From Chloroflexota bacterium (GTDB taxonomy: Bacteria; Chloroflexota; UBA11872; VXNJ01), in assembly GCA_965263025.1 (NCBI GenBank), contig OZ253578.1, positions 2,943,300 through 3,007,299 of the forward strand: a DNA stretch of 64,000 nucleotides, given 5' to 3'. This document shows, piece by piece, positions 1 through 64,000 of this stretch; within the stretch, counting starts at the first letter, position 1, and every line of letters begins with the position of its first letter. The position numbers and the translations under genes were made by a program. A model generated the notes under the pieces. It ran no database searches and was not told where the DNA came from. It saw only the letters and a list, made by a program, of their open reading frames with translations.

Positions 1-84
1 ATCGACGAGGCGTCCGACAGCGAGCGGCTCGACGCGGCGCGCTCGTACGTTAAATCGATGGCGAGGGCCGCTCGCGGCAAATGA
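1..84 (+). CDS. 3' end of an unidentified gene (partial, enters from the left window edge)
   Basis: Frame 1 is open from base 1 to the TGA at 82-84. This stop overlaps the ATG of the next gene (ATGA coupling). Only 27 codons are visible, so no family call is possible. Confidence 0.3.
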   Translation: MDEASDSERLDAARSYVKSMARAARGK

Positions 85-962
85 AGACCGCGCTCGCGCT
101 GACAGGCGTGGCGGTCATCGGCTACGCGGCGATCGCCGTCCGCTCCGCGCTCAATTTGATAACTCCGAAACGAGAGCACAAGCCCGAGGGGTACCGGCCG
201 CCGGAGATTCCCTTCGAGCGGATCAGCTTTCAAAACCGTGCCGGACTCCGGCTAGCCGGCTGGACGGCCATCCGCGAGCGGGCGAAGGGGACGGTTGTCT
301 TCTGCCACGGCGCGTGGACCAACCATCGCGAGATGGAGTCGCGGGCGGAATCGTTGTGGAACCGCGGCTTTTCGATTATGACGTTTGATTTTCAGGGCTG
401 CGGCGAGAGCGAGGGGCGGCATACGAGCCTGGGTCTTCGAGAGGTCGGCGATCTGGCGGCGGCGATCGACCATCTTGCCGCCGTGGGCGATCCCGGCCCG
501 GTGGGAGTGGTGGGCAATTCGATGGGCGGCGCCGTGGCAATTCTGGCGGCGGCGCGCGACGAACGCATAAAGGCTGTCGTGACCGACGGCGCTTTCGCGG
601 CGGCGGGGAGAGACTTCGTGGCATACGCTTTCCACGGCGTGTCCGGCCTTTCGTCCGCATTTTTTCAGGATGCGGTGGTGATGGCAAGCGAGTTGATTTC
701 GGGCGCGCGGCTCGATCGAATCAGACCGGTCGCATCAATCGGGCTGATCTCGCCGCGGCCGGTGATGTTGATTCACGGCGACGACGACGGGCTGGTGCGG
801 GTAGCCGAAGCCCGCCAGCTCCATGCAGCCGCGAGCGAGCCGAAGACGCTATGGATCGTCCCCGACTGCGGGCACGTCCAGTCGTTCCATCTCCATCGGG
901 AGGATTACGTGCGGCGGGTGGAGGAGTTATTTATGAAGGCGTTCGCAGCAGGCGCCGGCTAA
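81..962 (+). CDS. alpha/beta-fold hydrolase with an N-terminal membrane anchor
   Basis: 293-aa ORF with a hydrophobic N-terminus. It has the GNSMGG nucleophile elbow (GxSxG), and a late Asp and His (HGDDDG, PDCGH) typical of the alpha/beta hydrolase triad. Confidence 0.75.
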   Translation: MKTALALTGVAVIGYAAIAVRSALNLITPKREHKPEGYRPPEIPFERISFQNRAGLRLAGWTAIRERAKGTVVFCHGAWTNHREMESRAESLWNRGFSIMTFDFQGCGESEGRHTSLGLREVGDLAAAIDHLAAVGDPGPVGVVGNSMGGAVAILAAARDERIKAVVTDGAFAAAGRDFVAYAFHGVSGLSSAFFQDAVVMASELISGARLDRIRPVASIGLISPRPVMLIHGDDDGLVRVAEARQLHAAASEPKTLWIVPDCGHVQSFHLHREDYVRRVEELFMKAFAAGAG

Positions 963-1107
963 ACCGAATCCGGCAGCTTGTCGACCAGCTCGCGCCCCGG
1001 ACGGGATGCAGGCTGGAGAGAGATTTGGCCCAGTCGCTCAGCGGCTAGAGGCGTGTTCGGCGGATGCCCTTGTTAGTCTCCGGGTTTTGCGCAGGCGTTC
1101 GCAAGTC

Positions 1108-1824
1108 CTAGCCTGCCGCCGAAGATGGACAGAGGTCGCTGAGGGAGCAGCGGTCGCAGGCGGGTTTGCGAGCATCGCATACGCGCCGTCCGTGCCAGAT
1201 CAGAGAGTGTCCCGCGAAGATCCACTCCTCTTTGGAAAGCAGGCCCATCAAGTCCCGTTCGATCTTTTCCGGCGTACTCTGACGGCTCAGGTCGAGCCTG
1301 TGGCTTAGCCGGTTGACGTGCGTATCCACGGTTATTCCCGACGGGATGCCGAAGGCCGTGCCAAGGACTACGTTGGCCGTCTTGCGGGCGACGCCGCGCA
1401 GCGTAAGGAGGTCATCCATGTTCGCAGGCATTTCGCCGCCGAAGGTTTCGACGACGGCGGCGGCGGCTTCGCGGATCGCGCGCGCCTTGTTTCGATAGAA
1501 GCCGGTCCGCCGCACCATCTCCTCCATGTCCTCTTGCGAGGCCTGGGCCATCGACTCGATGGTCGGGTAGCGAGCGAAGAGCGCGGGAGTCTCTTTGTTG
1601 ACTCGCACGTCGGTGCTCTGGGCGGAGAGGATGGTTGCGACGAGAAGCTCCCAGGGGGTCGAGTAATTCAGCTCGCAGTCGGCGTCGGGATACTCGTCGC
1701 GAAGGCGGGCGACGATCTCTTTCGCGCGCTCGCGGCGCCTGGCCTTACTTTCCCGCCACCTGCGAATCTCGAATGATTTCTTTTTAGCCCTGGCCGATGC
1801 CTTGCCGGTTTTCGATGCGGCCAT
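1108..1824 (-). CDS. nth: endonuclease III (DNA-(apurinic/apyrimidinic site) lyase)
   Basis: The C-terminal 238 codons of the 506-aa ORF show the HhH-GPD region (LTLRGVARKTANVVLG) and the C-x6-C-x2-C-x5-C iron-sulfur loop (CDARKPACDRCSLSDLC). I moved the start to the ATG at 1824. The upstream extension is antisense to the SMP-30 gene and not protein-like. Confidence 0.85.
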   Translation of the reverse strand: MAASKTGKASARAKKKSFEIRRWRESKARRRERAKEIVARLRDEYPDADCELNYSTPWELLVATILSAQSTDVRVNKETPALFARYPTIESMAQASQEDMEEMVRRTGFYRNKARAIREAAAAVVETFGGEMPANMDDLLTLRGVARKTANVVLGTAFGIPSGITVDTHVNRLSHRLDLSRQSTPEKIERDLMGLLSKEEWIFAGHSLIWHGRRVCDARKPACDRCSLSDLCPSSAAG

Positions 1825-2028
1825 TCTCACCTCCGCGGAGCCGCGGCTCGCACGCACGCGCGCGCCGCTACAGCTTAACCACGGGCGGCACTGGGGGGAG
1901 ACTGGAAACCTCCGAATCGCACGGGGGCGGTCGAAATGACGAGCTGCGGCGTCGACCATAGGTCGACGCCGCGCGATGTGCAATCCTATTGACTCCACAC
2001 ACGCAAGGTTTGACCAGAGGAGGCCGAC

Positions 2029-2895
2029 TTGGCTTGGGATTTCGAGGTTGTGGCGGGGCCATACACGTTCACCGAGGGACCGGTATGGACCGGCGAGGCC
2101 GTCTTGTTTACCGACATGTACAACCACCGCGTGATGCGTTATGACCCCGGGACGGGCAAAACGACTGTCTACCGCACGGGCACGAATCAGGGCAACGGCC
2201 TGATGTGGAGTCTGCGGGGAAGTCTGTATTGCTGCGAGATGATCGGACGGCGCGTATCGAGCTACGGGGCCGAAGGCTCGGTTGAAGTGATCGCCGATCG
2301 ATTCGCGGGCAAGCGACTCAACAGTCCCAACGACGTCGTGATGGACTCGCTGGGCCGCGTCTGGTTCACAGATCCCCGTTACGGCGAGGACAGGGACGAC
2401 ATGGAGCTCGATCACGAGTCGGTGTATCGCGTGACGCGCGCGCCCAACGGCCAGTGGGAAATCGAGCGGCTGACGTTCGATACGACGCGCCCAAACGGGC
2501 TGCTCCTGTCGCTGGACGAAAAGACGCTGTACGTCGCGCAGAGCGACTACGGAGAAGGACGCAAGCGCGAGCTCCGCGCCTATCCGGTTCTCGACGACGG
2601 CACGCTGGGACAATTCCGGGTAGTACACAACTTCGCGCCGGCGCGTGGAATCGATGGCATGACGCTCGACAGCGAAGGCCGCGTAATCGCCACGGCCGGC
2701 TGGAGAAAAAGCGGCGCGGGGCCGATGCTCTACGTTTTCGAACCGTCAGGCCGGGTGCTCGAAACGCACCGGGTGCCGGTTGACATGCCGACCAACTGCT
2801 GCTTCGGCGGCGAAGACTTGTCGGACTTATACGTGACGGCTAGCTCGGGGCATCTCTTCAGGGTGAGGACCGGTCTCACGGGCGTTCGGAGGTAA
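2029..2895 (+). CDS. SMP-30/gluconolactonase/LRE-family lactonase
   Basis: 288 aa with a TTG start preceded by AGAGGAGG. Repeated beta-propeller motifs (EGPVW, NSPNDVV, WFTDP, PNGL, IDGMTLD) are typical of SMP-30/gluconolactonase proteins. Confidence 0.8.
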   Translation: MAWDFEVVAGPYTFTEGPVWTGEAVLFTDMYNHRVMRYDPGTGKTTVYRTGTNQGNGLMWSLRGSLYCCEMIGRRVSSYGAEGSVEVIADRFAGKRLNSPNDVVMDSLGRVWFTDPRYGEDRDDMELDHESVYRVTRAPNGQWEIERLTFDTTRPNGLLLSLDEKTLYVAQSDYGEGRKRELRAYPVLDDGTLGQFRVVHNFAPARGIDGMTLDSEGRVIATAGWRKSGAGPMLYVFEPSGRVLETHRVPVDMPTNCCFGGEDLSDLYVTASSGHLFRVRTGLTGVRR

Positions 2896-2917
2896 TTCGA
2901 CCAGGCCCGCCCCTTTC

Positions 2918-3020
2918 GCCCTTCGATCCTTCGGCAGGCTCAGCAGCGCCCTTGTCGAAGGACTTGCCTGTGCCCCCTCACCCTATCCCTCTCCCTCGCA
3001 GGGGAGAGGGGACAGAATGG
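2918..3020. repeat. dispersed intergenic repeat unit ending in a 9-bp-stem palindrome
   Basis: About 100 bp, nearly identical to 5013-5130. The core is CCCTCTCCC (2987-2995) / loop TCGCAG / GGGAGAGGG (3002-3010). It lies between two convergent genes. Confidence 0.85.
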
Positions 3021-3074
3021 TACAGACGGATGACGCAGGCATGAGTCCCGCGCCGGCGGAAACGGCGGCTTTGG

Positions 3075-4238
3075 CTAGTCGAATACCGCGCCGCCGACCT
3101 GGTTCTTCTTGATGAAGTCCCAGTTGATCTGCGCTCCGAGACCCGCTCCGCGGGGCACGTAGACGCAACCGTTGGCGTCGACCGAATCGAGGTTGTCGGA
3201 GTAGTCGAGATAAATCTCGCCGGTGTGAGCCGGCGCCTTGGGATGCACCAGCCCGAGCTCGTAGTAGTTGGTGTTGCGCATCGACGCCATGAGATGCCGG
3301 TGGACCGGGCCGGGGCCGTGGATCTCGCCGTCAAGTCCGAAGCCTTCGGCGGCGTGCGCGATCTTGAGCGCGCCGGTTAGCCCGCCGTCGATGTAGGCGT
3401 CGACGCGCACGAAATCGGTTCCGCCCGCGACGATGACGTCGACGTGCTCTTCCAATCCGCGGATGTGCTCGGTAATGAGCAGGGGCGTTTTGATGGACTC
3501 GCGCAGCTTGCGATGAGCAAACGACGATACTCCGCCGTCTTTGAAAGGGTCCTCGTACCAGAAGTAGTTGGCCTCGTCGAGCGCGCGTCCAACTTGCAGG
3601 GCCTGACCAAAGGTTTCGTACTCGCAGGCCGGGTCGAGCATCAGGTCCATGTCGTCGCCGACCGCCTTGCGAATGGCGAGCACGTTCTCGATCTCCTGCT
3701 TGGTGACGGGGTCGCCCCACGGGTGGCACTTAAACGCGGGATAGCCCATGTCCCGGCATTGAACGGCGAAATCGGCGAACGCCTGGGGGCTGTCCAGGCC
3801 GCCGTTGCGGTCGCCGTGGTAGGTGCTCGCGTAGCAGGGCAGCGGCTTGTCGCTGCCGCCGAGCAGCTTATAGAGCGGCGCGTCGTAGAACTTGCCGGCG
3901 ATGTCCCACAGGGCGATGTCGACAGGTCCCAGGCCCGTCCTGTCGGTCTGACGAAGCGCGCGCTTGACGTCGTTGTAGATTTTTTCGCGTTCTAGCGCGT
4001 CTTTGCCCAACAGGTAGTGGGAAAAACCGGCGATCTGCGCGAACGACGAAGCTGTTCCCGCAACGCATTCGCCGCGCAGTCCGCCGCGCGTGCCGATCGC
4101 CAGCGCATGACGTTTTAGCTTGAGCGTTTCGCCGGGGCTGTAGACGAAGTTGAAGCCGTTGTAATCGGTCCCCATGTCCTTGAGTTCGACCGTAAATTCG
4201 AAGGTCTCGATGTGGGAGATCGTGGTGTCGTCGCTCAT
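3075..4238 (-). CDS. enolase-superfamily enzyme (mandelate racemase/muconate lactonizing family, probable sugar-acid dehydratase)
   Basis: 387 aa. The N-terminal capping domain plus barrel layout and strings such as DIALWDIAGK...PLYKLLGG are characteristic of MR/MLE-family proteins. Substrate is not assignable. Confidence 0.75.
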   Translation of the reverse strand: MSDDTTISHIETFEFTVELKDMGTDYNGFNFVYSPGETLKLKRHALAIGTRGGLRGECVAGTASSFAQIAGFSHYLLGKDALEREKIYNDVKRALRQTDRTGLGPVDIALWDIAGKFYDAPLYKLLGGSDKPLPCYASTYHGDRNGGLDSPQAFADFAVQCRDMGYPAFKCHPWGDPVTKQEIENVLAIRKAVGDDMDLMLDPACEYETFGQALQVGRALDEANYFWYEDPFKDGGVSSFAHRKLRESIKTPLLITEHIRGLEEHVDVIVAGGTDFVRVDAYIDGGLTGALKIAHAAEGFGLDGEIHGPGPVHRHLMASMRNTNYYELGLVHPKAPAHTGEIYLDYSDNLDSVDANGCVYVPRGAGLGAQINWDFIKKNQVGGAVFD

Positions 4239-4470
4239 GGCTTCCTCTCTTCGAAGTCGGGTCGGACTAGTCGCGGCGGGAGTTCCGACCGCCTCTCCGA
4301 TACGCGCAGTTGGGGTTGTGAGAGACTAAACGACTCGCTGAAATCGCGCGACCGCCGTTGGCTTGAAGGCGGAGTCGCGGCGATTGCGCGGGTTTGCTAA
4401 ACGTCTTCGCGGGTCGGTATGTTTGACACGTCGGATTTGACCGCTCGCGCGCGGATCATCAGGAGGCAAA

Positions 4471-4962
4471 TTGGCAGGGTATTACCAGTGGCGAACCCCA
4501 GAGGGCCGGCGGCTGACGATCGAGGAGGTGCGTGGGCATCTGCTCGTCTGCAACGGCTGCTGATGCGGCTCGGGCGCAACGCTGTTTCGCCCGCCAGTCC
4601 TCGTCGAGGACTACGAAGCCGGCATGGAAGAACGCCAGATCGATGAAAAAGTAGACCTGACCATCACCGACGATTCGGGCGACGGTTGCCTCGGCTTGTG
4701 CACTCCGTCGAACGTTGCCCTACTGGTCCTGCAGGGCAAGAGTCTCTGGTTCGGCCGGATGAACACGCGGCGGAGTATAAGCCTGCTTCTGGACTATCTG
4801 GCCGAAGTCGCCGATGACGAAGATCCGCCGCTTCCGGAAGGTGAGCTCGCCAAGCACGCATTCACCAGAATGCGGGGCGAAATGATGCCGATCGAGGACG
4901 TGCTAAAGCCCGGCCGCGACACGCGCCTGCCAAGACCGGGAACCTTGATTTCGCCCGAATAA
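4471..4962 (+). CDS. thioredoxin-like [2Fe-2S] ferredoxin-family protein with one in-frame TGA (candidate selenoprotein, alternatively a pseudogene)
   Basis: A TTG at 4471 lies 4 nt after AGGAGG (4461-4466). The frame is continuous to 4962 except for the TGA at 4561-4563, which sits inside C-N-G-C-TGA-C-G. Downstream are GCLGLC (C-x3-C) and a hydrophobic strand with LWFG. The ORF track shows only the part from 4624. Confidence 0.5.
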
Positions 4963-5007
4963 CCGGACTACGACCGCCCGCCCAAACCAGCCGCGTTAGC
5001 CGCTATT

Positions 5008-5545
5008 GAAGCGACCGTTCGCAGGCCGGCCTTCGGCTCTTGGGCAAGCTCAGCAGTGCCGTTATCGAAGGGCTCGCCTGTGCCCCTCACCCTATCCCTC
5101 TCCCTCGCAGGGGAGAGGGGACAGAATGGACGTCGACCAGCGTGCGCCGAAGAATGCCTATCCCTCTCCCTCACAGGGGAGAGGGGACGGAATGACGGCG
5201 TCCCTCCGCTCCCTCGCCCGTCAAGCGAGAAGGGGGCGGAGGTCCGTTGGCAAGCTTGCGCTGAGCAAAGTCCAAGCGTTCAGAACCAACGGGAAACAGG
5301 CTCAAGACGAACAGGAGGCGGACTTGAATTACTCAGGGTCTGAAGCGACTGTTCGCAGGCCGGCCTTCGGCCCTTTGGCAGGATCAGGACAGGCAAGCTC
5401 AGGACGAAGAGGAAAGAGGATCTGTGGCGCGTGGTCGTAGATTCTTCGCTGGCGCTCAGAATGACAGGAGAGAATCTCCGTCCACGGAATCCCGGCTTCG
5501 ACAGCCCAACGGCAGATTCCTCGGGGGACCTCGGAATGACACATG
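5008..5545. repeat. cluster of short dispersed repeat modules (non-coding)
   Basis: Modules in this cluster:
- 5008-5130 repeats 2918-3020.
- A second palindrome copy lies at 5162-5185.
- The GAAGCGAC(C/T)GTTCGCAGGCCGGCCTTCGGC module occurs at 5008-5037 and 5342-5371.
- 5436-5468 matches 18941-18973.
- 5514-5541 matches 49475-49502.
The ORFs called here are repeat translations. Confidence 0.85.
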
Positions 5546-5640
5546 CGCCACGGGGAACCGAGGGCTAACGTCTCAAACAGAGACTGCCGTTGAAAGGCTA
5601 CCGTCTAAGCCGAGACTGCCGCTGGAGGGCTGGCGGACCG

Positions 5641-7248
5641 CTAGGAAGGTCTAGGCCCTACGCGCTCCAGGCCCGCCGCCGCTCCCGACGAGAACTGCTT
5701 GAAATTGTCGACGAAGGCCTGCGCCAGCTCCGCGGCTTTGCGGTCGTAGGCGTCGGTGTCGTCCCAGGTCGAACGCGGCCTGAGAAGGCTTTGGTCCACG
5801 TCGGGGCAAGTCTTCGGGACCTGAAGCCCAAAGTGCGGCTCCTCCTCGAATTCCACGGCGCTAAGCTGCCCGTCGAGGGCGGCCTTGACCATGGCGCGGG
5901 TGTCTCGAATGGGCATACGGCTTCCCGTTCCGTAAGGGCCGCCGGACCAGCCGGTGTTTACGAGCCAAACGTCAGGGCGGTGTTTGCGCAGCCGCTCGCC
6001 GAGCAGATCGGCGTATTCCGACGGCGGGCGCGGCAGGAAGGGCGCACCGAAGCATGAACTGAACGTGGCCTCCGGCTCGATTATCCCCACTTCGGTGCCG
6101 GCCAGCTTGGACGTGTAGCCGGAGAGGAAGTAGTACATCGCCTGCTCGTGCGAGAGTCGCGCGATAGGCGGAAGCACGCCGAAGGCGTCGGCGGTGAGCA
6201 GCAGGATGTTTTGCGGATGACCGGTTACGCCGCTGGGATCGGAATTCGGTATGTAGCTGACGGGATACGCTCCGCGGGTGTTCTCGGTGATGCTGTCGTC
6301 GTCGAGGTCCAGGGCGCGCAGGTTCTCGTCGTAGACGACGTTCTCGAGCACTGTTCCGAACATCCGCGACGTAGCGAAAATCTCCGGCTCGGCGGTGGGT
6401 GAAAGGGCGATCATCTTGGCGTAGCAGCCGCCCTCGACGTTGAATATTCCGTTGTCGCTCCAGCCGTGCTCGTCGTCGCCAATGAGCGTGCGCGACGTGT
6501 CGGCGGAAAGGCTGGTCTTGCCGGTCCCGGAGAGTCCGAAGAATAGGGCTACGTCATTGTCCGGCCCGTAGTTGGCCGAGCAGTGCATCGAAAGCACGCC
6601 GCGCGCGGGCAGAACGTAGTTCATGACGGTGAAGATCGACTTCTTGGTCTCACCGGCGTAGCCAGTTCCCCCGATTAGCACGATGCGCTTGCCGAAGTGG
6701 AGCAGAATGAACGCGTCGGAGTTTGTGTTGTGACGCCGCGGCTCGGCCTTGAATCCCGGCGCGTGGATGACCGTGAAGTTGTCGAACACGTCGCCGCCAG
6801 CGCCGTTTCCATACTGGTCGAGAAACAGATGCCTGACGAACATGGCGTTCCAGGCGCGCTCGGTCACGACGCGCACGCCGATCCGGTTGTCGGCGTCAGC
6901 GCCTGCGTGAAGGTCCTGCACGAAGAGGTCGCGTTCGCCAAGGTAGGCTCCGACCTCGTCCAGAAGGCGATCGAAATCCGCGGGTTCGAACGACCGGTTT
7001 ACGCTGCCCCACCAGATCGAGTCCTGGCTCTCGGGTTCGCGGACGACGAATTTGTCGTTGGGAGAGCGCCCGGTATGCTTGCCCGTCTCGACGACGAACG
7101 GCCCCTGATCGGCCACGATTCCCTCGCCTCGTTTGACGGCTTGCTCGTAGAGGACCGCTATGGAGGAGTTCCAGTAAACGGACTTCGAATTCTGTATCCC
7201 GATCGAACTCAGCTCGCCCGCCGCGAGGACATTGCCGTCCAAACTCAT
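5641..7248 (-). CDS. pckA: phosphoenolpyruvate carboxykinase (ATP)
   Basis: 535 aa with the kinase P-loop GLSGTGKTSLS. Length and conserved blocks are typical of ATP-dependent PEPCK. Confidence 0.9.
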   Translation of the reverse strand: MSLDGNVLAAGELSSIGIQNSKSVYWNSSIAVLYEQAVKRGEGIVADQGPFVVETGKHTGRSPNDKFVVREPESQDSIWWGSVNRSFEPADFDRLLDEVGAYLGERDLFVQDLHAGADADNRIGVRVVTERAWNAMFVRHLFLDQYGNGAGGDVFDNFTVIHAPGFKAEPRRHNTNSDAFILLHFGKRIVLIGGTGYAGETKKSIFTVMNYVLPARGVLSMHCSANYGPDNDVALFFGLSGTGKTSLSADTSRTLIGDDEHGWSDNGIFNVEGGCYAKMIALSPTAEPEIFATSRMFGTVLENVVYDENLRALDLDDDSITENTRGAYPVSYIPNSDPSGVTGHPQNILLLTADAFGVLPPIARLSHEQAMYYFLSGYTSKLAGTEVGIIEPEATFSSCFGAPFLPRPPSEYADLLGERLRKHRPDVWLVNTGWSGGPYGTGSRMPIRDTRAMVKAALDGQLSAVEFEEEPHFGLQVPKTCPDVDQSLLRPRSTWDDTDAYDRKAAELAQAFVDNFKQFSSGAAAGLERVGPRPS

Positions 7249-7464
7249 TCATCCGCCTTTCGGTCTCGAACGTATCGACAAAACGGTGTTCCGTCGACGC
7301 CCGGCTAGCTTACGTTGCAAACAAGGGTAGCATCAGGAATCACGATCAAAATGAGAGAATGAACCGTCGCCCGCGAATCGAGCCGCATCACGTTCGACGA
7401 GGTCCCGGCTCCCGGCGCGTTGCGAATCGACCTGGCGAGGAAAAGGCGAGCGGATCTGGTTTGA

Positions 7465-8610
7465 ATGGATAGTTTGATCGAATCTATTCACAACTCGTCT
7501 GGACAGCTCGTGATCGCGGTTGCGGGAGGCGGGACGGGCGCTATCGCGGCGTTAGCGCGCGCGCCGGGCGCTTCGCGGACGTTGCTTCAGGCCGTCGTTC
7601 CGTACTCGAAGGAGTCGATGCGCGCGTACTTGGGTTTCGAACCGCGGTCGCTTTGCTCAAAAGAGACGGCCGCGGACATGGCCCGACGGGCGCGAGATTT
7701 GGGCATATCCCAATTTCCCGGGCTGGCCGTGACGCTCGTGGGCGTTGGAGTAACAGCGGCGCTCAGGACCGACCGGCCAAGAAGGGGCCGGAACAGGTGC
7801 TTCGCGTCAATCGTCGGTGCGTCGGTTGACATAAACCGCGAGATCGATCTGCGCAAGGACTCGCGGAGCCGCATGGATGAAGAAATTCTGGTGGACGGTC
7901 TTGTTCTCAACTGCATAGCCGAGGCGTTCGCGGTCGGCGGCCGGATCGAGCTTGGCCTGTTGCCGGGCGAACGCGTTCAAGATTCCGTCCTCGAAGCGGC
8001 GTACTGGCACAAACGGCTCACCCACTCGCGCATCGCCTCGTTTTGCCAGGACGAGCGGGGCCGGCTGAGCGAAGGGCTGGTATCGGCCGGGGCGGTGCTG
8101 CCCGGATCGTTCGACCCGCTGCACCACGGGCACGTCGAGCTGGCGCGCGCGGCGGCGGACATATTGAACACCGAAGTCGCGTTCGAGCTGTCGGTAACTA
8201 ACGTGGACAAGCCCGTGGTCGGCATCGCCGAGCTGGAGCGGCGGCTCGCGCAGTTCACCGGCGTGGGCGACGTAGTGGTGACCAGCGCGTCGACGTTTGT
8301 CGAGAAGGCGCGGATATTGCCGGGGCGGGTTTTTGTCATAGGGGCCGATACGGCGGCGCGGGTCGTCGACCGCAAATACCACGGAGGAAGCGAGCGCGAG
8401 ATGCTCGCGGCGCTCGAGGAAATGTCGCTGGCGGGATGCCGCTTTCTCGTGGCGGGCAGATCCGGGGGGCCGGGCGTATTTGCAAGCCTCGCGGACGTGG
8501 AGATACCGATCGAATACCGGCGCATGTTCGAGGCCATACCGGAGAGTCGCTATCGAGTCGATATTTCTTCGAGCGAGCTGCGCGAACGCGCCGGGCGGAC
8601 AGACTCGTAA
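7465..8610 (+). CDS. two-domain protein: N-terminal CinA/PncC-like domain plus C-terminal cytidylyltransferase-like (HxGH) nucleotidyltransferase domain
   Basis: 381 aa. The C-terminal half has GSFDPLHHGH (the H-x-G-H motif of the NMNAT/cytidylyltransferase superfamily). The N-terminal half (AVAGGGTGA...) resembles competence-damage/amidase-type domains. The function is inferred only. Confidence 0.5.
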   Translation: MDSLIESIHNSSGQLVIAVAGGGTGAIAALARAPGASRTLLQAVVPYSKESMRAYLGFEPRSLCSKETAADMARRARDLGISQFPGLAVTLVGVGVTAALRTDRPRRGRNRCFASIVGASVDINREIDLRKDSRSRMDEEILVDGLVLNCIAEAFAVGGRIELGLLPGERVQDSVLEAAYWHKRLTHSRIASFCQDERGRLSEGLVSAGAVLPGSFDPLHHGHVELARAAADILNTEVAFELSVTNVDKPVVGIAELERRLAQFTGVGDVVVTSASTFVEKARILPGRVFVIGADTAARVVDRKYHGGSEREMLAALEEMSLAGCRFLVAGRSGGPGVFASLADVEIPIEYRRMFEAIPESRYRVDISSSELRERAGRTDS

Positions 8611-8690
8611 AACCGTATTCCGCGCGGCGCTTCCGGCTATCCTCCAGCGCGTCCGGCGGCGTCTACCGGCAAGGGTTGATCGCCGGATGC

Positions 8691-9629
8691 TTAGTAGGGA
8701 AGCAGCTCGTTCCGGCCCGGCCAGTTCTTGCGGAGATACCAGACCAGGACCGGGATTGTGAGCACGAGCAGCGCCGGGCCGACCAGCGCTAGCGACTGGA
8801 CCTCCTCGACCGCGCCCGCGGTATTAAGCTCCGCTTCCACCGGGAAGGCCAGGCCAACGATTATGACCAGCAGGTTGTTGGTGACGTGCAGCGCGATCGG
8901 GACGAGCAGCGTACGGGTGCGAATGTACAGGATTGCGGCGACCATGCCGAACATGAAGGCTCCGACCAAGGCGATGAAGTGTCCGATTCCGAACAGCGCG
9001 GCGGACGCAAAGATTGCGGTTCGGAATCCCCACTTGATCCTCCACCGGTTTATGAGGACTCCCCTGAAGAACACCTCCTCGAAAAGCGGCGCGATGATCG
9101 CCAACGTTGCGATTAACACGACCGGGTAGGCCGCGGATCCGGCGTCGCGACCGATCTGCTGGTCTTCCAGGAGCCAGGCAAGTTCGTCGGGCGCGACGAG
9201 AGCGATTGCGTAGGAGACGACAATCAGCGCGCCCGCGGAAAATGCAACGGTGACCAGCCATATCCCAGCCACCGGAAACCAGTTGAAGTTTGCGGGCAAA
9301 CGCCCAACCAGCCGCCGGACGTCGACGCCCTTGCGCCGGAACTGCCAGATCATCCAGACCACCACTGGACCGTAAAACAGGTTGCCCGCGATGAGGGCAG
9401 CCATGGGGTCCATTGTTTCGGCGTCAGAGTCCGGACGAGCGATTGCCAGTACGACGCCCGCCAGTATGGCGCCGACTATGGCCCACGGAATCACCCAGCG
9501 GGTCTTCAGCGTCCGGAATGGATTGCCGACGGCGCGCGGCGGAAGGGGATTAGCCGTCAGCGGCTCGCCGCATTGTCCGCAAAACCGGTCGCCAGGGGCG
9601 AAGGGGCTGTTGCAGTTCGCGCAGTACAT
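8691..9629 (-). CDS. CPBP-family intramembrane glutamic endopeptidase (CAAX protease-like) with N-terminal zinc ribbon
   Basis: 312 aa. It has a zinc ribbon (CANC...CGQC), multiple TM helices, and the motifs FEEVFFRG, FGIGH and HVTNN that define CPBP proteases. Confidence 0.8.
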   Translation of the reverse strand: MYCANCNSPFAPGDRFCGQCGEPLTANPLPPRAVGNPFRTLKTRWVIPWAIVGAILAGVVLAIARPDSDAETMDPMAALIAGNLFYGPVVVWMIWQFRRKGVDVRRLVGRLPANFNWFPVAGIWLVTVAFSAGALIVVSYAIALVAPDELAWLLEDQQIGRDAGSAAYPVVLIATLAIIAPLFEEVFFRGVLINRWRIKWGFRTAIFASAALFGIGHFIALVGAFMFGMVAAILYIRTRTLLVPIALHVTNNLLVIIVGLAFPVEAELNTAGAVEEVQSLALVGPALLVLTIPVLVWYLRKNWPGRNELLPY

Positions 9630-9732
9630 CGCCTAGTCCTCAAGCCCCGGGGGGCCGCTTCCGATCGCCAGGGCCTGTTGCGACCACATCACGGAGCCGA
9701 GCCAGGCGGCGCTCGCGTCGGTCCTGATCGAT

Positions 9733-10539
9733 CTACCAGTCCGCGGGAGATCCCGCCCACGCGCCGAGCGCCATCATGCCTCCGTCCACGCAGACGTATT
9801 CTCCGGTCATGAACGAAGCCCGGTCGCTGGCGAGGAACAGCACGACGTTGGCGATCTCGGCCGGCGTGCCTATGCGTCCCATGGGATGCGCCGCGCCCCA
9901 GCCTTTCTTTGCCTCCTCCAGATTTGCGCCGGTCCCGTCGGCGGCCTGTTTAACGAGCGGCGTGTCGATGGTTCCGGGGCAGACGGCGGTGACGCGAATG
10001 CCCTCGGCGGCGTAGTCGAGCGCGAGCTGTCGGGTCAACGACAACACTCCACCCTTGCTCGCCGCATACGCCGACACTCGCGACTGGGACTGGATGCCCT
10101 GAACGCTCGCGATGTTGACTATGCTGCCGCCGCCGCGTTTCCTGATTTGCGGAATGGCGAACCGCGCGGTCAGATAGTGCGCCTTCAGATTGACGTCGAT
10201 GATGCGGTCCCACGCGTCCTCTGGCAGGTCCTCGACTTTCAGGTAGGAGCTGGGCGGCTGAATACCGGCGTTGTTGACTACTATGTCAAGACCGCCGAAC
10301 TTGGCGGTCGCGGCCTGCACGAGCCGGCTTACGTCGTCGATTTTCGCGACGTCGCACTCAACGACCAAATGGCTGGCTTCGTCTGGCGCAATCTCGCCGG
10401 CGGTAGCCCGGGCCGCCGCGCCGTCGATGTCGGCCAGTACGGTGGAGGCGCCTTCGGCCAGGAACGCCTCCGCTATTCCCCGGCCTATACCCATCGCCGC
10501 ACCGGTCACTATGACGACCTTGCCTTGGAATTCCGCCAC
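9733..10539 (-). CDS. SDR-family oxidoreductase
   Basis: 268 aa with TGAAMGIG (TGxxxGxG), NNAG and the catalytic YAASK (YxxxK). Confidence 0.85.
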   Translation of the reverse strand: MAEFQGKVVIVTGAAMGIGRGIAEAFLAEGASTVLADIDGAAARATAGEIAPDEASHLVVECDVAKIDDVSRLVQAATAKFGGLDIVVNNAGIQPPSSYLKVEDLPEDAWDRIIDVNLKAHYLTARFAIPQIRKRGGGSIVNIASVQGIQSQSRVSAYAASKGGVLSLTRQLALDYAAEGIRVTAVCPGTIDTPLVKQAADGTGANLEEAKKGWGAAHPMGRIGTPAEIANVVLFLASDRASFMTGEYVCVDGGMMALGAWAGSPADW

Positions 10540-10592
10540 GATCTAATCCTCCTCGCGCTCTGTCAGACGTCTTGCGCCGGTTCCGCGCCGGC

Positions 10593-10934
10593 TCAGCTTT
10601 CCGTAACCGAGTAGCTCAACGTCTGGTACCGGATGAACCCGCCTTCGACGTAGAACGAGTCGATGCCCCGCGCGGCGCGGCCATCGGCGCCCTGGCCGCT
10701 CCATTCGAGCAAGATCATCGAGTCACCGGCGGTGACCGAATCCTGACTGAGGGCCATCTCGCCCACGTTTTCGCCGATTCCTTCGAAGACCGACTGTACT
10801 TCGGCATGACCGCGGGCGATCGCGCCGGGCGTTACGAACACCGCGTCGGGCGCATAGTCCGCCAGGATTCGGTCCATGTCGCCCGATAGAACCGCGTCCC
10901 AATGGTCGTCGAATACTTGCCGCGCGTCGCGCAT
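10593..10934 (-). CDS. SnoaL-like / NTF2-fold protein
   Basis: I moved the start to the ATG at 10934, which has a GGGAGGG RBS upstream. The 113-aa sequence (HWDAVLSGDMDRILADYAPDAVF...) is typical of SnoaL/NTF2-like small proteins. Confidence 0.55.
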   Translation of the reverse strand: MRDARQVFDDHWDAVLSGDMDRILADYAPDAVFVTPGAIARGHAEVQSVFEGIGENVGEMALSQDSVTAGDSMILLEWSGQGADGRAARGIDSFYVEGGFIRYQTLSYSVTES

Positions 10935-11246
10935 CGTCACATACCCTCCCGAACCGGCGCCTAATCCCGCTTTGTTCCCGACCGGAAATAGCGGGGACTC
11001 GTGCGTCAAGATGATAAATGCGCGACGGGACCTCCGCGAATCGCCGGCGAGCGCCCGGGCCCACGGGCGATCCATCGCGGGCGGCGCGCATCAGTTTCAA
11101 TTTGCCTGCTGGCGTCTCGTTGCGGCGCTCGACGCTGGTTCGCCTGGGCGGCAGTTTTTACTATTGGCCGTCCGGCGTCGATAATCCAGGGGTCGCTAGC
11201 GCGGCGCACCGCGTCGAAACCCGCCTGCAAACGAGGGAGGTTCCCA

Positions 11247-11630
11247 TTGGATGCACAACGAATCAACCCGCCCGGACTGCCTACTCCGCTGGCCGCTTAC
11301 AGCCAGGTCGTGAGGAAGGGCTCGATCGTCGCCACGGCCGGGGCGGTGGCGCTGGACGTCGAAGGAAAGGTTGTCGGCGAGGGGGACATCGAAGCTCAAA
11401 CCCGCGCGGTGCTCGAGAACATCAGGACGGCTTTGGAAGCCGCCGGGGCTTCCATGCGAGACGTGATCAAGACGACGGTATTCATCGCGGATATGAGCGA
11501 TTACAAAGGCATGAACGCGGTTTACAACGAGTTTTTCAGCGACGCGCCGCCCGCCCGGTCAACGTTAAGGGCCGAGCTGGTGCTGCCCTCGCTGCTCGTC
11601 GAAATCGAGGCTCTGGCGGTTACCGACTGA
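11247..11630 (+). CDS. RidA/YjgF-family reactive-intermediate deaminase
   Basis: A TTG at 11247 lies 6 nt after GGGAGG. The 127 aa include AAYSQVV...GDIEAQTRAVLENI...TVFIADM...PARSTL...VEIEA, the classic YjgF/UK114 pattern. Confidence 0.8.
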   Translation: MDAQRINPPGLPTPLAAYSQVVRKGSIVATAGAVALDVEGKVVGEGDIEAQTRAVLENIRTALEAAGASMRDVIKTTVFIADMSDYKGMNAVYNEFFSDAPPARSTLRAELVLPSLLVEIEALAVTD

Positions 11631-11843
11631 GACCGCTCCAGCGAGCGTTCCGGTGATGATGTCCATTCGGTAGAGTTCGGCGCTAGCCGGACGCGCCGCG
11701 GCTCGCCCGGCGCCGACGCCCGGTCGCGGGCGTTGAAATGCCGATGGGGAGACTTTGGGTTGTCGTCGTCGGCGGGGCCGAAGCGCTCGTCCGGTCCGGC
11801 TTTCGCGCGGGGGAGTTTCGCAGCGGGCGATGCTGCGCCGGTC

Positions 11844-13310
11844 TTACCCGTAGCGGGGTTCGTTGCGCCAGCCAGCGGCCTTGGTGGTGCTCGTTACAAA
11901 CCAGTTGTGCATAACTTCGCGGAGCTGCTGCTTGATTGCGGCGTGCGCGGGGTCATGCCACAGATCGTTCAGCTCATCCGGGTCGTTGCGAAGATCGAAG
12001 AGTTGACCGCCCGAAGGGTCGAAGAACTCAACCAGTTTCCAGTCCTTGCCGCGGATCATCAATTCAAACTCGACGCCTTCGTTGACCGTGTCGCGCGCGT
12101 GCTCGGAGTAGACGTATTCCCGAGGCGCGGCTTCGACGCCGCTTTCCAAAATCGGGAGGAGGGACACGGCTTCGAAGTTTGACGGGGGCTCGATGCCGGC
12201 CAGTTCGAGGATCGTAGGGCCGGCGTCGAATAGCTGTTGCAGACTTTCAATGGTCCTGCCGCCCTCGAATCGCCCAGGCGACCAAAAGATGAGCGGCACG
12301 CGCACCGAGGCGTCGTACATGTTCCATTTTTGGCTGAGACCGTGATCGCCCAGGCAGTCGCCATGATCCGAGGTGAAAATGATCACCGAGTTCTCCAACT
12401 GCCCGCGGTCTTCGAGCGCCGCGAGGATCTGCCCGATCTTCTCGTCGATCATCGTGACGTTAGCCAGGTAATAGGCGCGCTGACGATGCCGCTGGCTCAT
12501 TGGCGCGTCTGGACGGAACGCGACCGAGTCGGCGTCGCGTTGCACGTGCGACTGCCGCAGGGCCTTGACGGCGTCGGGCTGGGAGTCCATTTCCTGCTGA
12601 GAAACGGGAAGCACCGGCAGCTCGCGGCGCATGTACGGCTCGGCGTACCGCTCGACGGGATCGTAGGGCGGATGCGGACCGGGAAATCCGATCTGGAGGA
12701 ACAGCGGTTCGTCGTCCATCGGCGGGGCCTGCGCGAGCCAGCGCAGCGCCAGATCGCCGACGAAGAAGTCGGGGTGCAGTTCGTCCTCGAGATGCCAGTC
12801 GTACGCTCCGAGACTCGTTTCGAAGTCGGGCAGGGTGCGAAAGTGATCTTTCTCCAGTCGCTTGTATCCCCGCGCCCATAGCGCCTTGTCGAATTCGTCG
12901 TTGAATACGTGCCGCCCGCCCGCCCACTGCACCTCGGCGGCTCTGCGCTGCTTGTTCTCGACGACCTGGCGCTCGTGGAATCCGTGCCTTCCGCCGTAGG
13001 GGTCCGCGTGCATTTTGCCGATGTTTACGCAGCGGTATCCCGAATCACTCAGGGACTCGACCCAGGTGCGCGGCCAGGGGTCGTTGTTGCGCTGCGCTCC
13101 GTGGTTGTGCGGTGAATATCCGGTAAAGAGGCTTGCGCGCGACGGTCCGCACGACGGGGCGTTTATGAAGCAATGGCTGAAGCTGACGCCCTCGCGCACC
13201 AGCCGGTCGAGGACGGGCGTATCGACGTGCGGGAAGCCGAGCGCGTTGATGGTGTCGTAGCGCTGCTGGTCGGTGATTATCAGGATGATGTTGGGGCGTC
13301 GGTCGGGCAT
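11844..13310 (-). CDS. Cys-type sulfatase (arylsulfatase family)
   Basis: I moved the start to the ATG at 13310 (MPDRRPNIILIITDQQR). The formylglycine motif SCGPSRASLFTG (C-x-P-x-R) is present. 488 aa. No maturase gene is nearby. Confidence 0.85.
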   Translation of the reverse strand: MPDRRPNIILIITDQQRYDTINALGFPHVDTPVLDRLVREGVSFSHCFINAPSCGPSRASLFTGYSPHNHGAQRNNDPWPRTWVESLSDSGYRCVNIGKMHADPYGGRHGFHERQVVENKQRRAAEVQWAGGRHVFNDEFDKALWARGYKRLEKDHFRTLPDFETSLGAYDWHLEDELHPDFFVGDLALRWLAQAPPMDDEPLFLQIGFPGPHPPYDPVERYAEPYMRRELPVLPVSQQEMDSQPDAVKALRQSHVQRDADSVAFRPDAPMSQRHRQRAYYLANVTMIDEKIGQILAALEDRGQLENSVIIFTSDHGDCLGDHGLSQKWNMYDASVRVPLIFWSPGRFEGGRTIESLQQLFDAGPTILELAGIEPPSNFEAVSLLPILESGVEAAPREYVYSEHARDTVNEGVEFELMIRGKDWKLVEFFDPSGGQLFDLRNDPDELNDLWHDPAHAAIKQQLREVMHNWFVTSTTKAAGWRNEPRYG

Positions 13311-13873
13311 TCGCGGCAATATCCATAGTTTGATCGCCTCGGCCCACCCGGCATTTCCAGATCTCGCGAAGCGTGAGAATTCGGGAGCCGGCCAAGAATA
13401 GCGGCAGTTTCGGCGAGACGTTGGACCATGACGGGAAGGGGCGCCCTGACGTGGGGCCGGATAGCCGCGGGCCTGGCCTCCGCGCGCCGCGGCAAACATT
13501 CGACCTGAAGGCGGCGCAAGACGCCGCGGGCGAACAGAAATAGCCAGCCTGTTTTGACGCGCCGGGCGGGCTGAACTAGACTTCCCCGTCGCCGGAAAGC
13601 TATGAAGCCTCGTTGCCGCGCGGCCGGCGCCGGAACTATGTAGTTTCCATTACGCTGGAGCACTCAGGCCGCGCGCGATATCCAGCGCCACTTGCGTTTT
13701 GACGCAACCTCGCGGGCCAATGCAGGCCCCCCAGCCCTGGGCAGGGACATACCGAGCCTCGCCGGCCCGACCAAGCCAACCGCAGCGGAGCAGACCCTGG
13801 ACGCTGGCGCGCTATTCGTTATTACGGGATGTGTAGCGGCGCGCCGATATAGAGAAAGGATATTGCCAGGCAG

Positions 13874-14212
13874 ATGAAGAAGGTGGAGGCCATTATCAGG
13901 CACGAAATGCTGGAGCGGGTTCGGGACGCGCTCGACAAGGCGGGGTTCCACGGGCTGACGATCAGCGAAGTGAGAGGCGCGGGCACACAGCGCGGTTACA
14001 GCGAGAGCTACAGGGGAGTGAAGGCGTCGATCCTCTTTCGCCCAAAGATCAAGATGGAGGTTGTCGTCGATGACGCGAGCGTCGAGAGCGTCGTGTCCGT
14101 TATTTGCGAAAACGCCGTTACGGGCGAGGTCGGCGACGGAAAGATATTCGTCGTCCCGATAGAAGACGCCATACGAATCCGCACTCAGCAAAAAGGACAT
14201 GACGCGCTTTGA
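13874..14212 (+). CDS. glnK: P-II nitrogen regulatory protein
   Basis: 112 aa: MKKVEAIIR..., a T-loop with RGYSESYRG, and a C-terminal DGKIFV...IRIRT. Its stop overlaps the start of the ammonium transporter gene. Confidence 0.9.
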   Translation: MKKVEAIIRHEMLERVRDALDKAGFHGLTISEVRGAGTQRGYSESYRGVKASILFRPKIKMEVVVDDASVESVVSVICENAVTGEVGDGKIFVVPIEDAIRIRTQQKGHDAL

Positions 14213-15660
14213 AGACGACCGGATTCAACCTGGGTCCGCTGATGACTCTGTCACCGGTAGCGCGGCTGACGCCGTGGCGGTGGTTTGCCGCGCTCGGCGG
14301 CGCGCTGATTGCGGCGCTGCTGATTCCGGCGGCGGCGGGCGCCAGCGAACTGACTCTGACGGATGTCGAGCGCGCCGTGGACACTCTCTGGGTGGTGGTG
14401 GCGGGAGCGCTGGTCTTTCTGATGCATCTGGGCTTCACGATGCTCGAGGCCGGGTTCACGCGCATGAAGAACGCGGCAAATATCTGCGCGAAGAACATCA
14501 TGAATATCGCGGTGGGCCTGATCGCCTACTGGGCCGTCGGGTTTCCGTTCATGTTCGGCGACGGCAATTCGTTTCTGGGCCACAGCGGCTGGTTCCTGTC
14601 GGTAACCGACGCTGACGCGGCAAGTTCGTTTTCGTCGCTGGACTGGGCCGACGTGACCATATCGACCAAATGGTTTTTCCAGGTTGTTTTCGCGGCGACG
14701 GCCGCGACGATCGTCTCCGGCGCGGTGGCGGAGAGAACCAGATTCGTGGGCTACCTCGCCTACGTGGTTGTGCTTACCGCCTTCATTTACCCGGTGGTCG
14801 GCCATTGGGTCTGGGGCGGGGGGTGGCTTGCGGATCTTGGATTTCTCGATTTCGCCGGCTCGACGGTGGTCCACACGGTAGGCGGAGTCGCGGCGCTCGT
14901 GGGCGCAATAGTCGTAGGACCCCGAGTCGGAAAGTATGCGGGCGGCAAGATCAACGTAATTCCGGGACACAGCATGCCGCTGGCGATCGCTGGCGTGCTG
15001 GTGCTCTGGTTTGGATGGTTTGGATTCAATGCCGGAAGCACCCTGAAGGCCGCGGGCGTTGATTTTGCGGCGATTGTGCTCACTACGAACCTCGCGGCGG
15101 CGTCGGGCGTGGTGGGCGCGCTTGTGATTTCGCGGCTTATCTATGGAAAGCCCGACGTCGGAATGCTGGGCAACGGCGGACTTGCCGGACTGGTGGCGAT
15201 CACGGCCGGCTGCGCGTTCGTGGATTCGTGGGCGGCGGTAGTGATTGGTTTGATCGCGGGGATCATTGTCGTCCTGTCGGTGGTTGGGATCGACCGCCTG
15301 AGAGTCGACGATCCGGTTGGGGCGGTGTCTGTCCATGCCGTGTGCGGTATCTGGGGGACGCTTGCGGTTGGTCTGTTTGGCACGGCGGAACTGACCGAGG
15401 GCGCCGGCCGCGCCGGCCTCTTCTACGGCGGCGGCCTGGCTCAGCTGGGCGTGCAGGCTATCGGCTCGCTGAGCACGGTCGCATGGGTCGGGGTCACCTG
15501 CCTGATCGTGTTCTACGCGATAAAGCACACAGTTGGCCTGAGAGTCGACCGGTCGCACGAACTCGACGGACTCGACATCTCCGAGCACGGCATGTGGGGT
15601 TACCCTGAATCCGTGGCCGGGGCGGCGTACATCGGCACACCGGGCAATGGCGCGAGCTAG
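14209..15660 (+). CDS. amtB: ammonium transporter (Amt family)
   Basis: 483 aa, polytopic, with a signal-like N-terminus and Amt blocks (DFAGSTVVH, GFNAGS, VHAVCGIWG). The TTG start overlaps the glnK stop. The start could instead be the ATG at 14242. Confidence 0.88.
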   Translation: MKTTGFNLGPLMTLSPVARLTPWRWFAALGGALIAALLIPAAAGASELTLTDVERAVDTLWVVVAGALVFLMHLGFTMLEAGFTRMKNAANICAKNIMNIAVGLIAYWAVGFPFMFGDGNSFLGHSGWFLSVTDADAASSFSSLDWADVTISTKWFFQVVFAATAATIVSGAVAERTRFVGYLAYVVVLTAFIYPVVGHWVWGGGWLADLGFLDFAGSTVVHTVGGVAALVGAIVVGPRVGKYAGGKINVIPGHSMPLAIAGVLVLWFGWFGFNAGSTLKAAGVDFAAIVLTTNLAAASGVVGALVISRLIYGKPDVGMLGNGGLAGLVAITAGCAFVDSWAAVVIGLIAGIIVVLSVVGIDRLRVDDPVGAVSVHAVCGIWGTLAVGLFGTAELTEGAGRAGLFYGGGLAQLGVQAIGSLSTVAWVGVTCLIVFYAIKHTVGLRVDRSHELDGLDISEHGMWGYPESVAGAAYIGTPGNGAS

Positions 15661-15856
15661 GGGATATCCGATACCGGGACTGGAGACCGCGACCTCCGCG
15701 CCCGGGACTTGAAGGCGGGGCGGACGCCTCTGCAACAGTCGGCGCGCCATGCCTGGCTCTTGCAGGGGGTCCGTCTCCCCGACGTTCGGATGCGCCGGAG
15801 AAACCGATCTAGAATTGCACTTGTCGCGGTGCTGATTCAGGCATGGGAAGTACGAG

Positions 15857-16921
15857 TTGAAATTCGCCGTTGCCGGAACGGGGTCGTTTGCAACCCGCGT
15901 GATTATTCCGGGTCTCCGCGCGAGCGGAATCGCCAGCGTCGCCGCGCTTTTCGGACGGACGCCGGAGCGCGTTGCCGATACGGCCAGGGAACATCAAATC
16001 CCAAACCGCTTCGACAGTTACGAGAAGATGCTCGAGCTCGAAGAGCTGGACGCGGTGGCGGTGTGCACTCCCGACTTTATGCACGAGCCGATGGCCGCGG
16101 CCGCGCTTTCGTCGGGCCGGGCCGTGCTAAGCGAGAAACCGCTGGGGATGAATTCGAGCGAAACAAGGCGTCTGGCCGGGCGGGCGGCGGAGCTTGGAAT
16201 CGGCACGGCTGTCAACTTCACGTACAGGTCCATGCCCGCGTTTGCGCTGGCCCGAGAGATGATCCAGTCAGGCGAGATCGGCGAGCTGATATCGGGAAAC
16301 ATCGATTACTGTCAGTCGAATTGGGCGGATCGCTCGCTGCCGCTCGACTGGCGCATGAGCGCCGAGCATTCGGGCGGAGGCGCGCTGGCCGACCTGGGTT
16401 CGCACGTCATCGACCTCTTGCTCTGGTACGGGGGTGAGGTCGAGCGGGTCACCGGCGCTGATTCGATCGTTTCGGGGCCGCGTCCCGTCGAGGGCGGCGC
16501 CAGCGCGGCGCCAACCGCCAGCGACAATGCCGCTTTCGTTTGCGATATCGGCGGCGGACGGCTGTTCGCGTTCCATCTGACCAAGCTGGCATGGGGCCAC
16601 GCCAATCAGATCAACATAAAGCTCGTCGGCTCCAGGGGCGCGCTACGCCTGTTTCACGAGCGGGGTCGAGAGGTAACCATCGCCGTCGCCAGACCGGGTG
16701 AAAACGAGTTCGGCAAGGTTGAAATCCCGCCGGACCGTCAGGTGAACTTTTCAGATTTTCCGGCTCATCACATGCGGCAAGTCGTGCGCGGTCTGCTCGG
16801 AGACGGGGAGTTTGCGACTTTCGAAGATGGACACCGCGCACAATGCGTAATCGACGCGGTTGCGCGGTCCAGGATCGAGCGAATATGGGCGCCGGTGGAC
16901 ATGAGACTACGAGCCGGTTAG
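15857..16921 (+). CDS. Gfo/Idh/MocA-family NAD(P)-dependent oxidoreductase
   Basis: 354 aa with an N-terminal Rossmann region (KFAVAGTGSFA), the EKP motif (LSEKPL), and a C-terminal alpha/beta domain typical of the family. Confidence 0.75.
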   Translation: MKFAVAGTGSFATRVIIPGLRASGIASVAALFGRTPERVADTAREHQIPNRFDSYEKMLELEELDAVAVCTPDFMHEPMAAAALSSGRAVLSEKPLGMNSSETRRLAGRAAELGIGTAVNFTYRSMPAFALAREMIQSGEIGELISGNIDYCQSNWADRSLPLDWRMSAEHSGGGALADLGSHVIDLLLWYGGEVERVTGADSIVSGPRPVEGGASAAPTASDNAAFVCDIGGGRLFAFHLTKLAWGHANQINIKLVGSRGALRLFHERGREVTIAVARPGENEFGKVEIPPDRQVNFSDFPAHHMRQVVRGLLGDGEFATFEDGHRAQCVIDAVARSRIERIWAPVDMRLRAG

Positions 16922-16985
16922 CGAAGCCGCTGTTACCATCGTGAGCCGATAATCGATGACGTTATGGCGTATTGCCCGAGGTTGA

Positions 16986-18224
16986 TTGATGGTTGAGTTC
17001 GCACCCGTTTTGGTCCAGAAGTTCGGAGGCACGTCGCTGGCGACCAGCGACCGGATTCGCAACGCCGCGAAGCTGGTGCTTTCGGCAAAACAAGACGGCC
17101 ACCGGCCGGTGGTGGCCGCCTCGGCCATGGGCAGCACGACCGACGACCTGCTCGGGCTCGCTTACGATCTGACGGACAGCCCCGGGGAACGTGATCTGGA
17201 CCTTCTGCTTTCGACCGGCGAGGTCGTGTCTTCCGCGCTGCTTTCGATTCTGCTCAACTCCATGGGCGCTTCCGCGGTTGCGGTAACGGGACCGGCCGCG
17301 GGAATCGTGACGGACGGACGCTACGGCAGAGCGCGGATCGGGTCGATCGATCCGACGTACCTTCGCGGTCTGCTTGCCGAGGGCGTGATTCCGGTAGTGG
17401 CCGGTTTTCAGGGCATTTCCCAATCCGGAGAAGTCACGACTCTCGGACGCGGCGCGTCGGACACGACAGCGGTGGCGCTGGCGGTGGCGCTGGGCGCGCA
17501 CCATTGCGAGATAAACACCGACGTAGACGGGATATTCAGCGCCGATCCGCGGATCGAACCGAACGCTCGCAAGCTCGATCGGGTCGCCTATGAAGAAACT
17601 CTGGAGATGGCGACGCTGGGAGCCAAGGTAATGCATCCGCGTTCCATAGAGGTTGCGGAAAGGCATAATCTTCGAATCGTTGTACGATCTAGCTTTAACA
17701 GGGATCCGGGGACTGAAATCTTGCCTAGCAGCGAAATAGACATAGAGACGGGCGCCAAGGTGCGGGCGGTCGTACACAACGCCAACGTAGCCAGAATCAC
17801 GGTCCTGGGCGTGCCCGACCGGCCGGGTCTGGCGCAAACCATCTTTCAACCGCTGGCGGACGCGGCCGTAAACGTGGACGTAATCGTCCAAAATCTGGCG
17901 CAGGGCGGGAATACGGACATTTCATTTTCGGTCGAGCGGACGGACCTCGAACAAGCCCTCGGCTTCGTCACGCCGATCGCCAGGGAAGTGGGCGCCGGCG
18001 GCGTAACTTCGTCCAATGACCTGGGGACGATCAGCATCGTGGGGACGGGCATGCAGAGCACTCCCGGCGTTGCCGCGCAGATGTTTGGCGCGCTCGCCTC
18101 GGTGGGGATCAACATAACCAGTATCACGACAAGCGAAATTCGTATAACCTGTTTGATAGGTGAAAATCGCCTTGAGGATGCCGTCCACGTCCTGCACGAA
18201 TCGTTCGATTTAGGGCGTCGGTAG
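16986..18224 (+). CDS. lysC: aspartate kinase
   Basis: 412 aa with VQKFGGTS at the N-terminus, an amino-acid kinase domain and two C-terminal ACT domains. Confidence 0.9.
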   Translation: MMVEFAPVLVQKFGGTSLATSDRIRNAAKLVLSAKQDGHRPVVAASAMGSTTDDLLGLAYDLTDSPGERDLDLLLSTGEVVSSALLSILLNSMGASAVAVTGPAAGIVTDGRYGRARIGSIDPTYLRGLLAEGVIPVVAGFQGISQSGEVTTLGRGASDTTAVALAVALGAHHCEINTDVDGIFSADPRIEPNARKLDRVAYEETLEMATLGAKVMHPRSIEVAERHNLRIVVRSSFNRDPGTEILPSSEIDIETGAKVRAVVHNANVARITVLGVPDRPGLAQTIFQPLADAAVNVDVIVQNLAQGGNTDISFSVERTDLEQALGFVTPIAREVGAGGVTSSNDLGTISIVGTGMQSTPGVAAQMFGALASVGINITSITTSEIRITCLIGENRLEDAVHVLHESFDLGRR

Positions 18225-18320
18225 CAGTGGCCTTACCGCTTGTCGGGCGCGTGACGCAGGCGCGGCCGGCGGCGAACTGGACGCAGTTCGCGGCTGACGG
18301 TGGCCAGAGGGAACGTTCAG

Positions 18321-18833
18321 ATGGTTGAGATGGTGGTCGAGAGCGTGCGGGTGAACCTCATCAACCCCAGCCGCGTAGTGGTCCTCCGGGAAAAAGAACG
18401 GGAGCGCTATCTCGCCATTCTCATCGGCGGACCCGAGGCCGACGCAATCGTGATCAAACTTCAGGATCGCGACGCTCCGCGCCCCCAGACGCACGATCTC
18501 ATCAAGAACATCATCGAAAACATGGGCGCTCAGGTCGTGCGTATTACGGTAAGCGAGCTGGTCGATCAGGTCTATTACGCGAAGATCGTCCTTCAGCGCA
18601 ATGGCGCCGAGCTTGACATTGACTCGCGGCCGAGCGACGCCATCGCAGTGGCGTTGAGGACGGGCGTCCCGATTCTGGTTGCCGAGGAGGTGCTGGACGC
18701 CGCGGGCATCGAGCCGGACGAGGATGGCGAAGCGGAGGCTTCGGACGAAGTCGAGCTCGTGACCGAAGAGAAGCTGAAGCCGTTTCGCGACTTCATCAAT
18801 CAGCTCGACCTCGACGATCTGGGCAGGGAATAA
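18321..18833 (+). CDS. bifunctional nuclease (BFN/DUF151) family protein
   Basis: Characteristic blocks are VVLRE...YLAILIGGPEADAI, RPQTHDL and RPSDAIAVALR, with an acidic C-terminal tail. The start is set at the internal ATG; 18300 is also possible. Confidence 0.7.
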   Translation: MVEMVVESVRVNLINPSRVVVLREKERERYLAILIGGPEADAIVIKLQDRDAPRPQTHDLIKNIIENMGAQVVRITVSELVDQVYYAKIVLQRNGAELDIDSRPSDAIAVALRTGVPILVAEEVLDAAGIEPDEDGEAEASDEVELVTEEKLKPFRDFINQLDLDDLGRE

Positions 18834-18904
18834 CGCCGGCTTCGGAACTTGCCCGGGCTCTGATGCCCCTAATAGCGGGCGACTGATCTAGCGCAGGAAT
18901 CCCC

Positions 18905-19090
18905 TGGGCGTGCATGGTTCGACGGGCGCGGCATCGCCGGGGCGTAGATTCTTCACTTGCGTTCAGAATGACACAGATGGACGTTCGGAATGACAGAGTG
19001 GGGCGTTTGGAATGACGCGGGTGGTGGGCGTGTGGTCGTGCATGGTTCGACGGGCGCGCCGTGTACGGGGAGAGGGGCGGGGTTTTGTGC
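18905..19090. repeat. dispersed repeat cluster
   Basis: CGTGCATGGTTCGACGGGCGCG occurs twice (18909-18930 and 19038-19059). 18941-18973 matches 5436-5468. There are three (T/C)GGAATGAC(A/G) modules and a GGGGAGAGGGG half-palindrome. Confidence 0.8.
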
Positions 19091-20169
19091 TAGGCGTTCT
19101 CCGAGAACCGGACTTTCAGCGCTTTGAGTTCGGGGATGGCGTTCTGAAGTATTTGTATTGCGATCACGGCGTCGTTGATGTCGAACAGCTCCACCGGCGA
19201 GTGGGAGTAACGCCGCGGGATCGTGAGGGCTGCGGTGGGGATTCCGCCGCGGGCCATGTGAATCAGCACTGCGTCGGTATTTGCGTTTTGCAAGGCGGCG
19301 AGCTGGTAGGGCAAATTGGCGCCTTCGGCGGCCGATCTCAGCCACCGCATGACCGCCGGATGCGCGGTAAAGCCCGCGCCGGGCCCCTGCGAGGCGACCT
19401 GAAGGACAGGTCCGAGGCCTATCTTGATCGGGAGTTCCTTTTCGAAGTCGACGTCGGGCGTGCCGCCGGACGGGGTCGTGTCTATTGCGACGGCCAGGTC
19501 CGGATCGACCGTGAAGGCCGTCATCTGGCCGCCGCGCCAACCGGTCTCTTCGTGAGTGGTCGCCACCGCGTAGATGGATCCGGCGAAGTCCGAGTCGAGC
19601 GCTTGCATCAGATATACGAGAATCGCACAGCCGATTCGATTGTCGGCGTAGGCGCCGCATAGCAGGTCGGGGTTCGACATCTCCTCGATCGGGCTGTGAT
19701 AGCGCACGGGGCTGCCGATCTCGATTCCCATCCCGGCCACTTCATCGGCCGAGCCGGCTCCCACGTCTACGTAAAGATCGGCGAGCGGGGTCACCGCCCG
19801 CAACTCTTCCGGTCGGCGTATGTGTCCGGGTCGAACTCCCACGACTCCCGGCACGTCGTTGACCCATACCTTGCGTCCCACCAGGAGCGCGTCGACGATG
19901 CCTCCCATGCGGAACATTCGCATGAAGCCGTCATTGTCGATGCTGCGGACTATGCAGCCGATTATGTCTGAATGACATGCCAGCATGAGCCTGGGGCCTG
20001 GCGCGGAGCCGTCCTTGCGCGCGATGACGTTGCCCATCGGATCGATGCGCACGTCGTCCACGCTCGGCTCGAACATGGCTTTGAGCGCTTCGGCAATCGG
20101 CCCCTCGCTGCCTGACACGCCGGGCACCGAGGCCAGCTTGAGGAAAATGTCCCTGAGTTCCTGTTTCAT
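19090..20169 (-). CDS. M42-family metallopeptidase (aminopeptidase/endoglucanase-like)
   Basis: I moved the start to the ATG at 20169 (GGGAGG upstream). The 359 aa begin with the typical L..L....G.SG.E opening (LKLASVPGVSGSE) and contain M42 metal-ligand blocks. Confidence 0.75.
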   Translation of the reverse strand: MKQELRDIFLKLASVPGVSGSEGPIAEALKAMFEPSVDDVRIDPMGNVIARKDGSAPGPRLMLACHSDIIGCIVRSIDNDGFMRMFRMGGIVDALLVGRKVWVNDVPGVVGVRPGHIRRPEELRAVTPLADLYVDVGAGSADEVAGMGIEIGSPVRYHSPIEEMSNPDLLCGAYADNRIGCAILVYLMQALDSDFAGSIYAVATTHEETGWRGGQMTAFTVDPDLAVAIDTTPSGGTPDVDFEKELPIKIGLGPVLQVASQGPGAGFTAHPAVMRWLRSAAEGANLPYQLAALQNANTDAVLIHMARGGIPTAALTIPRRYSHSPVELFDINDAVIAIQILQNAIPELKALKVRFSENA

Positions 20170-20437
20170 GCGCCCGCCTCCCTCGTTCTGATCGAAGATC
20201 GAACGCCGGGGATGAATCAATTGCAAACGGCGATCATGCTATCACCCGTCCGTGGGCGCGGTCGAACTACAGGGAGGCCGCGTCTCTCGACGGTCTGGCG
20301 CGGGTTAGACTTTCCCGCCGGGTATTCGCGCTGGAGAGATAGGTGAACCGGCGCGGCGCGGGCTTGCCGCAAGCCGCCCGCGGTTTGCCGTTGCGGAACG
20401 AGCCCGCCTGCCTTGAGCGAGAACGGAGGACGATGAT

Positions 20438-21457
20438 TTGGAAACCTTGAAGATCGGGATCATCGGCTGTGGAAACATGGGCCAGAGCCACATCTCGACA
20501 ATGAAAGAACTCGACTCGATCTCGATCGCGGCGCTTGCCGATCCCGTTGAGGCCAACGTGGCCGAGGCCGCGGCAATGGCCGGCGGCGGCGCGGCGCAGT
20601 TCAGCCACTACAGCGCGTTGCTGGCCGATCCCGATGTTGACGCGGTAGTGGTGGCCACTCCCAATTTTCTGCACGCTGAAGTGACGATCGCCGCCCTCGA
20701 AGCGGGGAAAGACGTTCTGTGCGAAAAGCCGATGGCGCTAACCGTCGATGACTGTGACGCGATGTGGAACACGGCGCAGAGGCTTGGCAGAAAGCTGATG
20801 GCCGGTCAGGTGCTGCGCCTGATGCATCCGTTCGTCGATATGCGCGAGTTCATCGCCTCGGGCGAGATCGGCGAGCCGCGCTCGGCAAACATCGAGCGTA
20901 TCAGCGGAGCGTGGGTCTTCTCGCTGGCCAAGGCGGATACCTGGAGGATGAGCAAGGAAAAGACGGGGGGCTTGCTGTACGAGATAAACGCCCACGAGCT
21001 CGACCTGCTTAGATCGGTCTTCGGCGAACCCACGCAGGTTTACGCGCGGAGCGTGAACGTCGCGAGTCCCAGTCACGACTACGAGGACACCAACCTGGTG
21101 CTGGCCGAGTTTGCGGGAGGCCAGTCGGCGACCCTGTATGGCTCCAGCGCCAGCGCCTTCGCCCGGACCACGGGGACTTTCTTCTGCACGGAAGGGAGCG
21201 TGTCGTACGGGTGGGGCTTCGACAAATCGGACTCACGCGCATTGCACTACAAGAAATTCGGCGACGATGAACCGACGCCGATCGAGTTCGCGGACGACAC
21301 CAAAGCCGGACTGGGCACGCAGGCGCAGAGCTTTGCGAAATGGGTTCTGGAGGACGTAGCGCCCGAGGTCACCGGCTGGGATGGCCGCCAGTCGGTGGCG
21401 ATGGCCGAGGCGGCGTATGAATCGGCTCGCGCCAACGTCCCGGTGAAAGTGAAGTAA
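20438..21457 (+). CDS. Gfo/Idh/MocA-family oxidoreductase
   Basis: 339 aa, TTG start after GGAGGA. It has LKIGIIGCGNMG (Rossmann), CEKP, and a C-terminal dimerisation domain. Confidence 0.78.
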   Translation: METLKIGIIGCGNMGQSHISTMKELDSISIAALADPVEANVAEAAAMAGGGAAQFSHYSALLADPDVDAVVVATPNFLHAEVTIAALEAGKDVLCEKPMALTVDDCDAMWNTAQRLGRKLMAGQVLRLMHPFVDMREFIASGEIGEPRSANIERISGAWVFSLAKADTWRMSKEKTGGLLYEINAHELDLLRSVFGEPTQVYARSVNVASPSHDYEDTNLVLAEFAGGQSATLYGSSASAFARTTGTFFCTEGSVSYGWGFDKSDSRALHYKKFGDDEPTPIEFADDTKAGLGTQAQSFAKWVLEDVAPEVTGWDGRQSVAMAEAAYESARANVPVKVK

Positions 21458-21560
21458 CAGGTCGGACCAAACGAGAGCGGTTCTCAGTTTGTTGGGGAGG
21501 CGGCGGGGCTGGCGTCGCGGAAAGTCCGTTTCGCGCGTGATGCGGTAATCGAGATCCGTT

Positions 21561-22691
21561 ATGGCTAGCGCCGGAATCGAAAGACAGGCAACCGAGCAGC
21601 CCGCGCCGTTCGAGAACTTTGTCAGCGCGGCGAGCGACGGCATCGTGATCGTCGACTCTCAAAGGCGGATAGTCATCTTCAACGGCGCCATGCAGACGAT
21701 CACGGGATGGCCGTCCGAAGAGGCTATCGGTGAGGATTGCGACGAAGTCATCCGGGATCCGGCGCCGCTTCCCGGCGGCGGGAGCTTGGGAGCGTTCCCG
21801 TTCAGGGAGGTGCTGGAAACCCGGCGGTCCCTCCCCTATCGGGAAACGGTATTACTGCACCGGGACAGCCGCAAGATCGACGTTGGCGCAAGCTGTTCGT
21901 TTGTGCCCTCGGCGCGAGATGAGCAGCCGTTCGCCGCGGCGATCGCGCGCGACATCAGCGCAATGAAGGACGCCGGGGGCGTCAAGTCCGACTTCGTTTC
22001 CCTGGTGTCACACGAGTTGCGCACGCCGCTGGCGCTCATCAAGGGTTATATCGCAACGCTTCTCAAGCCGGAAGTCCGACTCGACGCGGGCACCGAGCTT
22101 CGATTCCGCGAAGGAATCAACGAGGCGGCGGACCGGCTGGCGCTGATCGTCAACAACTTTCTGAGCGCGTCCAGAATCGAATCGGGACTTTTCAGGCCGC
22201 ATCTGAAGGAAACCGATATCAGGCCGGATGTCGAACGGGTGGTGGCGGAGCTTCGGGAAAGCGCACACGGGCAGCTTGAACTTCGCTGGACGGGGAAGAA
22301 TTTCAAAATCCGCGCGGACGGCGGGCAGCTAGCGCTCGTTCTAAACAATCTTGTCGGCAACGCCATCAAATACGCCGGGGACGACGAGAGCCTGCCGATT
22401 CGGATTACTGTTGGCGGGCGTGAGAAGGACATCCTGATAACGGTCCGGGATCGGGGAATGGGCATACCGCGAGAACTTGGCGAGCGGATTTTCGAGAAGT
22501 TCTACAGAGGGCCGGAGAGCGTCGGCGCGCCGGGTTCGGGACTGGGGCTTTATATCTGTCAAAAGATCGTTGAAGCCCATGGCGGGAGTATTGCGCTGAG
22601 TCAGGATTCGGACGTCGGAACGGAGATATCGTTCACGCTTCCGCGTCGCGCCGAACGGCAAACTGACGGCGGAGGGTTGAGCGGCTCGTGA
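21561..22691 (+). CDS. cytoplasmic PAS-domain sensor histidine kinase
   Basis: 376 aa with a PAS region (GIVIVDSQRRIVIFNGA), H-box SHELRTPL, N-box NLVGNAIKY, G1 DRGMGI and G2 GSGLGL. It has no TM segment. Confidence 0.85.
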   Translation: MASAGIERQATEQPAPFENFVSAASDGIVIVDSQRRIVIFNGAMQTITGWPSEEAIGEDCDEVIRDPAPLPGGGSLGAFPFREVLETRRSLPYRETVLLHRDSRKIDVGASCSFVPSARDEQPFAAAIARDISAMKDAGGVKSDFVSLVSHELRTPLALIKGYIATLLKPEVRLDAGTELRFREGINEAADRLALIVNNFLSASRIESGLFRPHLKETDIRPDVERVVAELRESAHGQLELRWTGKNFKIRADGGQLALVLNNLVGNAIKYAGDDESLPIRITVGGREKDILITVRDRGMGIPRELGERIFEKFYRGPESVGAPGSGLGLYICQKIVEAHGGSIALSQDSDVGTEISFTLPRRAERQTDGGGLSGS

Positions 22692-22731
22692 GCGGTGGAC
22701 GCAGCCTTGGACGGCGCGGGCGCGCGGGGAA

Positions 22732-23157
22732 ATGACCGACCATTCGGCCAGTGGCCGAAGGAGCAGCGTCCTCCTCATCGAGGACGAAGCAGGCATGGCC
22801 GAAGTGCTGAGTCTGAACCTGGAATCGGCGGGTCTGGAAGTGGAAGTAATACGAGACGGCGTCTCGGCGCTGGCCCGGCTCGATCACGCCCCGCCCGACG
22901 CCGTGGTTCTCGATCTGGGTCTGCCGAAAGTGTCGGGATATCGAGTGATGCGAGTTCTGCGGAACACTCCGGGCTGGGAAGCTACGCCCGTTCTGGTGGC
23001 TACGGCGTATAACTTCGAGGAGGCGGCGGACGTGATTCGCGAGGGAGTGGACGACTTTTTGACCAAGCCGTTCGAAATGGACGACCTCGTGCGGCGCGTC
23101 ATCGCGCTGATCCGCGGAAAGAGGCGGACGGACGCTGAAAGCCAGGGCGGCGGTTAG
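22732..23157 (+). CDS. single-domain response regulator (receiver only)
   Basis: 141 aa with LLIEDE, the phospho-acceptor context VVLDLGLP, and a conserved K (LTKPF). There is no output domain. Confidence 0.85.
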   Translation: MTDHSASGRRSSVLLIEDEAGMAEVLSLNLESAGLEVEVIRDGVSALARLDHAPPDAVVLDLGLPKVSGYRVMRVLRNTPGWEATPVLVATAYNFEEAADVIREGVDDFLTKPFEMDDLVRRVIALIRGKRRTDAESQGGG

Positions 23158-23230
23158 CTCTGCCGTAATGGCTCGGCTGAAGTAGAATGGGATGGCCTAG
23201 TAGAAGATTTTGCGCAGGGTCATAACTGCT

Positions 23231-24118
23231 ATGGAAAACGGCACGTATTCATTCACGCATAAAGCCGGCCTCGCCCAGATGCTCAAGGGCGGCGTCATCA
23301 TGGACGTGGTCAATGCCGATCAGGCCAAGATCGCCGAAGATGCCGGCGCCTGCTCGGTAATGGCGCTGGAGCGGGTTCCGGCCGACATTCGCAAGGACGG
23401 CGGCGTGGCGCGAATGTCCGCAGTTGAAAAGCTGGTCGAGATCAAGGAATCGGTCACGATCCCGGTGATGGCCAAGTGCCGCATCGGTCATTTTGTCGAG
23501 GCTCGCATCATTCAGGCGCTGAGCCTCGATTACATAGACGAGTCCGAAGTGCTAACGCCCGCCGACACGGCGAACCACGTGGACAAGCACGGGTACAAGA
23601 TTCCGTTCGTTTGCGGCGCGCGCGATCTGGGCGAGGCCCTTCGCCGTATTGGGGAAGGCGCGGCGATGATTCGAACGAAGGGCGAGGCCGGCACTGGCGA
23701 CATCGTCGAAGCGGTTCGCCACATGCGCAAGATCATGTCGCAAATCCGAAGGGTTACGACCCTGGTGGATGACGAGATTATGGCGGAGGCAAAGCGGCTT
23801 CAAGCGCCCTACGAGCTGCTCAAGGAAGTCCACCGGCTCGGCAGGCTGCCGGTGGTCAACTTCGCGGCGGGAGGCGTGGCGACGCCCGCCGACGCCGCTC
23901 TGATGATGCATCTGGGGGCCGAAGGCGTTTTCGTGGGATCGGGGATATTTAAATCGGACGATCCAGAAATACGCGGCAAGGCCATCGTCGAAGCCGTAAC
24001 CCACTACCAGAACGACGACATGCTGGCCCAGATTTCGCGCGGGCTCGGCGAGCCGATGCGGGGAATCGCAGTGGAGCAAATGGCCGCGGAGGAGCTGCTG
24101 GCAAAGCGAGGTTGGTAG
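23231..24118 (+). CDS. pdxS: pyridoxal 5'-phosphate synthase, lyase subunit
   Basis: A highly conserved PdxS sequence ([14 protein letters not shown]..., [16 protein letters not shown]). I chose the ATG at 23231 over the TTG at 23210. Confidence 0.92.
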
Positions 24119-24152
24119 TCCTGCCGATCCTGACAGAGCGGTCGTAGTCTCG

Positions 24153-24725
24153 ATGGGTTCCGTGGGCGTTCTTGCCGTTCAGGGAGACTTTATCGAGCAC
24201 GTTCACGTATTGCGGCGGCTCGGACGGTCGTTCGGCGAAGTCCGCCTGCCCGAAGACCTGGACAAGGTTGACGCCCTGATCATTCCAGGCGGCGAGAGCA
24301 CGACCATCGGCAAGCTGGCCGACCGGTTCGGGCTTACCGAAGCGATTCGAGAGCGAACTCTCGAAGGCATGCCTCTGTGGGGCACGTGCGCGGGCATGAT
24401 TTTCATGGCGAAGAACCTGGGCGCGCATCGCCAGTCTATGCTGCAATTGATGGACATAGGCGTGGAGCGCAACGCGTTTGGCGCCCAGCTCGACAGTTTC
24501 GAGACCGATTTACCAATCAGCGCGCTTGGCGACCAGCCCTTTCACGCCGTGTTCATTCGCGCGCCGATTATCGAGCGCGTGGGAGAGGGCGTAGAGGTTC
24601 TCGCCAGGCTGTCCGATGGGCGGATCGTCGCGGCGGAGCAGAAAAACCTGCTGGCGACCGCCTTTCACCCGGAGCTCACCGACGACGCACGGTTCCACGA
24701 ATACTTTGTGGACAAGATCGGCTGA
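24153..24725 (+). CDS. pdxT: pyridoxal 5'-phosphate synthase, glutaminase subunit
   Basis: 190 aa with GVLAVQG, the catalytic GTCAGMI, and FHPEL. It lies directly downstream of pdxS. Confidence 0.9.
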   Translation: MGSVGVLAVQGDFIEHVHVLRRLGRSFGEVRLPEDLDKVDALIIPGGESTTIGKLADRFGLTEAIRERTLEGMPLWGTCAGMIFMAKNLGAHRQSMLQLMDIGVERNAFGAQLDSFETDLPISALGDQPFHAVFIRAPIIERVGEGVEVLARLSDGRIVAAEQKNLLATAFHPELTDDARFHEYFVDKIG

Positions 24726-24752
24726 TGCCGATGGCCGCTGGCAACCGGTCGC

Positions 24753-25739
24753 ATGGTTAGGAAGTCGCGAATCTGGGACGTTCCGAGCATAGTCCGGTCG
24801 TTCGTGCTCTCGCGCAACGGCGTCGTCGGAATCGTGCCTCCGTCGGGAAGTCTGATGCCCGGTTTGATCGCGGCGGCGTCGGCGCTCCCGGTCGTATCGG
24901 CGCGGTATCAGCCTTACATTGCCGGGGATAGCGGCAGACTGGGACTTGCGCTGGCGCGGCCTCGCCGCGAATCCGACCAGCTCGATCTGGCGTGGCTGCT
25001 CGTTCGCGCCCGCAACGGCTCGCGGGTCAACGGCCAGGTTCGCCAACCCGAAGACGAAACGCGAGTGGTATCCGATCTGGTCCAGGCTATATGCCGGGAC
25101 GCGGTGGAGACCGGGATGGTGAGCGTGTTCGCTCGAATTCCCGAAGACTGCGCGCATCTTGAGGTCTTTCGCAATCTGGGGTTCACGATTGTGGTTCGCG
25201 AGCACACGTACACGCGGCGTTCGACCAGCGTTGCGAATCGGGGCGAGCTTCCGAGCCTGCGCCGCCAGGAGGGTCCGGACGCGTGGAGCGTTCAGCAGCT
25301 TTATCGGGCTTGTACTCCGGCTTCGGTGCAGACTGCCGAGAACCTGACGAGCAGAACCTGGGAACCACCGCGCCGGCGGTTTGCGGGAATCCGCGGAGAA
25401 TCCGAATCGGACAGCTTCGTTATGGAAGACAAGCACGGGATCATTGCCTGGCTGAGAATCGATCGGGCGTCCGACGAGCCGAACCGCATCTCGCTGATGG
25501 TTCAGCCGGGAAACCGGGAGGTGGTTCCACGCCTGGTCGACTTCGCGCTAAATTGGTCGAGCGATTATCCCTGCGAAGCCGTGGTGACGGCGGTGCGGGA
25601 TTATGAAAGCGGCGCCATCGCCGCGCTGGAGGAGAGCGGTTTCAAAGCCATATACGCCAGAATCCTGATGGTTCGGAACCTGGGGATTCGGTTTGCGGAC
25701 AAGGTAAAGGCCCCGTCGTTGGGACGGGTTCCGAATTGA
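24753..25739 (+). CDS. hypothetical protein, possibly a tandem GNAT-like fold
   Basis: 328 aa. Two halves each end in a ...(L/A)EVFRNLGF / ...LEESGF string, reminiscent of the acetyltransferase C-terminal motif. No clear acetyl-CoA loop is visible. The family call is weak. Confidence 0.3.
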   Translation: MVRKSRIWDVPSIVRSFVLSRNGVVGIVPPSGSLMPGLIAAASALPVVSARYQPYIAGDSGRLGLALARPRRESDQLDLAWLLVRARNGSRVNGQVRQPEDETRVVSDLVQAICRDAVETGMVSVFARIPEDCAHLEVFRNLGFTIVVREHTYTRRSTSVANRGELPSLRRQEGPDAWSVQQLYRACTPASVQTAENLTSRTWEPPRRRFAGIRGESESDSFVMEDKHGIIAWLRIDRASDEPNRISLMVQPGNREVVPRLVDFALNWSSDYPCEAVVTAVRDYESGAIAALEESGFKAIYARILMVRNLGIRFADKVKAPSLGRVPN

Positions 25740-25847
25740 GCGCCAGGTAGGCCGTCTCTGAAAACCGCTCCTGTCGAATCAACCCATCACGTCGCGGAGA
25801 CCGACGGAGCCGAGCTCGACGCGCTACTGGCGATTCTTCCGGACGCG

Positions 25848-27329
25848 GTGGCCGAATCTATCCGGGGGCAGCCGGACAGCGAAGACCTGGTGGAGATCGT
25901 GCTCGATCTGGGCCGCCGCCCACTGGCCCGGTTCCTGTCGGGCGAGGTCGAGCTTGGCATGTGGGAAGTGGACTACGAAACGCTGGAGATGGTTGTGGCG
26001 GCGGTGGGGCAGTTCAGCGACGACAACCGCGCGGGCATTGCTCGCACGCTGCACCGAATCTCCGCTATTCGCAACCGATCGGGCAACATCGTCGGCCTCA
26101 CGTGCCGCCGGGGCCGGGCGATCTATGGCCGGGTGGAGATCATTCGGGACCTCGTAGAGTCGGCGAAGAGCACTCTGCTGCTGGGAAAGCCCGGCATCGG
26201 CAAGACGACCATGCTGCGTGAAGTTGCGCGAGTGGTTGCCGAGGACCTGGGCAAGCGAGTCATCGTCGTCGATACGTCCAACGAGATCGCCGGCGACGGC
26301 GACATTCCGCACGAGGGCATTGGCCGGTCGCGCAGAATGCAAGTCGCGTCGCCGCATCTGCAGCACCGCGTGATGATCGAGGCGGTCGAGAATCACATGC
26401 CGGAGACGGTAATCATCGACGAGATCGGAACAGAGCTGGAGACGGCGGCGGCTCGCACTATCGCCGAGCGCGGCGTCCAGCTCGTGGGCACGGCCCACGG
26501 GAATACGCTGGACAATCTGCTTTCGAATCCAACGCTGTGCGACCTGGTCGGCGGGGTGGAGTCGGTCACGCTTGGCGACGATGAAGCGCGGCGCAGAGGC
26601 ACTCAGAAGTCGATCCTCGAGCGCCGGGCCGCGCCAACGTTCGACGTTCTGGTCGAAATCAAGGATCGCGACCGGATAGTGGTGCATCGGGACGTGGCGG
26701 CCTCGGTGGACGCGTTGCTAAGGCGTGAAAGCGTTCTGACCGAGGTGAGGGTTGACAAGGACGGAAAAATTCAGGTCGAGCTGGATTACTCGGACGTCGA
26801 AGGCCCGGAAGCGCTCAGCTCGCTTAGCCCGCCCGAATCGCCGATAGCGCGCACCGGTCCGATGCGGGTATATCCGTTTGGCGTGAACCGCAAGCGCCTG
26901 TCACAGGCGTTAAAATCGCTTCGCCTCCACGCCGAAGTGGTTGATGGGCTCGACAACGTTGACGTGATGCTCACGCTTCGCAGCTACTACCGCAAGCGCC
27001 CCGCGCAGCTTCGCGAGGCCGAGGAGCTCAACGTGCCGGTGTACGTTTTGCGCAACAACTCGGTTGCTCAACTGGAGACTTGCCTGGCAAACGTTTTCGA
27101 GATGCACGCCGCGGTTCCGCCAAGCGATCCGATAGCCGAGGCCGAGGCCGCCGCGCGGCAAGTGCTGGAGACATCCGAAACCGCCGAACTCTGGCCGACC
27201 AACTCGTTTGCGCGCCGTTTGCAGCATCAGATCGCGGAACGCTATAACCTGAGCTCACGGAGCTTTGGAAGCGGACCCGGGCGCAGAGTGCATCTCTCCA
27301 AGCGCTTGCCCTGGCGGAAACGGTCATGA
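25848..27329 (+). CDS. AAA-type ATPase with C-terminal R3H-like domain (ycf45 / SpoIIIAA-like family)
   Basis: Walker A LLLGKPGIGKTT, Walker B VIIDEIG and TAHG are present, and the C-terminal ...RRLQHQIAERYNL... is R3H-like. The N-terminal conserved helix appears to continue upstream of the first canonical start (see finding). Confidence 0.75.
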   Translation: MAESIRGQPDSEDLVEIVLDLGRRPLARFLSGEVELGMWEVDYETLEMVVAAVGQFSDDNRAGIARTLHRISAIRNRSGNIVGLTCRRGRAIYGRVEIIRDLVESAKSTLLLGKPGIGKTTMLREVARVVAEDLGKRVIVVDTSNEIAGDGDIPHEGIGRSRRMQVASPHLQHRVMIEAVENHMPETVIIDEIGTELETAAARTIAERGVQLVGTAHGNTLDNLLSNPTLCDLVGGVESVTLGDDEARRRGTQKSILERRAAPTFDVLVEIKDRDRIVVHRDVAASVDALLRRESVLTEVRVDKDGKIQVELDYSDVEGPEALSSLSPPESPIARTGPMRVYPFGVNRKRLSQALKSLRLHAEVVDGLDNVDVMLTLRSYYRKRPAQLREAEELNVPVYVLRNNSVAQLETCLANVFEMHAAVPPSDPIAEAEAAARQVLETSETAELWPTNSFARRLQHQIAERYNLSSRSFGSGPGRRVHLSKRLPWRKRS

Positions 27330-28033
27330 CGTCGAGTTCGAATTCATACCCCGGGTTCCTCGTGGTTTTCGAAGGCCCGGACGGAGGTGGCAAGACGACG
27401 CAAAGCGGGCGGTTGTTTGCGCACCTTGAGCAATTGAACTATGAAATCATGTGGACGCGCGAGCCTGGCGGAACCGCGCTGGCCGAGCAGATAAGGGACG
27501 TGTTGCTTCACGATATGACCTATCGGATATCGCCGCGCGTCGAAGCCCTGTTGCTATCGGCCGCTCGCAGTCAGCACGTCGAAGAGGTAATCGGGCCCAA
27601 CCTCGCGGCGGGCCGCGTGGTAGTTTGCGATCGGTTCAAATACTCAACTGTCGCCTATCAGGGCGGCGGCTCCGGTTTGGACATTGACGACATTCACGCG
27701 CTTAACGAGTTTGCCACCGACGGCGTCGATGCGGATCTGGTGATACTTCTGGACATCGATTCCGCCGAGGGTCTGCGCCGGAAACTGCGGCTCGGCGGCG
27801 CGGGGGAACCTGGAACGAATAAGATGGAGCTTCGCGGCGTCGAGCATCAAGAGCGGGTTCGCAAGCAGTTTCGGCGGATGGCCAGCGAATCGCCGGATCA
27901 ATGGCTGGTAATCGACGGCTCGGCGGGCGCGGACGAAATCGGCAGCGAAATCGCGCGCCGCGTTACAAAGGAATTGGAATCGAGGTCAATAGCCCGTGCG
28001 AGCGCAAGCACGGGAAGGCTTTTCGGAACGTAA
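27326..28033 (+). CDS. tmk: dTMP (thymidylate) kinase
   Basis: P-loop FEGPDGGGKTT, a DRF/Y motif (CDRFKYST) and a lid region. The ATG overlaps the stop of the preceding gene (ATGA). Confidence 0.88.
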   Translation: MTSSSNSYPGFLVVFEGPDGGGKTTQSGRLFAHLEQLNYEIMWTREPGGTALAEQIRDVLLHDMTYRISPRVEALLLSAARSQHVEEVIGPNLAAGRVVVCDRFKYSTVAYQGGGSGLDIDDIHALNEFATDGVDADLVILLDIDSAEGLRRKLRLGGAGEPGTNKMELRGVEHQERVRKQFRRMASESPDQWLVIDGSAGADEIGSEIARRVTKELESRSIARASASTGRLFGT

Positions 28034-28063
28034 ATTGATCCACGTCAAACGACAGACTGTCTC

Positions 28064-28423
28064 GTGACTGCGGCCGACGGCGAGCAAGTAACGATCAAGC
28101 TCGTGGTGGCGATCGTCCAGGACGAAGACGCTGACGCGCTTGCGGATTCGCTGATCGCGGAGAAGTACGGGCTTACCCGTATCAATACCGCCGGCGGGCT
28201 TCTCAGGCAGGGCAACGTTTCGTTTCTGCTGGGCGTGGAAGAGGACCGGCTGGGTCAGCTACTGTCCATCATCCGCAGGAACTGCATTACGCGAACGCAA
28301 TACGTCAATCCGCTGCCGCCGATCATGGAGCCGGGCGAGTTCTACATGCCGTATCCGGTGGAGGTTCAGGTTGGCGGCGCGACGGTGTTCGTCTTCGACG
28401 TGGAGCGCTTCGAGCGGCTTTAG
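28064..28423 (+). CDS. darA: cyclic-di-AMP receptor, P-II-like (DarA/PstA, DUF970)
   Basis: 119 aa: KLVVAIVQDED...LTRINTAGGLLRQGN...PYPVEVQVGGATVFVFDVERF. It closely parallels B. subtilis YaaQ/DarA as I recall it, and has the same position after tmk. Confidence 0.8.
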   Translation: MTAADGEQVTIKLVVAIVQDEDADALADSLIAEKYGLTRINTAGGLLRQGNVSFLLGVEEDRLGQLLSIIRRNCITRTQYVNPLPPIMEPGEFYMPYPVEVQVGGATVFVFDVERFERL

Positions 28424-28649
28424 GCGGGCGCGCGCCTCTACAGACCGCCGAATAGCGCAATCCAATCCGTCCGGGCCGGCATCAACTTTTCGATATGCGC
28501 CACAAGAATGTTGGACTTACCCTCTTTCGCAAATGAACCGCTTTGCTAGATTCCGCCGAATCCCGGCGCTCTCTCCGTGATTCGTCGGGACAGGGGTTCA
28601 GGTGCTACGGTGAGCGTTCCAAATTCAACGTGAAACTCTGAGGTCGAGC

Positions 28650-29468
28650 ATGAGGAAATCTAGCGACGAGGGTATGTTCCCCGGTGACTGGGGGCTGGAG
28701 CGCCGTTTGACGGCGCTGGCGGAAGCGGGGTTTGCGGGCATCGAGATGAACATCGGCGACGGCACCTTGCCCGTCGGCGCCAGTTCTGAGGATACGGCGA
28801 AACTCCGCAATCTGGTCGAGTCAAATGGACTCTCGATTTCGGCGGCGCGCGGCGGCGGCGTGGGCAGCGATCTCGGCAGCGGCGACGCGGGCGTCCGCTC
28901 CAAGGCTATCGAAACGGTGGAGTGGTATCTGAACGCCGTCAGCGAGCTCGACTGCGACGCCGTGCTGATGGTGCTGGGTAACGTGACCGAAGAGATACGC
29001 CACGACCAGGCCATCGACATCGCGCGAAGCGTTGTGACGGAAATCCTTCCCATCGCGGAGCGAACGGGCGTGCGCATTTGTCTGGAGCCGGTGTGGCCCA
29101 AGTTTGGCGGATCGTTCATCGAGCCGCTGGGTTTGCGCGACTTCATCGACTCGTTCGACAACGAGTTCGTACGCGCCTATTTCGACGTCGGAAACGTGCT
29201 CGTCTGGACGTATCCGCAACACTGGATAAGGATTCTCGGCAACCGGATCTACCGGGTTCACGTCAAGGACTTCAAGACCGGCATCGGCAACATTCAAGGA
29301 TTTACGCACCTGCTTCACGGCGACGTGCCCTGGCCGGGAGTGATGGAGGCGTTTCGGGAGATCGGTTACGAGGGATGGATCACGTGCGAACTGCCGCCGT
29401 TGCCGGGTGATCCGGACGAGGGAATCAGGGCGACTTCACGCGCGCTGGACCTGATCTTCGGAATGTAA
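28650..29468 (+). CDS. sugar phosphate isomerase/epimerase (xylose isomerase-like TIM barrel)
   Basis: 272 aa with AGFAGIEM, ICLEP, an HVKD-like motif (HVKDF) and the WITCE tail, typical of AP-endonuclease-2/xylose-isomerase-like barrels. Confidence 0.72.
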   Translation: MRKSSDEGMFPGDWGLERRLTALAEAGFAGIEMNIGDGTLPVGASSEDTAKLRNLVESNGLSISAARGGGVGSDLGSGDAGVRSKAIETVEWYLNAVSELDCDAVLMVLGNVTEEIRHDQAIDIARSVVTEILPIAERTGVRICLEPVWPKFGGSFIEPLGLRDFIDSFDNEFVRAYFDVGNVLVWTYPQHWIRILGNRIYRVHVKDFKTGIGNIQGFTHLLHGDVPWPGVMEAFREIGYEGWITCELPPLPGDPDEGIRATSRALDLIFGM

Positions 29469-29487
29469 GACCGGCCGCTAGCCGGTC
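29469..29487. terminator. short hairpin between convergent genes
   Basis: GACCGGC / CGCTA / GCCGGTC lies immediately after the stop at 29468 and 24 nt before the convergent rfbB stop. There is no U-tract, so the terminator function is uncertain. Confidence 0.3.
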
Positions 29488-29510
29488 GGTAAATGCGGAG
29501 GCGGGCTGGT

Positions 29511-30521
29511 TTACGATTCAGCCCGCGACTTGGCTAGCCGTTTGCCGTACTGGGTTGAGTAATACTCTTTGAACTCCCCCTCCACCAGCGGCCCCCACCA
29601 ATCTTCGTTGGTGGAGTACCAGTCGACGGTTGCTTGCAGAGCCGTTTTGAAGTCGTATTGCGGTGCCCAACCCAGCGCCCGCAGCTTGCTGGAGTCGAGA
29701 ACGTAGTCCCAGTCGTGGCCGGGACGGTCTTCGACGAACTTGATGAGCGATTCAGGCTTGCCGAGCCGGGCGCACACGGCGCGGGCTACGGTCAGGTTGT
29801 CGCGGTTGTTGCCGGCTGAAACGTTGTAGATTTCGCCGGGCTGGCCGTCTTCCAGGACGGCGAGAATGGCGGAGCAATGATCGTCGACGTGAAGCCGGTC
29901 GCGCCGCTGCTCGCCGCGTCCATAGACCGGCAGGGGACGGTCGCGAAGGGCGTTGATGGTAAATAGCGGAACGGCCTTTTCGGGATGCTGCCACGGGCCG
30001 ACGGTGTTGACTCCCCTGGTGACGCATATCGGGAGGCCGAAGCTGACGCCGACCGCAAACGCCTGCATCTCTCCGCCGGCTTTACTGGCTGAATAGGGGC
30101 TGCGCGGATTGAGCAGGTCGCGTTCCGTGAAGGAACGTCCGCGCGACTCTCCGTAGACCTCGTCGGTGCTGACCTGCACAAACTTCCCAACCCCGGCGTC
30201 AACCGCCGCCCGCATGATCGTGTAGGCTCCGGCCACGTTGGTTCGCATAAAGTCGGAGGCGTCCAGCAGGGACCGGTCGACGTGCGATTCGGCGGCGAAG
30301 TTGACGGCCAGACGCGCGCCGTCGACCGCCCGCCGGGCCGTTTCGGGATCGGCGATGTCGCCTTCGATGAAGTCCACGTCGATCCCGACCAAGCGCCGTT
30401 TGTCGCCGGCGTAGGTAAGGCTGTCCAGCACGCGAATTCGCCAGCCGGGACGCTCGCGTTGAACGGCTCGCACGAAATTGGAGCCGATGAACCCGGCGCC
30501 GCCGGTTATGAGAATCGTCAA
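29511..30521 (-). CDS. rfbB: dTDP-glucose 4,6-dehydratase
   Basis: I moved the start to the TTG at 30521 (M-TILITGGAGFIGS). It has the catalytic YSASK and is 336 aa, typical RmlB length. The longer ORF-track N-terminus is not protein-like. Confidence 0.85.
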   Translation of the reverse strand: MTILITGGAGFIGSNFVRAVQRERPGWRIRVLDSLTYAGDKRRLVGIDVDFIEGDIADPETARRAVDGARLAVNFAAESHVDRSLLDASDFMRTNVAGAYTIMRAAVDAGVGKFVQVSTDEVYGESRGRSFTERDLLNPRSPYSASKAGGEMQAFAVGVSFGLPICVTRGVNTVGPWQHPEKAVPLFTINALRDRPLPVYGRGEQRRDRLHVDDHCSAILAVLEDGQPGEIYNVSAGNNRDNLTVARAVCARLGKPESLIKFVEDRPGHDWDYVLDSSKLRALGWAPQYDFKTALQATVDWYSTNEDWWGPLVEGEFKEYYSTQYGKRLAKSRAES

Positions 30522-31024
30522 TCCAGGCTCACCAACACGCCGATCTTCAATCAGGGACTCCGGTCCGGTCACCGGTGGCGATACCGCTCGAACGGGCCTC
30601 GCGCGACCGTTGCGCTCAAGCGTTCGATCCTGTGTTGCTCCATGCCAATCAGCGACCTCTCCTCGTGGATTTCCCGAACCTGGTAAGCGCGTCCTTTGCT
30701 CGTATCGCCTGCTCGAACCTGTCGGCGTCGGGAAGCGCCAGAGTGTCATTGAAGGCTATGACGAATCCATCCGAAGCCGCAATCACGAAGCGCGCGCCTG
30801 GGTTCAAGTCAACCACCGGGCCGCTTCAACGGTCCAACCTGGTAAACGTGGGACGCTCGTTGGGCATTACTGGCGGGAACGGTTCGGGCCTTATTGCCGT
30901 TACGTACGAATCGGGCGGGGCAGGCCCGAATCTACTCACCGCGCGGCCCCGGCGCCTAATGCGCTGAGTTAGACTTTGCTCCGCCACCAGCGGGATTGAA
31001 ACGCACTCAATAGGGGACCCGAAT

Positions 31025-31969
31025 ATGAAGATCGTCGCATTGACGACACATATAGCAGGCTATCTGGATTCGGTGCAGGATGCCGCGCCCGAGGCCGAAA
31101 TCGTCGAGGCGCCTGACGATGACGCGATGCTTCGTGAGGTGGTTGACGCGGAAGTCCTGTTCGCTGGCATATTCAGCGAAGATCTCCTCGAAGCCGCCGC
31201 GCAGCTCAAGTGGGTGCAGATCTCTTCCGCGGGCGTCGAGTGGATGCCGAAGCAGGCGATTGCGAACAAAGGCTGGCAAGTAACGAACGCCGCCGGCATC
31301 CACGCCATCCCGGTAGCCGAAACGGCGATCGCGCTTTTGTCGGGCGTTGCGAGACGCGTCGACTGGACTACTCGAAACAGGGTCAAGGGAGAGTGGGTCA
31401 GGCCGCCGGGCATTTTTGAATTGTTCGAAAAGACGGCCGGCGTAATCGCAATGGGCGGCATTGGACGGGCGTTCGCCGAACGCGCCCGCGGCCTCGGGAT
31501 GCGGGTCATCGGAGTAGACGTAAACCCGGCCGCGAAGCCTGAATACGTGGATGAGTTGCGAGGGATCGAGGAGCTGGAGTGGCTGCTCGGAAGTTCGGAC
31601 GTCGTCTGCATGACCGCTCCGGATACGCCCAAGAGCCACCACATGATGAACGCCGAGCGATTCGCCCAAATGCGGCAAGGGTCGATTTTCATCAATGTCT
31701 CGCGCGGCGGTCTGGTGGACACCGACGCGCTTGTCGACGCGATCGATTCGGGAAGGTTTTTCGGAGTGGGTCTCGACGTGATCGAAGGCGAGCCGCTCAG
31801 GTCCGGCCACCCGATCTGGAGTCGCGACGACGTGCTGATCACGCCGCACATCGGGGGGACGAGTCCGCGACGACCCGAGCGCATGATCGAACTGTTTACC
31901 GAAAACCTGCGGCGCTACCAGGCGGGCGAACCGCTGCGGAATCTGGTCGATCTAAAAGCCGGGTTTTAA
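31025..31969 (+). CDS. D-isomer-specific 2-hydroxyacid dehydrogenase family protein
   Basis: 314 aa with the NAD fold GVIAMGGIGRAF, plus the downstream R...E...H catalytic context (NVSRGGLVD, ITPHIGG). Confidence 0.8.
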   Translation: MKIVALTTHIAGYLDSVQDAAPEAEIVEAPDDDAMLREVVDAEVLFAGIFSEDLLEAAAQLKWVQISSAGVEWMPKQAIANKGWQVTNAAGIHAIPVAETAIALLSGVARRVDWTTRNRVKGEWVRPPGIFELFEKTAGVIAMGGIGRAFAERARGLGMRVIGVDVNPAAKPEYVDELRGIEELEWLLGSSDVVCMTAPDTPKSHHMMNAERFAQMRQGSIFINVSRGGLVDTDALVDAIDSGRFFGVGLDVIEGEPLRSGHPIWSRDDVLITPHIGGTSPRRPERMIELFTENLRRYQAGEPLRNLVDLKAGF

Positions 31970-31973
31970 GTTC

Positions 31974-32126
31974 CCGGTTGTGCGGCTCGCGATGGCGGCG
32001 AGTCGCGGCGCGGGTTAAACGAAGCGCAGGAGCTGGCTCAGGCTGTCGATCGTGTGGGCGGGTTTGTGGCGTCCCAGTTCGGCCTCGGGGCGGCGGCGGA
32101 GCCAGATCGGCATGACACCCGCCGCG
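31974..32126. repeat. left copy of a 153-bp direct repeat (duplicate of the HAD gene 3' end)
   Basis: It matches 34861-35013 with about 6 mismatches in 153. It contains the last 112 nt of HAD-type coding sequence plus 41 nt of downstream hairpin region. It starts 4 nt after the dehydrogenase stop. Confidence 0.9.
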
Positions 32127-32167
32127 TCGAGCATATGGCGCAACCGAAATTCGTCATCTCTGCGCAT
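32015..32167 (-). pseudogene. chimeric remnant: N-terminus of a HEPN (DUF86-type) toxin fused in frame to the duplicated HAD C-terminus
   Basis: 50 codons: [17 protein letters not shown], a DUF86-like opening, followed by VMPIWLRRRPEAELGRHKPAHTIDSLSQLLRFV, which copies the HAD C-terminus. Its ATG overlaps the 3' end of the MNT gene, as in MNT-HEPN pairs. Confidence 0.55.
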
Positions 32168-32459
32168 ATTGAACTTCAGCCGCATCCAGTACAGCTTGCC
32201 GGAAGTAGGGGCTCAGCTCCTCGGGTGTTCGCAGGTCCACTTTGCGTCCACCGAACACCCCAGACAACTCCAACTCCATGCTGACAACGCCCAACAGTCC
32301 GGGAATCCTGTCCGGCTCAAACTCAACGAGCAGGTCGATGTCGCTCTCAGGCCCGAAGTCTTCGCGCAGCGCCGAGCCGAAGATGGCCAGCCGCGTTATT
32401 CCGTGCTCTTGGCAGAATTCGGCGAGGGCGTCTCTGGGGATCGCTATACGTGGATTCAT
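32154..32459 (-). CDS. MNT-type nucleotidyltransferase (antitoxin component of HEPN/MNT modules)
   Basis: I moved the start to the ATG at 32459 (AGGGAG upstream). The 101 aa contain FGSALRED...[10 protein letters not shown] (G-S...D-x-D), the minimal nucleotidyltransferase motif. Confidence 0.8.
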
Positions 32460-32617
32460 TGCGACTCCCTCGCTTCCCTGTAGTCCGGTTTCATGCCGAA
32501 CAGCGCCTGCCTGCCGCGCTGGTCCAGAAAGGTGCACATCATCATGGCCGCCTTCTGCCGCTCGCTAGGTAGCTTGGCTAGGCTAGCGGTGAATGTGTCT
32601 GTTAAACGGAATTGCAT
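32456..32617 (-). CDS. small ORF (53 aa) translationally coupled to the MNT gene
   Basis: Not in the ORF track because it is under 60 aa. The sequence is [24 protein letters not shown]... Its TGA overlaps the MNT ATG (ATGA). The N-terminus resembles RelE/ParE-type toxin openings, but the ORF is too short for one. Confidence 0.3.
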
Positions 32618-32645
32618 ATGGCACTCTTGGCGAGTTCCAGTGTCT

Positions 32646-33545
32646 CTAATCCACAGTCTGCCAATCTGGCCGGGAAGCTTCGACTTTCAACAGCTTTTCT
32701 TGCACGCTGTCTAGTCTCTGGAGTAGTGGTTCCGCATCAGGTTGATCAAAGTACTTGCCTAGGTACTCCTTAGCCGCTTCCGCCACGAAGATGCCGGTCG
32801 GACCAAGAAGTTCACCATCTGTTCTAAGGCGATCATAATTGGGTTCAAACCCAGAATCCTTGGGCACTAAATGGTTTTTGACTAGATCTACCCAGTCCCC
32901 GTGAATCGCGTGGGAAGCTATTCTCTGCAACGCTGTGTATGCAAGCGAGTCTTCCCCGAGAGCAGTTAGTTTGTCGCGAAAGCTTCCGCCCCAATTTCCT
33001 GCTTTCGGGTTAACTTCCTCTACTGCTACTCCCGACTGCTGGCACGTGTCCTCAATCGATCTGAGCATGTTCTGTTCGATTGTGAGTTTTTCGCTACCTC
33101 TGGCTCGGATTTCTTCCTGAATCATGTCGTACAGCTCGCGCTCGGCACCGAGGCTGCTTATAACGAATCCGTCATAGACTCTGTCGTCGTCTTTGAATAG
33201 CAAGTACCGAAGATTGACCGTGGATTCAATAATGCACCTGTTCAGCGCCATTACTGTGTCCCCGTGCTCAATATCTGCTGACAACTTAACGACTGAAACC
33301 ATGAGCTTGGATATGCGAACGAGCAATCCCACGCAGATCGCCTGATTCCGGTCGAACTTGATAGCGTCGCCTTTATCGCCGAAATAGGCAGCACTTGTGA
33401 CACAAACTAGACTGCCGGCTTCTTTGTATAGCTCGTATACCAACGCTCCGAATTGTTCATTTGTCCGACACGTCTCGATCACTTCCTCGGCCACCTCCAC
33501 CGGAGGTCCTACGAGACGTCGCAGTTCATCGTTGAGTTCTATCAA
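32646..33545 (-). CDS. hypothetical 299-aa protein, predicted all-helical; possible Abi/HEPN-like defence protein
   Basis: This long ORF lies in the lowest-GC stretch of the window. I recognise no catalytic family. It has an R-x6-H string (QRIASHAIHG) and strings vaguely like DUF5677-type proteins (my recollection, unverified). It sits next to an hsdS remnant. Confidence 0.6.
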   Translation of the reverse strand: MIELNDELRRLVGPPVEVAEEVIETCRTNEQFGALVYELYKEAGSLVCVTSAAYFGDKGDAIKFDRNQAICVGLLVRISKLMVSVVKLSADIEHGDTVMALNRCIIESTVNLRYLLFKDDDRVYDGFVISSLGAERELYDMIQEEIRARGSEKLTIEQNMLRSIEDTCQQSGVAVEEVNPKAGNWGGSFRDKLTALGEDSLAYTALQRIASHAIHGDWVDLVKNHLVPKDSGFEPNYDRLRTDGELLGPTGIFVAEAAKEYLGKYFDQPDAEPLLQRLDSVQEKLLKVEASRPDWQTVD

Positions 33546-33642
33546 AACACTCTAGCCTTGGGGCAACCCACCCACTTATGCTCGCTCCCAAGCATGTAGT
33601 CGCTCAGCACTACCACGGTTGTGAGCTCTGCATCATCCCATT

Positions 33643-33828
33643 CTAGGGATAGCGGTGTTTCAAGACGGAGAGCACGGGTGCTTCGGAACAGTGCCGACAC
33701 GCCGACAGCTCGAGATCAACCACTCGATTCTCACCCGTCATAAGCTTGTGGAGCAGGGACTTGAAGAGGTCGTCAAGGATGGCGCGTTTGCGGCGGTGCA
33801 GGTCTATCTTGCAGGTCATCTCCGACAT
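33643..33828 (-). pseudogene. fragment of a type I restriction-modification specificity subunit (HsdS C-terminal conserved helix)
   Basis: [29 protein letters not shown] is the conserved C-terminal coiled-coil end of HsdS proteins. No target-recognition domain precedes it. Confidence 0.6.
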
Positions 33829-33977
33829 TTTTCGGACGGTCTTCGATATCCATGGTGCTTGAGGGGCGGCGGTTAGAGCAAGGTCAGTAGATCGCGGAGG
33901 GCGTGGAATGGGGTGAGCGGGTTGGTGGCGTGCCAGCTCAGCCTCTTCGCCGTGCTTGCGCTTGGCAACTCTTCGGA

Positions 33978-33997
33978 TTAGCTATATCGTTAGCTAA
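33978..33997 (+). promoter_or_regulatory. candidate antitoxin operator (two palindromic TAGCTA boxes)
   Basis: TTAGCTA (33978-33984) and TTAGCTAA (33990-33997) are 12 bp apart. They lie 23 nt upstream of the antitoxin ATG and overlap a TATATC -10-like element. Confidence 0.35.
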
Positions 33998-34019
33998 GTT
34001 CGTGTTGAAGGAGTCGGCG

Positions 34020-34256
34020 ATGGCGACGTTCAACGTGCATGAAGCCAAGACCCATTTATCGAAGCTGCTGGCGAAGGTGGAGGCTGGCGAGGAGGTGATC
34101 ATCGCCCGCAACGGCAAGCCGGTGGCGCGGCTGGTGGGCTTGAGGCGCGGTGGGAAGAGGCAATTCGGCTCCATGAAGGGCCTGATAAAGCTGGACGATA
34201 GCTTCTTCGATCCACTGCCGGAGGAAGAGCTGGCCTTGTGGGAGGGGCGGGGGTAG
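34020..34256 (+). CDS. Phd/YefM-type antitoxin
   Basis: ATG at 34020 with AAGGAG upstream. The sequence MATFNVHEAKTHLSKLLAKVEAGEEVIIARNGKPVARLV is the classic Phd/prevent-host-death antitoxin N-terminus. 78 aa. Confidence 0.85.
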   Translation: MATFNVHEAKTHLSKLLAKVEAGEEVIIARNGKPVARLVGLRRGGKRQFGSMKGLIKLDDSFFDPLPEEELALWEGRG

Positions 34257-34259
34257 CGA

Positions 34260-34646
34260 TTGAGACTGCTGCTCGACACCCATGCGTTCATCTGGTGGTT
34301 TGAGGGAAACAGACGGTTGTCGCTGCCGGCTCGGCAGGCGATCGACGATGAAACGAACGACGTATTGATCAGCGCTGTCTCGGCTTGGGAGATCGCTATC
34401 AAATACTGGCTTGGCAAACTGCCGGCAGTGGAGGCGCTGGTCCTCGACATATCTGGGGCCATAGCCAACCAGGGCTTCCGGGAACTGCCAATCACCGTCG
34501 ATGACGCCGCGCGGGCGGGAGCGCTGCCGGGCCGTCATCGTGATCCGTTCGACAGGATGCTCATCGCGCAGGCGCTGTCCGGCAACCTGGCGCTTGTTTC
34601 TATCGACCCCCTCTTTGATCGCTATGGGGTCCGCCGCCTGTGGTGA
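34260..34646 (+). CDS. vapC: PIN-domain toxin (VapC family)
   Basis: 128 aa, 3 nt after the antitoxin stop. The PIN acidic residues are in LLDTHA, WEIAIK and DPFDRM. Confidence 0.85.
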   Translation: MRLLLDTHAFIWWFEGNRRLSLPARQAIDDETNDVLISAVSAWEIAIKYWLGKLPAVEALVLDISGAIANQGFRELPITVDDAARAGALPGRHRDPFDRMLIAQALSGNLALVSIDPLFDRYGVRRLW

Positions 34647-34726
34647 TCGGGGGCAGTTAGTTCGTTAGCCGTTTCGCTTTAGTGATCGTGATGTCCCCTG
34701 GCGGGCGAGTTCGCTTTGATGACGCC

Positions 34727-34830
34727 GCCCCTCCCCTCTGGATTCCGGCTTTCGCCGGAATGACGAAAAGGGGAAACGCATGCTCACCCTCGCTCCTTCC
34801 TTTCCGAGGGCGAGGGAGCCGGTGAATGGG
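34727..34830. repeat. palindromic dispersed repeat (VIPAKAGIQ-type)
   Basis: ATTCCGGC-TTTC-GCCGGAAT (34742-34761) is followed by GACGAA and a second imperfect palindrome, CCCTCGC...GCGAGGG. It is related to 35763-35782. The overlapping ORF translates to ...FVIPAKAGIQ..., a known junk-ORF signature. Confidence 0.8.
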
Positions 34831-34860
34831 TCGCCGGTGTTGATCCACTCCTAACCCTGA

Positions 34861-35013
34861 CCGGTTGTGCGGCTCGCGATGGCGGCGAGTCGCGGCGCGG
34901 GTTAAACGAAGCGCAGGAGCTGGCTCAGGGTGTTGATTGTGTGGGCGGGTTTGTGGCGTCCCAGTTCGGCCTCGGGACGGCGGCGGAGCCAAATCGGCTT
35001 GACACCCGCCGCG
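34861..35013. repeat. right copy of the 153-bp direct repeat (part of the intact HAD gene and its downstream hairpin)
   Basis: See 31974-32126. This copy is contiguous with the full-length HAD reading frame. Confidence 0.9.
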
Positions 35014-35606
35014 ACGGCGGAGTCAACGTCCTTGCCAGGCGTGTCGCCGACGTAAACGGCGTCGGCGGGATCGGCTTGCAGATCATCGATTACGGAAAGA
35101 ATGCCCCGCGGGTCGGGCTTTATAGCGCCCAGCTCCTCCGAGAAGGCCATCGCCTTGATGTAATGATCGAGTCCCAGGCGCTCGGTCAGCGAGGCCCAAT
35201 GGATAGCCGGCCCGGCGACGTCGGAGACGAGTCCCATCGCGGTGCGGCGGCGGCTCAGGAGGTCGAGAACGGGCACCGTTTCACGGTATAGCCGCCAATC
35301 GCCACTGGTCAGCGCCAAGCCGAAATTTTCGATCGCGGGTGATCTGGCATTCGCTGAATACGGTCCGTTATCTCTCGAAAGTTTTGCCCAAAGGCCGTCG
35401 ATTTCCATCGGTCGGCTGTCGATCAGGGCGGCTTCCACTTCGGTCAGGACGGCCAGCTCGTAATCTGTCGCGCGCCGCTGTCCGGCAACTGTGCGGAGAT
35501 CGCCGCACAAGCGCGTCAGCGCGCCGCGGACGGTTTCCGACCAGGCTGAGTAGCTGCTCCCCGCGTATTCGGCAAGCGTCCAGCCGAAATCGAATATGAC
35601 GGTCAC
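34902..35606 (-). CDS. HAD-superfamily hydrolase
   Basis: I set the start at the GTG at 35606 (GGAG 6 nt upstream), giving VTVIFDFGWTL. The late motif is VYVGDTPGKDV. Motif I reads D-F-G rather than D-x-D. The longer ORF-track N-terminus runs through a repeat. Confidence 0.7.
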   Translation of the reverse strand: MTVIFDFGWTLAEYAGSSYSAWSETVRGALTRLCGDLRTVAGQRRATDYELAVLTEVEAALIDSRPMEIDGLWAKLSRDNGPYSANARSPAIENFGLALTSGDWRLYRETVPVLDLLSRRRTAMGLVSDVAGPAIHWASLTERLGLDHYIKAMAFSEELGAIKPDPRGILSVIDDLQADPADAVYVGDTPGKDVDSAVAAGVKPIWLRRRPEAELGRHKPAHTINTLSQLLRFV

Positions 35607-35730
35607 GGACCGCTCCACGTATCGACCTTCAAAGCCGGACGGGGTTTGGCGTCTCGAACTTGTCGTTGATGTATGAGTTGGGTAATTCGTTGACAGGTTG
35701 GAAGAGGACAATTGCGGCACTCTTCGCCAT

Positions 35731-35790
35731 TCCCGGCTCCCTCTCCGCCCCACGGCCCCTGGATGCCGGCTTTTGCCGGCATGACGAATT
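35731..35790. repeat. palindromic dispersed repeat
   Basis: ATGCCGGC-TTTT-GCCGGCAT (35763-35782) is followed by GACGAA, the same architecture as 34742-34767. Confidence 0.75.
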
Positions 35791-35885
35791 TGCAGTCTTC
35801 CTGGTCTCACCACGCTGCCATTCGGGTGACTGAGCCGCCGCTTCCGTCAACGCATTAGTTGTCATTTGCGACTCGACACAGGCCG

Positions 35886-36209
35886 CTAGCCGCGTTTTGT
35901 GAATAGGGTCCGCCATGCGCGGGCGGCTTCACGCCGTGAAGCCGTTTGGGGTGGCCTCGACCGCACGTAGCGGTCGGTCAGCCAGCGCGCGATCATCCAG
36001 ACGACCACGCACCCGATCCCCAGGCTGCCCAGAACCAGGAATATCTGAGGGTCGAAGTCGATGAAGGGCCAAATAACCAGGCGGAGGATGAAGAACACGC
36101 CGTAGATTGCGAGAGTTACCCTAATGGACCACAGCAATCGCCGCCGGAAGCCGGACTGCAAGATGAACATTGCGGCGACGACGAAACTGGCGACTAGCAA
36201 GATTCTCAA
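35886..36209 (-). CDS. small integral membrane protein, unknown function
   Basis: 107 aa with three hydrophobic helices and a basic C-terminal tail. It is co-directional with and 33 nt downstream of the K+ channel gene. Confidence 0.5.
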   Translation of the reverse strand: MRILLVASFVVAAMFILQSGFRRRLLWSIRVTLAIYGVFFILRLVIWPFIDFDPQIFLVLGSLGIGCVVVWMIARWLTDRYVRSRPPQTASRREAARAWRTLFTKRG

Positions 36210-36241
36210 GGTTCAGTCCAGGCCCGCCGGCGCTGGCCGGT

Positions 36242-37339
36242 TCAATTTGCCACCGTCGACGCGGCGCCGGCGAATTTGTCGAGATCGTCTGGCGAGCCAA
36301 CGGCGACAAGCTGGTCGCCCTCAAGGAGTTTCACGTCTTTGCTGGGCATGAAGCGGAGGTCGTCGTCGCCCCGTCTGAGGGCAATCAAGTCGACCGCCAG
36401 GCGCTCGTCTTCACAGTAATGGATAGCTTTGTCCTTGATCGGCGACTGGGAGGTTAACTCCACTTGGCGGAGCACGATGTCGCCGTGCAACTCGTCGGAG
36501 AGCATGGCGATCACTTGCGCAACCAGCGGTCGGGTCAACAGAAAGGCCATCTGCTGAGCGCCGGCATTGTAGGGAGTGACGGAATAGTCGGCGCCGGCCT
36601 TGCGCAGCTTATCCAGCGCGGAGTCGTTGGCGGCTCGCGCCACGATCTTGACTTCGGGCGCGAGCGATCGGGCGGAGAGCGTGACGAAGGCATTTTCGGC
36701 GTCGGAGTCTAGCGCCGCGACGAGGCCTTTGGCCCGCTCCAGCCCGGCGGCGATCAGGCTGGCGTCTTCGGTGGCGTCACCCCGGACGACCGGCAGGCCC
36801 ATCGCCTCGGCGGACTGGCAGCTTTCGCCGTCGATCTCGACAACACATGCCGCGTGCCCTTCGCGGAGCAGTTCACTGACGATGCCCCGGCCCATGCGGC
36901 CGAATCCGCAAACTATGTAGTGTCCGCTGAGTTGTGAAACCAATCTGCGTAACCGGCGTCTCCGAATGCCCGTGGCGAAATGCCCTTCCGCGACATATTC
37001 CGCAATCGCGGCGATAGCGTAGAGGGCGCCGCCTACACCGAATACTACTAGCCCCAGGGTCAGGATGCGGCCCGCCAGGCTTAGTGGATAGACTTCGCCG
37101 AAGCCAACCGTCGTAAGGGTGATCGCGACCATGTAGAGGGAGTCGAGCAGCGACCAGCCTTCGATGATCTGATAGGCGACGGTTGCGCCGATGGCGTTCA
37201 AGGTGATGAATGCGACGGAGCCGAGGATTCTGCGCCGAAGCCGAGCTTCTTCCTTGGCCGCCTCCTGGGTCCGCTGGAGTTGCGCCGCGCGCAAGATTCG
37301 GGGCGCCCACCCGGGTGGTCCGTCCGGACTACGGGCCAT
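36242..37339 (-). CDS. potassium channel with RCK (TrkA-N/TrkA-C) gating domains
   Basis: 365 aa. It has two TM helices flanking the pore signature TLTTVGFGE, a Rossmann-type TrkA-N domain (IVCGFGRMG) and a TrkA-C domain. Its start overlaps the pheA stop by 11 nt. Confidence 0.82.
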   Translation of the reverse strand: MARSPDGPPGWAPRILRAAQLQRTQEAAKEEARLRRRILGSVAFITLNAIGATVAYQIIEGWSLLDSLYMVAITLTTVGFGEVYPLSLAGRILTLGLVVFGVGGALYAIAAIAEYVAEGHFATGIRRRRLRRLVSQLSGHYIVCGFGRMGRGIVSELLREGHAACVVEIDGESCQSAEAMGLPVVRGDATEDASLIAAGLERAKGLVAALDSDAENAFVTLSARSLAPEVKIVARAANDSALDKLRKAGADYSVTPYNAGAQQMAFLLTRPLVAQVIAMLSDELHGDIVLRQVELTSQSPIKDKAIHYCEDERLAVDLIALRRGDDDLRFMPSKDVKLLEGDQLVAVGSPDDLDKFAGAASTVAN

Positions 37340-38426
37340 AGTTCCTGGCCGGCCAGGCTCCGAGCACTTTGATGAGCGTGCACAGGCCGCGGATTCTTTC
37401 GACGGCTCCCTTCACGGCAGGATCGTCGGGATGCCCGCCGAACTCGATGAAGAAGACGTAGTCGCCCGAGTCCCGCTGCGCCCGTCCCCTGGCTGGACGT
37501 GTCTGAATGTTCGAGAGATTGAGGTCATGACTCCGCAGGACTCCGAGGACATCGTGCAGGGCGCCAACGCGATCGACGACCGCGATTATCAATGCCGTCT
37601 TGTCATCGCCAGTGGATGGATTCGACGCGCGTCCGAGGACGAAAAACCGCGTGGTGTTGTCGGCGAAGTCCTGAAGGTCGCTTCTCACGACGGCGAGACC
37701 GTAGGCTTCGGCGCCTTCTTTTGGCCCCAGCGCCGCGGCGCCGGTCTCCGATGCCGCGCGGCTGGCGGCGGCGGCGGTGCTGGCTACCTCGACTCGGTCG
37801 GCTCGCGGCAGATTCTCGGTCAGCCACATGCGGCATTGATCCAGAGCCTGAGGATGCGAGTAGACGACCTTGATTGCGGCCAACGCGCTCCTGGAGAGAA
37901 GGTGATGCGTTATCGACAGGGTGGTTTCGCCGACTATGCGGGCGGTGGTCTCGACAAACATATCGAGGGTTTCACCCACGGTTCCGGCAGTGCTGTTTTC
38001 GATCGGCGTCACGCCGTAATCGGTAGTGCCCCGCTCAACCATGGCGAAGACTTGCCGTATCGACGCGGCCGCATGGTATTCGGCTTCCGATCCGAACTCC
38101 CTCTCGGCCGCGCGATGGGTATGAGTCCGCTCGGGTCCAAGGAACGCCACGCTTATGGGGTGCTCGAGCGGGCGTCCGACGGTCATGATCTGGGCGAAGA
38201 TCGACGCAATGGCCGAATCCGGCATAGGGCCGGTGTTGGCCGAAATCATGTTGCTGATTACCTGAGCTTCGCGCGCCGGCTGGTATACGGGCGTCTTTGT
38301 GAAACTCTTCGCTTTTCCGATTTTGGTTACAACCGCTGCGCGCTGGTTGAGAGATTGAAGTATGTGGGAGTCGAGGCGGTCGACTTCCCTGCGCAATCGT
38401 TCGATTTCTTCGGATTGATCGTTCAT
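37329..38426 (-). CDS. pheA: bifunctional chorismate mutase / prephenate dehydratase
   Basis: 365 aa with an N-terminal CM_2 helix bundle (IERLRREVDRLDSHILQSLNQRA), a PDT domain (VAFLGPERTHTH...) and a C-terminal ACT domain. Confidence 0.88.
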   Translation of the reverse strand: MNDQSEEIERLRREVDRLDSHILQSLNQRAAVVTKIGKAKSFTKTPVYQPAREAQVISNMISANTGPMPDSAIASIFAQIMTVGRPLEHPISVAFLGPERTHTHRAAEREFGSEAEYHAAASIRQVFAMVERGTTDYGVTPIENSTAGTVGETLDMFVETTARIVGETTLSITHHLLSRSALAAIKVVYSHPQALDQCRMWLTENLPRADRVEVASTAAAASRAASETGAAALGPKEGAEAYGLAVVRSDLQDFADNTTRFFVLGRASNPSTGDDKTALIIAVVDRVGALHDVLGVLRSHDLNLSNIQTRPARGRAQRDSGDYVFFIEFGGHPDDPAVKGAVERIRGLCTLIKVLGAWPARNYGP

Positions 38427-38544
38427 CGGCTATCGGCTAACCTGGCGCCTCTCGCAGATTCCGGCCCGCTGGACTGGACGGTCGCGCTATTTTTTCACAG
38501 CGCGCGTGCAAGCGTCCAAAGCCGCGTGGCGCAGGGTTGCCCGT

Positions 38545-39426
38545 TCAGCGAGTTTCGGCGCGAGCGGCCGTCGCGGTGCCGGCCAGATGCGCAAGGTACA
38601 CCGGCACGAGCGGGAGGACGCAGGGCGAAAGGAACGACAGCACGCCGGCCACAAATGCGGGGATGACCCAACCGGCGCCAATCGAGCGTCCGAGCTGCGA
38701 GGTGAGAAAGGCGTCGTCGACAACCGGAACGGCGCCGAGCAATGCGCCAAGCCTGGACGCCAGGTCGAAAGCGATAAGCAGGCCGAACGCGATAAGCCCC
38801 ACGCCACTTACGAGATTCACCGTTGTGGAGTGGCGCTGCACGGCTCGAATTACGCCGCGAGCGCGATTGAGGAACGCCGCGGCAAGCACGAAGGGGATGC
38901 CGAGACCCAGCGAGTAAGCCATAAGGAGGAACATCGCGGCGGTGGCTTCGGACGTGTTAAACGCTGCCGAAAGAATTCCTCCCAGAACGAATCCAACGCA
39001 GGGCGTCCAGCCGAGCGCGAACGCCATCCCCACTCCAAGCGACGAGCCGATGCCGCGTCGGGTTGGCTGGTAGTCGACGCGCTTTTCGGAGTAGAGAACC
39101 TCGACCAGCCGGAACATCGCTTTGGAGACGGGCCGAAAAGGCGCCGGCAACTGGCCGCGCTGGTCGATTTGAAGGAGCCAGAAGGTAGTGATGCGGAGCA
39201 CTCCGGTAACGTGGATTCCGAATAGCACGAGCAGCACGCCGGCGACCAGGTTTATCCATCTGCGCGCGTCTTGCACCAGGTAACCAACGAGTCCGACGGA
39301 AGCGCCGAAAAACGAAAAGACCAGCGTAAATCCGAGAACGAAGAAGAGCGCGTGCACCACGACTCCCGCGCCCCGGGCCTCGGAGGCGGTTCCCGGTTGT
39401 TCGCTCAGCCGCACCTGATCAAGCAT
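38545..39426 (-). CDS. ccdA: CcdA/DsbD-family thiol:disulfide transmembrane electron transporter, apparently circularly permuted
   Basis: 293 aa. LGFTLVFSFFG (TM2-like) is near the N-terminus, FALGWTPCVGFVLGGIL (TM4) is central, and the TM1 signature LSFLSPCVLPLVPVYL is at the extreme C-terminus. Confidence 0.7.
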   Translation of the reverse strand: MLDQVRLSEQPGTASEARGAGVVVHALFFVLGFTLVFSFFGASVGLVGYLVQDARRWINLVAGVLLVLFGIHVTGVLRITTFWLLQIDQRGQLPAPFRPVSKAMFRLVEVLYSEKRVDYQPTRRGIGSSLGVGMAFALGWTPCVGFVLGGILSAAFNTSEATAAMFLLMAYSLGLGIPFVLAAAFLNRARGVIRAVQRHSTTVNLVSGVGLIAFGLLIAFDLASRLGALLGAVPVVDDAFLTSQLGRSIGAGWVIPAFVAGVLSFLSPCVLPLVPVYLAHLAGTATAARAETR

Positions 39427-39714
39427 CGCCGTGTCTCGTTGAACTCAAGGTTACGATCCCTTCGCTGGGAACTATCGGTTCGAGGCTGCCCGGCAGCGAG
39501 GCCTTCCAAAATAGATACGGTTTATCAACGTCGACGGTTTCGCGCCCCGAACCGCTGGATCAACGATAACGCACCGTATAAGAATGAAGTAGCATTCGTA
39601 TCGAATCTACGGTTGCAATAGTTCGAGCCGATCCGCGCGCGACCGGCGACGGCGCAGCTTCGTCGTCAACGCTGGACCAGCGATCGGCTGATATGGAGGG
39701 ATTCCGCCAGGACC

Positions 39715-40929
39715 GTGAATTTCCTTATTGCGCTCGAGTGCGCGGAGTGCGGCGTTCGCGCCGATCCGTCCGAGGTTGCCAATACCTGCGTCGAGTGCGG
39801 TTCGACGCTACTGGCGGTGTATGACCTGGACGCTGCCCGGGAATCCATCACCAAGGAGACGTGGAGCCGCCGGCCCGCGGGGTTATGGCGATACCGCGAG
39901 TTGCTGCCGGTCTCCCGTCGAGAAAACGAGATAGATCTGGGCGAGGGCGGCACTCCAGGGCTTCGGCTGCGCCGGCTCGAATCTGAATTTGGCCTCGAGA
40001 ATCTGTGGCTTAAGGACGAGGGCGCCAACCCGACGGGCACGTTCAAGGCTCGCGGCGCGGCCGCGGGCGCCTCCAAAGCACGCGAACTTGGTCTGAAGGA
40101 ATGGGCCATGCCAACGGCCGGCAATGCGGGGAGCGCGTGGTCGGCGTACGCGGCCAAGGCGGGGGCGGACCTGCACGTGGTGATGCCGGCGGACACTCCA
40201 ACGGCGAACGTGGCCGAATGCGTTGCCTACGGCGCCAAGGTCTATCTCGTGGACGGCCTTATCTCAGACGCGGGGCGGCTGGTGGCCGAAGCGTGTTCGC
40301 GTCTCGGCTGGTATGACGTTTCGACTCTCAAGGAGCCTTACCGGGTCGAAGGCAAGAAAACGATGGGCTTTGAGATAGCCGAGCAATTCGGATGGGACCT
40401 GCCGGACGTGATTCTCTACCCGACTGGCGGCGGAGTGGGGCTGATCGGATTGTGGAAGGCCTTCGACGAGCTAGAGGCGCTGGGGTGGATCGGACCGCGC
40501 CGCCCGCGATTGGTGGCGGTTCAGGCGGAAGGCTGCGCGCCGGTAGTTCGTGCCTACGAGAACAACGCCGAGCACTGCGAGCTTTGGGAGAACGCCAGCA
40601 CGCGCGCCTTTGGTCTCCGCGTTCCGAAGCCGTTCGCTGACCGGCTGGTGTTGCGGATCCTGCGCGAAACCGGCGGGACGGCCGTGGTTGTTTCCGAAAG
40701 GGACATCATGCTGTCGATGCCCCGGCTTGCGCGTTTGGAGGGGCTGTACGTCTGTCCCGAAGGCGCCGCGTCGATTGCGGCTATCGAGCGTCTGCGCGAC
40801 AGCGGGTGGCTGAGCAGCGATGATCGAGTGCTGATCCTCAACACGGGAAACGCGCTGAAGTACGTAGACCTGCTTCCGCTGCCGGACCTGCCGGTGCTAA
40901 AGCCTGACGCGGCGCTGACTCCGGCATAA
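39715..40929 (+). CDS. thrC: threonine synthase (short form with N-terminal zinc ribbon)
   Basis: 404 aa with a GTG start. It has CAEC...CVEC, the PLP-lysine context NPTGTFKARGA, and the glycine-rich loop PTGGGVG. Confidence 0.8.
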   Translation: MNFLIALECAECGVRADPSEVANTCVECGSTLLAVYDLDAARESITKETWSRRPAGLWRYRELLPVSRRENEIDLGEGGTPGLRLRRLESEFGLENLWLKDEGANPTGTFKARGAAAGASKARELGLKEWAMPTAGNAGSAWSAYAAKAGADLHVVMPADTPTANVAECVAYGAKVYLVDGLISDAGRLVAEACSRLGWYDVSTLKEPYRVEGKKTMGFEIAEQFGWDLPDVILYPTGGGVGLIGLWKAFDELEALGWIGPRRPRLVAVQAEGCAPVVRAYENNAEHCELWENASTRAFGLRVPKPFADRLVLRILRETGGTAVVVSERDIMLSMPRLARLEGLYVCPEGAASIAAIERLRDSGWLSSDDRVLILNTGNALKYVDLLPLPDLPVLKPDAALTPA

Positions 40930-41052
40930 TATGGCATCGATGGAAACGCGATTGTGGATAGTGCGAGCAAAGCCGGGCGCGGTCGGTGTTGACCTGCCGT
41001 TTTTTACGGTGATACGGTTGGCGGGCGCGCAACCCGAAGAGTGAGGGTCTGA

Positions 41053-41352
41053 TTGGACGATAGCCAAAACGCCGAGCGTCTCGTGCTTGCGGTAGTGGAA
41101 AACGCCCACGCGGGCAACGTCCAAAACGCGCTGGTGGAAAAGAAATTCCGGGTCACGCGCATCAACACGGCCGGCGGCTTCCTTCGCAAGGGAAACGTTA
41201 CGTTGCTGGCTGGCGTGCCGGCCGATCAGGTGGACGAGGTTATCGAGATCATTCGGGAGCGAACGCGAAAGGCGGAGCCGTCGGACGCGGACGATCCGGC
41301 TGTGTCGACCATGCTCTTCGTTCTCCCGGTGTCGCGGTTCGCGCGGATCTAG
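41053..41352 (+). CDS. second DarA-like (DUF970, P-II-like) protein, internally shortened
   Basis: 99 aa: LVLAVVENAH...FRVTRINTAGGFLRKGNVTLLAGV...MLFVLPVSRF. It is a clear paralogue of 28064-28423 but lacks about 20 residues before the last strand. Confidence 0.7.
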   Translation: MDDSQNAERLVLAVVENAHAGNVQNALVEKKFRVTRINTAGGFLRKGNVTLLAGVPADQVDEVIEIIRERTRKAEPSDADDPAVSTMLFVLPVSRFARI

Positions 41353-41539
41353 CACGTCCTGGCGGCTGGACGGGCGCACGTGTGTCGAAAGTCTTCAGGT
41401 TCCCTTTGTGGGGCTATCATTGCGTATAACTACTATGGCGGTGCGCGGCTCGGGCGGCAAAGCTCCGGGGCGGCGGCGCAGGTATTCGGGGGGCCGGTTT
41501 GAGGAGGTTTGACGCGGCGATTTAATCGCACGGCCACTG

Positions 41540-42940
41540 ATGGCGCTCAAAAAACTTGTAGTCTTTCACACAAACGACATCCAGGACGCACCCGCCAGGG
41601 ACTTCTCGCGCCTTACGGCGTTGCTTCGGGCGCTGCGCTCTGGCGGAACGAGTCGACCGATCACTATTGACGCGGGCGACGGATTTCAATTCTTCGACTT
41701 GATGCCGCTCGTCGATTACGACGCCGTGGCGCTTGGCAATGAAGACCTGACGGTAGAGGGGTTGAAGGCAGTGCGGCGCGCCAGCGACTCGCTGCCGTTC
41801 GTATGCGCGAACTTCGAACTCAAGGTCCCAGGCCGCTCGATCAGCCGGCGGCCAAGGTGGTGCCGACCGTACCGGATATTCCGGCGCTCCGGACTGAAAG
41901 TGGCGGTTCTGGGTCTGGTGATGCGGGACGACGGCTTTATGCTCAGCAAGAAATATGACCCCGCCGTGGTCGTCTCCGACCCGATCGAAACGGCCCGGAA
42001 GTGGATACCGGAGGCGCGATCGAACGCCGACGTAGTGATAGTTCTTTTCCACGGCTGGCTGCCGGAGAGAGACCGGCTCGTATACAGATACCCGGAGATC
42101 GACGTAGTTTTGAGCGGACACGAACATCTTATTTCCGGTTACGGCGAAATAGCCGGAACCATCGTCGGTCAGGCGCACAGCAATATTCGTTCGGTCGGCA
42201 GGCTCGAAGTCTGCCTGCGAGGTATATGGCTCGACTCCTGGTCGGGCCTCATTCACCCGGCGGAGAGCTACTCGCTGTCGGCGCCCGACGTGGACAAGGC
42301 GCTGGAGGTGGATTCGAAAAACGGGGTCGACTCGCGAGTGCTCGCGGAGTCGTTAACCGACTTCCGCCCACATCAATACTGGCTTGACATAAACGGCAAC
42401 AACGTAAACCTGCGCCCCAACACGCCGCTCGGCAACTGGCTGGTCGATTCCATACGGTCATATACGAAGGCTGACGTGGCAATCCAGAAAGCGTGGGGGA
42501 TTCAGCACGTTTTCGGGCAGGGGCCCATACGTAAGTCTGACGTTGACGAAATGATCGTCTACGACGAGGAGTTGTGGGTCGTTGGTCTGCGTGGCCGGGA
42601 CCTGAAGGCCGTGCTCGAATACGGGTTTGAGCGCTCGTACAACAACCTGGCGTTTTCGGGAGCCAGACTGAAGGTGGACTACCGAAAGCCGAAGGGCGAG
42701 CGAGTCGTGAAGGCCATCGTTGGCGGCAGGCGAATCGATCCCGACCGTGTATACAAGGTTGCGACTTCGGAATTTCTGGCCGGGGGAAACGCGGGCTTTC
42801 GCTGGATGCTGGACTCGGTGGAGCCGGCCGCTCTGGGAGTGCGGTTGCGGGAGTTCGTGGCCGAGCGGCTGAACGAGCAAGGCACTTTGACGGGCGTGAA
42901 AACCGGACGCTTGGCGGAGGTCGGCACCCAAACGGATTGA
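41540..42940 (+). CDS. 5'-nucleotidase/metallophosphatase-family protein (UshA/CpdB-like) with degenerate catalytic motifs
   Basis: 466 aa with an N-terminal calcineurin-like domain (HTNDIQ, DAGDG, GNED, GHEH) and a C-terminal 5'-nucleotidase substrate-binding domain. No signal peptide is visible. Confidence 0.7.
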   Translation: MALKKLVVFHTNDIQDAPARDFSRLTALLRALRSGGTSRPITIDAGDGFQFFDLMPLVDYDAVALGNEDLTVEGLKAVRRASDSLPFVCANFELKVPGRSISRRPRWCRPYRIFRRSGLKVAVLGLVMRDDGFMLSKKYDPAVVVSDPIETARKWIPEARSNADVVIVLFHGWLPERDRLVYRYPEIDVVLSGHEHLISGYGEIAGTIVGQAHSNIRSVGRLEVCLRGIWLDSWSGLIHPAESYSLSAPDVDKALEVDSKNGVDSRVLAESLTDFRPHQYWLDINGNNVNLRPNTPLGNWLVDSIRSYTKADVAIQKAWGIQHVFGQGPIRKSDVDEMIVYDEELWVVGLRGRDLKAVLEYGFERSYNNLAFSGARLKVDYRKPKGERVVKAIVGGRRIDPDRVYKVATSEFLAGGNAGFRWMLDSVEPAALGVRLREFVAERLNEQGTLTGVKTGRLAEVGTQTD

Positions 42941-43115
42941 GCGGCTGAGGCATCGTCTTGCGCATGTGTCCCGGGGTGGTTCTAAAGGGGGCGACCGTTG
43001 GCGCCAGGCGGCCAGATGCAGTTTGGACGTCGTAAGTTTGTAATTCAGGGAGCCATCTCTACGGGCACACGCGGAATTGGCAAGCCATAGCGCCGCTCAA
43101 TAAGGTCTAGCCGTT

Positions 43116-44930
43116 ATGACCTTTGAAACCGCGTTCGTGCTGGCCGTGCTTGCGGTGGCGATGGGGCTTTTCGGCACGGGGAAATTCCCACCCGATCTCA
43201 TCGCTCTGGGTGTTCTGGTCGCCGTTGCGCTCGCCGGCGTGCTGGATGCCGGCCAGGCCATCGGTGGATTCGCCAATCCGGCGGTGGTGACGATCGGCGC
43301 TGTGTACGTGATGAGCAGCGGCCTGGCGCGCACGGGCGTGGCTTACGAGATCGGGCGGCTGATCCGGCGTCTGTCCGGCACGAGTGAAGTGCGGCTGCTG
43401 GCGATAACGATGCTGGTCGCGGCGGGTCTTTCGGCGTTTATGAACGCAATCGCCGCCGCGGCGGTTTTGTTGCCGGCGGTGGTGGCGGCCGCGCGGGAAA
43501 TGAACACTCCAATCTCCCGAGTCCTGATTCCATTGTCGTACGCGACGCTGATGGGAAGCCTGCTTACGCTTGTCGGAACCCCCGCAAACCTGCTTGTCCA
43601 CAGCTTGCTGATCGAAGAAGGATATTCGGGATTCAGCCTGTTTGAGTTCACCCCATTCGGTCTCGCGGCGCTTGGGGTGGGCGTGGCAGTGATGACGCTT
43701 GGCGGGCGTCGATTGCTTCCGGTTCGGGCCGCGGGAGCCGAAATCGCGGCGATGCTGTCCGCGGGACGGCGCGAGCATCCTCTATACAAACTGGAGGATC
43801 GGCTATTCGAGATCTACGCGCCAGCGGCGAGCGACCTGACGGGAAAGACCCTCAGCGACGCCGCCATGGGCGAGTCGTTTGGGGTGTGGGTGGTCGCGAT
43901 CAGCCGAGGTGGAAGGACGATAGTCTCGCTTACGTCGTCCACGGCGATTATCGCCGGCGACGTTCTGATCGTCAGCGCCCGCCCCGAAGATCTGGACGCG
44001 CTCGCCGACGCGCATTCGCTTGTCGTTCGCAGTGAAGTTGAAATGGGAACAAGCGCTCTGCAGAATGAATCGGTCGAAATCGTCGAAGCGGCGCTCGCGC
44101 CGCGCAGCCGGCTGCAAGGACAGACGCTCAATAGGATCGGCTTCCGCGACCGCTACGGACTGAACGTGCTTGGAATCTGGCGCGACGGCGTGCCGCGCCG
44201 GACCCATCTCCAGAATATTCCGCTGGAGGCGGGTGACGCGTTTCTGGTGCATGGACCGCTTGCCCGTATCGAGAGGCTGCGACGGTCCCCGGATTTCGTC
44301 GTCCTGACGGAGCAGACCGGCCAGCCGTTCCGCCGCCGCCGAGCGCCGGTGGCGATAGCGATATTGCTTGGATTCGTGGTGGCGCTGGTCGCCGGATGGG
44401 CTTCGGTGCCGATCGTGGCGGTGACGGCGGCGGTTGCGATGGTGGCGACTGGCTGCCTGGACATCACGGAAGCGCGATCCAGCGTCGAGTGGCGGGCCGT
44501 CGTGCTAATCGGCGCGATGCTGGCGCTTGCCGAGGCGATGCGCGAGACGGGCGCCGCGAGCCTGATGGCTTCCGGGCTGGTCTCCAACCTGGACGCGTTC
44601 GGCCCCTGGCTCGTCGTGGCTGGGGTTATGTTGCTTACGTTCGTGTTCACGCACGTGCTAGGCAACCACGTAACAGCCGTTCTGATGACCCCCATCGCCA
44701 TTGACGCGGCGATTCGAGTGGACGCCGATCCGCGAATGTTTGCGCTTGCGGTCGCGCTGGCCGCCGCCACGGGATTCATCTCGCCGTATTCGCATCCGGG
44801 AAACATATTGGTTATGGGGCCGGGGAATTACCGCTTTGGCGACTACGCCAAGGCGGGATCGGTGATGGCGGTCCCGATTTTGGCGGCGCTGTTCGGGATG
44901 CTTGTGTTGGTGTTTGGAGTGCTGGGGTAG
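43116..44930 (+). CDS. SLC13/DASS-family anion transporter with two central TrkA-C (RCK_C) domains
   Basis: 604 aa. Hydrophobic halves flank two soluble repeats (…GKTLSDAAMGESFGVWVVAISRGG…, …GQTLNRIGFRDRYGLNVLGIWRDG…), typical of the CitT/YbiR-like permease architecture. Confidence 0.78.
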   Translation: MTFETAFVLAVLAVAMGLFGTGKFPPDLIALGVLVAVALAGVLDAGQAIGGFANPAVVTIGAVYVMSSGLARTGVAYEIGRLIRRLSGTSEVRLLAITMLVAAGLSAFMNAIAAAAVLLPAVVAAAREMNTPISRVLIPLSYATLMGSLLTLVGTPANLLVHSLLIEEGYSGFSLFEFTPFGLAALGVGVAVMTLGGRRLLPVRAAGAEIAAMLSAGRREHPLYKLEDRLFEIYAPAASDLTGKTLSDAAMGESFGVWVVAISRGGRTIVSLTSSTAIIAGDVLIVSARPEDLDALADAHSLVVRSEVEMGTSALQNESVEIVEAALAPRSRLQGQTLNRIGFRDRYGLNVLGIWRDGVPRRTHLQNIPLEAGDAFLVHGPLARIERLRRSPDFVVLTEQTGQPFRRRRAPVAIAILLGFVVALVAGWASVPIVAVTAAVAMVATGCLDITEARSSVEWRAVVLIGAMLALAEAMRETGAASLMASGLVSNLDAFGPWLVVAGVMLLTFVFTHVLGNHVTAVLMTPIAIDAAIRVDADPRMFALAVALAAATGFISPYSHPGNILVMGPGNYRFGDYAKAGSVMAVPILAALFGMLVLVFGVLG

Positions 44931-45001
44931 GGAATCTCGCCCCTGGTAGGTTGAAACGCCCTCTGAGACTGACGATCAGTCGTATGTGACCGCCTGGCTG
45001 G

Positions 45002-45033
45002 GGGGACGGAGAGGGGGCATCCCCTCTCCGTCC
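45002..45033. terminator. perfect 14-bp-stem hairpin between convergent genes
   Basis: GGGACGGAGAGGGG (45002-45015) / GCAT / CCCCTCTCCGTCCC (45020-45033). It is sequence-related to the GGGGAGAGGGG repeat family. There is no clear U-tract. Confidence 0.45.
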
Positions 45034-45057
45034 CTGAACGTGCCAGATGTTCTTGCG

Positions 45058-45660
45058 CTAGCCGCCGACCCTGGAGATCGAGAACGTCCAATCAACGTTG
45101 GCGCTGGCGCTCTCTACTTGCATATAGAGCGTAGCGACGTCTGAACAAACGTCGATCGTAATTTGAACCGATCCGCTGGCCTGGATCACGTTCGTGAGAA
45201 TTGCTTTGTCTGAACAAAAGAAGCTCTCCTGAATCTCTCCATTGACAGCAATGATCCTAGAGATGAAATTCCTGCCACTACCAGGGGAAAGGAGGTTGTT
45301 CGACCATGAGGCGGTCACGACGTAGCGCCCTTTAGCGAGGGTGAATTGGTCTGAAACGGAGTTGCCTCGTCCCGATACAACTACCGGCTCCGGGGTAGGT
45401 TCGTGGATCGCCCACGCGAAGACCGAGCGCACGTCGTTGCGGTGGTCGTTCTGACAGGCGGCTTCGGCCTGATCGCCGAATGTCCGTTGGTAGATGCCAA
45501 CGTTGTGGTCGTTGCCCAGATGGGCTTCGACGATGTCGTTCAGATCAACGCAGGAAGTCGGCCACTGGCCGCTGCTGTGGTCGTCGTGGGCCGCCGCTAT
45601 AGCTATAGCGACAATCGACATAATCCCGGCGGCAACCGCCGCCAACACTAGCTTCCGCAT
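45058..45660 (-). CDS. secreted or membrane-anchored hypothetical protein
   Basis: 200 aa with a signal/anchor MRKLVLAAVAAGIMSIVAIAIAAA and AGGAGAGAG-like purine-rich sequence upstream. By eye, GC is lower than the neighbours. I recognise no family. Confidence 0.55.
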   Translation of the reverse strand: MRKLVLAAVAAGIMSIVAIAIAAAHDDHSSGQWPTSCVDLNDIVEAHLGNDHNVGIYQRTFGDQAEAACQNDHRNDVRSVFAWAIHEPTPEPVVVSGRGNSVSDQFTLAKGRYVVTASWSNNLLSPGSGRNFISRIIAVNGEIQESFFCSDKAILTNVIQASGSVQITIDVCSDVATLYMQVESASANVDWTFSISRVGG

Positions 45661-45804
45661 TTCTCTCTCCTTCCGCTACGACGGACCGTTTTCTTGGCGG
45701 CTCACGATATCACTGTTTCGGAGAGGTTCAGCCTGATCTCCGACGTCACATGGTTCACAGCGCGGCCCCACGAGGCAAGCAGGGTCTTGAAGGCGTGGTT
45801 GCTG

Positions 45805-45841
45805 AAAAAGAAAGCGGCCCGGCGCGGGAGCGCCGGGCCGC
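45805..45841 (-). terminator. rho-independent terminator of groEL
   Basis: On the minus strand, a 12-bp perfect stem GCGGCCCGGCGC / TCCC / GCGCCGGGCCGC is followed by TTTCTTTTT. It begins about 20 nt after the groEL stop. Confidence 0.85.
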
Positions 45842-45861
45842 TTTGCGTAGCGGGATTCGGT

Positions 45862-47499
45862 CTAGTAGTCCATTCCGCCCATGCCGCCCGGAGGCGCCGC
45901 CGCCGGAGGCTCGGGAATGTCTGCTATCAGGGCTTCGGTGGTGAGGATCATCGACGCTATCGAGGCCGCGTTCTCCAAGGCGGAGCGCGTGACTTTGAGC
46001 GGGTCGATTATTCCCTTTTCGACCATGTCGCCGTAGTCCTCGGCGATAACGTCGAAGCCGACGTACTGGCTGCCGGCGCCGTTGTGGCGGCGGCGGACTT
46101 CCTCGACGACTACGGAGCCGTCGTGGCCCGCGTTCTCGGCGATGTAGCGCAGCGGCGACTCAAGCGCCTTTCGCAGGGCCCTTATCCCGGCGCCCTCGTC
46201 TTCGTTTTCGACGTCAACGCCGTCCAGCGCCGCGGCGGCATTGACGAGCGCGACGCCGCCGCCGGCGACGATGCCCTCTTCGATGGCCGCGCGGGTGGCG
46301 GACAGGGCGTCTTCGACGCGGTGCTGTTTTTCCTTCTGCTCGGTCTCAGTGGCCGCGCCGACGCGCATTACCGCGACTCCGCCGGAGAGCTTAGCCAGAC
46401 GCTCTTGCAGCTTCTCGCGGTCGTAATCGGAAGAAGCTTCCTCCATCTGGGCCTTGAGCTGCTGAATGCGGCCCTGAACGGCGGCCTCGGTGCCCTGGCC
46501 TTCGACCACCGTGGTGTTGTCCTTGTCGGATATAACGCGGCGGGCGCGTCCGAGGTCTTCGAGAATCACGCCGTCGAGCCGCCGTCCCATGTCTTCCGAA
46601 ACGACGGTGCCGCCGGTGATGATGGCGATGTCCTGGAGCATTTCCTTACGCCGGTCGCCGTAACCGGGCGCCTTGATGGCCAGGCAGTTCAACACGCCGC
46701 GAAGCTTGTTGACCACGAGGGTCGCAAGCGCCTCGCCTTCGATGTCTTCGGCTAGGACGATGAACTCCTTGGTGCCGGCCTGGGTGACCTTTTCGAGCGT
46801 AGGGAGGATGTCCGAAACCGCGGAGATCTTCTTATCCGTAATGAGGATGTAAGGCTCCTCGATATTGGCTTCCATCTGCTCCTGATTGGTCGCGAAGTAA
46901 GGCGATATGTAGCCGCGGTCGAACTTCATGCCTTCGACGTACTCGATCTCGAATTCGAGTCCCTTCGACTCCTCGACGGTGATGGCGCCGTCTTTGCCGA
47001 CCTTGTCCATTACGTCGGCGATCAGATCGCCGATTTCCTGGTCGGCGGCGGAGATGGCCGCGATGTTGGCTATCTCCTGCTTGCCTTTGATCTGGAGCGC
47101 CTGGCCCTTGAGGCTCTCGACGAGCGCGGTTACGCCCTTCTGAATCCCACGCTTGATGATCATGGGATTGGCGCCGGCGGCGATGTTCTTGAGTCCTTCC
47201 TTCAGGATCGTCTGAGCCAGGACCGTGGCCGTGGTGGTGCCGTCGCCGGCAACGTCGTTGGTCTTGCTGGCGGCTTCCTTGATTAGCTGGGCGCCCATGT
47301 TGGCGAACGGCTCTTCAAGCTCGATTTCCTTTGCAACGGTTACGCCGTCGTGCGTGACGGTAGGTGCGCCGTACTTCTTGCCGAGGGCGACGTTGCGACC
47401 TTTGGGCCCCAAGGTCGTCCGGACCGAGTTCGCGACTATGTCGATCCCCTCGACAAGGTGGTTCCGAGCCTCCACGTCCATCACTATCTGCTTGGCCAT
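45862..47499 (-). CDS. groEL: chaperonin GroEL (Cpn60), no adjacent groES
   Basis: 545 aa: MAKQI...[12 protein letters not shown]...GGMGGMDY. An AAGGAG RBS is present. Confidence 0.95.
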
Positions 47500-47681
47500 C
47501 TACACTCCTTAGCCTTTCGCTTTCATCGGAAGGTCCGCCCGAATGCCTGCAACTATTACGCACTTGCCGCCGCGTGTGCCGCGGTTGGTGTCATAATCGT
47601 CAGCGGGTTCGGACTTCTCCAACTCCTGCGGGCAAACTCACCTGTGACACAAAAAACCAGCATAAATCTGATCGGAATATA

Positions 47682-47708
47682 TTAGCAGTCGAGGGCATCG
47701 AGTGCTAA
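47682..47708. promoter_or_regulatory. CIRCE operator (HrcA binding site)
   Basis: TTAGCAGTC-N9-GAGTGCTAA compared with the consensus TTAGCACTC-N9-GAGTGCTAA (one mismatch). It lies 183 nt upstream of the groEL ATG and 60 nt upstream of the divergent JAMM gene start. Confidence 0.85.
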
Positions 47709-47768
47709 TTGTTGCGCGATTTCACCCACCGCTTTTGCCCGGCGCGAGCCTGAGGCGATAGGGCCGCG

Positions 47769-48188
47769 TTGCTGCGCATTCCGCAGAGTGCGGTGGAGCG
47801 AATTCTGGATCACGCGCGCTCGGTCGCTCCCGAGGAAGCGTGCGGAATCCTGGCGGGAGCAAACGACACGGTGACCGGCGTCTACGAAGCGGAGAACACT
47901 CTGCACAGTCCGGTCGAGTACTTTATGAATCCGCAAGACCAGCTTCGGATTATGAATGAGATATTCGACGGGGACCTCGACGACCTGGCTTACTATCACT
48001 CGCATCCGGCGTCGGAGCCGTATCCATCGGCAACCGACGTACGCAAGGTAGTGCTTGGCCGGGCGAGGCTGGTGATCGTTACGTTGCGGGAAGACCTGAC
48101 CCGATTACGCAGTTTCTTCGTCGAGGATGGGACGGTCGAGGAGGAGGAAGTGGCGATCATCGACGAAAATAATCTGGACAAGGGTTAG
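47769..48188 (+). CDS. JAMM/MPN+ metalloprotease (Mov34/Mec-like)
   Basis: 139 aa with a TTG start. It has the conserved Glu (EEACGIL) and the JAMM motif H-S-H-P-x7-S-x2-D (HSHPASEPYPSATD). Confidence 0.82.
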   Translation: MLRIPQSAVERILDHARSVAPEEACGILAGANDTVTGVYEAENTLHSPVEYFMNPQDQLRIMNEIFDGDLDDLAYYHSHPASEPYPSATDVRKVVLGRARLVIVTLREDLTRLRSFFVEDGTVEEEEVAIIDENNLDKG

Positions 48189-48224
48189 AATCATTCGATA
48201 CAGAACCGCAAAAGGCGAGTCGAA

Positions 48225-49070
48225 TTGGCGGTAGACGCTCCTCTGGTCGATACGAAGCACCAGCGCCTCAAAGAAATTCTGGCGGGCTACGGAAGCGTGA
48301 TAGTCGCCTACTCGGGCGGCGTCGACAGTACGCTGCTGGCCAAAGTTGCCCACGACGTTCTGGATGACAAGACGCTGGCCCTGACGGCCGTATCGGCCAG
48401 CTATTCGCGCGCGGACCGGGACGACGCGATCCGGTTCGCCAGGTCGATCGGGATCAGGCACGAATTTCTAAATACGGAAGAGGTCGAAAACGAGGCTTAC
48501 GCCGAGAACACGTCCAGTCGATGCTATTTCTGCAAGGAAGAGCTCTTCGTAAAGGTTGACGAATACAGGAAAGCCCACCCCGGGTTCGCCCACGTAGCCT
48601 ACGGCCCCGTGACGAACGATTTGTCGGACTTCCGCCCCGGAATGGTGGCGGCGAAAAAAGCCGGCGCAAAGGCGCCCCTCGTCGAAGCCGGGCTGAGCAA
48701 GGACGACGTGCGGGCGCTGTCGCGTCAGCTAGGACTGGAGAGCTGGAACAAACCGGCCGCACCCTGCCTTGCTTCGCGGGTCGCCTACGGGGAGCGGGTG
48801 ACGGTCGAAAAGCTTTCGCAGATCGAGCAGGCCGAGATTTATGTCCGGCTCGAAGGATTCAAGGAGTTTCGCGTGCGGCACCACGGCGACGTTGCGCGCG
48901 TCGAGATCCCAATGAGCCAGCTTCAAGACTTCTTTGCAGACGGTCGGGCCGAGCGCGTGGCGGCGAACATCAAGAGCGTCGGCTACAAGTACGTAACGCT
49001 CGACCTGGAAGGATTCCGTTCAGGCTCGCTTAACGAGGTGCTGAGCAAGCGGGGCGCGCGGTCCGGGTAG
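48225..49070 (+). CDS. larE: PP-loop ATP pyrophosphatase of the LarE / TIGR00268 type (ATP-dependent sulfur transferase-like)
   Basis: 281 aa with the PP-loop AYSGGVDS and the conserved Cys context PAAPCLASRVAYG, which corresponds to the LarE sacrificial cysteine region as I recall it. Confidence 0.7.
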   Translation: MAVDAPLVDTKHQRLKEILAGYGSVIVAYSGGVDSTLLAKVAHDVLDDKTLALTAVSASYSRADRDDAIRFARSIGIRHEFLNTEEVENEAYAENTSSRCYFCKEELFVKVDEYRKAHPGFAHVAYGPVTNDLSDFRPGMVAAKKAGAKAPLVEAGLSKDDVRALSRQLGLESWNKPAAPCLASRVAYGERVTVEKLSQIEQAEIYVRLEGFKEFRVRHHGDVARVEIPMSQLQDFFADGRAERVAANIKSVGYKYVTLDLEGFRSGSLNEVLSKRGARSG

Positions 49071-49284
49071 GCGGGCGCCTAGTCAGGACCGTCGGCATCC
49101 GCGAGGTCGTTCGTTGTTGACCTTCGTCGGGCTCCGAGGTTAGCCCAGCCGGTGCGCCCACTGCGCTCTCTGGTCGGCGTTCGGGAACCATTCTACCCAC
49201 TGTAGATCCGTCCGACGGACTCTGCGTCGTTCCGGGCGTTTAGTGCCGTTCGCCCAAACTGTCATTCCGAGCGAAGCGAGGAAT

Positions 49285-49467
49285 CTACTTCCCGTCAACG
49301 TCCTCGTACCATCCCGTCGACAGGTCCCGCCAACGCGGGTTTAACGATTCGATGAGATTGACCTTTTTACTCCGCTGCGCGAGGTCGTTGGTTACGCCGA
49401 CGTAGAGGGTCTTGGGACGGTTGGTCATGATGTACACGTAGTACTGCCTGTCAGGTTTTGGGGGCAT
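49285..49467 (-). pseudogene. GIY-YIG nuclease-family remnant with internal deletion
   Basis: From the ATG at 49467, the sequence is MPPKPDRQYYVYIMTNRPKTLYVGVTNDLAQR (GIY...YVG motif) and then jumps to ...KKVNLIESLNPRWRDLS. The central roughly 45 residues, including the catalytic Arg/Glu region, are missing. Confidence 0.6.
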
Positions 49468-49560
49468 GGGGATTAGATTCCTCGGCGGACCTCGGAATGA
49501 CAGTATCAGGCGCTTGGAATGACAGAAGTGGGGGCTTGGAGTGATGGAAGGATTGATTCC
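49468..49560. repeat. dispersed repeat modules (GGAATGACA family)
   Basis: 49475-49502 matches 5514-5541. There are further TTGGAATGACAG and TTGGAGTGATGG modules. The reverse-oriented GTCATTCCGAGCGAAGCGAGGAATC (49261-49285) belongs to the same family. Confidence 0.8.
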
Positions 49561-49581
49561 GAGCATTCGTGGCTTGCATGA

Positions 49582-49716
49582 GAAGGGCGGGGCTTGGACC
49601 GGGCTCTACAAGAACGGCGGGTCTTGGACCGGGCTCTACAAGAACGGCAAGAACGGCGGGACTTAGACCGGCCTCTAAGGGAACGGCGGGAGGCTTCTAC
49701 GAGAACGGCGGGAAGC
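49582..49716. repeat. degenerate 30-bp tandem repeat, about 4.5 copies
   Basis: The unit is GAACGGCGGGNCTTGGACCGGGCTCTACAA. Copies lie at 49582-49611, 49612-49641, 49651-49680 and 49681-49703, then decay. No ORF spans it. Confidence 0.85.
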
Positions 49717-49729
49717 GCTGTGGGCGGTA

Positions 49730-51349
49730 TTAGGAAATCGGGCCGGTAGGTATGCCCTTCGGTCTTTGTAACACCTGACCTGGCAGCTGGTCGGTTGGCT
49801 GGCCGTTGCTAACGACGAAGCGTCCGCCGACCATTACGTGCTCGATTCCCGCGGGGTACTGGTGGGGATCGTCGAAGGTGGACCGGTCGATGATTTCGTC
49901 CTCGTCGAAGACCACGACGTCGGCGTCTCGGCCGGTCTCGATTTTGCCCTTGCGCGCGAGTCCGAGCCGGTCGGCTGTCTTGCCGGTCATGCGGTGCACG
50001 GCTTCTTCCATCGAAAACAGCCCTTCATCCCGCGCGTAGTGGCCGAGCACGCGGGGAAACGTTCCGTAGAAACGGGGATGCGAGAGTCCTGAGCCGAGCG
50101 GATGGTCGGGCGTGACGGCGAGCGCGTCCGAGCAGACCATCGAAGCGGGATGTTGCAGCGTATAGCGCACGTCGGCTTCGTCCATGCCGTAACAGACTAT
50201 CGAGACGTCGCCGCCCTCGCGGATAAGCAGGTCGATAGCCGCGGTCTCCGGCTCCACGCCCCGTTCGGCGGCCACCTCGGCGACCGACATCCCAAACTCG
50301 CCGCCCTCGTCGCGGGTGACCATCCGGGCGATGATGGAACGGTCCCACTCCCAGCCGTGATCTCGCAGTTCGGCTTCGATCCGGCGGCGGGTCGAGGGAT
50401 CTTTCATCCGCTTGACCATCTCTTCTTTACCGCCCGCTTGCGCCCATTCGGGGACGGGCTGTGAAAGGGTGCCCATCCCGGCGATGTATGGGTATACGTC
50501 CACGGCTACGTTCACGCCGCGCTCGACGGCGTCGTCGACGAGCCTCAGGCCGTCACGGACCGATCCCCAATTGGGGCTGGCGAACGCCTTGAAGTGGGCA
50601 ATCTGGACGGGCGCGCCCGAACGCTCGCCAATCGCGATCGCCTCTTTTATGGCTGTTTGAAGGCGGTCGTCCTCTCCCCGGATGTGACTGAAGTACATCG
50701 CGCCGTGCTCGGCCAGGACCTTGGCCAGTTCGACAAGCTCCTGGGTGTCGGCGTAGGCGCTTGGAGGGAATATGAGACCTGTGGACATTCCCAGCGCCCC
50801 GGCGTCGAGGGATTCCCGCAGCAGGTTGCGCATTCGCTCCAGCTCGTCGGGCGATGAGGCGCGTTCCTCGAATCCCATCGCGCCCGATCTGATCTCGCAA
50901 TGTCCGGCGAGCGGCAGCACGTTGAGGCCCAGACCTCTCGCGCCGAGCCGCTCCGCGTATTCGGCCGCCGACGACCACGACAGGCCGAAATCGTCGCCTC
51001 CGTTAATTAAGCCTCGCTTTCGCTCCATCTCGCGCCGGTTCAACTCGGTTACCGGCGCGGCGCCCTGGCCGCAGTTCCCAAAGACTTCGGTAGTGACGCC
51101 CTGCATGGTCTTGCTCACTCCCGAGGGCTGGGTGAGAAGGGTCAGGTCGGAATGGCCGTGCGGGTCGATGAATCCGGGCGCGAGTATTTTTCCGGAGAGA
51201 TCGAGGACGACCCTGGCTGAGTTGTCGGGAATCGCCCCGATCGACGCGATGCGATTTCCGGCGACGGCCACGCTGGCGCGCCGTCTAGGCCTGCCGCTGC
51301 CGTCGATGACGGTTGCGTTTTTGAAAATAAGGTCGTAGTCGGTGGGCAT
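49730..51349 (-). CDS. D-aminoacylase (N-acyl-D-amino-acid deacylase), amidohydrolase superfamily
   Basis: 539 aa with the opening DLIFKNATVIDGSG, the metal motif FIDPHGHSD, and a size and C-terminal beta-domain typical of D-aminoacylases. Confidence 0.8.
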   Translation of the reverse strand: MPTDYDLIFKNATVIDGSGRPRRRASVAVAGNRIASIGAIPDNSARVVLDLSGKILAPGFIDPHGHSDLTLLTQPSGVSKTMQGVTTEVFGNCGQGAAPVTELNRREMERKRGLINGGDDFGLSWSSAAEYAERLGARGLGLNVLPLAGHCEIRSGAMGFEERASSPDELERMRNLLRESLDAGALGMSTGLIFPPSAYADTQELVELAKVLAEHGAMYFSHIRGEDDRLQTAIKEAIAIGERSGAPVQIAHFKAFASPNWGSVRDGLRLVDDAVERGVNVAVDVYPYIAGMGTLSQPVPEWAQAGGKEEMVKRMKDPSTRRRIEAELRDHGWEWDRSIIARMVTRDEGGEFGMSVAEVAAERGVEPETAAIDLLIREGGDVSIVCYGMDEADVRYTLQHPASMVCSDALAVTPDHPLGSGLSHPRFYGTFPRVLGHYARDEGLFSMEEAVHRMTGKTADRLGLARKGKIETGRDADVVVFDEDEIIDRSTFDDPHQYPAGIEHVMVGGRFVVSNGQPTDQLPGQVLQRPKGIPTGPIS

Positions 51350-51419
51350 TGGCTATCTCCGGGAAATCGAGGGGTTTGTAAGCGCACTCAACCGGCGGGA
51401 GTATGGCACAAGGTGTCAG

Positions 51420-52106
51420 TTAGTCTCGTTTTTTGCATTGAGCTATGAGAGATCTACCCAAGGTTGGAAACAGCGACGCGAGACGCTCGCTATGCCACCG
51501 GCCCGAGCTATGGAAATTCACGTAATCGGACTCGAGCGACGTGACGTTCAGCCCGTTTCGGGCGCAGACGTCATGTAGTGTTCCAGAGACAAAATAACGT
51601 ATGTGCCCGGCGTCGTGAGGTCCGGCGGCGAACTCGAGATAGGGGTTCCGTCCCATCGCGAGCAATAGCCGACGTCCAAGCGAAGCGGCGTTGGGAGTCG
51701 TAAGAACGATCCTCCCCCCAGGTTTCAGTAGGCGCTTCATCTCCTGGACGAATCGGTCGGTGTCAAATACATGCTCAATGATTTCAGCGGCGTAGATCAA
51801 GTCCGCCCAGCCAGTGGCGAGCGGCAATCGCTTCGACACATCCGCTTTGACGACGGTCAAATCCGCCGTGCGCGCCATATTCAAAGCCTGGCTCGCAACG
51901 TCTATGCCCACATAGAAGCCGACAAGGCGACGACGCAATAGTTCGTGCCCCAGCGCGCCGGAGCCGCAACCCAGATCAAGCACATGGTCGCCCGGTTTGG
52001 CTGCGGCCATGAGCTTTTCCAGTTTGGCGGGCGAGATTCTGAAATCGTCGTCGCGCCGGAACCGCGAATCGGCAAACGTGGTCAAGGCTCCATCGTTATT
52101 AGACAT
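51420..52106 (-). CDS. class I SAM-dependent methyltransferase
   Basis: 228 aa with motif I VLDLGCGSGALG and the post-I acidic residue (GIDV). The substrate is unknown. Confidence 0.75.
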   Translation of the reverse strand: MSNNDGALTTFADSRFRRDDDFRISPAKLEKLMAAAKPGDHVLDLGCGSGALGHELLRRRLVGFYVGIDVASQALNMARTADLTVVKADVSKRLPLATGWADLIYAAEIIEHVFDTDRFVQEMKRLLKPGGRIVLTTPNAASLGRRLLLAMGRNPYLEFAAGPHDAGHIRYFVSGTLHDVCARNGLNVTSLESDYVNFHSSGRWHSERLASLFPTLGRSLIAQCKKRD

Positions 52107-52420
52107 GTGCGGTCGTGTGGAATCTCACTGTCCTCAAGTCGCGAGTAGAGAACATGCGGGAAATGTTACTCGTAACGGTCGAGACGCTCGTACGCAGCCT
52201 CGGATGCGCGGAGGCACGTAGACACTAGAGCACTCATTCGCGCTGGACGCGCCTGAGCAGTAGCTGCGCGGCAGCAAATCGCGGCGGGTTAGGCGACTGG
52301 CCTAGCGCAAAGAGGGCGTGAACCTGGAGAGAATCGACGAGCCAAACGCAATGGCCACGCTGGCGGGCCGTGTAGTTTGGGCGGCGCGAGGGCGAGTTGC
52401 AAACGCGCCCCTACGGCCAG

Positions 52421-52518
52421 TGGCGGAGGTGCATGGGAGTCGAACCCACCGACGACGTATCGCTACGCCGCCCAACGGATTTGAAGTCCGCGGAGCCCAC
52501 CGGAACTCTTGCACCTCC
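52421..52518 (-). tRNA. selC: tRNA-Sec (anticodon UCA)
   Basis: 98 nt on the minus strand:
- 8-bp acceptor, GGAGGTGC/GCACCTCC.
- 6-bp D stem, GAGTTC/GGGCTC, with 4-nt loop CGGT.
- Anticodon loop CTTCAAA.
- Variable arm of about 22 nt.
- T arm GTGGG-TTCGACT-CCCAT.
- Discriminator G and an encoded CCA. Confidence 0.9.
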
Positions 52519-52566
52519 AGGCAAGCCGCCGAATCGTGGACGGATTACCCGGTCGAGTTTACGTGT

Positions 52567-53202
52567 TTAGCTGTCGGCGCCAGCCCCCACCGTGAAGCTG
52601 ACCCTGCCGGATACTTCCCCGTCGATTAGTATCTCGGCCTCGAATTCGCCCGCGCCGCCGCCGGGATCGAAGTAGAACGCAAAAAAGCCGCGCGAAAAGG
52701 CGCTCTGGGGTCCGGTCTCAAAGGTGAATACTACCTCTCCGTCGCGCTTCCAGGTGACGCCGAGCACCGCTCCCGACCGAACTCCTTTAAATTCCGCGGA
52801 GACGTATACCCGCTCGTTAGTCCCGAAACGGTCGGCGGGGTCGACCGGCCGCTGAAGCGTGTCGATGCCGCGGGCGGTGGTAATCCTGCCCACCGAACCG
52901 CGCTCGCGCGTATTCGTGATAGTGGGAGTGGACGTTGCCGCGGGGGTTGCGGCAGGAGTCTCGGTCGGGGTCGTTTGCGGTGGAGCGAGCGTCGGCGTTG
53001 GACTGGCGAGCGTCGACGTGGGGGGTACGGTTGCCGTGGCCGTGGAGACTGGGGTTGAGGCCGGTGGATCGGTGGCCGGAGGCGGTGCAGCCGTTCCGGA
53101 GGGCGTCGCGGCAGCCTCCGCGTTATCGCCCCCGATTTGGCAGCTAAGGAGCATGGCGGCGGCCGCCATCAGAAGTATTACCGTCAGCGGTTTGACGGGC
53201 AT
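52567..53202 (-). CDS. lipoprotein with Thr/Pro-rich linker and C-terminal beta-rich domain, unknown function
   Basis: I moved the start to the ATG at 53202, giving MPVKPLTVILLMAAAAMLLSC with lipobox LLSC. A roughly 75-aa T/P/A-rich linker follows, then a roughly 110-aa domain. An alternative start is at 53226. Confidence 0.6.
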   Translation of the reverse strand: MPVKPLTVILLMAAAAMLLSCQIGGDNAEAAATPSGTAAPPPATDPPASTPVSTATATVPPTSTLASPTPTLAPPQTTPTETPAATPAATSTPTITNTRERGSVGRITTARGIDTLQRPVDPADRFGTNERVYVSAEFKGVRSGAVLGVTWKRDGEVVFTFETGPQSAFSRGFFAFYFDPGGGAGEFEAEILIDGEVSGRVSFTVGAGADS

Positions 53203-53467
53203 CGTTGCCCGGTATCCCTTTAGCATGACCGGGATTCGAGATGTTGCATCCACGCGGATACGTCCTCGAATGTAGTCGCGAGCTACTCGCTCGCGCAGCT
53301 TTCTCATCTTATGGGTATCGCCGCTCGACTTCTCGGTACGAACACTACGATCCTTATAAGGTTCTAACACACGATCTTTGTCGATGGTTAACATCGAGCA
53401 TAAGATTGAATCAAACAACGCTTGGGCCAGGGGCGACTTCATTCGTTGAAACGGATCGGATACTCAT

Positions 53468-53872
53468 TTGGTTACTGAACAGTTGGCAGCCGAAGTCTCA
53501 TTAACGGACGCGGCGGTTGAGGCGTTTCAAGGCATTACGCTCCAAAAGGGTGTGGACGACGCGGCGATGAAGCTGGCGGTCGGGCCGGGGGGCTGCGGCG
53601 GTTATGAGTATCGACTGGGCCTCGCGCGCAAGCCGAAGGCGACGGACCTGGTTTCGGAGTCGAAGGGCATAACCCTTTATCTGGATACAAAGACCCTGCA
53701 TCTGTTCAACGGGTGCACGGTGGATTTCAACGACGGACTGATGGGGCAGGGGTTCTCCGTCAGCAATCCGAGATCGAAGGCCGATTGCGCGTGCGGGCAG
53801 TCATTCAAAGTGTCCGGCGAAGGCTCGGTAGACAGCGGCGCGTGCACGTCGACCGTGGCCGGGCGGGGGTAG
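53468..53872 (+). CDS. HesB/IscA-family iron-sulfur cluster insertion protein
   Basis: 134 aa with a TTG start. It has LTDAAVEA..., GGCGGYEY, and the C-terminal C-x-C-G-x-SF (CACGQSF), with a roughly 20-aa extra tail. Confidence 0.78.
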   Translation: MVTEQLAAEVSLTDAAVEAFQGITLQKGVDDAAMKLAVGPGGCGGYEYRLGLARKPKATDLVSESKGITLYLDTKTLHLFNGCTVDFNDGLMGQGFSVSNPRSKADCACGQSFKVSGEGSVDSGACTSTVAGRG

Positions 53873-53949
53873 AAACCCGGCCAACCCGCCGCGATGCGGA
53901 CGAATAAGCCCAACGTCCAATCCGGCGACGCCAGTTGTTGCCGGATCAG

Positions 53950-55461
53950 CTATCCAGCAGTGTTATCGGTCTGGCAGTCGTAGCCCATCGAGGCCAGAAT
54001 TTCGCGGGTGACGCCGGCTTCGTCCCAAGGCAACACTCTTTCGGCGGTAATGATGCTAGTTTCGTGGCCCTTGCCCGCGAGCAGCACGGTGTCGCCGGGC
54101 TGAGCCGAGCGGAGAATGTGCTCGATTGCGTCGCGGCGATCGAGGATGATCTCAAGCTTTCGGGAGGGTACGCCGGGGCCTGAGCCGACTCCCGCCGCTA
54201 TGTCGCGGGCGATCTTCATTGGGTCTTCGCCGCGAGGATCCTCGCTGGTGATGATGACTTGGTCGGCGAGACGGGCGGCGGCCGCGCCCATCAGCGGCCG
54301 CTTCCGGGTGTCACGCTCTCCCGCGCCCCCGAACGCCAGAAGCAAGCGGCCGTTTCGCTTGCTCAAAGTCTCCAGCACCGACTCCAGGCTGTTGGGCGTG
54401 TGCGCGTAGTCCACAATTACCTCGAACGGCTGTCCGCATTCGACGCGTTGCATCCGGCCGGGGACGCCTGGAAACGCTGCAATGGCATCCGCGCAAACAT
54501 CGAGCGAGACGCCGATGGAGGCCGCGCAGGTCAACGCGGCCAGACAGTTTTCGATGTTGAAGGCGCCGGGAAGGCCCGCGGCTACGGGAATCTCACCCCA
54601 GGGCGTTGACGCGGTGAAGCCGATTCCGTCGCTCGACGCGGTTTCACTCAGAATCTTCACGTCGGCCTCGTTCGCGCGCCCGTAACCCAGCACCGGCCCG
54701 CAAGCCCTTGCGCGCAGTACGTCCCAATGGCGGCTGTCACGGGGCAGAACCACAACCTTGCCCCAATCGCCGCCCTCGGCCTGCGCCTGTATGTCGAGAA
54801 GCCGCGCCTTGGCCTCAACATAGGCCCGCAGGGTCCCGTGATAGTCCAGATGCTCGTGGGTTATGGACGTGAACACCGCGCGATTGAATGCAAATCCAGT
54901 AACGCGATGCTGGTCCAGTCCGTGCGAGGTCGTCTCAAGCACGGCCCATCGCACGTTGCGGTCGCGCATTTCGGCTAGCGTCTGCTGAAGCTCCAGCGAC
55001 GACGGGGTGGTCTGATGGACCAGGTTGGGGCTTGCCTCGCCGCCGGTTGAAATGCTGGCGGTGGTGACCTCGCCGGTCTTGACGCCGGCGCTGCGCAGAA
55101 TCCACGCGATGAGGCTGGCGGTGGTGGTCTTGCCGTCCGTGCCGGTTACGCCTACGAGACCCAGACGCTCGTCGGGCCGGCGGTGGAATGTCTTTGCGAC
55201 GCGCGCGAGCGCGAGACGGGTGTCGGGCGATCTTACCTGGCGGGCCGCCAGCGGAAGGAAGTCTTCGACGAGTAGCGCCGAGGCGCCGTTTTGGAAGGCG
55301 TCGGCGGCGTAGTCATGCCCATCGGCGGCTTCGCCGCGAATGCACACGAATAGCCAGCCGGGACGGACCAGGCGCGAGTCGAAGGCAATCCCGCTTATCT
55401 CGCAGTCGCCGCCGCGCAGATCGGCGTTCGGCAGGTCGGAAATGAGCGACGAAAGCAGCAC
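53950..55461 (-). CDS. murE: UDP-N-acetylmuramoyl-L-alanyl-D-glutamate--diamino acid ligase
   Basis: 503 aa with the P-loop GVTGTDGKTT and Mur ligase middle and C-terminal domains. The specificity motif reads EDPR (the canonical meso-DAP type is DNPR). Confidence 0.88.
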   Translation of the reverse strand: MLLSSLISDLPNADLRGGDCEISGIAFDSRLVRPGWLFVCIRGEAADGHDYAADAFQNGASALLVEDFLPLAARQVRSPDTRLALARVAKTFHRRPDERLGLVGVTGTDGKTTTASLIAWILRSAGVKTGEVTTASISTGGEASPNLVHQTTPSSLELQQTLAEMRDRNVRWAVLETTSHGLDQHRVTGFAFNRAVFTSITHEHLDYHGTLRAYVEAKARLLDIQAQAEGGDWGKVVVLPRDSRHWDVLRARACGPVLGYGRANEADVKILSETASSDGIGFTASTPWGEIPVAAGLPGAFNIENCLAALTCAASIGVSLDVCADAIAAFPGVPGRMQRVECGQPFEVIVDYAHTPNSLESVLETLSKRNGRLLLAFGGAGERDTRKRPLMGAAAARLADQVIITSEDPRGEDPMKIARDIAAGVGSGPGVPSRKLEIILDRRDAIEHILRSAQPGDTVLLAGKGHETSIITAERVLPWDEAGVTREILASMGYDCQTDNTAG

Positions 55462-55471
55462 CTCGGCGCCT

Positions 55472-56560
55472 CTATACAGCGGGAGAAGGTCGGCGGCGTC
55501 CGGAGAGCATTCGTTGCAGCAGCGTTCGCATGGGCAGCGCGATCCGGGTTATCGCCAGATACGTGGAACCCCGAATCGGAAGATCCAGCGTCGCCGAGTG
55601 CTGGACGAGGCATGGTCGAAATCCCGCCTTGAACCTGTGGACTCCGGCCATCGGATCGTTTTCGGCTTCGAGATCGGCCATTCCCCAAAAGTCGTACGTC
55701 GAGCAGCCGCGCCGTCTGGCCCAGCGCATCGCTTCCCACTGAAGCAGGTAATTAGACATGGTGTTGCGATAGCGGTCCGACGACGCGCCGTAGAGGTAGG
55801 TGGCCATATCGCCGCAGATTACGGCGAAGAGGGCGCCGACGTCTTCGCCGTTGACGCTGGCGATAAACAGGCGGCGGCTCGATTTCCCCAGAGTGTCCCA
55901 GACGGCTCGATAGTATCCCGCGCCGTGAACCGCGAAACCGTCGCGTAAGCCGGTAACTGCGGTTAGCCGGTAGAACGAGTCGAGGTCGGTCGCGCTGTCG
56001 GCGACGCGAACGTCAACGCCGCGCCGCATCGCCAGGCGCACGTTGTAGCGGGTCTTTGATTTGAAGCCGGCGATAAGCTCGTCTTCGGAGCGGTCGAGCG
56101 CAACGTAACCGGTCGACCGAACCTGAACGTATTGCGGCGCGGGCCTGAATCCGCGCTCACGCATCGCCGTGAGCGCCGCGGGCGAACATTCGGCCGCCGG
56201 CTCGACTCTAACGAACGAAGCGCCCGCCCGGCCCGCTCGTTCGACCGCGGCGTCGATCAGCGCGCGAGACTGACGCGTGGTTGCGTCGCCAAACGGACCA
56301 CGCGGCGCGTAGGCGAGCCCAAGGCGCGGCAGAACCGGCAAGATGCGCCTGGTCTTGACGAGCATCTGGAGGGCACCGCCGGAGCCGCCATCGGGACTCG
56401 AAACCGCGAGTCGAACGGGCGTCCAGCCGAACCGGCGCTTAAGCTCGCCCCACTCCCACGACTGCAAGAAGCTGGGGCGCTCGCGGCCGGCGAGAAGCGA
56501 GTTCCATTCGTCCCGCGAGCGGACTTCGCGCACGCGGGCGGTTTTCGTTACCGCGGCCAC
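55472..56560 (-). CDS. FemAB-family peptidoglycan interpeptide-bridge aminoacyltransferase
   Basis: 362 aa with the opening ...SFLQSWEWGELKRRFGW... and a two-GNAT-like-lobe layout characteristic of the FemX/FemAB (lipid II aminoacyl transferase) family. Confidence 0.75.
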   Translation of the reverse strand: MAAVTKTARVREVRSRDEWNSLLAGRERPSFLQSWEWGELKRRFGWTPVRLAVSSPDGGSGGALQMLVKTRRILPVLPRLGLAYAPRGPFGDATTRQSRALIDAAVERAGRAGASFVRVEPAAECSPAALTAMRERGFRPAPQYVQVRSTGYVALDRSEDELIAGFKSKTRYNVRLAMRRGVDVRVADSATDLDSFYRLTAVTGLRDGFAVHGAGYYRAVWDTLGKSSRRLFIASVNGEDVGALFAVICGDMATYLYGASSDRYRNTMSNYLLQWEAMRWARRRGCSTYDFWGMADLEAENDPMAGVHRFKAGFRPCLVQHSATLDLPIRGSTYLAITRIALPMRTLLQRMLSGRRRPSPAV

Positions 56561-56570
56561 TCCAAGGCTC

Positions 56571-57257
56571 CTACGCCCGCTTGATTCCCGTGTGCAGGGC
56601 TACGCTTCCCATACCGAGCTTTGCGTAGGTCACGTTCTCAAATCCGGAGTGCGAAATCAAGTCTGCCAGCTCGGGCGCCGCCGGAAACGCGTCGACCGAA
56701 CGCGGGAGGTATGCGTAAGCGAATGGATGGCGGCTTACGAGCCTGCCGATCAAGGGAACTACGTGGTGAAAGTAGAACCGAAAGACACGCGCGAGCGGTC
56801 CCCAGCCTACCGGCGTCATCTCCAGCACGACCAGCCGGCCGCGAGGCTTCAGAACCTCGGCGACCGCGCCGAGCGCACCGCCGAGGTCGGGGACGTTTCG
56901 CAGCGTGAAGGCGGTCACGACCGCATCGACCGAATTGCGGGCAAACGGCAGATTACGGGCGTCGGCGGCTGTCAGATGCAGCGACGCGCCCAGTCGATCC
57001 GACCGCCGGCGGGCGGAGCGCAACATCGCGATCGAGAAGTCTGCGCCTATCACGTTGAGGCCGGGGAGAGCGGTCTTCTTGAGCATTAGCGCCAGGTCGC
57101 CGGTGCCGGCGCCCAGGTCGATCACACTGCTGGGATCGTCGCTCAGGCAAGTCCTGACGGCTTGCTTGCGCCAGGCGCCGTCCATGCCGAGGCTGATGAC
57201 GCGGTTGAGCAGGTCGTAGGTCGGGACAATCGCGTCGAACATCGACCTGACGTCCAC
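56571..57257 (-). CDS. ubiE: demethylmenaquinone / ubiquinone C-methyltransferase (UbiE/MenG family)
   Basis: 228 aa with MFDAIVPTYDLLNRVISLGMDGAWR (the UbiE signature) and SAM motif I VIDLGAGTG. Confidence 0.85.
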   Translation of the reverse strand: MDVRSMFDAIVPTYDLLNRVISLGMDGAWRKQAVRTCLSDDPSSVIDLGAGTGDLALMLKKTALPGLNVIGADFSIAMLRSARRRSDRLGASLHLTAADARNLPFARNSVDAVVTAFTLRNVPDLGGALGAVAEVLKPRGRLVVLEMTPVGWGPLARVFRFYFHHVVPLIGRLVSRHPFAYAYLPRSVDAFPAAPELADLISHSGFENVTYAKLGMGSVALHTGIKRA

Positions 57258-57276
57258 TCTGTCGCTGGCGAGATTG

Positions 57277-58272
57277 TTACGAGAGTCGATTGATGACGTA
57301 ATGCGTGAGGTCTTCCAGCGCGGCGCGGTTTCTACCGGCGGGGAGTTGGGCGACGAAGGCCCGGGCCTTCTCAGCGTACGATTCGGCGTCGGCCATGGCC
57401 TGCTCGACGGCCCCCGACTCGCGGATCTCCCAGATCGCCCGTCTCAATTCCCGGTCCGAGCCGGTTGGCCGGTCGATGATGCGCCGGACGAGGCTCCCGT
57501 CGGCTCGACGGTTGTTCAGAAAGTAGATTGTGGGGAGGGTGAGCACGCCCTGGCGCAGATCGTTGCCGACGGGCTTGCCGGTATCGCTTTCGTCGCCCAT
57601 GACGTCAAGAATGTCGTCGGTAATTTGGAAGGCTATGCCCAGGTTGGTTCCGTAGCCGCGCATGGCGGCGAGAGCAGGCTCGCCGGCGTCGGCGAGCTCG
57701 GCCGACGCCTCGCAGCAGAGAGCGAACAGCGAGGCGGTTTTCCCCTCGATTTTGAGCAAATAGTCTTCCAGCATTCCGTCCGAGCCATCGCGAAAATCCG
57801 GCGCGCCGAACTCGCTGCGGCACATCTTCATGATGGTGTCGGCGAACATTCGCACGATTCGAGGACGCCCCAGGGAGGCGACGAGGTCGGCTGCGGCGGC
57901 AAACAGGAAGTCGCCGCTCAAAACCGCGGCGGCCTGCGACCACATGACGTGAACGGCCTTGCCGCCGCGCCTTGAATCGGCGCCGTCCACAATGTCGTCG
58001 TGCACGAGGGTGGCCGAGTGCAAACACTCGGTGGCGGCAGCCAGTCCGATCGCCCCGTCGCTCGATCTCTCAAACGCGGCGGACGACAACAGGACGATCG
58101 CCGGTCTGATCCGTTTTCCGGTATTGCCCAGCGAGAATTTGAGTACGGCGCCGAGCGTGTTGCCACTTTCGGGAGCTGAAATCCCGGACAGGCGCGCGTC
58201 GACCCTATCCATCGAGGGCTGGACATGCGCCAGAATCTCGGCAAGCTTCGGCGCGTGCCGGGTCGATTTCAA
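57277..58272 (-). CDS. trans-polyprenyl diphosphate synthase (hepta/octaprenyl type)
   Basis: 331 aa with the first and second Asp-rich motifs LVHDDIVDGADSRRG and FQITDDILD. Confidence 0.85.
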   Translation of the reverse strand: MKSTRHAPKLAEILAHVQPSMDRVDARLSGISAPESGNTLGAVLKFSLGNTGKRIRPAIVLLSSAAFERSSDGAIGLAAATECLHSATLVHDDIVDGADSRRGGKAVHVMWSQAAAVLSGDFLFAAAADLVASLGRPRIVRMFADTIMKMCRSEFGAPDFRDGSDGMLEDYLLKIEGKTASLFALCCEASAELADAGEPALAAMRGYGTNLGIAFQITDDILDVMGDESDTGKPVGNDLRQGVLTLPTIYFLNNRRADGSLVRRIIDRPTGSDRELRRAIWEIRESGAVEQAMADAESYAEKARAFVAQLPAGRNRAALEDLTHYVINRLS

Positions 58273-59039
58273 AACGCGCCGTCCAAGCGGAACAGCCTTG
58301 AGGCGTTGCGGTAAGTCAGATGCGCGATTCGTTCAGTCGTTTCGCCCCGGACCTGCGCCATCCGCTCCACGACCTGGACTACGCAGGCCGGCTCATTTCG
58401 CTTTCGCCGGTCTGGTGCAGGCGACAGATACGGGCAATCGGTTTCGACGAGGATGCGGTCTGCCGGCACAATTCTGGCGGCTTCGCGAACCGGTTGCCCG
58501 GACCCGTACGTTATGACGCCCGAGAAGGAAATGTGCAAGCCCCTCTCCAGAAAACCCGCAAGTTCCGATGGCCCCCCAGTGTAGCAGTGAATGACGCCGG
58601 CTCCCTGGTAGTCGCGCAGGCGCCGCGCCGCCTCGCAAAAGGCGTCTCGGACGTGGACTATAACCGGGAGGCCGGTGTCGGCCGCCAGTTGAAGATGCGA
58701 CTGGAACGAACGCTGCTGGACCGCTCGGGACTGGAGGTTGCGATAGAAGTCCAGTCCGGTCTCGCCGATTGCGACGACGGCTGGATTCTGGGCCAGCAGC
58801 GAAAGCTCGGCGATAGCGTCCTCGTCGGTTTCGTCGGAACTGTGCGGATGGATTCCGACGGCGGCGAACAAACCCTGGCAATTCGCGGCGAGCTCGATGG
58901 CCCGGCGGCTGGAAGGCAGGTCATATCCGACTACAACCGCGGCGGTCACGCCGGCGCTGTTCGCGCGCCGCCAGACTTGCTCGGCGTCGCCGCTGAACCG
59001 GGGAGAGTTCAGGTGGACGTGCGAATCGAATACGGGCAA
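58269..59039 (-). CDS. tatD: TatD-family metal-dependent hydrolase/DNase
   Basis: 256 aa with the opening FDSHVHL and later HxH/E/D metal ligands (IHCYTG, ETDCPYL). It overlaps the next gene by 4 nt and follows metG as in B. subtilis. Confidence 0.85.
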   Translation of the reverse strand: MPVFDSHVHLNSPRFSGDAEQVWRRANSAGVTAAVVVGYDLPSSRRAIELAANCQGLFAAVGIHPHSSDETDEDAIAELSLLAQNPAVVAIGETGLDFYRNLQSRAVQQRSFQSHLQLAADTGLPVIVHVRDAFCEAARRLRDYQGAGVIHCYTGGPSELAGFLERGLHISFSGVITYGSGQPVREAARIVPADRILVETDCPYLSPAPDRRKRNEPACVVQVVERMAQVRGETTERIAHLTYRNASRLFRLDGAF

Positions 59040-59112
59040 CTGAATTAGTTCGGACAGATGTCAGACAAGCGCTGGCTGGCGAACCAGCTTACGTCGTGAT
59101 CGCCTGGCGGGT

Positions 59113-60636
59113 TTACGCAATACGCGGAAATATGGGCTGCCCGCCCGGAATGCGGGAACCGGGCGAGAGACCGCCCCACGCGCTTTGATCGAGCCATGCC
59201 GCGCCTTTGATGGCGGGAAGTCCCAACTGGGCGTAGATCTTGTCGGAAGTCTCGGGAATCGCGGGCGCGGCCAGAAGGGCCGCATTTCGAACTCCCTCGG
59301 CGAGGTTGTAGAGGATGGTGTCGAGGCGCCCGGCCTGGCCGTCGTCGGACGCGAGCATGTACGGCCTGGTTGCGTCAACGTAGCGGTTGGCCGCGCGCAC
59401 CAGCACCCACAGTTCCGACAGCGCTTCGCTGAACATCCACTGGTCGAATCCGTTATCGACTGACTCCCAGGCTTGGCGCGCGGCCGATTTCAGCTCGCGC
59501 TCGGCATCGGTATCCGGTCCCGGCGCTGGCAGTATTCCATCGCGGTAACGCCGCAGCATGGTTACGGTCCGGTTGAGAAGGTTGCCCAGGTCGTTGCCAA
59601 GCTCGTTGTGATAGCGGGCGTCCAATCCCTCGGAGGTGAAGCTGCCGTCGCGCTGAAAGGGAATCTCCCGGAGGAGGTAGTAACGAAGTGGATCTACGCC
59701 GTACTTGCCGATTACGTCGGCGGGGGCCACGCCGATTCCGGCCGACTTGCTCATTTTTCTGCCGCCGAAGTCGATGAACCCATGAACGACGATTGTCTTT
59801 GGAATCTCAAGCCCGGCCGCCATGAGCATGGCCGGCCAGTAGATTGCGTGAAAACGCCAGATGTCCTTGCCGATTACGTGGATGTCGGCGGGCCACAGCC
59901 TGGCGAGACGTTCGTCGTCGTATCCGTAACCGGCCAAGGTCGCGTAGTTGATGAGCGCGTCGAACCAGACGTAGATGACTTGCGAGCCGTCGATCGGCAG
60001 CGGAATGCCCCAGTCCTGCCCGGCTCTCGAAACGCTGAAGTCCCTGAGACCCCGGCGGATAAGCCCCAGCACCTCGTTCTTGCGGGATTCGGGTATTACG
60101 AAATCCGGGTTCTCGTCGAAGTGCTTTAGCAGCCGGTCCTGGTACTTCGAAAGCGCGAAGAAATAGTTGTCCTCGGACAGCCACTCGGGTTTCGTGCCGT
60201 GGACGGGGCAGTTGCCGTCGACCAGATCCGGGTTCGGATAGTAGTTTTCGCAGGAAAGGCAATACCAGCCCTCGTATTTGCCCTTGTAGATGTCGCCGTT
60301 TTCGTAGACGGCGTTGAAAAACTGTCGAGACGCGTCGACGTGACGCGGTTCGGTGGTCCTGATGAATTCGTCGTAGGAAACGTTCAAACTGCTCCACAAA
60401 CCCTTGAAATTCGGCGACATTTCGTCGACGAATTCCTGGGGGGACTTGCCAGCCTCGCGAGCCGTCTTGGCCACGTTGAGGCTGTTCTCGTCTACTCCCG
60501 TGGAGAGAAAGACGTCGAAGCCCTTGAGGCGCTTGTACCTGGCGAAGGCGTCGGCCCCGATTTTTTCGAGGGCGTGGCCCAGGTGGGGGTTCGCGTTGGG
60601 ATAATCTATCGCGGTCGTTATGTAATAGGTGCTCAC
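59113..60636 (-). CDS. metG: methionine--tRNA ligase
   Basis: I set the start at the GTG at 60636 (VSTYYITTAIDYPNANPHLGH). It has the HIGH-type motif HLGH and KMSKS, and is 507 aa. The longer ORF-track N-terminus is not conserved-looking. Confidence 0.88.
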   Translation of the reverse strand: MSTYYITTAIDYPNANPHLGHALEKIGADAFARYKRLKGFDVFLSTGVDENSLNVAKTAREAGKSPQEFVDEMSPNFKGLWSSLNVSYDEFIRTTEPRHVDASRQFFNAVYENGDIYKGKYEGWYCLSCENYYPNPDLVDGNCPVHGTKPEWLSEDNYFFALSKYQDRLLKHFDENPDFVIPESRKNEVLGLIRRGLRDFSVSRAGQDWGIPLPIDGSQVIYVWFDALINYATLAGYGYDDERLARLWPADIHVIGKDIWRFHAIYWPAMLMAAGLEIPKTIVVHGFIDFGGRKMSKSAGIGVAPADVIGKYGVDPLRYYLLREIPFQRDGSFTSEGLDARYHNELGNDLGNLLNRTVTMLRRYRDGILPAPGPDTDAERELKSAARQAWESVDNGFDQWMFSEALSELWVLVRAANRYVDATRPYMLASDDGQAGRLDTILYNLAEGVRNAALLAAPAIPETSDKIYAQLGLPAIKGAAWLDQSAWGGLSPGSRIPGGQPIFPRIA

Positions 60637-60793
60637 CGGGACCCGAGGGAAATTGCTAAAAGGACGAGCGTGTAGATACAGGCGAAAAATGTTATCACGG
60701 AGCAAAGCGTGTCCGGGTCTGGTTTCCGGCCTGACGCGGTTTGGCTTGCACAAGCGCCGGCAGCGGCTTTCCACTCACCTGACGGAGGCGTAA

Positions 60794-62602
60794 TTGACCG
60801 TGAATAACCACTCTGCCACCGCCAGCAGCGCCGACGGCGTTGCCTGGGACCTGAGCGATCTGTATTCCGGCGCGGACGATTCGAAGATCGATTCCGATCT
60901 CGATTCCGCCGAAGCGCGGGCGGGCGAATTCGTCGCGCGCTATCGGGGCAAGCTCGCCTCGCTCAGCCCGGCCGAGCTTGCCGAGGGGATAGCGGAGCTT
61001 GAACAGATAAGCGAGCTCGCGGACGCCGCGGCGATATTCGCTCAGCTTCTGCACGCGGCGAAAAGCGACGACCCGGCGCGCGGCAAGCTGGTGGCCCACG
61101 CGACCGAGCGAAACTCGGCGATCAGAAACAAGCTCGTCTTCTTCGAGCTGGAATGGGCGGCGCTGGACGAGGCAGCCGCTGGTGATCTGATGAACGACCC
61201 GGCGCTTCGGCGGTACCGGCATTTTCTTGAAACGGAGCGGCGGTTCAAGCCGCACCGACTCAGCGAGCCGGAGGAGATGCTGCTGGAGCGAAAGTCCAAC
61301 ACCGGCGCGCGCGCGTTTTCCCGCCTCTTCGACGAGGTGACCGGGCGGCTGGCGTGCAGTGTCGAAGTGGATGGCGAAACCCGGCGGCTGAACGAATCGG
61401 AGACGCTGGCGCTGTTGTACGACCCGGAGCGCGATACGCGCCGAGCGGCGGCGGAGGCGATGACGGTCACGCTTCGGGAGCAGAGCCATCTGCTGACCTA
61501 CGTGATGAACACGCTCGTCCAGGATCACAAGATCGACGATGAGCTGCGGTCGTTCCCCACGCCGATGGCGTCCCGGAATCTTGCCAACGAGATCAGCGAA
61601 CGCTCCGTCGGGGCGCTGATCGAAAGCTGCGTGTCGGCTTATCCGACGGTTCATCGCTTCTACCGTCTTAAAAAGCGGCTCCTGGGCTACGACGAGCTAT
61701 ACGACTACGACCGCTACGCGCCGATCGCCGGCGAGACGCCCGAATGCGGCTGGGAAGACTGCAAAACCATCGTGCGCGACGCCTACGCCTCGTTCGCGCC
61801 GGAAGCCGCCGGGATAGTGGACAAATTCTTCGAGGGCAACTGGATCGACGCGGAGCTGAGGTCGGGCAAGCGCGGTGGGGCGTTCAGCGCCAGCGGACCG
61901 ACGTACGCTCACCCCTACATTCTCGCGAACTACACCGACAGGCTGCGCGACGTCGTCACGATCGCCCACGAACTGGGGCACGGCATCCATCAATACCTCG
62001 CCCGCGGCGTGGGCTATCTACAACAGGACACGCCGCTTACGACCGCGGAAATGGCGTCGGTCTTTGGCGAGATGATCGTCTTCCACCGGCTAATGGATAG
62101 CGAGGACGATCCGAAGGTCCGGCTGTCGCTGCTGACGGGCAAGATCGAAGACGCATTCGCGACCGTGTTCAGGCAGATAGTTCTCTGCCGGTTCGAGCAA
62201 CTGGTGCACGAGAACCGGCGCGAGGCCGGCGAGCTTGAGACGGAGCGCATTAGCGAGCTCTGGATGCAGGCTAATCGCCCGATGCACGGCGAGACCGTGA
62301 CGCTCACGGATGATTACTCGATCTGGTGGAGCTACATTCCGCATTTCATTCACGTGCCGTTCTATACCTACGCGTACGCGTTCGGCGAGCTGCTGGTGCT
62401 GGCGCTGTACAGGCTCTACCAGGATGAGGGTCGGACGTTCGTTCCGAAGTACATGGAGATGCTTGCCAGGGGCGGGAGCGCCTCTCCGTCGGAGCTAGTG
62501 GCGCCGTTTGGCGTGGACATCGACGATCCGGATTTCTGGCAGCGCGGCCTGGCGCTGCTCGACGAGATGGTGACGCAGGCTGAGGAACTGGCGGGCGAGT
62601 AA
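60794..62602 (+). CDS. pepF: M3B-family oligoendopeptidase F
   Basis: 602 aa with a TTG start after GGAGG, the zinc motif HELGHGIH, and overall PepF length and layout. Confidence 0.85.
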   Translation: MTVNNHSATASSADGVAWDLSDLYSGADDSKIDSDLDSAEARAGEFVARYRGKLASLSPAELAEGIAELEQISELADAAAIFAQLLHAAKSDDPARGKLVAHATERNSAIRNKLVFFELEWAALDEAAAGDLMNDPALRRYRHFLETERRFKPHRLSEPEEMLLERKSNTGARAFSRLFDEVTGRLACSVEVDGETRRLNESETLALLYDPERDTRRAAAEAMTVTLREQSHLLTYVMNTLVQDHKIDDELRSFPTPMASRNLANEISERSVGALIESCVSAYPTVHRFYRLKKRLLGYDELYDYDRYAPIAGETPECGWEDCKTIVRDAYASFAPEAAGIVDKFFEGNWIDAELRSGKRGGAFSASGPTYAHPYILANYTDRLRDVVTIAHELGHGIHQYLARGVGYLQQDTPLTTAEMASVFGEMIVFHRLMDSEDDPKVRLSLLTGKIEDAFATVFRQIVLCRFEQLVHENRREAGELETERISELWMQANRPMHGETVTLTDDYSIWWSYIPHFIHVPFYTYAYAFGELLVLALYRLYQDEGRTFVPKYMEMLARGGSASPSELVAPFGVDIDDPDFWQRGLALLDEMVTQAEELAGE

Positions 62603-62737
62603 ATCGTAACCCCCCGCCACAGTTACCCACGCCCGGCTGACGCGACATGGCCCGAACTAGCGGATTACGGGCGAGCGAGAATCGCCGGACGCCGCGTTAG
62701 GTCGGGCGTGACAGGCGCGCTCGACCGGATGGCCGGG

Positions 62738-63571
62738 TCAGTCTTCCGCGCGCGCCCTTAGTCCGGCGGCGTAGGCGCGGCGGCGGGTGACGCCGAGCTT
62801 CTTCGCAACGCTTTCCGACGTAGCCCTGATCGACGCGCCCGATGCCTGTTCCAAATTCATCTCGCCGGCTAGCTGTTCGTCGGTTATTTCGTCCGGCGCG
62901 AGATGCCGGCGTCCTACCACAAGGACGTATTCACCGCGCTGTTTCGAGACGACGTCGAGCGCGGGAGCCGCCGACAGCGTTGATTCGACGATCTGCTCGT
63001 GCAGCTTGGTGAGCTCGCGGCATACGACGACGGGGGCGTCGTCTCCGAAATGGAGGCTGCACTCCTGCAGGGTCCGCATTACCGTGCGCGCGGAGCAAAA
63101 CACAACGGCGGGCAAGTCGGTCCTGCTTGCGTTTTCCAGCGCTTTCAACCGGCGCTGCCGGCGGCCCGGCATAAATCCGAGAAAAACCGCTCCGCCCGCC
63201 TCAAGACCCGATACGGAGAGCGCGGCGGTAAGAGCCGATGGGCCGGGTATGGGCGAAACGTCATGCCCGCCGCGTCTGGCCGCCGCGACCAGTTTCGCGC
63301 CGGGATCCGAAACTCCGGGGGTTCCGGCGTCGGTGACGTAGGCGATGTCGCCGCGTTCGAGAAGGCCGATGACTTGTCTCAGCTTGCCGGGCGGGCTGTG
63401 GGCGTGAAACGACTCCAGTCTCGCGCCGCTGTCGACGGCGGCGAGCAGCTTTCTGGCGCGGCGCGTGTCCTCCGCGACTACCGTTGTGACGGCGCACAGC
63501 ACTTCCCGCGCCCGGTCGGTGATATCCGCCAGGTTGCCGATGGGCGTGGCGACAACGTAGAGAGTTCCCAC
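62738..63571 (-). CDS. rsmI: 16S rRNA (cytidine1402-2'-O)-methyltransferase
   Basis: 277 aa with the opening GTLYVVATPIGNLADIT and the tetrapyrrole-methylase-like fold typical of RsmI. Confidence 0.88.
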   Translation of the reverse strand: MGTLYVVATPIGNLADITDRAREVLCAVTTVVAEDTRRARKLLAAVDSGARLESFHAHSPPGKLRQVIGLLERGDIAYVTDAGTPGVSDPGAKLVAAARRGGHDVSPIPGPSALTAALSVSGLEAGGAVFLGFMPGRRQRRLKALENASRTDLPAVVFCSARTVMRTLQECSLHFGDDAPVVVCRELTKLHEQIVESTLSAAPALDVVSKQRGEYVLVVGRRHLAPDEITDEQLAGEMNLEQASGASIRATSESVAKKLGVTRRRAYAAGLRARAED

Positions 63572-63587
63572 GGGCTATGGCGCCGGG

Positions 63588-64000
63588 TTATTCGCCGCTG
63601 TAAACGCCATTCACGACGATCTCTCGGGGCCAGCTTCCGGACAAAACCGAGATTGCGTTGTCGACGGCAGATTCCGCCATCTGAGCGGTGCTTTCGATGG
63701 TGGCTCCGGCGATGTGCGGGGTGACGATCACGTTGTCGAATTCGGCAAACGGCGCGTCCGCGCGTGGCTCGTCGACGAACACGTCCAGCCCGGCGCCGGC
63801 GATCCGACCTTTGCGCAGGGCATCGACAAGCGCCTGCTCGTCTATCAGCGGACCGCGGGCGGTGTTTATCAGGAACGCCGTGGACCGCATCGCCCCAAGC
63901 TCGCGCCCGCCGATGAATCCGGAAGTTTCGGCTGAGGATGGCATGTGCAACGTGATGAAGTCGGACTCCGAAAGCAGAGTGTCCAGCGATACCTTCTCCA
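63588..64000 (-). CDS. D-3-phosphoglycerate / 2-hydroxyacid dehydrogenase-family protein (3' part; gene continues beyond the window)
   Basis: The frame is open to the window edge (…EKVSLDTLLSESDFITLHMP…). The C-terminal blocks are LINTARGPLIDEQAL, GAGLDV and TPHIAG. Confidence 0.7.
   Translation of the reverse strand, partial: EKVSLDTLLSESDFITLHMPSSAETSGFIGGRELGAMRSTAFLINTARGPLIDEQALVDALRKGRIAGAGLDVFVDEPRADAPFAEFDNVIVTPHIAGATIESTAQMAESAVDNAISVLSGSWPREIVVNGVYSGE

Follow-up and report, generated by a model that had tools for sequence, protein, structure and literature searches.

A single in-frame TGA at positions 4561-4563 divides the gene studied here, and it raises the question of whether this codon ends translation or is read as an amino acid. 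In the window, the whole 64-kb stretch of DNA that was analysed, positions 4471-4962 of the plus strand read directly as one gene of 163 codons in which this TGA is the only one in frame. Re-reading of the letters reproduced every position that an earlier sequence-only reading had given for the ribosome-binding site, the TTG start, the TGA, the TAA and the two hairpins downstream of the TGA (Table 1). The translated product, ...RGHLLVCNGC*CGSGATLFRPP...DGCLGLCTPSNVALLVLQGKSLWFGRMN..., is likewise the one given there.

Comparison of related sequences makes it probable, and we hold this with good confidence, that the gene at 4471-4962 is intact and encodes a selenoprotein of 163 residues with a ferredoxin-like fold, Sec31 lying beside a predicted cluster. 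The TGA itself, judged by its conservation and its counterparts in homologues, most likely encodes selenocysteine. In the proposed mechanism, SelB with Sec-tRNA(Sec) would decode UGA 4561-4563, and one or both hairpins would serve as the SECIS element. The product would then take a thioredoxin-like [2Fe-2S] fold with the cluster held by C27, C32, C73 and C77, as in NuoE/HydB-type domains, and Sec31 and Cys30 would fall within the first ligand loop (C-N-G-C-U-C), right beside the cluster.

Table 1. Positions of the gene, its predicted functional sites and the tRNA-Sec gene in the window
Feature	Position	Strand	Basis or remark
Ribosome-binding site AGGAGG	4461..4466	+	Direct reading; 4 nt 5' of TTG
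Complete predicted selenoprotein gene (TTG start 4471-4473, Sec codon 31, TAA 4960-4962)	4471..4962	+	Conservation of frame and peptide in 15 loci
Codons for C27-N-G-C30-U31-C32, with predicted [2Fe-2S] ligands 1 and 2 at C27 and C32 (C-x4-C)	4549..4566	+	Family invariance
Predicted selenocysteine codon TGA (Sec31)	4561..4563	+	TGA in 15/15 loci; Cys in homologues
Hairpin 1: CGGGCG 4571-4576, 11-nt loop 4577-4587, CGCCCG 4588-4593	4571..4593	+	Candidate SECIS component
Hairpin 2: GTCCTC-GTC-GAGGAC 4597-4611 with the additional pair A4596:T4612	4596..4612	+	Candidate SECIS apical hairpin
Codons for C73-L-G-L-C77, with predicted [2Fe-2S] ligands 3 and 4 at C73 and C77 (C-x3-C)	4687..4701	+	Invariant G-C-L-G-x-C
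selC, tRNA-Sec with anticodon TCA	52421..52518	-	ARAGORN; Rfam RF01852, 75.3 bits (gathering score 47)

Conservation of the TGA codon and its cysteine counterparts

All 15 distinct related loci have the TGA at an identical codon position. They fall into two clades that differ in synteny and comprise Chloroflexota and metagenome sequences. On both sides of the TGA the frame and the peptide are kept across these loci, and the changes are mainly synonymous. In the region 5' of the TGA, 25 of the 40 variable sites fall at third codon positions, and synonymous codon changes outnumber nonsynonymous ones in six of seven comparisons. The sequence-only reading had named scattered stops and frameshifts in relatives as the mark of a pseudogene; instead, the TGA is constant and purifying selection acts on both flanks. 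One locus (L089) displays an apparent one-base frame break far 3' of the TGA. A search of metagenome contigs returned only one 5'-truncated copy and one spurious fragment.

The TGA aligns, in Cys-containing homologues, with the central Cys of the three in the V-C-x2-3-C-C-C-G motif. At least 134 of 139 homologues have Cys in this column, and a census of the CCC motif gives 136 of 139. Homology to the full-length Cys-type proteins runs unbroken across the TGA. The proposal that the codon sits where Sec typically replaces Cys is thus borne out by a near-invariant residue, and the expected Sec/Cys pair exists within the phylum: a sister clade from Chloroflexota reads CNGCCCGSG (ICNGCCCGSG in its member P0189), sharing the local motif CNGC[C/U]CGSG. 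The Sec forms are monophyletic in 100 of 100 bootstraps and are sister to this Cys clade in 99 of 100.

The Cys-type 'CCCG' family is large, with 914 proteins at E <= 1e-5. Its members share the V-C-x2-3-C-C-C-G and G-C-L-G-x-C motifs with the window protein, and the closest Cys-type clade, Chloroflexota proteins resembling P0010, additionally shares a DDGGG insertion and a C-terminal extension. They differ in having Cys at the Sec position, in missing the hairpins after that codon, and in that many carry a fused NHase_beta_N-like activator or CobN or reside in metal-trafficking clusters. Public annotations of the family read '(2Fe-2S) ferredoxin domain-containing protein', 'nitrile hydratase accessory protein' and 'cobaltochelatase CobN'.

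The surroundings of the Cys-type genes include an NHase beta-alpha-accessory operon, a TonB receptor/ZIP/CobW cluster and a CobN fusion, and PF21006 fusions account for most of the top 120 matches. Sec-type genes, in contrast, stand alone among unrelated neighbours, none of which is metal-related. Since Cys-type domains are attached to or located beside CobN, the NHase activator and TonB-ZIP-CobW genes, the superfamily probably serves metal-centre assembly or trafficking. A literature search for a characterised CCC or ferredoxin domain on CobN or on NHase activators returned nothing relevant.

Decoding of the UGA and the downstream hairpins

The claim that a bona fide selC gene lies in the window was upheld by both ARAGORN and the Rfam model. 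Approximate E. coli SelA, SelB and SelD probes found no selA, selB or selD in the 64-kb window by tblastn, a weak negative, and none of the three adjoins selC. The genetic code is standard, given that TGA terminates 10 of the 39 long ORFs of the window; this agrees with what had been argued from the sequence, and a reassigned code is rejected. A GC3-based scan of the window for genes with an in-frame TGA gave 23 candidates. The 22 besides this gene were discarded, on inspection by eye only, as antisense-frame artefacts or same-frame gene ends, and had no Cys-rich context. Scans for sigma-70 promoters and intrinsic terminators around the gene gave no match.

Hairpin 1 has a 6-bp stem that begins 7 nt after the UGA, and its loop holds a partly conserved inner AAC/GUU mini-helix. 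The stem is 100% paired across 13 distinct sequences, the sole changes being two G-U wobbles. Codon +3 within it is always xCG, encoding S, A or T, and codon +5 is always Gnn, encoding A, D, E or G. Hairpin 2 has a 7-bp stem (AGTCCTC/GAGGACT) closed by a GTC triloop, with the loop reading GUN in 15/15 loci; its stem is also 100% paired and includes one compensatory G-C<->A-U change (4 sequences). Covariation is weak, with this one truly compensatory pair, because the sequences are close. Synonymous sites of both hairpins hardly vary. Constraint on the first stem is visible at four-fold degenerate sites, where minor alleles make up 2/58 in stem 1 vs 82/228 outside (Fisher p = 8e-8, uncorrected for relatedness; per-site Mann-Whitney p = 0.0013).

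Folding energies separate the two types as well. The 60 nt after the UGA of Sec-type genes give -20.7 to -26.7 kcal/mol, whereas the 60 nt after the corresponding codon in 75 Cys-type controls average -13.8 kcal/mol, with -17.3 for a GC-matched subset and -13.1 for the closest Cys form. The window sequence alone is modestly unusual, with a fold z-score of -2.05. With at most one mismatch, the pattern CGGGCG-N11-CGCCCG occurs four times in the window vs 2.3 expected, a count within chance, and the motif was rejected as a stand-alone signal. A second perfect copy at 31466-31488 lies within an ordinary ORF with no TGA near. By sequence comparison, the signal of the candidate SECIS hairpins is beyond chance, and it draws its strength from the set of related loci rather than from the single sequence.

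Published bSECIS criteria comprise an apical loop of 3-9 nt, a stem of 4-16 bp, a loop G within the first two positions, a distance of 16-37 nt from the UGA and an MFE <= -7.5 kcal/mol (PMC13188914). Hairpin 1 has acceptable spacing, 17 nt with the inner helix included, and a loop of either 11 nt or, counting that helix, 3 nt with no conserved G at the first two positions. Hairpin 2 fits in its stem and its G-U loop and lies 39 nt from the UGA, 2 nt past the range; taken by itself it has an MFE of -5.4 to -8.6 kcal/mol. Rfam SECIS models gave no match to the region even at E <= 10. Of the SECIS-like hairpin originally proposed, what stands is a pair of conserved, Sec-type-specific hairpins; neither of them alone satisfies all four published criteria. 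This two-hairpin arrangement, with its imperfect fit to the consensus bSECIS, offers a useful test case for SECIS variety in Chloroflexota.

Two other fates of the UGA have to be weighed against its decoding as Sec. A near-cognate tRNA-Trp or tRNA-Cys could suppress the codon, stimulated by the hairpins, and place an ordinary residue at position 31. The imperfect agreement of the hairpins with the consensus and the missing Rfam match would suit such readthrough, as would the negative outcome of the approximate selA, selB and selD probes in the 64-kb window. Yet a tRNA-Sec gene is present in that window, the homologous column is Cys and makes a classic Sec/Cys pair, and Sec-type hydrogenases have been reported alongside Sec biosynthesis genes in other Chloroflexota (PMC13582414). 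Moreover, if Cys were intended, some change from TGA to TGC or TGT would be expected, and TGA stays in 15/15 loci. We consider non-Sec readthrough very improbable.

The least credible reading is that of a true stop, which would separate a 30-residue peptide from an independent C-terminal protein, or of a pseudogene or assembly error. Gene callers do annotate the downstream part only, as products of 111-127 aa, and some loci have an ATG after the TGA. These starts are not conserved, however: across the 15 loci codon +7 after the TGA is ATG, TTG, CTG, CCG or GCA, and codon +21 is ATG in one locus, the ATG at 4624 being peculiar to the window gene. The sole conserved ribosome-binding site and start lie upstream, at 4461-4473, where related loci share GGAGG and a TTG (or GTG) start. 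A product initiated at 4624, which had already been suspected to be incomplete, would lose two of the four invariant Cys, against a homology that continues across the TGA. An assembly error or pseudogene is hard to reconcile with the recurrence of the same TGA in independent assemblies from separate samples and studies, with no further stops or frameshifts apart from the apparent downstream break in L089. Decoding as Sec is the reading we retain. Public annotation then represents Sec-type genes as N-terminally truncated, unnamed ORFs without half of the predicted metal site, and recognition of the Sec codon recovers the full protein.

Predicted fold and the proposed role of Sec31

The assignment of the product to the thioredoxin-like [2Fe-2S] ferredoxins, made at first from the layout of strands and Cys, gained support from a profile search of PDB sequences and from structure comparison. 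The broader profile A3 matched N-terminal domains of HydB type (E = 8.3e-7 and 1.7e-6) and the 2Fe-2S ferredoxin of A. vinelandii (1.1e-5). A profile of the 8 close Sec sequences alone returned noise from the PDB, with a PTB RRM on top. An AlphaFold model of P0010, the closest Cys homologue (35% identical to the window protein), has a pLDDT of 83.4. In Foldseek, ranks 1-13 for this model are all of thioredoxin-like ferredoxin fold (prob 0.95-1.0, E 1.6e-3 to 3e-2, TM 0.37-0.57), and the top matches comprise the HydB N-terminal domain, NDUFV2, Aquifex Fd4, HydC and FdsG. We infer the fold of the window protein from this 35%-identical homologue.

In the profile alignment, 'VCkgccCG' is set on 'ICGGTGCT' of the N-terminal 2Fe-2S domain of HydB/NiFe-hydrogenase subunit B. 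The invariant G-C-L-G-x-C aligns with GCFGLC and GCHGMC of HydB-type domains and with GCLGPC of the A. vinelandii ferredoxin (5abr). Residues C27, C32, C73 and C77 are invariant family-wide and align with ligand-motif residues in 7t2r_B, 7q4v_B and 5abr_A. With these four as predicted ligands, Sec31 is placed inside the C-x4-C ligand loop but not at a canonical ligand position; it and C30 are additions to that loop that are specific to the family.

The predicted fold is that of the thioredoxin-like [2Fe-2S] ferredoxins and of the homologous domains of NuoE/NDUFV2, HydC, FdsG and the HydB N-terminus (1m2b, 5abr, 7q4v_B, 7t2r_B, 7p5h_C, 6vw8_C), and the profile-to-sequence similarity to them is significant. 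In both groups the C-x4-C...C-x3-C pattern lies where strand 1 ends and ahead of strand 3. The window family differs in its two added conserved Cys/Sec residues in the C-x4-C loop (the CCC motif), in beta-hairpins added at both termini, in a DDSGDG insertion, and in the predicted presence of Sec. Pfam and NCBIfam contain no above-threshold match for the window protein. Sub-threshold NCBIfam matches to 2Fe-2S ferredoxins reach 3.7e-6, with fdxn_Clost/fdxn_Azotob scores of 12-27 bits vs cut-offs of 150-195. Membership in DUF1636 (PF07845) was rejected, with a best E = 0.13 in one of 8 Sec-type members and 14 bits for Cys-type relatives vs a gathering score of 31.6. The window family is a distinct family within the thioredoxin-like ferredoxin fold, outside the curated families.

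Most likely Sec31 is no plain cluster ligand; it is more probably the residue that gives the family-specific CCC motif its reactivity. It might form a vicinal Cys30-Sec31 selenenylsulfide couple that trades electrons with the cluster, or a site for binding a soft metal. The alternative is that Sec31 is itself a metal-centre ligand, either swapping for C32 or C30 or belonging to a set of six Cys/Sec that bind a [4Fe-4S] or Co/Zn centre; in that case Sec would adjust the redox potential or the affinity of the centre instead of acting as a separate redox residue. Four ligands are enough for 2Fe-2S, yet the family conserves six Cys/Sec positions, three of them consecutive within the ligand loop, and the thioredoxin-like ferredoxin of C. 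pasteurianum is a documented case of ligand swapping between cysteines of a loop. Sec in predicted metal motifs is also catalogued for CopZ-like 2Fe-2S forms, a CobW-related selenoprotein and HgcB (PMC13188914). Against this, the four invariant Cys fall exactly on the ligands that HydB/NuoE-type domains canonically use (C-x4-C...C-x3-C). Variation is also seen within the motif: one homologue (P0020, LKC) has Lys in the Sec column, and Leu or Gly can occur in the column before it, but C32 is constant. Sec is, besides, usually the marker of a catalytic redox residue. We regard a ligand role for Sec31 as unlikely.

Because Sec normally occupies the chemically active residue, the middle Cys of CCC is singled out as the putative functional centre of a widespread domain (at least 914 proteins). 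This makes it a concrete residue to mutate. As a more tentative proposal, possible but somewhat doubtful, Cys30-Sec31 may be a selenenylsulfide centre wired to [2Fe-2S] in a ferredoxin of ~160 residues, a minimal module for thiol/selenol redox chemistry or for soft-metal hand-off. If true, the Sec position would reveal which residue is catalytic in the CCC domain found with CobN, cobalt/iron NHase activators and COG0523/ZIP clusters, and it would point to an undescribed redox or metal-transfer step in the assembly of metal centres.

Relation to known selenoproteins and analogous systems

The sequence-only reading knew of no Sec-containing member of this ferredoxin family, and the present search agrees. 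NCBIfam release 20, with its selenoprotein models, returns nothing but fdxn_Clost at E = 0.17. The May 2026 catalogue (PMC13188914) lists no Sec member of the fold; it makes no mention of CUC, CxxCU, DUF1636, CobN, cobalt, nitrile hydratase or Chloroflexi, and its sole '2Fe-2S' selenoprotein entries are CopZ/BFD-like. This predicted selenoprotein family is absent from these current catalogues. With it, the bacterial selenoproteome would gain both a family and a fold class, the thioredoxin-like [2Fe-2S] ferredoxin.

A vicinal Cys-Sec pair is familiar from mammalian thioredoxin reductase, where a G-C-U-G sequence forms the redox centre in the flexible C-terminal tail of a flavoenzyme. Such a geometry is able to form an eight-membered selenenylsulfide ring. 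By analogy, the predicted G-C-U-C-G of the window protein resembles this centre in its adjacent Cys and Sec flanked by Gly. The folds are unrelated, however, and the pair lies in an internal loop of an Fe-S domain rather than in a C-terminal tail.

Closer in composition are the bacterial selenoproteins of the Csac_0668 family, the CopZ-like, BFD-type (2Fe-2S)-binding proteins (cd10141) with GxUC and CU motifs (PMC13188914). They differ in their BFD-like, not thioredoxin-like, fold and have no Pfam or NCBIfam similarity to the window protein, but they too carry Sec in or beside a predicted 2Fe-2S Cys motif, including the 'CU' dipeptide. Ferredoxin:thioredoxin reductase, of which a CxU-containing Sec variant is listed (NF041072; PMC13188914), has a [4Fe-4S] cluster, an unrelated fold and no NCBIfam sequence match to the window protein. 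The likeness here is one of concept: an Fe-S cluster beside a redox-active dithiol or selenol-thiol, through which one-electron donors can be coupled to two-electron chemistry.

Reading frame and conservation of the TGA

Re-reading of the window reproduced exactly the gene coordinates, the single in-frame TGA and the peptide across it (...RGHLLVCNGC*CGSGATLFRPPVLVEDYE...DGCLGLCTPSNVALLVLQGKSLWFGRMN...) that had been proposed in the sequence-only reading. The genetic code is indeed standard, because TGA ends 10 of the 39 long ORFs in the window. Other in-frame TGAs at 24723(+) and 11628(+), with long high-GC3 open frames on both sides (241 + 337 and 212 + 183 codons, respectively), lack a Cys-rich context and, judged by eye, look like ordinary gene ends followed by the next gene in the same frame. 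About 50 nt 5' of the start codon, TTGCTA-18 nt-TATGTT (4394-4423) matches 8 of 12 sigma-70 consensus positions, which is under the scanner threshold. The surrounding stretch GGTTTGCTAAACGTCTT...TATGTTTGACAC is near-identical in the related locus L001 and seemingly conserved in loci L003 and L004, and this element may be the promoter of the selenoprotein gene.

Coordinates of the candidate gene, its RNA elements and related loci
Feature	Position	Strand	Basis or remark
Ribosome-binding site AGGAGG	4461-4466	+	read directly
TTG start	4471	+	read directly
In-frame TGA	4561-4563	+	sole interruption of frame up to TAA
Hairpin 1, CGGGCG 4571-4576 / CGCCCG 4588-4593, 11-nt loop	4571-4593	+	read directly
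Hairpin 2	4597-4611	+	read directly; 7 bp with A4596:T4612 counted
TAA stop	4960-4962	+	read directly
tRNA-Sec (selC)	52421-52518	-	ARAGORN and Rfam, 75.3 bits vs gathering score 47
Clade B copies	L091:52-441; L093:4034-4423 (= L094:1376-1765)		Sec-type, more divergent
Cys-type CCC domain contexts (NHase activator, CobN, TonB/ZIP/CobW)	L095:6702-8840; L098:5712-11583; P0013		neighbourhood or fusion

A word-indexed protein search returned seven relatives only, every one a gene call beginning 3' of the TGA. Their DNA, read together with that of a second, more divergent clade and of five MAG loci of Chloroflexota among the GTDB representative genomes, provided 15 distinct sequences. All 15 carry the TGA at the same codon, a conserved upstream peptide (...RGH[LI][LMFI]VC[ND]GC-TGA-CG[SAT]G...) and, at the corresponding upstream site, a TTG or GTG start, which follows a GGAGG box in those loci with upstream DNA read. 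In the 29 codons 5' of the TGA, third positions account for 25 of the 40 variable sites, and synonymous codon changes outnumber nonsynonymous ones in six of seven pairwise comparisons. A conserved start codon 3' of the TGA was sought in the 15 sequences and none was found; codon +7 varies between ATG, TTG, CTG, CCG and GCA, and the window's ATG at 4624 occurs in a single sequence. The sequence-only reading had named scattered stops and frameshifts in related genomes as the mark of a pseudogene; what the relatives display is one shared TGA with mainly synonymous change upstream. Together these comparisons rule out two separate genes, a pseudogene and an error of sequencing.

Public gene calls at every locus of this TGA-containing (Sec-type) form are unnamed ORFs of 79-127 aa with non-homologous start codons 3' of the TGA (P0215, P0216, P0218, P0219; window ORF 4624-4962). 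As anticipated for the product from 4624, they are incomplete, lacking two of the four predicted cluster ligands, and this public annotation is a systematic mis-annotation. L089:1-360, a 5'-truncated metagenome copy of the clade A gene (clades described below), seems to be broken by a one-base shift near fragment codon 25 (one frame reads 'DEKST*', another continues); the probable cause is an error of assembly or sequencing in a contig of low coverage.

Sec-type genes form monocistronic units, and the genes around them are unrelated. In clade A, comprising the window gene and its close relatives, the gene is flanked by an enolase-superfamily gene and pckA. This MR_MLE - selenoprotein - pckA order is kept throughout the clade, except in one related genome, where an AstE/AspA-family gene (L002:4912-5673) is inserted between the enolase-superfamily and selenoprotein genes. 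Clade B (L091, L093/L094; 51-57% identity) has different neighbours (GNAT, NUDIX, rpsF, ssb and DUF1761 genes), lacks the DDSGDG insertion and has a short C-terminus ending ...RFR, and shares the TGA column and the CGGGCG/CGCCCG stem with clade A. The two clades might be paralogues carried by a single genome, since L091 stems from the metagenome that also supplied L001 and L004.

Protein fold and cysteine homologues

Pfam gave no match for the window protein, and NCBIfam only sub-threshold matches to two thioredoxin-like 2Fe-2S ferredoxin models. The family profile matches the N-terminal thioredoxin-like [2Fe-2S] domains of hydrogenase B subunits (7t2r_B, E = 8.3e-7; 7q4v_B, 1.7e-6) and the A. 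vinelandii 2Fe-2S ferredoxin 5abr (E = 1.1e-5). An AlphaFold model of the closest Cys homologue, P0010, rather than of the window protein itself (pLDDT 83.4, pTM 0.78), has as best structural neighbours the HydB N-terminal domain, NDUFV2, Aquifex Fd4, HydC and FdsG. The thioredoxin-like [2Fe-2S] ferredoxin fold proposed from sequence is thus a solid assignment.

The exhaustive HMMER search used only the post-TGA part of the protein as query, so that its result is unbiased toward any N-terminal motif. It yielded 47 relatives; 19 of them retain the N-terminal region intact, and 17 of these contain V-C-x2-3-C-C-C-G, with the TGA column falling on the middle Cys of the triplet. A profile search gave 914 proteins at E <= 1e-5; of 139 full-length members, 136 have CCC as the triplet (LKC, LCC and GCC once each), bearing out the expectation of Cys in the TGA column of homologues. 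Across the alignment four Cys are invariant (C27, C32, C73, C77), and at C30 and in the Sec column Cys has a frequency of 90% or more. Because the HMM alignment sets V-C27 and C32 on the I-C-G-G-T-G-C ligand pair of HydB-type proteins, and G-C73-L-G-x-C77 on G-C-F-G-L-C, the four are predicted by homology to be the canonical C-x4-C...C-x3-C ligands.

The closest Cys forms make up a P0010-like Chloroflexota clade (148 residues, represented by MCY4438505.1), which has in common with the window protein a subfamily-specific DDGGG insertion and a C-terminal extension; its member P0189 reads ICNGCCCGSG. Neighbour-joining places all Sec forms in a single clade (100/100 bootstraps), with this Cys clade as its sister (99/100), which indicates that Cys and Sec were exchanged once within this Chloroflexota lineage.

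RNA hairpins and Sec machinery

Both hairpins lie where the sequence-only reading had placed them. Viewed in the single sequence, the hairpin fold is unremarkable for DNA of 62% G+C (z-score -2.05), and CGGGCG-N11-CGCCCG with at most one mismatch occurs four times in the window vs 2.3 expected. A second perfect copy at 31466-31488, inside ORF 31025-31969(+) and in a GxGxxG-type dinucleotide-binding motif, was rejected as a SECIS-like signal; it is a chance match, because no in-frame TGA is close by.

Among 13 distinct 63-nt segments both hairpins are paired in 100% of cells. Hairpin 1 varies by two G-U wobbles only, and in hairpin 2 a G-C<->A-U exchange, found in four sequences, is the one compensatory change. 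At four-fold sites, minor alleles amount to 2/58 inside stem 1 vs 82/228 at comparable sites outside (Fisher p = 8e-8, computed without phylogenetic correction); taken site by site, each of the four in the stem varies less than any of the 17 outside (Mann-Whitney p = 0.0013). Codon +3 is always xCG, though the residue is Ser, Ala or Thr, and the first base of codon +5 is always G, though the residue is Ala, Asp, Glu or Gly. Suppressed four-fold sites and codon bases fixed despite amino-acid change point to selection on the RNA, not on the protein. In Sec-type genes the folding energy of the 60 nt 3' of the UGA runs from -20.7 to -26.7 kcal/mol, vs a mean of -13.8 for Cys-type controls (n = 75) and -17.3 for those matched in GC; the closest Cys form gives -13.1.

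The bSECIS consensus comprises a loop of 3-9 nt, a stem of 4-16 bp, G in the first two loop positions, a distance of 16-37 nt from the UGA and MFE <= -7.5 kcal/mol (PMC13188914). Hairpin 1 is acceptably spaced, but has no conserved G where the consensus requires one in the loop; the stem of hairpin 2 measures 7 bp and its triloop is G-U-N throughout, yet its distance from the UGA is 39 nt. The proposed check with SECIS models gave nothing, as an Rfam search of the hairpin region found no match. The SECIS-like hairpin of the sequence-only reading hence stands as a conserved, Sec-type-specific element, although neither hairpin fits the consensus fully; the candidate is SECIS-like, not a textbook bSECIS.

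The bona fide selC claimed for the window was recovered by both search tools. Its neighbours are genes for a methyltransferase, a Mur ligase and a FemAB-family protein, not selA, selB or selD, which approximate E. coli query sequences did not find within the 64-kb window. ORF 52567-53442(-), 291 aa without a Pfam match, directly adjoins selC. The recoding mechanism itself is ordinary, because Sec use is documented in other Chloroflexota (PMC13582414).

Novelty and proposed role of the predicted Sec residue

NCBIfam release 20, which holds curated selenoprotein models, returned no match to the window protein. The May 2026 catalogue of prokaryotic selenoproteins contains no thioredoxin-like ferredoxin, no CUC motif and nothing tied to CobN, nitrile hydratase or Chloroflexi; 2Fe-2S appears in it only in CopZ/BFD-like entries (PMC13188914). 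Most likely the locus encodes a genuine selenoprotein whose family is absent from current catalogues, and what is new is this family and the Sec position within the predicted Fe-S ligand loop. We consider the best explanation as a whole, including its less certain mechanism, to be probable, and the claim of a real Sec-encoding gene, taken alone, somewhat more so.

Cys-type best hits are mostly ~280-residue fusions to an NHase_beta_N-like nitrile hydratase activator, one of them the third gene of an NHase beta-alpha-accessory operon. Further Cys-type domains form N-terminal extensions of CobN, and a stand-alone form has a TonB-dependent receptor on one side and a ZIP transporter on the other, with a CobW/COG0523 GTPase nearby. 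A literature search found no characterisation of this CCC ferredoxin-like domain; its recurrent link to metal insertion is seemingly undescribed and merits a study of its own.

C30 and Sec31 are predicted to fill the two final places within the first ligand loop. Where Sec occurs, it is normally the reactive residue; the best reading is that Sec31 and Cys30 would form a redox-active or soft-metal-binding site adjoining the cluster. In the main mechanistic rival, judged less likely, Sec31 itself would be a ligand; the four invariant cysteines at the predicted ligand positions speak against it. For a reactive Sec31/Cys30 pair, two analogies may be drawn: thioredoxin reductase, whose G-C-U-G selenenylsulfide centre resembles the G-C-U-C-G found here, and ferredoxin:thioredoxin reductase, in which an Fe-S cluster lies beside a redox-active chalcogen pair, as proposed here.

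Follow-up and report, generated by a model that had tools for sequence, protein, structure and literature searches.

The 2.7-kb islet that lies between a D-2-hydroxyacid dehydrogenase gene and a HAD-family hydrolase gene in a Chloroflexota bacterium is a genuine insertion between two housekeeping genes. It is composite and not one element; it is the wreck of a restriction-modification (R-M) and toxin-antitoxin (TA) island, apparently built by ordinary and sloppy recombination with no dedicated integrase, and it is not a new kind of mobile element. The window (the whole 64-kb stretch of DNA analysed) probably carries one decayed allele of a strain-variable hotspot that collects TA and R-M cargo in a Chloroflexota clade.

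The islet occupies a site that is empty in relatives

The host is uncultured and known from metagenome-assembled genomes only. Genome and metagenome collections were scanned with a close-relative query, which placed six empty loci and eight distinct occupied loci (the window, WIN, and L001 and L009–L014) at the same site. In the six empty relatives (L002, L003, L004, L008, L015, and L020), the HAD gene is directly convergent on the dehydrogenase gene, and the islet is missing from an otherwise colinear site. The earlier note had proposed an insertion and a search of related genomes for the empty site; both are borne out by these six relatives, with whose dehydrogenase-to-HAD 3′ end the left repeat copy is colinear.

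The islet is bordered by a direct repeat of 156 nt (95.5% identity, 7 mismatches), slightly longer than the 153 nt with about six mismatches first described. As also claimed, both copies contain the last 112 nt of the HAD gene and its downstream hairpin; each consists of the 41-nt intergenic hairpin (−26 kcal/mol on the + strand, z = −2.1), the stop codon, and the final 112 nt of HAD. The right copy indeed completes the intact HAD gene, and the left copy abuts the stop of the convergent dehydrogenase gene, beginning 5 nt past it. The 156-nt repeat has only two copies in the 64-kb window and none in shuffled sequence. The mismatches are unevenly spread, with 0/69 in the outermost 69 nt and 7/87 in the remainder. 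A third, degenerate HAD 3′ copy in the middle of the islet was absent from the first description (Table 1).

An ancient local duplication, in which a decayed second HAD paralogue would be separated from the first by unrelated genes, has in its favour only that repeated HAD 3′ ends exist. It is extremely improbable given the six empty sites, by which an old gene duplication instead of an insertion is already refuted, the failure of any copy to extend further into HAD than its last 112 nt, and a cargo that is polymorphic and laterally exchanged.

Table 1. Features of the islet and its flanks (positions in the window).
Feature	Position	Strand	Evidence or remark
D-2-hydroxyacid dehydrogenase, conserved left flank gene	31025–31969	+	Pfam 2-Hacid_dh_C 2.6e-51; adjoins HAD in all empty-site relatives
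Distal (left) orphan HAD 3′ copy	31974–32129		Full empty-site configuration; colinear with dehydrogenase-to-HAD 3′ end of L002, L003, L008
Microhomology CGCGGCG at hepT/HAD junction	32120–32126	−	Three-way comparison: L001 hepT, window chimera, window HAD
hepT (HEPN toxin) stub	32127–32167	−	With junction bases 32120–32126, first 16 native codons
MNT (MntA-like nucleotidyltransferase antitoxin), intact, toxin gone	32154–32459	−	Pfam NTP_transf_2 6.7e-12; PADLOC PDC-S09 5.7e-25
Block 99.0% identical to L011	32413–33816		14 mismatches/1404 nt; breakpoints inside hsdS′ and MNT
UvrD-like helicase gene, 5′ stub	32456–32617	−	Homology limited to first ~25 codons
DUF5677 gene, full length, low G+C	32646–33545	−	Pfam DUF5677 1.1e-16
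hsdS C-terminal fragment (type I R-M specificity subunit)	33643–33828	−	PADLOC Specificity_I 1e-16, profile positions 378–419 of 428
Middle degenerate orphan HAD 3′ copy (−82 to stop)	33865–33945		~72% identity
phd (antitoxin)	34020–34256	+	Pfam PhdYeFM 5.9e-13; TIGR01552 8e-10
vapC (PIN toxin), intact	34260–34646	+	Pfam PIN 9.8e-18; orthologues at same site in 7 other loci
REP-like hairpin element	34727–34773	−	Second diverged copy 35759–35785
Proximal (right) copy, functional HAD 3′ end + hairpin	34861–35016		
HAD-family hydrolase, conserved right flank gene	34902–35606	−	Pfam HAD_2 / Hydrolase; called as 234 aa in near-identical contig L005

Three of the cargo genes are stubs

Each item of the cargo first listed (MNT, a truncated HEPN gene, phd/vapC, an hsdS fragment, and a REP-like palindrome) was confirmed. 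The ‘unknown 299-aa gene’ is present and is the DUF5677 gene by Pfam, and a UvrD-like helicase gene, cut down to its 5′ stub, accounts for the ‘coupled 53-codon ORF’. The description ‘fossil or satellite-type’ holds for the first term, since only stubs remain of hepT, the helicase gene, and hsdS, but the second finds no positive support.

The type VII TA system MntA/HepT is incomplete in the window. MNT is intact (it matches the NCBIfam MntA model at 6e-09, below that model's cut-off) and hepT is cut after 16 codons, the stub running on in frame into the final 34 codons of HAD as a chimeric ORF (32015–32185). Intact pairs are found in L001 (HepT, Pfam HepT-like 1.1e-24), L011, and L013; the hepT stub was matched against the L001 gene. 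The helicase stub is 71% identical over 24 residues to the N-terminus of a 689-aa UvrD helicase in L017/L018, which comes after DUF5677 there with the same 29-nt spacing as in the window. DUF5677 has 215 homologues of ∼298 aa, and its predicted structure is a confident all-alpha model with no PDB match.

The type I R-M system is likewise incomplete, being reduced to a 61-codon hsdS tail that is homologous to L013 14729–14851, beside an intact hsdM-hsdS...hsdR operon. L013 holds at the same site the intact form of a type I R-M operon with an embedded MNT-HepT pair (hsdM, hsdS, MNT, HepT, hsdR). The window retains the hsdS tail, MNT, and the start of hepT in the same order and orientation and has lost hsdM, hsdR, most of hsdS, and the HepT toxin, as expected of a remnant. 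The hsdS tail, DUF5677, helicase stub, MNT, and hepT stub together are likely to derive from a former type I R-M operon with an MNT-HepT pair and a DUF5677-UvrD module. On the other side of the middle copy, phd and vapC form a type II TA pair, with the phd stop (34254–34256) 3 nt from the vapC start. The phd-vapC pair and the orphan MNT antitoxin are probably functional still, and DUF5677 possibly is.

The lower G+C reported for 32560–33900 is real but confined to DUF5677. A windowed profile put the lowest G+C of the whole 64 kb in the 900-nt window at 32601 (0.502 versus 0.624 ± 0.024); DUF5677 has a G+C of 0.504 and a GC3 of 0.543, neighbouring genes have a GC3 of 0.72–0.79, and the composition of phd-vapC is native.

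Junctions vary and recombinases are absent

The eight occupied loci carry R-M, phd-vapC, MNT-HepT, DUF5677, DUF3800, and unknown ORFs in different combinations. L014 holds phd-vapC only, placed 8 nt past the HAD stop without a repeat; L010 holds phd-vapC and one orphan copy; L013 holds the complete hsdM-hsdS-MNT-HepT-hsdR operon without a HAD duplication; the others (WIN, L001, L009, L011, and L012) are mosaics. L011 has the same islet as the window, with hepT intact and the distal copy absent. The middle copy is common to the window, L001, L009, L010, L011, and L012, and the window and L001 each have proximal, middle, and distal copies, that is, orphan 3′ ends downstream of the functional HAD gene.

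The inner ends of these copies fall at three places in HAD: −112 in the window, −82 in the middle copy, and about −60 in L012. The inner end of the window's left copy is a junction with hepT codon 16 over the 7-nt microhomology CGCGGCG. The middle copy joins the phd-side end (GCCAAGCAAAA) at CGCCGCC, which also directly follows the HAD stop, and the distal copy of L012 joins mid-hepT at a different point from that in the window. The −82 boundary is common to three copies (the middle one, the distal one of L001, and the second one of L010), whose non-HAD arms are also similar; in L001, the sequence past the proximal copy resembles that past the middle copy.

No integrase or transposase was found in the islet, in the annotated genes of window ∼21–42 kb, or in the long ORFs of 1–18 kb, and no intI in ∼44–64 kb as judged via syntenic contigs of related strains. 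Tyrosine and serine recombinases are absent from 8/8 distinct occupied loci collected with the close-relative query, in which an IS3 in L001 is the sole transposase. Thus, the earlier remark that the islet lacks an integrase and a transposase extends to all eight occupied loci apart from this IS3. Scans of viral contigs with two HAD-derived DNA patterns revealed no attP-like sequence.

Site-specific integration in a single event, with the repeats as its attL and attR, had been the original reading. The insertion and the HAD 3′-end repeats at both borders are real; however, the variable boundaries, the microhomology junction in hepT, the occupancy of L013 and L014 without a repeat, the lack of a distal copy in L011, and the composite islet speak against that reading. 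A single integration is not supported: the inner boundary differs between events, and no recombinase occurs in the eight loci. A site-specific integrative element that has since decayed, or two of them in tandem resembling a CIME, is possible and in our view unlikely. An integrase-encoding island aimed at the HAD 3′ end would have brought its own 3′ end to replace the resident one, another, related element would have accreted next to it, the integrases and transfer genes would have been lost, and deletions in hepT and hsdM/R would have blurred the att sites. Both CIMEs and accretion have been described in ICE/IME systems (PMC5704250), and the tandem arrangement with an internal repeat is alike. 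The three L001 copies fit B-O-P2′, P2-O-P1′, and P1-O-B′, in which P1 resembles P2 and P1′ resembles P2′; border repeats of the target 3′ end with an empty site in relatives, the common −82 boundary, and reuse of the site in two clades also agree. The −82 boundary may nevertheless be one inherited event, and in the window the left boundary falls at a microhomology within hepT, a truncated cargo gene, and reaches 30 nt further into HAD than −82. Neither constant-boundary att sites nor an integrase-bearing partner was found, the boundary in L012 is different again, the occupants in L013 and L014 come with no duplicated HAD end, and the absence of recombinases and of attP-like sequence noted above also counts against such an element.

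Cargo has moved between lineages

The window and L011 are 80–91% identical in the flanks, 92–95% in phd-vapC, and 99.0% in the block 32413–33816. Such a block between diverged flanks indicates a recent lateral import. Downstream of the block, L001 is the closer match (88.8%) for what is left of MNT and for the hepT stub. Different cargo is present even in two loci from a single species, L011 and L012 (99.8–100% identity in HAD and upstream, 96.6% in the dehydrogenase gene).

For the phd-vapC pair, trans-mobilisation of integrase-less cassettes was weighed and appears quite improbable. The HAD 3′ end and hairpin would serve as the recombination site of a recombinase encoded elsewhere (integron-like or Xer-like) that inserts small TA/defence cassettes and moves them between Chloroflexota genomes. 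The pair is very small (∼0.9 kb), and two clades carry it at precisely this site, with an identity above that of the flanks (87% to L014 versus ∼78% for HAD). A hairpin lies inside the repeat, REP-like hairpins adjoin the HAD stop in WIN, L010, L011, and L013, and the shared −82 boundary with the related L001 arms would be the recombinase footprint. Yet cassette orientation is mixed, intI and attC-like conserved ends are absent, junctions vary, the L014 cassette follows the HAD stop by 8 nt with no repeat, and nothing sets this reading apart from homologous exchange at a shared locus. An integron cassette array was rejected on the absence of intI in the window and the syntenic contigs, the mixed gene orientation, and the HAD-derived repeats.

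In 20 sequencing runs, 76–98% of the sampled 31-mers of 31500–35500 are present, and the islet stands at flank unitig depth in four runs, which speaks for its fixation. Depth reaches ∼25,000× in the bin 34721–34921, which holds the REP-like element, versus ∼90× in neighbouring sequence. Unitigs built from 31-mers do not span the 156-nt repeat, so that an empty allele is not linkable. A minor joint of 35013 to 32116 in run X18 (5× versus 27×) is best explained by a left copy that underwent conversion, and in strains of runs X12 and X18 position 32043 of the left copy has the base of the right copy.

Discussion

We favour the view that the HAD-dehydrogenase interval is an integrase-free recombination hotspot, at which mis-registered recombination would leave orphaned HAD 3′ ends. 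Cargo would come in, and be passed from one lineage to another, through homologous recombination in either the conserved flanks or shared modules; the 99% block, which breaks off inside hsdS′ at one end and inside MNT at the other, shows this. Occasionally, one end of an incoming or mis-paired strand would join at a few bases of microhomology, and the resident HAD 3′ end would be displaced downstream and orphaned. The incoming 3′ end would take over the gene by homology-facilitated illegitimate recombination (HFIR) or unequal exchange. The orphan 3′ ends, the microhomology joints, and a cargo ancestry unlike that of the flanks are those of HFIR.

In the window, hepT codon 16 may have been joined to HAD −112 over CGCGGCG, an event that would generate the 156-nt repeat and kill the toxin gene; later gene conversion between the copies may have homogenised the outer 69 nt. 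The split of 0/69 versus 7/87 mismatches makes this extra conversion step necessary, which counts against the hotspot reading. Starting beside HAD, the layers seen today would then plausibly be an intact phd-vapC, an old orphan HAD 3′ end, the R-M wreck, and a second orphan HAD 3′ end. We infer the order and direction of events from eight present-day states. Tandem integration of related elements with one attP between them would leave precisely the pattern of the shared −82 boundary and its arms; shared ancestry or a tandem duplication may account for it here.

Core defence hotspots (cDHS) of Pseudomonas aeruginosa, with core-gene flanks and a median of 26 kb (PMC10250203), are alike in their fixed pair of core flanks, strain-variable R-M/TA/defence-like cargo, part of it with atypical G+C, and absence of the hallmarks of any mobile-element class. 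All of these are found at the HAD site, with constant flank genes and a cargo rich in defence and TA genes. Homologous recombination in the flanks, proposed for cDHS (PMC10250203), is directly visible in the window (99% block versus ∼85% flanks). Unlike cDHS, the occupied loci here are mostly 1–7 kb (L013 ∼9.4 kb), largely decayed, and from uncultured Chloroflexota, and the hotspot leaves orphaned flank-gene 3′ ends. These ends recall the 3′-end displacement arrays of orphan Rhs/CDI tips and T6SS effector-immunity genes (PMC5361080) and HFIR (PMC3240628). There too, a conserved upstream anchor gene receives incoming DNA with a new 3′ end and cargo, the old 3′ end is orphaned downstream, repeated events give a string of orphans, and joints lie at short microhomologies. 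The anchor here, however, is a housekeeping-type HAD gene and not a polymorphic toxin, so tip swapping is not under selection and the orphans are by-products, and the mechanism here is read from junctions alone.

The site offers a compact and well-resolved case, from a phylum without cultured hosts here, in which defence and TA islands can be built, exchanged, and eroded without a dedicated mobility gene. It cautions against taking direct repeats of a gene's 3′ end on either side of an island, on their own, as proof of integrase-mediated integration, and it points to DUF5677 and a UvrD-like helicase as a recurrent two-gene module in defence islands. The eight allelic states form a series that starts with the empty site, passes through phd-vapC alone and the full type I R-M operon, and ends in mosaics, and this series provides a natural time course of decay in which the toxin is lost before the antitoxin.

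The islet is an insertion between two convergent core genes

Related loci from the Chloroflexota, 15 in all, were gathered by HAD protein searches. In six of them (L002, L003, L004, L008, L015 and L020) the site is empty, with the HAD hydrolase gene directly convergent on the D-2-hydroxyacid dehydrogenase gene. A scan of JGI metagenomes added a single locus, an empty one. The dehydrogenase gene and left repeat copy of the window align colinearly with the dehydrogenase-HAD 3′ end of the empty sites. These relatives bear out the insertion proposed in the earlier note, which had described the feature correctly, and they rule out an ancient HAD paralogue.

The direct repeats bracketing the islet are real, measuring 156 nt with 7 mismatches; their core has no additional copy within the window and none in shuffled sequence. 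Each copy is composed of a 41-nt intergenic hairpin (-26 kcal/mol on the plus strand by folding), the HAD stop codon and the final 112 nt of the HAD coding sequence. The left copy starts 5 nt past the dehydrogenase stop. The mismatches are unevenly placed: the initial 69 nt are identical and all 7 fall in the other 87 nt. A single Campbell-type event and a single event of homology-facilitated illegitimate recombination were each rejected as the source of the whole repeat, since 0/69 against 7/87 mismatches needs later gene conversion in either case.

The state of the site in natural populations was read from Logan unitigs, whose 31-mers are shorter than the 156-nt repeat and so cannot span it, and from one Hi-C run. 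Of the 31-mers sampled from 31500-35500, 76-98% occur in 20 public runs, and the unitig depth of the islet equals that of its flanks in the four runs examined. The left copy has the base of the right copy at 32043 in two of four runs, and in a minor unitig of the metagenome run X18 the hepT stub is linked to sequence of the right-copy type. Both observations would be expected from gene conversion between the copies, which would also account for the 69 identical bases.

A composite cargo

The cargo is assembled from parts of different origin (see table). The hsdS tail, MNT and the hepT start have the same order and orientation as in the intact operon of the related locus L013; this part is therefore what remains of an R-M island that carried embedded modules. 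The 53-codon ORF, listed earlier as a coupled ORF, is no separate gene but a UvrD-like helicase stub: its residues 1-24 match the N-terminal end of a UvrD-like helicase of 689 aa at 71% identity, and this helicase lies 3′ of DUF5677 in two unrelated contigs (L017 and L018), with the 29-nt spacing seen in the window. The hepT gene is cut past 16 native codons, and the final 34 HAD codons follow in the same reading frame. The resulting chimeric ORF overlaps the end of MNT, as is normal for hepT, and a fusion peptide may be made from it.

Features of the islet, listed from the HAD side to the dehydrogenase side, and of other loci (window positions unless a locus is named)
Feature	Position	Strand	Description
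HAD hydrolase gene	34902-35606	-	functional end is the right copy
Right repeat copy	34861-35016		HAD 3′ end
REP-like hairpin	34727-34773		cargo
vapC (PIN)			intact
phd			intact
Middle HAD copy	33865-33945		third, degenerate HAD 3′ end; ~72% identity; overlooked by the earlier note
hsdS tail			final ~60 codons of the specificity gene of a type I R-M system; Specificity_I in PADLOC at 1e-16
DUF5677 gene	32646-33545		full length
53-codon ORF			helicase stub
MNT gene			intact
hepT stub			truncated
Chimeric ORF	32015-32185	-	56 codons: 6 upstream, 16 hepT, last 34 HAD
Left repeat copy	31974-32129		HAD 3′ end
D-2-hydroxyacid dehydrogenase gene	31025-31969	+	convergent with HAD
REP-like hairpin, second	35759-35785
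REP-like hairpin, L013	~10640-10670
REP-like hairpin, L011	~10860-10890
tRNA-Sec	52421-52518	-	sole tRNA gene of the 64-kb window
Opposed long ORFs	14251-15750; 14209-15660	-; +	overlapping on opposite strands; minus-strand ORF (499 aa) without Pfam match
829-aa ORF, L001	9998-12487		between hsdS tail and MNT
325-aa ORF, L001	13609-14586		between hsdS tail and MNT
Defence island with DUF5677 homologue, L016	1-18900		large; also GmrSD, AAA_21, SMODS, DUF4238, NACHT
DUF5677 + 689-aa UvrD-like helicase	L017 9001-11995; L018 3283-6277		defence-island-like neighbourhoods

The lowest G+C of all 64 kb is found in the 900 nt from 32601 (0.502 vs 0.624 +/- 0.024). The dip noticed earlier by eye is thus real, but it is narrower than claimed and corresponds to a single gene, DUF5677, with a GC3 of 0.54 against 0.72-0.79 for neighbouring genes; phd-vapC has native composition.

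The REP-like hairpin (GTCATTCC-stem-GAAA-stem-GGAATCCAG) is present on both sides of HAD. Its bin has ~25,000x unitig depth versus ~90x nearby in four metagenome runs; across these communities the element is thus repeated on an enormous scale. In other lineages the hairpin is kept with differing stems (CCGGCGAAAGCCGG, CTCGCGAAAGCGGG, CCTCGCTTCGCTCGG), a pattern of sequence change that suggests structural constraint. An Rfam search of 31000-36500 at E <= 1 gave no match.

Occupants differ between relatives, and one block is a recent import

Eight distinct loci are occupied, each with different content. L014 has only phd-vapC, 8 nt past the HAD stop, and in L013 the type I R-M operon is complete (hsdM, hsdS, half hsdS, three unknown ORFs, MNT, HepT, hsdR and a YgjP-like gene); HAD is not duplicated in either. 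L010 contains phd-vapC and one orphan HAD 3′ end beside the dehydrogenase gene. The other five (L001, L009, L011, L012 and the window) are mosaics, among which the extra cargo includes an 829-aa ORF, IS3, a 325-aa ORF, DUF3800 and a 574-aa alpha/beta hydrolase. The 829-aa and 325-aa ORFs of L001, without a match in Pfam, NCBIfam or PADLOC, occupy the position where other alleles hold DUF5677 or unknown ORFs, which looks like a variable 'slot' within the former R-M operon.

L011 holds the islet of the window, but with hepT intact and the distal HAD copy absent. The two are 80-91% identical in the core flanks and 92-95% in phd-vapC, against 99.0% (14 mismatches in 1404 nt) over 32413-33816, a block containing the hsdS tail, DUF5677, the helicase stub and MNT codons 1-16. 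Its breakpoints fall inside hsdS′ and MNT, in sequence common to different island alleles, and the rest of MNT with the hepT stub downstream is closest to L001 (88.8%). These identity steps and breakpoints indicate that the low-G+C block is a very recent recombinational import and that the islet is a patchwork. L012 and L011 belong to one species, with HAD and its upstream region 99.8-100% identical; identity drops to 96.6% in the dehydrogenase genes, and each has different cargo, so recombination at the site reaches into the flanking core gene.

Junctions and the absence of a recombinase

The left border was read from a three-way comparison (slash, junction) of L001 hepT (...CATATGCTCGACGCGGCG/CGTGAA), the window (...CATATGCTCGACGCGGCG/GGTGTCATGCCG) and the window HAD (...TCCGCCGTCGCGGCG/GGTGTCAAGCCG). 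hepT and HAD meet within a 7-nt microhomology, CGCGGCG (32120-32126), which lies 112 nt short of the HAD stop. For the middle copy the boundary is at -82, with the phd-side end GCCAAGCAAAA running into CGCCGCCCCGAG; this copy is common to six loci and thus probably reflects a single old event. The CCGCCGCC motif is also present after the HAD stop, and the L014 cassette end directly abuts it there. In L012, hepT is truncated at a codon other than that of the window and fused to a HAD copy from ~-60.

Because the inner boundary falls at three points (-112, -82 and ~-60), twice inside hepT, and two occupants lack a repeat, the junctions are not as a site-specific recombinase makes them. Together with the microhomology joint in hepT, this argues against the attL/attR footprint of one site-specific integration proposed earlier; the mechanism is probably more mundane. 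The islet is recombinase-free, as the earlier note had stated. Annotation shows neither a tyrosine nor a serine recombinase in any related locus, and none was found among the window's genes of ~21-42 kb, its long ORFs of 1-18 kb, or ~44-64 kb as checked via syntenic contigs of related strains. Viral contigs scanned for an attP with the HAD 3′ core, exact and degenerate, gave 0 matches. A tRNA as target of the islet is ruled out by the position of the window's only tRNA gene, 52421. An integron was rejected, as intI is absent, gene orientation is mixed and the repeats are HAD-derived.

The main rival is a decayed, CIME-like integrative element bounded by att sites (PMC5704250). The L001 arrangement fits tandem attP-type integration (B-O-P2', P2-O-P1', P1-O-B', with similar arms), but an L010-like ancestor or a tandem duplication yields the pattern equally, and a decayed integrative element is considered unlikely. 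Cassettes mobilised in trans are a distinctly more improbable source.

DUF5677 and a candidate defence module

DUF5677 has 215 homologues and a confident, all-alpha AF2 model (pLDDT 88). Its profile had 0 matches to PDB sequences, the best PDB fold for the model (E = 0.15, TM ~0.19) gives no functional lead, and PADLOC, NCBIfam and Pfam matched nothing except the DUF itself. The homologue in L016, on the same contig as L003 and hence in a genome with an empty HAD site, lies next to SMODS, GmrSD and NACHT genes; that in L017 adjoins a ResIII/methyltransferase pair. Judging from gene neighbourhoods, DUF5677 and the UvrD-like helicase may form an uncharacterised two-gene defence module.

A probable hotspot without an integrase

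The two convergent core genes likely flank an integrase-free hotspot, with cargo brought by homologous recombination and orphan HAD ends by homology-facilitated illegitimate recombination or unequal exchange. Homologous recombination would gain and swap cargo, and a mis-registered event of either latter kind, joined at microhomology, would shift the resident 3′ end of HAD downstream, leaving an orphan. The same displacement logic has been put forward for orphan Rhs tips and for the immunity arrays of T6SS (PMC5361080; PMC3240628), and the site as a whole matches the 'core defence hotspots' described in P. aeruginosa (PMC10250203).
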